IMG/VR virus record: IMGVR_UViG_3300012016_000039 | Span: 1-25,299 of that record | DNA: 25,299 nucleotides | Source of the DNA: a virus | Reading direction: 5' to 3' (one strand) | Shown here: positions 1 through 25,299 of the stretch, piece after piece | How the letters are laid out: every line of letters starts with the position of its first letter | How positions within the stretch are numbered: the stretch's first letter is position 1 | The notes under the pieces: model-generated | Databases searched by the model: none | Told to the model about the DNA's origin: nothing | What the model saw: only the letters and a program-made list of their open reading frames with translations | Position numbers and translations under genes: made by a program

Positions 1-3
1 AAT

Positions 4-87
4 AGCAGGATACCGCAAAAGCGGCTGGTCCTAATCAAAGCAAACGTGTAAATAACCGCAAACTTTTGATAGAGGAGCGGCTATTTT
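4..87 (+). ncRNA. sRNA S1, family A putative antitoxin (cognate of T1)
   Basis: AGCAGGATACCGC-AAAA-GCGG 5' hairpin, ACCGC...GCGGCT terminator-like stem plus T-run; 5' part nearly identical to S13; promoter lies before the window start. Confidence 0.7.
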
Positions 88-167
88 ATTAATTCTTTAA
101 TTATTTTAACTATAAATAAAGAGTTAACAACAATCTGAGATATAATAAAAATATCATTCAGACTCAT
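81..167 (-). CDS. T1 small hydrophobic peptide, putative type I toxin (MSLNDIFIISQIVVNSLFIVKIIKELIK, 28 aa)
   Basis: Manual translation; SD GGGGGTGAT; TATAAT at 225-230 (-); anti-SD stem in the UTR; convergent with S1. Confidence 0.75.
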   Translation of the reverse strand: MSLNDIFIISQIVVNSLFIVKIIKELIK

Positions 168-266
168 TATATCACCCCCTTTAAAAGGAGAGTGACCAAC
201 CGCCCCGGACATCCTGCTTATCTTATTATAAAACATTGACATTTAGTTTTAAAGTGATACAATAAT

Positions 267-349
267 AGCGTGACTCGTTTGCGGGTCGTTATATTAATCG
301 TTTTTAGTTATTATTATAACAACCACATTCACAGTGCGGTTGCTTTTTT
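267..349 (+). ncRNA. sRNA S2, family B orphan antitoxin-like RNA
   Basis: TTGACA(236)-16-TACAAT(258); 5' hairpin CTCG-TTTG-CGGG, middle stem GTTATA/TATAAC, terminator CAACCAC...GCGGTTG-T6; no toxin 5' half downstream. Confidence 0.7.
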
Positions 350-370
350 AAAATAAAGTGATATAATAAG

Positions 371-452
371 AGCGTAGTCCATTACGGGCTCGTTTTTCAA
401 GAAAGATTAATTTCTTTTATTACGTCCACGACTGCGACGCGGGCGTTTTTTT
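371..452 (+). ncRNA. sRNA S3, family B putative antitoxin (cognate of T2)
   Basis: TATAAT at 362-367 with -35-like TTGCTT supplied by the S2 terminator; AGCGTAGTCC...GGGCT hairpin; terminator ACGTCC...GGGCGT-T7. Confidence 0.7.
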
Positions 453-517
453 ATAAAAGAAATTATTATTATTATTTTTATGATAATATCTAATATATCT
501 TTTATAATTTGGAACAT
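407..517 (-). CDS. T2 small hydrophobic peptide with basic tail, putative type I toxin (MFQIIKDILDIIIKIIIIISFIKKRPRRSRGRNKRN, 36 aa)
   Basis: Manual translation; SD AGAGGTGAT; TATAAT at 593-598 (-); ORF runs antisense through the S3 terminator. Confidence 0.75.
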   Translation of the reverse strand: MFQIIKDILDIIIKIIIIISFIKKRPRRSRGRNKRN

Positions 518-638
518 TCAATCACCTCTTCCCTACCTTAAATTAAGGTATAGAGAAAAAATGAACCCGCAATCACGAACTACGCTAAACCTATTATAAA
601 TTATTGACAAACGAATATGAACTAACTAAAATACAAAA

Positions 639-709
639 TGTCTGGTAGATACCAGCAAAAACGACAATCAAAATTAATCTCCTTTAAGATGCGGGAGGTT
701 AATTTTTTT
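639..709 (+). ncRNA. Unrelated two-hairpin sRNA Sx (possible third antitoxin family)
   Basis: TTGACA(604)-17-TAAAAT(627); CTGGT-AGAT-ACCAG hairpin; terminator AATTAATCTCC...GGAGGTTAATT-T run; no ORF on the same strand. Confidence 0.5.
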
Positions 710-773
710 CTTGAGAATATTCTGAGATAATAGTATAATAGTAGAAAAGTATTAAAAAATAATATTAAAGGTA

Positions 774-1772
774 ATGAAAATGATAGAGACAGGTAATTTC
801 CAAGTATTTCTCTCGTGCAGGCGTGATGACGAAAGTGGTATTCCAGAAAATATTGTAAACCCTACTTATACAGTAGAATACAATTATGGTTCATATCAAC
901 GAGTTGATGACATATGTTTTATAACATTCCATATTAAAGCAAATATCACAAATGGTGGCATTGGATATGCTTCAATACTTGGGTTGCCGTACAAAAGTGC
1001 GGATTCGTGTGGCGGGCAAGCTTTAGCAATGCAGGAAATGTTTTGTGGTGCAAGCACAATTGGTAATTTAACATGTACAATAAAAGACAATACTAAACAA
1101 ATAAATTTACAGCAGAATAATGGACTTTCAGCATTTTATTGGGGCTTAGGTACAATTTGGATTGGGTTTTCAGGTTCGTATTTTATAGATGAAAATGCAC
1201 CATCTGGTTGGATAGATCCAATTTATAACCGCACGCAAGCTGATATTGATAAATTAGAATTATACAAATCGATAGGATATAGAAACTTAAGTGAGCAACA
1301 GAAAACGGAATATTTAGCAGGTATGATTGGCGCGTTAAATTATAAAGATTTAAATAGGATTGAGAATGACCTTGAATTACTCAGTAGATTATTAAATATT
1401 CCGTATATAAATAAAACAGATTGGAATATGCTTGATATATTTGGCGGTGAGGAATCTGACCGAATTATTAACCAGTTAAAAAATATGGTATTATGTTTTG
1501 ACTCAACTGGTTGGCCCCAAGTCCCAGATAGGCCACTTAACTATTACGTAAAAATCAACACAATTGAGAGCTTATTGATGCTTATGTATCAATCGTGGAT
1601 TGGAACTTCAATTTATACGTTTCTTACAAACAATGGTGACCGTTTCCTAACTAATAATGGCGAAAATTTTATTGTTTCAGATGGGGCGACACGAGTAGAA
1701 CTTATAACTTCCAACCATGAGCTTATACTTACGACAACAGGCTATTTGAATGTATTTGAAAAACCGATTTAA
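774..1772 (+). CDS. Phage tail/baseplate-associated protein (composite)
   Basis: N-terminal region resembles the C-terminal domain of 13636-14199 (Y..(V/F).D.C(F/Y)I...LPY); central GALNYKDLNRIENDL segment typical of clostridial phage tail proteins; promoter TTGAGA(711)-17-TATAAT(734); start may be ATG 780. Confidence 0.55.
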   Translation: MKMIETGNFQVFLSCRRDDESGIPENIVNPTYTVEYNYGSYQRVDDICFITFHIKANITNGGIGYASILGLPYKSADSCGGQALAMQEMFCGASTIGNLTCTIKDNTKQINLQQNNGLSAFYWGLGTIWIGFSGSYFIDENAPSGWIDPIYNRTQADIDKLELYKSIGYRNLSEQQKTEYLAGMIGALNYKDLNRIENDLELLSRLLNIPYINKTDWNMLDIFGGEESDRIINQLKNMVLCFDSTGWPQVPDRPLNYYVKINTIESLLMLMYQSWIGTSIYTFLTNNGDRFLTNNGENFIVSDGATRVELITSNHELILTTTGYLNVFEKPI

Positions 1773-1990
1773 TCACTTAAATTAAATTCTGATAATATAT
1801 TACTATTATCTCTTATATATTTGCTAACAATCATATTTAGGGCACTATTATTTGTCATACCTTGTGCTTTATTAATTTGTGTAAATTTATTCCAAGTATG
1901 CGTATGAACTTTAGCAGAAATAATTTTTTGTTTATTTTCTTGAAAATTTGGCGTTTTAATAATTTTATTTTCATATATATTTTTAGCCAT
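1769..1990 (-). CDS. Ribbon-helix-helix DNA-binding protein, probable ParA partner (ParG/type Ib adaptor-like)
   Basis: 73 aa; beta-strand ISAKV followed by two helices; SD GAGGTG; overlaps the parA stop by 8 nt. Confidence 0.6.
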   Translation of the reverse strand: MAKNIYENKIIKTPNFQENKQKIISAKVHTHTWNKFTQINKAQGMTNNSALNMIVSKYIRDNSNILSEFNLSD

Positions 1991-2750
1991 TTATCACCTC
2001 AAGTAATTCATCAGTAAATTTTTTATAATCAACACAAGTATTAGAATTCGGAGCAAATTTGGCCAAAGGTACAGCTTTAAGAGATATAGCCTCACGACAA
2101 GCTACTGATTCACGTATTTTAGTATTAAAAGCTTTCAAACCTTTGGGCGCGAGCAACTTATTTATTGCATTCGATATTTCTTTAGAAACACGTGTATAAG
2201 GGTGTGCCTTTGTAATCAAAAGCCCAGCCAATTTTACAGAAGGGTTGACTGTATTCGAGATTGACTTAACAACATTGAGAATTTCAAAGATCCCATTTAT
2301 CGACCACCCCGATTCATCTGTAGGGAGCAAAATAAAATCGGAAGATGCTAAAGCATTTAAAGTCATAATAGAGAGTTGTGGTGGGGTATCAATAATGACA
2401 TAATCATATTTGTTAATATTTGCCATTGAACGTTTCAAATGTAACAAACGATTAGAATCATCTAATATCTTAATATCAACATTTTTGAGACATTTATCTG
2501 ATGGAATTATATCACCAACACTAGTATGTTGAATACAAAGATTTGCATTAACATCAGCGCACATAATATCCATCATTGTGTAAGTATCGTAAGTTTTGGC
2601 ACCGTAAAAAGTTGTTGTATTACATTGTGAATCTGTGTCTACAACAAGAACGTCGAACTCGTATATTTGCAATTGATTCGCAAGGCAAATAGTAGTTGTT
2701 GTTTTCCCACATCCCCCTTTATTATTGACTACTGATATTATTTTACACAT
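1983..2750 (-). CDS. parA: ParA/Soj family partition ATPase
   Basis: Deviant Walker A KGGCGKTT, VVDTDSQCN and IIDTPP motifs; promoter TTGACA(2818)-17-TAAAAT(2795). Confidence 0.92.
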   Translation of the reverse strand: MCKIISVVNNKGGCGKTTTTICLANQLQIYEFDVLVVDTDSQCNTTTFYGAKTYDTYTMMDIMCADVNANLCIQHTSVGDIIPSDKCLKNVDIKILDDSNRLLHLKRSMANINKYDYVIIDTPPQLSIMTLNALASSDFILLPTDESGWSINGIFEILNVVKSISNTVNPSVKLAGLLITKAHPYTRVSKEISNAINKLLAPKGLKAFNTKIRESVACREAISLKAVPLAKFAPNSNTCVDYKKFTDELLEVING

Positions 2751-2893
2751 CAAACACCACCTAAAATAATACTTTTTATAATATTTATTATTTTAATATA
2801 ATATACTGCACATGTCAACAAGTTTTTTTAAAAAAAAGGTGTTTTAAAAGATAAAAAACTTAGTATGATAGACTCAATTTAGGTGACGAATAA

Positions 2894-3343
2894 GTGCAAA
2901 ACATGGCACTTATTTTTTTGGTGGTTTTTATGGTAATGAAATGTGACGGTGATTGTTTTAACTGTAAATTTAAAGATTGTATTTTAGAATATGATGAGAT
3001 AGAGGCTTATGAGGAACTTGACGAATATGTATTAGATACTAATGACAGAAAGAAGCGCAAGGCAAACCGTTTATACCATAAAAGTAAAAAATACAAAGAA
3101 TACCAGCGCATATATCGTCGGAATTACTATAAAACACACAAATTATATTTTAAAGAATGGAAACATAAATACTATTTAAATAATCGTGAAAAGATATTAA
3201 AACAACAAAAAGAATATAGAGAAAAGCATCAAAAAGAAATAAGGGAGCGCCGCGAAATAAAAAAAACGCAGCGCCTTTTTAATACTTTAAAACCTATAGT
3301 GATGAAGCGAGTTGAAATGATAATGAACCTTGACAAAAATTAA
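2894..3343 (+). CDS. Hypothetical phage protein, Cys cluster (CDGDCFNCKFKDC) followed by a Lys/Arg/Tyr-rich region
   Basis: 149 aa ORF with SD AGGTGA before GTG; alternative start at ATG 2930. Confidence 0.55.
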   Translation: MQNMALIFLVVFMVMKCDGDCFNCKFKDCILEYDEIEAYEELDEYVLDTNDRKKRKANRLYHKSKKYKEYQRIYRRNYYKTHKLYFKEWKHKYYLNNREKILKQQKEYREKHQKEIRERREIKKTQRLFNTLKPIVMKRVEMIMNLDKN

Positions 3344-3363
3344 AAAAGAGGTACAATAGTAGC
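3330..3363 (+). repeat. Promoter repeat TTGACAAAAATTAAAAAAGAGGTACAATAGTAGC, copy 1
   Basis: Identical to 3570-3603; near-identical to 18950-18983 and 19212-19245; TTGACA-16-TA(C/T)AAT. Confidence 0.9.
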
Positions 3364-3445
3364 AGGACGGCACAGAAACGGCAAGTCCTAATTAATGAAG
3401 TTATTATGACCGCTTACTTACTGTACAAGAAGCGGTTACTTTTTT
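3361..3445 (+). ncRNA. sRNA S4, family A putative antitoxin (cognate of T3)
   Basis: AGCAGGAC...GTCCT 5' stem; ACCGCTT...AAGCGGT terminator plus T6. Confidence 0.7.
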
Positions 3446-3501
3446 GTAATCAGAAATATTAAAAGTAATATTAAGAATAATAAAACTAAATTCCAATTCA
3501 T
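3436..3501 (-). CDS. T3 small hydrophobic peptide, putative type I toxin (MNWNLVLLFLILLLIFLITKK, 21 aa)
   Basis: Manual translation; SD GGAGGTGA sequestered in CTCCAA-CA-TTGGAG; TATAAT at 3559-3564 (-). Confidence 0.75.
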   Translation of the reverse strand: MNWNLVLLFLILLLIFLITKK

Positions 3502-3569
3502 TCAATCACCTCCAATGTTGGAGAGTGACTAGCCGCTTCCGGACATCCTGCTCATTTAATTATAATTGC

Positions 3570-3603
3570 TTGACAAAAATTAAAAAAGAGGTACAATAGT
3601 AGC
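3570..3603 (+). repeat. Promoter repeat copy 2
   Basis: 34-nt exact direct repeat of 3330-3363. Confidence 0.9.
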
Positions 3604-3674
3604 GTGACCTGGGTATGGGTTCATATTTTCACTTTTAATATTACTACCGTGATTGAAGCACGGTAGATTTTTTT
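3601..3674 (+). ncRNA. sRNA S5, family B orphan (array unit 1)
   Basis: AGCGTGACCT...GGGTT 5' hairpin, ATATT/AATAT middle stem, CTACCGTG...CACGGTAG-AT7 terminator. Confidence 0.7.
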
Positions 3675-3694
3675 GAAAAATATGGTATAATAAT

Positions 3695-3774
3695 AGCGTG
3701 ATTCGTTTAACGGATCGTTATAAGTTTATATTTATCGTTATAACAACCGTGTTTGTGGCACGGTAGATTTTTTT
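3695..3774 (+). ncRNA. sRNA S6, family B orphan (array unit 2)
   Basis: TGGTATAAT at 3683-3691; GATTCG...CGGATC hairpin; GTTATA/TATAAC stem; ACCGTG...CACGGT terminator plus T7. Confidence 0.7.
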
Positions 3775-3795
3775 AGAATAATATGATATAATAAT

Positions 3796-3869
3796 AGCGT
3801 GACTCGGGAACGGGTTCATTATATTGTTACTATAATTACTACCGTGGTGTAAGCACGGTAGATTTTTTT
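3796..3869 (+). ncRNA. sRNA S7, family B putative antitoxin (array unit 3, cognate of T4)
   Basis: TGATATAAT upstream; same three-hairpin layout as S5 and S6; overlapped antisense by T4. Confidence 0.72.
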
Positions 3870-3944
3870 ATGAGTTCTAAAGAAACTCAGAATTTGTAAT
3901 ATCAATAAGATGATATTCAAAATTTGAATAATCTTATCTCTCAT
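3819..3944 (-). CDS. T4 small hydrophobic peptide, putative type I toxin (MRDKIIQILNIILLILQILSFFRTHKKIYRAYTTVVIIVTI, 41 aa)
   Basis: Internal ATG of track ORF 3819-4010 with SD AGGAGGGGTGA; promoter TTGATA(4048)-17-TATACT(4025). Confidence 0.78.
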   Translation of the reverse strand: MRDKIIQILNIILLILQILSFFRTHKKIYRAYTTVVIIVTI

Positions 3945-4051
3945 AATCACCCCTCCTTTCACTGACAGACCGTCAGATTTGAAGGAATGAACCCGTGCAA
4001 CCCAAATCACGCTAAAATTAGTATAGAGCGTTAATCAAAAACTATCAATTT

Positions 4052-5341
4052 TTAAAATTCGTAATCCACAAATTTAGTATGATCACCATCCCATTTAAGT
4101 TTGATATTGCGTGTCACACCATGTCTATTTTTAGCGACAATAATCTGCGCTTCCTGTGGGTCAACTTTATCTGATTTATCATAATAATATGGTCTATATA
4201 GCATCAATACAATATCTGCATCTTGTTCGATTGAACCAGAATCCCTGAGGTCTGATAGTAACGGTATGTGGTCCGCTCTTTGTTCGCTTGCTCTTGAAAG
4301 CTGTGACAAACATATGATCGGGACCCCTAGCTCCATAGACATTAATTTTAAAGTTCTAGTTATTTCAGAGATTTCTTGTACACGATTTGATTTTGAAACA
4401 ATTGGCGGTATTAATTGTAGATAATCAATAATAACCAATTCAACATTTGGTGCACTTCTAATTTTTGCACGAATTTCAGAAAGAGAAATCGCAGATTTAT
4501 CGTTTAAAAATAACTTATATTCTGAAATATTATCTAATGATTTTGTAAGTAATTCACGTTCAAACTCTGTAAGTGCGCTTATCTGAATTTTTTCTTGCTC
4601 TATTTCAGATGACATTGTTAAAACTTTTTGAGCAATCTGAACTGCTGACATTTCTAAACTAAAAAATAGAATAGTATGATCTTTTGCAATATTATTAGAA
4701 ATACTAAGAGCTAAACTTGTTTTGCCCATTCCAGGCCTTGCCGCAATAAAAATTAAGTCTTCTGATTTTATACCTTTTATAGTTTCATCAAGGAGTGTGA
4801 AACCAGTTTTTATTGTTTTTTCTGATTTAGTAGTGTCTAAACTAGATATCATTGCATCCTGTATTGATATTGTATGCCCCATACTTTTACCATTGCGGAT
4901 TTTATATAGTTTATCATCGAGTTTACTTATAATTTTTTCAGGTGTTTCTCCACGTGTAATAAAGTTTGGGACTTGTGAACATAGATCCAATATTTGCCTT
5001 AGTTGTGATTTTTCACGAATTATATTTGCGTAATTTTTGCTGGCACCAATTGATGGTACTATTTGAACTATTTCCAATAAATAATTTTTTATTTGTATTT
5101 TATCCATTGTAGAATCAGATGAAATTTGATTCATTAATGTAATGAAGTCAATTTTTTCACTATGGGTATACATATCAATAATAGTTTTATATATCATTTT
5201 ATTAATCGGGTCATAAAAAAATGTTTCATTGGGGAGGATCCCTATTATTTCATTTATTATACTACTATCTAAAACCAATGCACCTAATAAAGCCTTTTCT
5301 GCTTCTATATCAATAGTGTATGCTAAACTATCTTGTAACAT
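4052..5341 (-). CDS. dnaB: Replicative DNA helicase DnaB
   Basis: AARPGMGKT Walker A, IIDYLQLI, LSQLSR...SDLRDSGSIEQDADIV and IVAKNRHG motifs; N-terminal EAEKALLGAL. Confidence 0.95.
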   Translation of the reverse strand: MLQDSLAYTIDIEAEKALLGALVLDSSIINEIIGILPNETFFYDPINKMIYKTIIDMYTHSEKIDFITLMNQISSDSTMDKIQIKNYLLEIVQIVPSIGASKNYANIIREKSQLRQILDLCSQVPNFITRGETPEKIISKLDDKLYKIRNGKSMGHTISIQDAMISSLDTTKSEKTIKTGFTLLDETIKGIKSEDLIFIAARPGMGKTSLALSISNNIAKDHTILFFSLEMSAVQIAQKVLTMSSEIEQEKIQISALTEFERELLTKSLDNISEYKLFLNDKSAISLSEIRAKIRSAPNVELVIIDYLQLIPPIVSKSNRVQEISEITRTLKLMSMELGVPIICLSQLSRASEQRADHIPLLSDLRDSGSIEQDADIVLMLYRPYYYDKSDKVDPQEAQIIVAKNRHGVTRNIKLKWDGDHTKFVDYEF

Positions 5342-5496
5342 ATACAACCCACACCCATTTGTTTAAAAATATTCCTATAATTATAGCATTTTTACAAAAA
5401 AACACAACCTTTTATTGCAAAAATAATTGATATTAATTTACTAAATATATATTTTTACCATATATATCTATATGAAAAGTATTCATATACGCTGGG

Positions 5497-6924
5497 GTGG
5501 TGATTAATATCAAACTTAAGAATATATTTGAACAAATAGGTTACAATATAGATGCTTATATTAATCACACTGGTGTAATCAAAAACTATATTGCTTGGTA
5601 CTATGGTATAGTGGAAACATTTCACCGCTACTATATATTTAATGGTGATCAAAAAATATTATGTAGACGCTTTTCAATGGGGCTACCTAAAAAGATATGT
5701 GAAAATTTTGCTGATCTTTTGTGCAATGAAAAAGTAGCGTTTTCGATACCTAATGAAAATTCTTCAAAAAAATTGAACGAATTACTTAAAAGAAATAATT
5801 TCCATTTTTTAGCAAATCAAAGTATTGAAAAAACATTTGCACTAGGTTTTGGTGCTTATGTACTTTCAATAGATCCTAAGATTGGAATTAAAATTCAGTT
5901 TGTAAGTGCTGATAATGTTATTCCATTATCATATGATGCTGATGATATACAAGAAGCAGCATTTATTTCTGACACGTTTGATCTAAGGGGCGAAAAAATA
6001 CGTTATATTCAAGTCCATAGAAAAGACGAAAATGATAATTATGTCATATATAATTATCGTTATTTTGTGGCACCTGATGGTGAAATGACCCCATCTGAGC
6101 TTGATAATTTGCCACTTACAGTTGAAACTGGATCGAATATACCTTGGTTTGCAATTATTAAGCCGAATTTAGTTAATAACCTTGATATGAATTCACCTTT
6201 TGGGCTCCCTATATATTTTAATTCTTTAGATGTTATTAAATCTTTAGATATCATGTACGACTCTTTTGTGTCTGAGATACAAAACGGACGTAAAAGATTA
6301 TTTGTTTCGTCAGATGCATTAAGAGTAAACAGCGTTGGGAATTTACAACATAGTTTTGACCCAAATGATGTTATCTTTTACTTATTAGATAATAATTTAG
6401 GTGATTCGAAAGCTGGCAAGTATGTTCAGGAAGTAAATGGTGATCTTAGAGTCAATGAACTAAGGCTTGCAATACAAACTAATTTAGAGATTTTATCTTT
6501 TAAACTCGGATTTGGCACGGATTTTTATAAATTTGAAAATGGTTCTGTAATGAAAACCGCCACCGAAGTCATAGCTTCAAATACGGAAATATATAATACT
6601 ATTCATAAACATGAGATAGTATTATCTCGTGCTTTTATTGCAGTTGCACATGCAATGCAATATATTTCTAAAACATTTCTCGGTGAGAATATTGATGGTG
6701 AAGTGATTGTTGATTTTGATGACAGCGTTATCGAATCTAGTAGTTCAAGGCGCGAACAAGATAGAAAAGACGTTGAGATGGGCGCCATGTCACTCGCAGA
6801 ATATAGGTCTATTTGGTATAATGAACCTATTGATGTTGCAAGGCAAAAAATAGTTGATAAAAGTAATAATAAATATGGTGATTTAAATACTAAAAGTAAT
6901 AATAATACTTCCGGATTTATATAA
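5497..6924 (+). CDS. Phage portal protein (SPP1/A118 gp6-like)
   Basis: 475 aa; LPKKICENFADLLCNEK, SPFGLPIY, DIMYDSFVSEIQNGRKRLFV, KTATEVI and VDFDDSVI segments typical of this portal family. Confidence 0.88.
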   Translation: MVINIKLKNIFEQIGYNIDAYINHTGVIKNYIAWYYGIVETFHRYYIFNGDQKILCRRFSMGLPKKICENFADLLCNEKVAFSIPNENSSKKLNELLKRNNFHFLANQSIEKTFALGFGAYVLSIDPKIGIKIQFVSADNVIPLSYDADDIQEAAFISDTFDLRGEKIRYIQVHRKDENDNYVIYNYRYFVAPDGEMTPSELDNLPLTVETGSNIPWFAIIKPNLVNNLDMNSPFGLPIYFNSLDVIKSLDIMYDSFVSEIQNGRKRLFVSSDALRVNSVGNLQHSFDPNDVIFYLLDNNLGDSKAGKYVQEVNGDLRVNELRLAIQTNLEILSFKLGFGTDFYKFENGSVMKTATEVIASNTEIYNTIHKHEIVLSRAFIAVAHAMQYISKTFLGENIDGEVIVDFDDSVIESSSSRREQDRKDVEMGAMSLAEYRSIWYNEPIDVARQKIVDKSNNKYGDLNTKSNNNTSGFI

Positions 6925-7061
6925 TTCGGAAGATTCACCGCTTATTTCTTTTTATTCGTTTCCTTCATCATCCATTATTTTTTTTGTTTCCTTAATTTTC
7001 GTACGTTTTAATGGTGTGGTATAAAGCCACACCATACATATTTTATTTCAAGGGGAATAAT

Positions 7062-7847
7062 ATGAGCAATTCAATATTGCTTAACCAAAAAAAGCAAAAT
7101 TATGATGTTTTTCGATCGTTAGTTGATGGCTCAATTACTTCTATTGATATTCCATTTGGAACTCGTTCAATTAAAGGCATGGCGTTTTATAATTGTAAGT
7201 CAATTAAAAGTATAAAAATACCAAATACTGTGACGGCAATAAATGTGCAAGCATTTTATAATTGTGAATCACTTGCAACTATAGAAATACCTAATACTGT
7301 TACATCAATAGAAAACCGCGCATTTTATAATTGTAAGTCACTTACAAGTATAGAAATACCAAGCGGTATAACAGCATTAGAATACGCTATGTTCCAAGAT
7401 TGTATATCACTTACAAATGTAAAACTCCCAAGTTCTTTGACCACGATATGGGCTTCGGTGTTTGAGGGTTGTTCATCACTTACATCTATAGAAATTCCAA
7501 GTTCTGTCACATCAATAGAGGGTAGCGCATTTTCTGCTTGCACATCACTTACAAATATAGAACTTCCAAGTTCTTTAACAAAAATCGGACCTAATGCATT
7601 TTATTCTTGTGAATTATTTACAAGCATAGAAATTCCAAGTTCTGTTACATCAATAGATTATTGGGCATTTGACAAATGCACATCTTTATCAAGTGTCAAA
7701 GTACTAAACCCAACGCCACCTACCTTGGGTGCTGAGGCGTTTCATTCGACCTCAGCAAATTTAGTGATATATGTACCGGCCGAGAGCGTTTCAGCTTATC
7801 AAACAGCTTGGAGTGCTTATTCTTCTAAAATCCAAGCTATATCTTAA
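7062..7847 (+). CDS. BspA-family leucine-rich-repeat protein (LRR_5)
   Basis: About 8-9 repeats of IEIPxSVTSIxxxAFxxCxSLTS; capping motif PTPPTLG...IYVPAESVSAYQTAWS; ATG 7062 after GGGGA. Confidence 0.88.
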   Translation: MSNSILLNQKKQNYDVFRSLVDGSITSIDIPFGTRSIKGMAFYNCKSIKSIKIPNTVTAINVQAFYNCESLATIEIPNTVTSIENRAFYNCKSLTSIEIPSGITALEYAMFQDCISLTNVKLPSSLTTIWASVFEGCSSLTSIEIPSSVTSIEGSAFSACTSLTNIELPSSLTKIGPNAFYSCELFTSIEIPSSVTSIDYWAFDKCTSLSSVKVLNPTPPTLGAEAFHSTSANLVIYVPAESVSAYQTAWSAYSSKIQAIS

Positions 7848-7867
7848 AATGAAGGAGGTGAGGGATT

Positions 7868-8245
7868 ATATCTCAAGCTTTTAAAACATATAAAAATGAT
7901 CTTAATAGTAATGTATTGGGTTTTATACAAGGGAGTATAAAAACAATAAGCACAAATTCTTTAGGAAATATTACAACAATTCGTAGATATGCGTTTGGAT
8001 ATTGTTCTGATTTAAAAAGCATAACAATTCCAAGTTCTGTTACAGAAATAGGAAACTATGCATTTTATTTTTGCCAATACCTTAGAAATGTTATAGTACT
8101 AAACCCAACGCCACCTACCTTGGGTACTAGTGCGTTTTATGCTACCTCAACAGCATTAGTAATTTATGTACCAGCCTCAAGTGTTTCAGCTTATCAAACA
8201 GCTTGGAGTGAGTATTCTTCTAAAATCCAAGCTTTGCCTAATTAA
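7868..8245 (+). CDS. Short BspA-type LRR paralog, probable non-ATG (ATA/ATT) start
   Basis: Two LRR units and a C-terminal cap nearly identical to the previous gene; perfect SD AGGAGGTG at 7853-7860; frame open from 7862 with no in-frame ATG or GTG near the SD. Confidence 0.7.
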   Translation: MSQAFKTYKNDLNSNVLGFIQGSIKTISTNSLGNITTIRRYAFGYCSDLKSITIPSSVTEIGNYAFYFCQYLRNVIVLNPTPPTLGTSAFYATSTALVIYVPASSVSAYQTAWSEYSSKIQALPN

Positions 8246-8260
8246 AGGGAGGTGATATAT

Positions 8261-8494
8261 ATGGACCCAAACACACCAGACTGGTTGAAACCTTTTTTAA
8301 AAGAAGGTGCATTCAAACCAACTCGAGATTTCTTATCAGATTTGGTACCACAATCTAGACTAGAAGCAATCCTCAAGTATGGATTTCTAAATCTAATGTC
8401 AACTTATGATAATTTTTTAGTAGAAGATGGCGATTTATTTTCAAAGTTTATTACATCGGAAGACCAAATTTTCAAAGTTCTAAGTAAAAATTAA
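8261..8494 (+). CDS. Hypothetical phage protein (77 aa)
   Basis: SD GGAGGTGA then ATG 8261; lies between the LRR and fibre genes. Confidence 0.6.
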   Translation: MDPNTPDWLKPFLKEGAFKPTRDFLSDLVPQSRLEAILKYGFLNLMSTYDNFLVEDGDLFSKFITSEDQIFKVLSKN

Positions 8495-8508
8495 AAAGGA
8501 GAAAAAAT

Positions 8509-9495
8509 ATGGCAGATTATCAATCAGTACACTCAGGTGTAAATATAGACGATGCAGTAACTTCAGTATTAAACGGAACCGCTGGTATTCAGGGCGTGAA
8601 GGTGAATGGGACGGATTTAACACCTGATAGTGGGAACAAAGTCAATGTAGTAGTGCCAACACTTTTGCAGACCACTGGAACTTCTACAACGAGTACTATG
8701 TCACAAAATGCTATTACAACATCTCTTGCACAAAAAGCTGACACTAGCGATCTGAGCCAGGTTGCAACTACTGGTGCATATTCTGATTTGTCTGGAAGGC
8801 CGAATTTGTCTGCTGTTGCAACTACAGGAGCTTATTCGGATCTAAATGGAAAACCAAATTTAGCAACAGTTGCTACTACTGGTGCGTATGCAGATTTGAC
8901 TGGCGCACCAACAGTACCATCAGTTACCCAAAATACTGGTACTTCGACAACAAGTGTTATGTCACAAAACGCAGTCACAGTTGCACTTGGTGCTAAGGCG
9001 GATACTAGTAGTTTGGCAACGGTCGCAACTACCGGAGCATATTCCGATTTATCAGGCACACCAACGGTCCCGTCAGTTGTCCAAGCAACTGGTACTTCAA
9101 CTGCAAATGTTATGTCACAAAATGCAGTAACACTATATTTAAACAATAAAGCTGATTCAAGCAGTCTGGCAACTGTTGCTACCACTGGTTCATATAACGA
9201 TTTATTAAACAAACCCAGCGTTGCAACCAAAAATACGTATACTGCAACATTTTATTCCAATAGTTGGTCCGCAAATGCACCCTATACTCAAACGGTATCA
9301 GTTTCTGGGATATTGGCTACAGACACACCGATTACGGATATTGTATTGTCAAATTCCTCTTCTACAGCAGCTCAAGAACTTAGTAGTTGGGGAAATGTTA
9401 GTAAAATCACGACGGCTGCTAATGAAATTACCGCTACTTGTTTTGATGAAGTCCCAACCGTAAATTTACATATTCAAATGTTGGTTATTAGATAA
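8509..9495 (+). CDS. Tail fibre-like protein with internal repeats
   Basis: 5x L..VATTG(A/S)Y.DL...P and 3x Q.TGTST...MSQNA.T repeats; C-terminal SANAPYTQTVSVSGI...DTPI domain; SD AGGAG. Confidence 0.75.
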   Translation: MADYQSVHSGVNIDDAVTSVLNGTAGIQGVKVNGTDLTPDSGNKVNVVVPTLLQTTGTSTTSTMSQNAITTSLAQKADTSDLSQVATTGAYSDLSGRPNLSAVATTGAYSDLNGKPNLATVATTGAYADLTGAPTVPSVTQNTGTSTTSVMSQNAVTVALGAKADTSSLATVATTGAYSDLSGTPTVPSVVQATGTSTANVMSQNAVTLYLNNKADSSSLATVATTGSYNDLLNKPSVATKNTYTATFYSNSWSANAPYTQTVSVSGILATDTPITDIVLSNSSSTAAQELSSWGNVSKITTAANEITATCFDEVPTVNLHIQMLVIR

Positions 9496-9929
9496 TGTTA
9501 TATAGCCAAAAAATCACAATATTTAACTTTATTGATTCTTCCCAACAATATCACAGTGAAGTTTTAAATAATGTAGAATACCAACAATCATATGCTAATG
9601 AGCGTACACTTGGATTTGACGAATCTATCGACCATCTTATTGTTTTAATCAAATTCAAAGTAGTAAATGATATGAAACAAACTTTAGATGGTAAAAATTT
9701 TTATTTGCCAAACGAGTTTGCAACACTTAGTGACAAAACAAACGCATTTACATTCCAGACACAGCGTGATTTTGTTGCACTTGGTGATTTTTCAAATTAT
9801 GCATTTACTGATTTAGAAACATTCAAAAATGCATTCCCAAATAATATTTTTATTATTAATTTGTGGCGTGAATATCTGAGTGTGTTACCGCACTGGGAAA
9901 TCACAAGTCTAAGGCATATGGGGCGCTGA
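9495..9929 (+). CDS. Head-closure / neck protein (A118 gp9-like)
   Basis: ITIFN...YHSEVLNNVE...FTF...DFVALG...LPHWEI pattern; ATG overlaps the fibre stop codon (TAATG). Confidence 0.6.
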   Translation: MLYSQKITIFNFIDSSQQYHSEVLNNVEYQQSYANERTLGFDESIDHLIVLIKFKVVNDMKQTLDGKNFYLPNEFATLSDKTNAFTFQTQRDFVALGDFSNYAFTDLETFKNAFPNNIFIINLWREYLSVLPHWEITSLRHMGR

Positions 9930-10001
9930 ACCCCGTTAACAACGGCTCTTAGGGAACTGACCCAAAAAACAGTAATTAGGGAGCTAACCCTTAAAAAAGC
10001 T
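9920..10001 (+). promoter_or_regulatory. Three tandem H-type pseudoknot-like elements in the scaffold leader
   Basis: GGGG-CGCTGAA-CCCC..CGGC (9920-9946), GGG-AACTGA-CCC..CAGT (9952-9973), AGGG-AGCTAA-CCCT..AGCT (9978-10001); stem 2 covaries; SD GGAGG at 10003-10007 follows immediately. Confidence 0.6.
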
Positions 10002-10012
10002 TGGAGGTATAT

Positions 10013-10519
10013 ATGAGCAATGAAATAGTAACACAGCAGTTAGAATCTGAGAATAGTGACGAAGAAACTGCAAATGTATCAGAACCTATTGAAGAAGCAA
10101 AATTTGATTATAGGAAAGCGAGAGAAGAAAGGATAATTAGAAATACTGAAAGACGCATTTTGAAAGACTTAGGTGAGCATTCCTTTGAAGAAATAAAAGA
10201 AAAATTGAAAAGTAGAGCAAATGCTATAAAAGAATTAGAAACGCAAAAGAATAACGGTAGAAAATTCAATGTATTATCAAGTGGATTTGATGATCAATTT
10301 GTAGATTTTATAGTGCACGATATTACTCGGACATTAAAAGATGGAGCGAGTTTTGATGATGCACTTGAAAAATATAAAAAGACACATCCGCAGTTTTTAA
10401 GGAATAGCCCTAAAGGACCAATGATAAATACGGCACCAACTTTTGAAAATAATCAGGTTTCGGTGTCTTCACATGCACGAATGAACGATTTTTTCCGTGG
10501 GAAAATAAATAAATTTTAA
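10013..10519 (+). CDS. Capsid scaffolding protein
   Basis: Acidic N-terminus, coiled coil, FDDALEKYKKTHPQFL motif; directly before the capsid gene; SD GGAGG. Confidence 0.78.
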   Translation: MSNEIVTQQLESENSDEETANVSEPIEEAKFDYRKAREERIIRNTERRILKDLGEHSFEEIKEKLKSRANAIKELETQKNNGRKFNVLSSGFDDQFVDFIVHDITRTLKDGASFDDALEKYKKTHPQFLRNSPKGPMINTAPTFENNQVSVSSHARMNDFFRGKINKF

Positions 10520-10530
10520 GGAGAAATACT

Positions 10531-11664
10531 ATGGCAGATTATATTACTAGAACTTCAGCACAGGCGTTGATACCCCCAGAAATATCGCGAGAAATTATAC
10601 AAGGTGCCCTTAGATATTCTGTAGCACTTCGTATATTTAGACGTACTCGTAATATGCTTCGTGACGAGCTTTTAATGCCAGCGCTTTCAATGTTACCACA
10701 AGGTGGATGGCTTAATTCAGACAATGCGATAAAACCATTAACCTCGCAGGCGTGGGAAATGGTTGAGATGTACGCTGAAGAATATGCAGCACGTGTAATT
10801 ATTCCTGATAATGTACGAGAGGATGCTGCGTACGATATGTGGGGCGAGATATTACCTAGACTTTCTGAAGTATATGGCAAGGCGTTTGACCAGGCTGTAT
10901 TTATGGGAATTGATAAACCAAGAAGGTTTAGATCTGATATTGTTACCGCCTGTTATCAGGCAGGCGCGGTTGTGCAGCAGACGACAAATATAAATAATGA
11001 TATAAATAATGCACTGAGTTTAGTAGAGCAGTCAGGATACAACCCCACCGCATTGGTAGCGGGTGTGGGGATGAAAGCAAAATTTAGGATGAATGTTGAC
11101 ACTATTGGACAGCCAATATGGTTTCCGTTCATTGAGGCACTCGACAAATATTATCTGGACAATGGTGCATGGGATGATTCAAGAGCACTTTTGATAGTAG
11201 GTGACTTCCAACAGGCGTTGTATTCTGTAAGGGAAGATATGTCAGTTAGGATTTCAGCAGATGCTGCGACTAATATGACTGATGGTTTACACAGCATGTT
11301 TGATGAAGACAGTCAGGTTATGCGTGCTAAATGGAGAATTGGATTTGCTATTCCAAACCCGATTAATATTTTAAATCAGACTGGTTCAAGGTTCCCGTTC
11401 GCTATTATTGCTGCAAACCCACAAACCACAACTTACACTGTGACGTTCACTGTTGTTGATTCTACTTCAGCGCCGGTCGAAAATATAAAAGTGAAGTTTG
11501 GTGGAATGAGTGCCAAAACAAATTCAAGCGGTATTGTAGAATTTGTTTCGCAGCCAAATCAAAATTATATGTACACTGTTTATAACTCAAATGGCACGAT
11601 CTACAAACGCGATGATGTCCAGGTAGCAACATCTAATGTGAATATTTCCGTGACGTTAGATTAA
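10531..11664 (+). CDS. Major capsid protein (HK97 fold) with C-terminal Ig-like extension
   Basis: ALIPPEISREII, EEYAARVIIPDNVREDA, AFDQAVFMG and LIVGDF motifs; beta-rich about 80 aa tail starting TTYTVTFTV. Confidence 0.9.
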   Translation: MADYITRTSAQALIPPEISREIIQGALRYSVALRIFRRTRNMLRDELLMPALSMLPQGGWLNSDNAIKPLTSQAWEMVEMYAEEYAARVIIPDNVREDAAYDMWGEILPRLSEVYGKAFDQAVFMGIDKPRRFRSDIVTACYQAGAVVQQTTNINNDINNALSLVEQSGYNPTALVAGVGMKAKFRMNVDTIGQPIWFPFIEALDKYYLDNGAWDDSRALLIVGDFQQALYSVREDMSVRISADAATNMTDGLHSMFDEDSQVMRAKWRIGFAIPNPINILNQTGSRFPFAIIAANPQTTTYTVTFTVVDSTSAPVENIKVKFGGMSAKTNSSGIVEFVSQPNQNYMYTVYNSNGTIYKRDDVQVATSNVNISVTLD

Positions 11665-11697
11665 CCTTGACGGATTTGTAGTTTGAGGTATAATAAA

Positions 11698-11789
11698 GGC
11701 AGGATAACCGCTATAGCGGTTAGTCCACATAGATTCAGCATTTGATTGTTTTATAATCGCTTGCTTCTTCCACAAGCAGCGGTTATTTT
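11698..11789 (+). ncRNA. sRNA S8, family A putative antitoxin (cognate of T5)
   Basis: TTGACG(11667)-16-TATAAT(11689); AACCGC-TATA-GCGGTT hairpin; ATAATCGCT...AGCGGTTAT terminator. Confidence 0.7.
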
Positions 11790-11848
11790 CTTAGCAGCAA
11801 AAGTATTATTAATAAAATTAAAAATATCAACAGTAAATCTGCTGTCAT
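11783..11848 (-). CDS. T5 small hydrophobic peptide, putative type I toxin (MTADLLLIFLILLIILLLLRK, 21 aa)
   Basis: Manual translation; SD AGGAGGTG inside CTCCTTTTAAAGGAG stem; TATAAT at 11908-11913 (-). Confidence 0.75.
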   Translation of the reverse strand: MTADLLLIFLILLIILLLLRK

Positions 11849-11925
11849 AATCATCACCTCCTTTAAAAGGAGAGTGACTAACCGCCTTGGGACATCCTGC
11901 CGTTAATATTATAAAAAACTATAAA

Positions 11926-11970
11926 CTATTTAACAATATATTGAAAGATTTATAGTTTGTGATGTAATAG
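11926..11970 (+). repeat. 45-bp promoter-containing direct repeat, left flank of the dam block
   Basis: 40/45 identical to 13028-13072; a shorter related copy lies at 13333-13371. Confidence 0.8.
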
Positions 11971-11971
11971 A

Positions 11972-12052
11972 GACACGGCTTTGAATGGGCCGCTATGATT
12001 ATTCTTTTATTATAATAATAACAACCACATCGGTAGTGTGGCTGTTATTTTT
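11972..12052 (+). ncRNA. sRNA S9, family B antitoxin-like RNA whose toxin gene is 5'-truncated
   Basis: TTGAAA(11941)-16-TGTAAT; GGCTT...GGGCC hairpin; AACAACCACA...TGTGGCTGTT terminator; antisense frame KEHKNNSHTTDVVVIIIIKE* matches the T10 C-terminus. Confidence 0.62.
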
Positions 12053-12149
12053 GTGCTCTTTTTCTGCATTCTTGCGATTGGCTGCGAAAGAATATGCGAC
12101 AAAACATGCTAAGACATCAAACGTTGACCAAAGATAGGAGACGCGCATT

Positions 12150-12977
12150 TTGGGGGAAAAACTTGTACGACCTATTCTAACGTGGGTAGGCGGGAAACGA
12201 CAACTTCTGAAAGAAATAGAGAAAAGACTACCAAAAATAATTTCCTATTATGTCGAGCCGTTTGTTGGTGGTGGTGCGGTCGTATTTGGCATGCAACCTC
12301 AATATGCACGAATCAACGATTATAACAAAGAGCTGATTAATGTATATAGGGTTGTCAGAGACAACCCAGATGCTTTAATAGAAGAACTCAAGAATCATGA
12401 AAAGAAAAATGACGAATCTGGTAGCGAATGGTTCTACTTTGTTCGAGGTATAGATAGAACGCCCGAGTTTAAAAATTTGTCAGATGTCAAGCGTGCTGCA
12501 CGCATGATTTACCTAAACAAGACTTGTTACAGCGGGAAGTTTAAAGTGAATTCTGCTGGACAGTTTAATAATTCATATGCTCGATATAAACATCCTAATA
12601 TTGTAAACGAAGTTGGCATTCGCGCACTGCATGGATATTTTTGCAATGCAAATATCGAAATGTGCGAGGGTGATTTTGCGGATTGCTTAATAGACCTACC
12701 TAAAGGGGCATTTGTGTATTTAGACCCGCCATATATGCATGCATATACTGGCTATACGCAATGCGGTTTCGGATACGACGAGCAAGTACGATTACGTGAT
12801 GAATGTGCCAAATTGCGTGAGCAGGGCATACATTTCTTGCAATCAAATAGTGACTGCGAAGAGATTCGAGAGCTATACAAGAGTTTCAAAATTGAAACAG
12901 TATATGCAAAACACTCTCTTGGCCCTGTGGTTAGTGACAGACGTGGCACAGTGAAGGAGGTGTTAATTAGTGGCTGA
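12150..12977 (+). CDS. dam: Dam-family DNA adenine (N6) methyltransferase
   Basis: WVGGKRQLL, YVEPFVGGGAV, YLNKTCYSG and VYLDPPY motifs; TTG start after AGGAG. Confidence 0.93.
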   Translation: MGEKLVRPILTWVGGKRQLLKEIEKRLPKIISYYVEPFVGGGAVVFGMQPQYARINDYNKELINVYRVVRDNPDALIEELKNHEKKNDESGSEWFYFVRGIDRTPEFKNLSDVKRAARMIYLNKTCYSGKFKVNSAGQFNNSYARYKHPNIVNEVGIRALHGYFCNANIEMCEGDFADCLIDLPKGAFVYLDPPYMHAYTGYTQCGFGYDEQVRLRDECAKLREQGIHFLQSNSDCEEIRELYKSFKIETVYAKHSLGPVVSDRRGTVKEVLISG

Positions 12978-13035
12978 GACAATTGGCAAAACAGATAATG
13001 CCTGGTTGAAGCTTTTCGAAAAATATCCTATTTAA
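12970..13035 (+). pseudogene. 21-codon 5' stub of a probable restriction endonuclease gene (MAETIGKTDNAWLKLFEKYPI*)
   Basis: GTG overlaps the dam stop, SD AGGAGG at 12955-12960; D.AW.KLFEKY pattern recalled from genes downstream of dam in Firmicutes R-M operons; cut exactly at the repeat starting 13028. Confidence 0.5.
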
Positions 13036-13072
13036 CAATATATTGACAAATTTATAGTTTGAGGTATAATAG
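13028..13072 (+). repeat. 45-bp promoter-containing direct repeat, right flank of the dam block
   Basis: Partner of 11926-11970; contains TTGACA(13043)-16-TATAAT(13065). Confidence 0.8.
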
Positions 13073-13073
13073 T

Positions 13074-13152
13074 AGCGCGCCTGTGGAGCACGGGTTCATT
13101 ACTAAATTTGTATTTTGATAATTACTACCGTGATTTGAGCACGGTAGTTTTT
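13074..13152 (+). ncRNA. sRNA S10, family B putative antitoxin (cognate of T6)
   Basis: 5' hairpin CCTGTG-GAG-CACGGG; CTACCGTG...CACGGTAG-T5 terminator. Confidence 0.72.
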
Positions 13153-13230
13153 ATGATGAGTTCTAAAGAAACTCAGAATTTGCAATATCAATAAAATGAT
13201 ATTCAATATTTGAATAATCTTATTACTCAT
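13102..13230 (-). CDS. T6 small hydrophobic peptide, putative type I toxin (MSNKIIQILNIILLILQILSFFRTHHKNYRAQITVVIIKIQI, 42 aa)
   Basis: Manual translation; SD AGGAGG; TATAAT at 13309-13314 (-); close paralog of T4. Confidence 0.78.
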   Translation of the reverse strand: MSNKIIQILNIILLILQILSFFRTHHKNYRAQITVVIIKIQI

Positions 13231-13372
13231 AAACATCCCTCCTTTCACTAGCCAAACAAGCTAGAGTGGGAGAAATGAACCCGTGCATACCACAAACACG
13301 CTGAGACTATTATAGAGCACTATAAATGTTCAAACAATATATTGACGGATTTATAGTTTGTGGTATAATAGT

Positions 13373-13462
13373 GGCATGACTCGTAAGCGAGTTCATCGTA
13401 AAATATTGAGCATTTTATTTACGACTCCCACGCCGTTTTCGTGGGGGGACGCTTTATTTTTT
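13373..13462 (+). ncRNA. sRNA S11, family B putative antitoxin (cognate of T7)
   Basis: TTGACG(13342)-16-TATAAT(13364); CTCG-TAAG-CGAG hairpin; CGTAAA/TTTACG stem; CCCACG...CGTGGG terminator. Confidence 0.7.
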
Positions 13463-13520
13463 CTATGATTTGAATAAATCTAAAGATTATATTCAAAATT
13501 AATAGTAAAATATTAAGCAA
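13419..13520 (-). CDS. T7 small hydrophobic peptide, putative type I toxin (MLNILLLILNIIFRFIQIIEKIKRPPTKTAWES, 33 aa, TTG start)
   Basis: Manual translation; SD GAGGTGA; TATAAT at 13596-13601 (-). Confidence 0.68.
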   Translation of the reverse strand: MLNILLLILNIIFRFIQIIEKIKRPPTKTAWES

Positions 13521-13635
13521 CTAAATCACCTCACTTTCTCCTTAAACATACAGGGGAAAGTACGATGAACCCAACGAACAAATCACGCCGAGACTATTAT
13601 AAAAAACTTTAATTTTTTTTACAATTGGAGTAATT

Positions 13636-14199
13636 ATGGCACAATATCAATCATCACATTCTGGACAAGAATATGATGAAGCAGTAACAAGGGTACTTCA
13701 AGGTACATGTGGTATTCAAGGTATAAAGGTAAATGGGGCATCGCTGCAACCAGACAGTAATAACAAAGTGAATATCACCTCACAGTCACTTATGTCAGAG
13801 AACACATTTGTTCCTAATTTAATTGGTTTTGTTACTAGCGGGACAGCGAATAACCCAACATATACAACAAATTTTTCATCTTGTTGGTATATGGTATTTG
13901 GTGATATGTGCTACATTAGCATTAATGTTTCATACAATGTCACAACACCTGGAAATGATTATATGGGGCTGAGTAGTTTACCATATAACGCATATTCTGA
14001 AGGTGGAATAAATTGGCCACTTAGTGTTTGCTGTATGTATTCAAGCAGTGCTGATTTTACAAATAATATTGGGGCACGCATTGTTGGTGAACGAATTGAA
14101 TTTATGAATAATAATGGCAAATCATTTATCAATTGTTCCGATTTTTCAAATAGTAGTTGTGTATTTAACATTGCTGGATTTTATAGGGTTGGTGTTTAA
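13636..14199 (+). CDS. Short tail fibre-like paralog
   Basis: First about 48 aa closely similar to 8509-9495 (MA.YQS.HSG...D.AVT.VL.GT.GIQG.KVNG..L.PDS.NKVN); different C-terminal domain. Confidence 0.7.
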   Translation: MAQYQSSHSGQEYDEAVTRVLQGTCGIQGIKVNGASLQPDSNNKVNITSQSLMSENTFVPNLIGFVTSGTANNPTYTTNFSSCWYMVFGDMCYISINVSYNVTTPGNDYMGLSSLPYNAYSEGGINWPLSVCCMYSSSADFTNNIGARIVGERIEFMNNNGKSFINCSDFSNSSCVFNIAGFYRVGV

Positions 14200-14200
14200 A

Positions 14201-14677
14201 ATGTTTATAACTTATGAATATTATACTGAAACGTATAAAGGGGATAAATTAACACAAGAACAATTTGCAAAACAAGCCCCAAAAGCTTGCAGTTTAATTT
14301 CAGATGCTACGATGCTTAGAATATCTGATAGCACTATTAATAATTATCCTTTGCAGATTATTGACGTTGTTAAAAGATGCGCGTGTGATTTGAGCGAAAA
14401 GTATTATGATTTTGACCAGATCTATAACAATATCACAAATGTTGTTTCTGGCAAATCAAATGGAAATATTTTATTTGAAAGATCTGGGCTTGCAGAAATA
14501 CGTTATGGATATTCTGAAGGTATAATAAAAAAGTTTACTGATCCTGTAGAATTCAAGCGTTTTCTATTAGATACTATACATGAATATTTAAGGCCACAAC
14601 TAGTAAATGGAATAGTATACAATTTAACATCTAAGGTTATGTCAAATTCAAAGTGCTGCTTATGCAGTATTATTTAA
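14201..14677 (+). CDS. Head-tail connector/adaptor (A118 gp8-like)
   Basis: MFITYEYYTETYKG...F...A.KA..LI.DAT..RI and VKRCACDLSE pattern; the true start is ATG 14201, not 14114. Confidence 0.7.
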   Translation: MFITYEYYTETYKGDKLTQEQFAKQAPKACSLISDATMLRISDSTINNYPLQIIDVVKRCACDLSEKYYDFDQIYNNITNVVSGKSNGNILFERSGLAEIRYGYSEGIIKKFTDPVEFKRFLLDTIHEYLRPQLVNGIVYNLTSKVMSNSKCCLCSII

Positions 14678-14693
14678 TTTTAGGAGGTTTCTA

Positions 14694-25299: not shown

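Follow-up and report, generated by a model that had tools for sequence, protein, structure and literature searches.

Evidence for a wobble-biased 5′–3′ closing helix in the mRNAs of ten type I toxin–antitoxin-like modules on a phage fragment

Type I toxin mRNAs are recognised as generally showing long-distance interactions between their 5′ and 3′ ends (T1TAdb paper, PMC8594479). In the bsrG mRNA, nucleotides 1–35 pair with nucleotides 232–262 to form helix P1, with an SD stem-loop on top (PMC3834814). The antitoxin RNA SR4, which is complementary to the 3′ region of bsrG, displaces nucleotides 1–33, whereupon SD sequestration grows from 4 to 8 bp and the message undergoes RNase III decay (PMC3834814); first contact between the two RNAs is made via the SR4 terminator loop (PMC3834814; review PMC6562991). 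Covariation-backed 5′–3′ pairing with a stable closed form is likewise described for hok/Sok (plasmid R1, fbi/tac) and for aapA1/IsoA1 of Helicobacter pylori (PMC3834814; PMC8594479), where the fold-back itself occludes translation, 3′ processing removes it and the antisense RNA binds the 5′ region. In three B. subtilis pairs at prophage or prophage-like locations, txpA/RatA, bsrE/SR5 and yonT/SR6, the antitoxin overlaps the 3′ end of the mRNA, the SD lies in a short GC stem and RNase III triggers decay; for txpA and bsrE, no conformational change was seen upon antitoxin binding (PMC6562991). In the par locus of the Enterococcus faecalis plasmid pAD1 (Fst RNA I/RNA II), convergent transcripts meet in a bidirectional-terminator region, a 5′ structure sequesters the SD, and RNA II is complementary to the 5′ region of RNA I through direct repeats.

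Here we describe ten type I toxin–antitoxin-like modules (M1–M10) found in a single stretch of phage DNA, hereafter the window, which is the whole of an IMG/VR virus record of 25,299 bp (estimated completeness 65%, 33% G+C). The modules resemble bsrG/SR4, which is prophage-borne, in encoding a small hydrophobic peptide and in having a convergent antitoxin RNA that overlaps the mRNA 3′ end, the 3′ strand of P1 included, as read here from sequence. A long 5′–3′ helix that closes the mRNA with an SD-sequestering stem-loop on top, as in P1, is predicted for the modules, whereas displacement of its 5′ strand upon antitoxin binding, demonstrated by experiment for bsrG/SR4, is ascribed to them by analogy. 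The differences are mainly of scale and of transcript ends: module mRNAs are shorter (~190–230 nt versus 296 nt for bsrG), as are the sRNAs (75–95 nt versus 180 nt for SR4), the module helix is followed by no canonical terminator stem-loop of its own, the start of the sRNA gene coincides with the helix end whereas in bsrG/SR4 it lies 34 nt further on, and ten modules lie within one 25-kb phage fragment. With hok/Sok and aapA1/IsoA1 the modules share the covarying 5′–3′ pairing and a stable closed form, but their SD is sequestered locally and their antisense RNA covers the 3′ strand of the helix. Like txpA/RatA, bsrE/SR5 and yonT/SR6, they carry an antitoxin overlapping the mRNA 3′ end in a phage setting; no sequence or Rfam similarity to these three pairs was detected. 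They have in common with par the convergent transcripts, the terminator region and an SD held in 5′ structure, and differ from it in that the module sRNA has the same sense as the leader.

Module architecture and phage setting

Each module comprises a small ORF of 21–43 aa, hydrophobic and then basic, with a strong SD. On the toxin side, a −10 box lies 6 nt (in M10, 5 or 6 nt) upstream of a purine-GC start, while the opposite strand carries a sigma-70 consensus promoter and a predicted sRNA of ~75–95 nt made up of a 5′ hairpin and an intrinsic terminator. A promoter scan caught five of the toxin promoters, each with 10/12 consensus matches versus 11–12/12 for the sRNA promoters. The transcripts are convergent, with the predicted sRNA wholly within the 3′ part of the mRNA span and fully antisense there, and predicted folds place the SD of the toxin mRNA inside a local anti-SD/SD hairpin. 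As modelled, the modules therefore have the general type I layout, with a hydrophobic peptide gene, an antisense sRNA in cis, a sequestered SD and a promoter that is stronger for the antitoxin than for the toxin, and we refer to the peptides as putative toxins and to the sRNAs as antitoxin-like.

Two classes can be distinguished (Table 1). In class I (M1, M3, M5, M9) the mRNA starts with AGCAGGA, the peptides have 21–28 aa and the stop codon falls at the sRNA terminator. In class II (M2, M4, M6, M7, M8, M10) the start is AGCGTRR or AAGGTATGG and the peptides have 33–43 aa; the ORF crosses the complement of the sRNA terminator and stops 20–36 nt from the sRNA start in the five modules measured, with the helix adjoining the stop codon.

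The window also encodes ParA, DnaB, an SPP1-type portal, a capsid protein and a Dam methylase. Its closest named relatives by portal protein are bajarodcaudo virus 3 (47%) and an Acutalibacter phage (37%), which are gut or faecal Firmicutes phages, and from the portal and ParA neighbours we judge the host to be Firmicutes-like and of the gut. A 40.5-kb IMG/VR contig (loci L005, L009 and L014) is a near-identical relative. Megablast of 8 kb of the window against GenBank phages gave no match, a DnaB search of genome contigs returned a Flavobacterium sequence (35%) as its sole match, and an exact-protein look-up with DnaB returned none. Cassettes encoding an sRNA without a toxin of its own ('orphan' cassettes) occur at positions 267, 3601, 3695 and about 11972 on the plus strand and at about 22070 on the minus strand.

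Table 1. Positions of the modules and, for M1, of their constituent elements in the 25,299-bp window
Feature	Position	Strand	Basis or further detail
M1, class I, full toxin mRNA span	4..218	−	Predicted +1 at 218 to complement of repeat start at 4
M1 helix 5′ strand, mRNA nt 1–30, near-copy of sRNA gene start	189..218	−	Alignment; duplex −40.0 kcal/mol versus shuffle mean −18.5
M1 anti-SD/SD hairpin (CACTCTCC...GGGGGTGAT), directly 3′ of helix strand	172..195	−	MFE folds; conserved in class I consensus
M1 peptide ORF, 28 aa, hydrophobic, stop codon included	81..167	−	No Pfam/NCBIfam family
M1 helix 3′ strand, complement of first 30 nt of sRNA gene	4..33	−	Alignment, MFE, duplex energy, covariation
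M1 antitoxin-like sRNA: 5′ hairpin, then terminator overlapping toxin stop codon	4..90	+	Sequence; promoter visible in relative L005; real +1 probably ~3 nt inside
M2, class II, mRNA span	371..586	−	5′ strand 557–586, 3′ strand 371–400; sRNA + from 371
M3, class I, mRNA span	3361..3552	−	5′ strand 3523–3552, 3′ strand 3361–3390; sRNA + from 3361
M4, class II, mRNA span	3796..4013	−	5′ strand 3984–4013, 3′ strand 3796–3825; sRNA + from 3796
M5, class I, mRNA span	11698..11901	−	5′ strand 11872–11901, 3′ strand 11698–11727
M6, class II, mRNA span	13074..13302	−	5′ strand 13273–13302, 3′ strand 13074–13103
M7, class II, TTG start, mRNA span	13373..13589	−	5′ strand 13560–13589, 3′ strand 13373–13402
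M8, class II, mRNA span	18981..19194	−	5′ strand 19165–19194, 3′ strand 18981–19010
M9, class I, mRNA span	19243..19435	−	5′ strand 19406–19435, 3′ strand 19243–19272
M10, class II, inverted orientation, mRNA span	21732..21964	+	5′ strand 21732–21761, 3′ strand 21935–21964; sRNA − from 21964

Strand-specific wobble bias and the 5′–3′ helix

An initial annotation of the window had proposed that the leader of each peptide mRNA copies the start of its cognate sRNA, with substitutions biased towards wobble pairing. The sequences and coordinates it quoted are correct, M1 having its sRNA start at 4 (+) and its toxin mRNA start at 218 (−), and the copy is present in all ten modules. When the first 32 nt of each sRNA gene were globally aligned with the first 32 nt of its own mRNA, ~30 nt could be aligned, with 22–26 identical positions per pair. 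Duplexes between the leader and the mRNA 3′ end had energies of −33 to −44.5 kcal/mol across the ten modules, versus −12 to about −18 kcal/mol (sd ~3) for shuffled leaders, and the repeat is therefore far beyond chance. Letters peculiar to a module are common to its leader and its sRNA gene and co-vary between modules, again as had been described.

Formal alignment, which had been suggested as a check on the G–U strand bias, recovered that bias: sRNA-to-mRNA transitions in the ten pairs comprised 15 C>T and 12 A>G versus one T>C and no G>A (27:1, a count of events that are not independent, the modules being paralogues). The earlier estimate that about 20 of about 22 substitutions were C>U or A>G thus fell short of the transition bias itself and overstated its share of all substitutions, since the pairs also contain ~27 transversions, mostly in the central hairpin-loop region of the sRNA or past the end of the similarity. 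M10 lies inverted on the DNA and shows the same wobble direction from sRNA to mRNA; because it is on the opposite strand, a replication-strand mutational bias is excluded as the source.

The bias extends to a set of 37 non-redundant modules, made up of those in the window and of IMG/VR loci filtered at 90% identity. These loci came from three kinds of search, using the class I leader pattern, the anti-SD/SD hairpin pattern only (which leaves the helix unconstrained) and peptide alignments; with the M4-type toxin alignment, the IMG/VR search found one locus only, and an alignment of the whole of class II was too variable throughout to serve as a query. The wider set brought in new leader variants (GCACGAC, GCACGGT, GCAAGAAT, AGCGTGGCC and GGCGGTAAGGGC) and contained 52 C>T and 47 A>G versus one T>C and two G>A changes (99:3, again between paralogues and hence not independent), with an excess of compatible changes in 34 of the 37 modules and a reverse excess in none. 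The detector behind this count let G–U pair on the scanned strand. With a strand-symmetric detector, which accepts identity or any transition and takes orientation from the hydrophobic ORF alone, the ratio was 69:10 (p ~6e-12; the events are no more independent than those above). Of the ten incompatible changes, most fall within the promoters, upstream of the mRNA +1, where the bias vanishes: it stops where the RNA stops, and the upstream region thus serves as an internal control.

The direction of these changes bears on which strand pairs. At a site with C in the sRNA and U in the leader, the mRNA 3′ end has G; with A in the sRNA and G in the leader, it has U. In both cases a helix on the toxin strand keeps a G–U pair and its counterpart on the other strand acquires an A·C mismatch. 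The toxin-strand duplex was stronger than the opposite-strand equivalent in 10/10 window modules and in 36/37 modules of the wider set (means −35.8 versus −28.4 kcal/mol). Full-length mRNAs, folded from +1 to the complement of the repeat start as had been proposed alongside the original claim, gave MFE structures closed by 5′–3′ pairs in all ten modules, with 10–27 such pairs; those of M1, M5 and M9 contain only 12–14 long-distance pairs.

Comparative evidence points the same way. In the class II helix (21 full-length mRNAs, alignment A4), 83% of cells are paired, versus 36–45% when the 3′ partner is slid by 1–3 columns; changes on both sides occur at 14 pairs, versus 4–8 when slid, and the covariation score was reached by 0/500 shuffles. 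The class I helix (16 mRNAs, alignment A5) has 97% of cells paired, versus 16–54% when slid, and both-side changes at seven pairs, versus 0–2, among them G-C/C-G/A-U at position 5 and U-A/C-G at position 8. Without a structure being supplied, RNAalifold returned the 5′–3′ helix as the consensus in both classes; the class I consensus also contained the anti-SD/SD hairpin, and that of class II the terminator-complement hairpin. Even the outermost helix pairs show wobble and compensatory variation.

Class I mRNAs likely adopt alternative conformers besides the continuous helix: the inner helix faces competition from an equally conserved local 3′ hairpin, which is complementary to the 5′ hairpin of the sRNA. 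An internal helix of the BsrG kind, in which GCGGUUA of the leader would pair with UAACCGC after the stop codon, proved less well supported. It is broken in two alignment rows, L012 and M3, which keep the continuous helix by compensatory changes, and the continuous helix is therefore the better supported conformer.

Wobble bias, helix strength, compensatory changes, RNAalifold consensus and MFE folds thus bear out the proposal of RNA-level selection on the toxin strand for 5′–3′ pairing. They support a predicted structure in which the first and the last ~30 nt of the mRNA pair with each other. The resulting closing helix is imperfect, with 20–27 bp, a central internal loop and several G–U pairs; it begins at the predicted mRNA nucleotide +1 and abuts the local anti-SD/SD hairpin.

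Transcript ends, SD sequestration and rival readings

The repeat starts exactly where a 6-nt spacing from the −10 box puts the predicted mRNA +1. The −10 box of the sRNA stands closer, at 3 nt from the repeat (in M10, 1 nt; that of M1 lies beyond the window edge), and the sRNA probably starts ~3 nt inside the repeat. Owing to this 3-nt versus 6-nt spacing, the outermost pairs would use the complement of the sRNA promoter discriminator, and the helix can be complete only if the toxin transcript extends at least into that discriminator.

Between the ORF and the sRNA start we found no terminator-like site on the toxin strand apart from one weak site in the coding region of M8 (19051–19031, −), and after the 3′ strand of the helix no canonical terminator was found on that strand. 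In class I, the AU-rich complement of the sRNA −10 box follows the 3′ hairpin; in M2, M4 and M10, the next toxin-strand hairpin is formed by the complement of an orphan sRNA terminator that lies upstream. The toxin mRNA is accordingly drawn here with a predicted 3′ end that reaches the complement of the sRNA start.

In predicted folds, the local anti-SD keeps the SD sequestered in 10/10 modules when the last 30 nt are removed or the 3′ strand is blocked, a behaviour at odds with fold-back inhibition of the hok/Sok type. Blocking the part complementary to the sRNA lowers the predicted SD-unpaired probability in all ten, mostly by a small amount, with M10 as the exception (0.63 to 0.02). A second sRNA target site in the leader, of the par/SprA1 kind, was sought, and the complementarity was no better than that of shuffles (z 0 to +1.5). 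With the SD sequestered locally and the sRNA lacking extra complementarity to the leader, the closing helix would not be a translational lock of the hok type.

How the wobble bias arose could be explained without long-distance pairing, if leader and sRNA shared a 5′ stabilising hairpin and the G–U bias reflected maintenance of that hairpin in the leader. The sRNA start does fold stably (mean −8.4 kcal/mol), C>U and A>G changes in a stem also yield local G–U pairs, and 63 of the 99 compatible transitions fall at sRNA-stem positions; the original assertion that G–U pairs are kept only if the mRNA 3′ end pairs with its 5′ end was to this extent too strict. At positions unpaired in the sRNA's own fold, however, 36 transitions are compatible and one is incompatible, and leader hairpins are weak (mean −4.2 kcal/mol, some −0.8), weaker than the sRNA hairpin in 33/37 modules; in the window they range from −0.8 to −5.9 kcal/mol versus −6.8 to −13.4 for the sRNA 5′ hairpins. 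We therefore reject the local hairpin as the cause of the bias, and since independent hairpins would have no need of co-varying module-specific letters, we hold this explanation as a whole to be very unlikely. Scarcely credible is an inverted repeat that acts at the DNA level, as a relic of module building or copying or through promoter-proximal gene conversion, and has no RNA function. Similar −10 boxes stand at both ends, and modules and orphan sRNA cassettes have clearly been duplicated and shuffled within the phage, but a DNA repeat has no strand preference, whereas the observed ratios favour pairing on the toxin strand only; moreover, the repeat begins at the predicted mRNA +1 with the two promoters out of register, and the bias is gone upstream of that point.

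Two further readings accept the pairing and dispute its role. Most toxin transcripts might end early, for example at a bidirectional sRNA terminator, so that the fold-back would form in a read-through minority only. The A-rich 5′ flanks of the sRNA terminators do give toxin-strand hairpins followed by U-rich runs, and the M8 site named above is one such hairpin called as terminator-like. Yet the class II ORF crosses this hairpin before its stop, so a functional mRNA must pass it, and the outermost helix pairs, being under selection, indicate that the full-length form matters; we rate early termination as quite unlikely. An arrangement like hok/Sok or aapA1/IsoA1, in which the closed mRNA is an inert store activated by 3′ trimming and the sRNA acts mainly on the processed form, is improbable in our estimation, although 5′–3′ interactions recur in type I toxin mRNAs (PMC8594479) and trimming back to structure is plausible where the helix is not followed by a defined terminator. 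In the predicted folds, local pairing sequesters the SD with or without the 3′ strand, whose removal opens the SD in 0/10 modules; trimming would delete the sRNA target, as the sRNA overlaps the 3′ end; and the Hok and AapA antitoxins bind the 5′ region instead.

Relation to bsrG/SR4 and a proposed displacement of the leader

An Rfam scan at gathering thresholds gave no match for the modules (the gathering score of BsrG, RF01412, is 55). In a permissive scan of the toxin strand, RF01412 was the top match for four modules at 21.6–31.1 bits, far below that score: M9 (31.1 bits, exactly at the module ends, 19243–19435), M5 (23.9 bits), M4 (22.8 bits over 3744–4016, taking in the complement of an orphan sRNA terminator) and M1 (21.6 bits at 74–206). 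Three elements of the model align with their counterparts in the modules: the outer helix, the small hairpin embedded in the 3′ strand, and the SD hairpin. In M4 the model terminator falls on the complement of the terminator that belongs to the upstream orphan sRNA. Pfam and NCBIfam gave no family at cut-off for the eight of ten peptides scanned (all but M6 and M7), and the M10 peptide had only four unnamed homologues among 5.8 billion proteins. The alignments suggest for class I either a remote relationship to the bsrG mRNA or a close structural analogy with it; they do not establish membership of the BsrG family, given an RNA score below threshold and the failure of the scanned peptides to match a Pfam or NCBIfam family.

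The preferred reading, of type I toxin–antitoxin-like pairs whose toxin mRNA is shut by a closing helix and whose sRNA displaces the leader, strikes us as probable taken as a whole. Because the helix has as its 3′ strand the complement of the sRNA gene start, the leader necessarily resembles the sRNA, and as a perfect complement the sRNA would outcompete the leader for that strand. Competition by the sRNA and a functional switch are what we infer by analogy, with helix P1 of bsrG/SR4 as precedent. The closed form would protect both ends of the mRNA and stabilise the message. Docking of the sRNA probably begins at the exposed loop of the terminator-complement hairpin, a loop visible in the MFE folds; the sRNA would then zip into a 75–95-bp duplex, a likely RNase III substrate, and eject the leader. 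Since the C>U and A>G changes that preserve the helix destroy the local hairpin, the expelled leader would have no stable 5′ hairpin and would stay unstructured. It may make SD sequestration slightly tighter or leave the 5′ end open to a 5′ exonuclease. The wobble bias could accordingly be the footprint of three joint constraints: that the helix be kept, that it be weaker than the sRNA duplex and that the leader hairpin be weak.

A more specific version, which we put forward tentatively and consider somewhat doubtful, has the antitoxin mimic the toxin leader in a strand-displacement ratchet, in which C>U/A>G 'detuning' sets the formation of the helix, its loss to the sRNA and the failure of the leader to refold. 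If so, antitoxin binding would expose the 5′ end to a 5′ exonuclease and tighten SD occlusion, besides inviting RNase III cleavage. As corollaries, the helix would need ~3 nt beyond the likely +1 of the sRNA, so that the toxin would be transcribed through the antitoxin promoter, and the orphan sRNA cassettes upstream of M2, M4 and M10 may act as toxin terminators.

The modules are new and unannotated; their regulatory design is already known from bsrG/SR4 and introduces no new principle. What ten paralogous modules and their relatives add is evidence that the 5′–3′ closing helix of a toxin mRNA is under strand-specific selection at the RNA level. At the mRNA +1, the sRNA start recurs as an inverted copy with a wobble bias, which offers a simple signature by which modules missed by protein or Rfam annotation can be found and oriented. 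On the reading preferred here, the design of helix P1 and its displacement by the antitoxin, known experimentally only in bsrG/SR4, would now extend to unannotated peptide/sRNA families of gut Firmicutes phages.

Promoter spacing and coding through the complement of the sRNA terminator

In all ten type I toxin-antitoxin-like modules (M1-M10), the toxin mRNA leader nearly copies the start of its cognate sRNA gene. On the toxin side this repeat lies 6 nt from the -10 box (for M10, 5 or 6 nt), whereas just 3 nt separate the two elements on the sRNA side (1 nt in M10; the M1 box lies outside the window). This difference in spacing suggests that the sRNA +1 is probably located 3 nt inside the repeat. 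The outer pairs of the long-distance helix joining the mRNA 5′ and 3′ ends probably derive from the discriminator of the sRNA promoter.

In class II modules (M2, M4, M6, M7, M8 and M10), the peptide ORF spans the complement of the sRNA terminator hairpin and U-tract (3816-3870, 13100-13150, 19001-19060, 21880-21933), with an uninterrupted reading frame in 6/6 cases. The C-terminal residues (KK-x-x-R...T-V-V-I-I) are thus set by the terminator sequence.

BsrG resemblance and orphan sRNA cassettes

Matches to the Rfam model of BsrG toxin mRNA (RF01412) fell below its gathering score of 55, and the outer 5′-3′ helix and SD hairpin of the model aligned to the same elements in M9, M5, M4 and M1. 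In M2, M4 and M10 the cognate sRNA is immediately preceded by an orphan sRNA cassette, one that lacks a toxin of its own. The first hairpin to follow the long-distance helix on the toxin strand of these modules is the complement of the orphan terminator. In M4 this hairpin aligns with the terminator of the BsrG model; the orphans may therefore double as toxin-mRNA terminators. A further cassette, between M5 and the dam gene, faces no toxin.

Features of the modules and cassettes
Feature	Position	Strand	Detail
Promoter regions, -10-to-repeat spacing (examples)	219-232, 358-370, 13060-13073, 13303-13316
RF01412 sub-threshold match, M9	19243-19435	- (toxin strand)	31.1 bits
RF01412 sub-threshold match, M5	11692-11907	- (toxin strand)	23.9 bits
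RF01412 sub-threshold match, M4	3744-4016	- (toxin strand)	22.8 bits
RF01412 sub-threshold match, M1	74-206	- (toxin strand)	21.6 bits
Orphan cassette, M2	267-349	+
Orphan cassette, M4	3601-3770	+
Orphan cassette, M10	21982-22098	-
Further orphan sRNA-like cassette	11960-12055	+	promoter; start AGACACGGC; terminator 12025-12041
Third module type, L016 (IMGVR_UViG_3300012979_000008)	41-259	-	40-aa peptide

Related modules and element type

Convergent modules of a similar kind, combining a small hydrophobic ORF with an inverted repeat between leader and sRNA start, occur at 9377-9609 and 19606-19855 of a published complete phage genome, Bajarodcaudo virus 3 (PQ006094.1), where they carry no toxin-antitoxin annotation; one of the two has a G>A change that runs counter to the wobble bias. 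The third module type, from another viral record, has a distinct leader (GGCGGTAAGGGC versus AGCAGTAAGGGC in the sRNA), and its repeat displays the same A>G wobble bias as other modules.

Ten TA-like modules and no fewer than five orphan antitoxin cassettes occupy the gaps between genes in this 25-kb phage record (1-25299), an unusually high density. Because ParA and DnaB are also encoded, the record may represent a phage-plasmid.

Follow-up and report, generated by a model that had tools for sequence, protein, structure and literature searches.

A tandem array of antisense RNA cassettes with a single toxin beside dnaB in a tailed phage, and a possible role in cross-immunity between sibling phages

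What toxin-antitoxin systems do for phages and plasmids is debated; addiction, exclusion and defence have each been put forward. Arrays of orphan immunity genes occur in polymorphic toxin systems (CDI, Rhs and T6SS). Anti-addiction and competition models for toxin-antitoxin systems have been summarised (PMC12548467); chromosomal ccd versus the ccd of the F plasmid is cited there as an instance of anti-addiction antitoxins. Phage-borne orphan antidotes are known in protein systems (PMC11825919), and at the level of RNA the pseudo-ToxI of phage PhiTE is a mimic of a type III RNA antitoxin that neutralises a toxin encoded elsewhere (PMC3475682). Type I modules can be repeated in one intergenic region, as with ibs-sib, ldr-rdl and zorO-orzO of E. 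coli (PMC2887945), and a single antitoxin RNA, SR6, controls two toxins (yonT and yoyJ) of the SPbeta prophage (PMC6562991). In bsrG/SR4 the first contact is through the terminator loop of the antitoxin, and loop exchange lowers binding 10- to 100-fold, with compensatory change restoring it (PMC3834814). We found no description in the literature of toxin-less type I antisense antitoxin genes in arrays.

The DNA analysed here (25,299 nucleotides; ‘the window’ below) is a complete IMG/VR record of 25.3 kb representing a tailed phage fragment, with genes for ParA, DnaB, a DnaC/DnaD-like protein, and portal, major head and tape-measure proteins. ParA by itself points to a plasmid-prophage state; no integrase was seen among the genes of the window. 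A search with DnaB for the host gave only a 35% Flavobacterium match, and neither DnaB nor the portal protein had an exact-sequence match in the collection. A BspA-type leucine-rich-repeat protein is encoded at 7011-7847 among the head genes (Pfam LRR_5, E = 4e-62), and 69-nt tandem DNA repeats lie inside that gene (7185-7657).

The array occupies positions 3570-3870, beside dnaB. Its features, and those that adjoin it, are as follows.

3330-3560, complete module of a second (AGCAGGA) class: sRNA on the plus strand, 21-aa toxin on the minus strand (3436-3501); bounded by a duplicated 34-nt promoter
3570-3597, plus strand: S5 promoter (TTGACA, 16-nt spacer, TACAAT; promoter scan)
3601-3676, plus strand: S5, toxin-less sRNA cassette; AGCGTGA start, terminator hairpin 3644-3666 then T-run; covariance model score 82.1 bits
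3659-3694, plus strand: inter-cassette junction 1; terminator 3' half, T-run and S6 extended -10 box (TATGG-TATAAT)
3695-3777, plus strand: S6, toxin-less sRNA cassette; body matching sister genome G001 (30387-30460) at 73/74 positions, T4-type terminator tail
3759-3795, plus strand: inter-cassette junction 2; holds the S7 extended -10 box (TATGA-TATAAT)
3796-3871, plus strand: S7, sRNA cassette convergent with T4 and wholly antisense to the T4 3' end; covariance model score 83.5 bits
3819-3944, minus strand: T4 toxin ORF, 41 aa plus stop; hydrophobic N-terminal helix, then a basic stretch; Shine-Dalgarno (SD) sequence GGAGGGG at 3950-3956
3796-4013, minus strand: predicted T4 mRNA; 5' end AGCGTGA at 4013; fold -81.3 kcal/mol, z = -8.5
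4020-4048, minus strand: T4 promoter (TTGATA, 17-nt spacer, TATACT), directly after the dnaB stop codon

The three sRNA genes are arranged head-to-tail, with starts at 3601, 3695 and 3796 (spacings of 94 and 101 nt). TRF reported a period of 101 nt over 3639-3823 (1.8 copies, 82% matches), in agreement with the three tandem units of about 95-100 bp described in the initial annotation. The 15-mer CACGGTAGATTTTTT is found exactly at 3659, 3759 and 3854, and with up to three mismatches it has six matches in the window against 1.5 expected; the terminator tail is identical across S5, S6 and S7. A -10 box with AGCGTGA lies at 3592-3607, 3686-3701 and 3787-3802, and a consensus scan placed intrinsic-terminator-like hairpins with T-runs at 3644-3666, 3746-3764 and 3839-3861, all on the plus strand (four terminator-like sites in total, against 0.4 expected). 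A full -35/-10 promoter was returned by the consensus scan for S5 only. The promoters of S6 and S7 are extended -10 boxes (TATGnTATAAT) about 10 nt past the preceding T-run. As these boxes overlap the terminators upstream, the description of the units as self-contained fits S5 but applies to S6 and S7 in a looser sense.

Each sRNA is predicted to fold into a 5' hairpin and a terminator hairpin (-18.7 to -20.6 kcal/mol, z about -2.5), with the 5' hairpin differing between S5 and S7. The -10 box, AGCGTGA start, 5' hairpin and terminator that had been ascribed to every unit are therefore present in each, while the middle stem, also ascribed to all three, is predicted for S6 only. The loops do differ between units, as had been noted, with variation in the 5' loop, the linker and the terminator loop. 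Also as described, S7 is the only cassette that overlaps and converges with an intact ORF (T4). S5 and S6 have no toxin ORF opposite, and their antisense strands read as the toxin C-termini that the initial annotation had quoted, in-frame relics (KKIYRA...stop) that have neither start codon nor ribosome-binding site.

Directly upstream of the array, a 34-nt promoter segment is duplicated with 100% identity (3330-3363 and 3570-3603), one copy on either side of the AGCAGGA-class module. The sister genome G001 has a single promoter copy and no such module, and the arrangement in the window looks like a module insertion via recombination at the promoter.

The T4 ORF has its SD sequence 5 nt before the ATG, and its last 16 codons and stop fall inside S7. 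In the minimum-free-energy fold of the predicted mRNA (4013 to 3796) the first ∼25 nt pair with the last ∼25 nt, the 5' end (AGCGTGA) pairing with the antisense of the S7 5' end, and this 5'-3' helix closes a molecule in which the SD sequence is sequestered by pairing with UUCCUUC. The U-rich 5' end of the T4 mRNA (GAUUUGGGU) can, by means of G-U wobbles, also pair with sequence antisense to the 5' loop of either S7 or S5 (minus strand, 4013-3796 versus 4013-3601); in this model one toxin leader may tolerate several cassette types. Alignment of T4-type toxins from ten loci showed that the N-terminal 22 residues are invariant and that the tail is variable exactly at the sRNA overlap. The mRNA 5' ends of T4 and of T6 (the toxin at the same locus in G001) vary in step with the 5' end of the cassette beside them: T6 carries ACGGATCGTT, matching its neighbour S6', and T4 carries ACGGGTTCAT, matching S7. 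This covariation, together with the end-to-end fold, argues that the T4 mRNA 3' end lies at the adjacent cassette and not inside the orphans.

The elements expected of a type I system were thus seen in the sequence (a small ORF with an SD, a convergent sRNA with promoter and terminator, and an SD-sequestering fold), and by analogy T4/S7 would work like the 3'-overlapping type I systems of Firmicute prophages, with putative toxicity and neutralisation. [quoted passage not shown] Rfam RF01412 (BsrG) matched 3744-4016 on the minus strand at 22.8 bits (E = 0.1) and reached 31.1 bits at its best match in the window, both below the gathering threshold of 55, with RF01412 matches falling on the toxin strand. 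Pfam and NCBIfam profile searches with seven toxins gave nothing above cut-off; the PepG1 profile scored 14.5 bits against a cut-off of 70, and there was no Pfam match.

A covariance model of the cassette (R1), built from 15 units, contains two conserved helices with compensatory changes at 6 of 13 pairs, and scores S7, S5 and S6 at 83.5, 82.1 and 78.4 bits, respectively (E ∼1e-15 to 1e-16). Units of this class number 11 in the window and 16-19 per complete related phage genome (G001 and G002; 40.5 and 45.3 kb), and promoter-sRNA-terminator units face small hydrophobic ORFs at several other intergenic sites of the window. A survey of nine non-redundant contigs with nhmmer and an ORF script identified at least 15 loci in related phages where one or more orphans precede a cassette with a toxin, in arrays of two or three units. 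In some of the array-bearing phages the cassettes are only ∼70-80% identical to those of the window, and in some arrays a unit draws its -35 box (TTGATT) from the terminator before it. All 23 full-length unique orphans keep a -10 box with no more than one mismatch in six positions and a T-run of four or more, a count by which selection and youth are not separable, as the orphans could simply be young; toxin-linked units under the same scoring gave 40/40 for the -10 box and 82% for the T-run. Since the promoter lies outside the detection model, this test of orphan promoters is not circular. Eight of the 16 model hits in G001 are without a toxin.

The position of orphans within arrays (always on the sRNA-upstream side) was considered as evidence and dropped, as an array with a toxin-linked first cassette would not score as tandem.

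Several further arrangements were observed. A second tandem pair in the window (21876-22060, minus strand) has an orphan (∼21979-22060) upstream of a toxin-linked cassette (∼21876-21957) whose 42-aa toxin is on the plus strand, and the equivalent locus of G001 (12647-12930) consists of three cassettes. A toxin-less cassette at 267-350 abuts a module at 371-600, its terminator supplying the -35 box of the next unit, and another at 11973-12055 stands isolated just before a DNA methyltransferase gene. Cassettes are packed very densely in the window, G001 and G002, often flush with the stop codons of neighbouring genes, and no ordinary intergenic terminators were seen within the stretch scanned. 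Two elements of G001 are decay intermediates: a full cassette at 37854-37927 (L027:2289-2362) facing a toxin ORF that has no N-terminal part, and a cassette at 1511-1542 reduced to its terminator half.

The search that gave 16-19 cassettes in G001 and G002 found, with the same model, no cassette in the nearest named phages, which share at most 47% portal identity and are woodrat or human faeces phages or Acutalibacter phages. A nucleotide search with a 761-nt region had no match among GenBank phages and PLSDB plasmids, and an alignment-derived pattern for the T4-type toxin family gave 586 pattern matches in 185,579 species genomes, with 0 confirmed.

Three sets of records carry a DnaB 99% identical to that of the window, and flanking sequence (dnaB, parA and orf149) is 98.0-99.3% identical at the nucleotide level between the window and G001 and L013, the two compared. 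The window has S5-S6-S7 with T4 at the dnaB locus, G001 (a complete genome with terminal repeats) has S5'-S7'-S6' with T6, and L010, L011, L013 and L097 have S5''-S7'' with T4. In this comparison, of a kind that the initial annotation had proposed, unit number and order therefore differ across sister phages at the same locus, and the terminal toxin varies too, despite near-identical flanks. T6 is an intact 42-aa toxin of another family, and its tail is still legible antisense to S6 of the window. S6 matches the toxin-linked cassette of G001 (30387-30460) at 73 of 74 positions, up to the terminator 3' half, where it switches to a T4-type tail; judged by this switch S6 is a recombinant, a chimera with a body from another toxin family and a terminator tail of the T4 type. 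Conversely, the middle orphan of G001 (30482) matches the toxin-linked S7 at 68/74 positions in the window and at 69/74 in L010.

A similar exchange of positions is seen at a second locus, where the toxin-linked terminal cassette of L013 (9288-9364) corresponds to an internal orphan in G001 (36112; 75/77). There the toxin N-terminal body of G001 is the one seen in L013 but is fused to another terminal cassette, and G001 is without the orphan found in L013. The second-locus array begins with a bare half-terminator (loop GTGCTAG, 3' stem and T-run; ∼36190-36215 in G001 and ∼9485-9510 in L013) joined directly to the end of a methyltransferase-like ORF, and this looks like the scar of an older cassette. 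S5-type cassettes were found solely as orphans, in four records and in the same orphan context (exact 24-mer search). The expectation that matching toxins would exist elsewhere was thus borne out for S6, and for S5 no partner was found in viral and metagenome collections searched with an exact 24-mer of the S5 body.

Variation within the close clade is confined to the 5' hairpin loop, the linker and the 7-nt terminator loop, which occur in different combinations, while the blocks AGCGTG, ACGGGTTCAT, ATTACTACCGTG and CACGGTAGATTTTTTT and the stems are invariant. Read on the other strand, the linker is the toxin tail and stop codon. Because the terminator loop contacts first in bsrG/SR4, the variable loops are plausible specificity determinants by analogy. 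Between S5 and its G001 orthologue 8 of 106 positions differ, all in two loops, against a flank divergence of 1-1.7%; these differences would be very unlikely by chance if independent and only suggestive if counted as two conversion patches, and they could reflect two or three gene-conversion patches and not selection.

Predicted duplex energies were calculated for each sRNA with the 3' region of each toxin mRNA, providing in silico the toxin-by-sRNA matrix that had been proposed, and in it the cognate pairs stand apart (-136 to -169 kcal/mol). S7 with T4 gave -136 kcal/mol, and S6 with T6 of G001 gave -121.7 kcal/mol, against -137.5 for the cognate pair. With T4, S5 and S6 gave only -82 and -68 kcal/mol, values like that of S7 with the toxin of an unrelated complete module (13105-13230; -76 kcal/mol). 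From these duplexes, which lie in the range of unrelated paralogues, and from the alignment, we rejected the idea that S5 and S6 are gene-dosage duplicates of S7 acting as extra antitoxin copies on T4.

We believe that these observations may be explained by S5 and S6 being retained antitoxins that give cross-immunity to toxin variants of relatives, in an array built by cassette recombination, and we put the probability of this at roughly one in two. The array would comprise three independently promoted antisense sRNA genes of ∼75-80 nt, each cassette being a swappable specificity module with the antitoxin RNA on one strand and the toxin C-terminal tail, stop and mRNA 3' end on the other. S7 would be the cis antitoxin of T4, pairing over its whole length with the T4 mRNA 3' end from complementary hairpin loops; by analogy, pairing would lead to decay by RNase III and keep the ribosome-binding site closed. 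S5 and S6 would be antitoxins with no toxin in cis. Growth and shuffling of the array would proceed by recombination at a conserved junction of ∼40-45 nt (terminator 3' stem, T-run, extended -10 box and AGCGTGA), a segment that could give homology for unequal crossover and gene conversion. Translated in the toxin frame this junction gives K-K-I-Y-R, which puts all cassettes in register with the T4 body. Each time a new cassette or toxin end is placed beside a toxin body, the previous antitoxin would be retained upstream, and the patterns at both the dnaB locus and the second locus appear to fit such a succession. Older antitoxins would then be kept because the toxin variants that they match are still produced by sibling phages (or phage-plasmids) of the shared host population, and as spares they would provide cross-immunity (anti-addiction or anti-exclusion) against those variants. 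If, as we infer, the array RNAs are transcribed and neutralise peptides that are toxic, to the selective benefit of the phage, the match of S6 to a sister-phage toxin suggests RNA-based cross-immunity between competing phages.

We counted in favour of cross-immunity the reciprocal matches between orphan and toxin-linked cassettes, the mosaics among sisters, the separation of duplex energies and the intact orphan signals. Counted against it were the sub-threshold BsrG scores, the lack of a Pfam or NCBIfam match, the occurrence of S5-types only as orphans, the possible youth of the orphans and the conversion patches. The initial annotation had read the array as a library of antitoxins with different specificities, and most of the checks it proposed, carried out in silico, favoured that view; this is upheld in so far as S6 is matched by a G001 toxin and the orphans keep their signals, and weakened in that S5 has no partner and the arrays could equally be leftovers of module replacement.

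Such leftovers would be functionless by-products of turnover, young relics heading for deletion, the old antitoxin at first not being losable while old toxin mRNA or sibling copies persist. The succession at two loci is what turnover would produce, the conserved junction eases unequal crossover, and orphans can evidently be lost, as at the second locus of G001; the truncated cassettes and the truncated toxin with its sRNA kept in that genome (1511-1542 and 37854) also agree with it, as does the failure of the exact 24-mer search to find a partner for S5. We nevertheless regard it as somewhat unlikely, given that promoter and terminator are kept in every one of the 23 orphans, that S5 is kept in all four sister records though its loops change, that distantly related phages also have arrays of two or three cassettes, and that spare sRNA genes use scarce genome space (half of the model hits in the 40.5-kb G001).

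Two further possibilities were weighed. In one, the orphans act in cis on a T4 transcript reading across S6 and S5, three sRNAs being perfectly antisense to one long transcript and setting its 3' end and decay, or shielding upstream genes from antisense read-through. The consensus scan found no terminator-like site on the minus strand from 4100 to 3200, so read-through into S6 and S5 is possible, and in the predicted fold of a 413-nt read-through RNA the T4 5' end pairs with sequence antisense to the start of S5. Against this, the covariation of toxin 5' ends extends to the adjacent cassette only, single-cassette modules of the same family share the layout, cleavage far downstream of the stop codon is unnecessary for silencing the ORF, and the matches of orphans to sister-phage toxins are left unexplained; we consider a cis role improbable. 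We give similarly little credence to the orphans being reserve cassettes for specificity switching, whereby deletion of S7 through unequal crossover would fuse the toxin to the tail of S6 or S5 and change lock and key in one step. The in-frame KKIYRA...stop relics in S5 and S6, the same toxin body with different tails in sister phages, and the presence in L013 of a T4-family toxin with the terminator loop type of S6 (ATN) all speak for such a reserve, but S6 comes from another toxin family and its 5' end mismatches the fold-back partner in T4, no direct case of such a switch was found, and the derivative would lose immunity rather than gain it.

Cross-immunity by retained antitoxins might also form part of something broader, although we think this rather unlikely: the cassette arrays would be an RNA-level lock-and-key diversification system of a phage (or phage-plasmid) clade, engaged in a kissing-loop arms race of addiction and anti-addiction. 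Cassettes of ∼95 nt would be installed, shuffled and deleted at the conserved in-frame junction, and a phage would thereby change the antitoxin controlling its own toxin while stockpiling antitoxins against the variants of competitors.

Should the spare RNAs prove active, the array would be the first instance that we have found in which orphan type I antitoxins are retained as a repertoire of immunity, and cross-immunity, if true, would carry the concepts of anti-addiction and orphan immunity beyond proteins to antisense RNAs. The competition model of Cooper and Heinemann, as summarised in PMC12548467, could then be tested directly on defined sibling phages. The array family would moreover be a natural set of closely related sRNA/mRNA pairs with differences only in loops and linker, suited to measuring how antisense specificity is encoded.

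[quoted passage not shown] In bsrG/SR4-type systems, as predicted for T4, the SD is sequestered in the toxin mRNA and the antitoxin terminator loop is likely the first contact (PMC3834814, PMC6562991). The array differs from them in the length of its RNAs (∼75 nt versus 180 nt), in the placement of the antitoxin terminator inside the toxin coding region, in its sub-threshold Rfam scores with no toxin homology, and in having several tandem antitoxin genes with different loops per toxin. Repetition is also seen in ibs-sib, ldr-rdl and zorO-orzO, where a toxin is present in every repeat, whereas in the window array it is present only in the last. SR6 shares with the array an antitoxin:toxin ratio that departs from one-to-one, with one RNA for two toxins in the former and three RNAs for one toxin in the latter.

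The pseudo-ToxI of PhiTE is likewise a set of phage-borne, repeated RNA antitoxin units with no toxin, in which recombination or slippage alters the number of repeats and a toxin-bearing element can be the source of captured units (PMC3475682). It is a type III system, whose RNA acts by binding to the toxin protein and whose repeats are released by processing of a single transcript, whereas the array would be type I, with a promoter and terminator for each unit and specificity segments that differ. Orphan-immunity and anti-addiction systems share with the array the presence of antidotes that have no toxin in cis and whose cognates are found in relatives, and the gain proposed for them is also in competition between related elements. 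Their antidotes, however, are proteins, whereas those of the array would be RNAs, with toxin tail and antidote lying on opposite strands of the same DNA.
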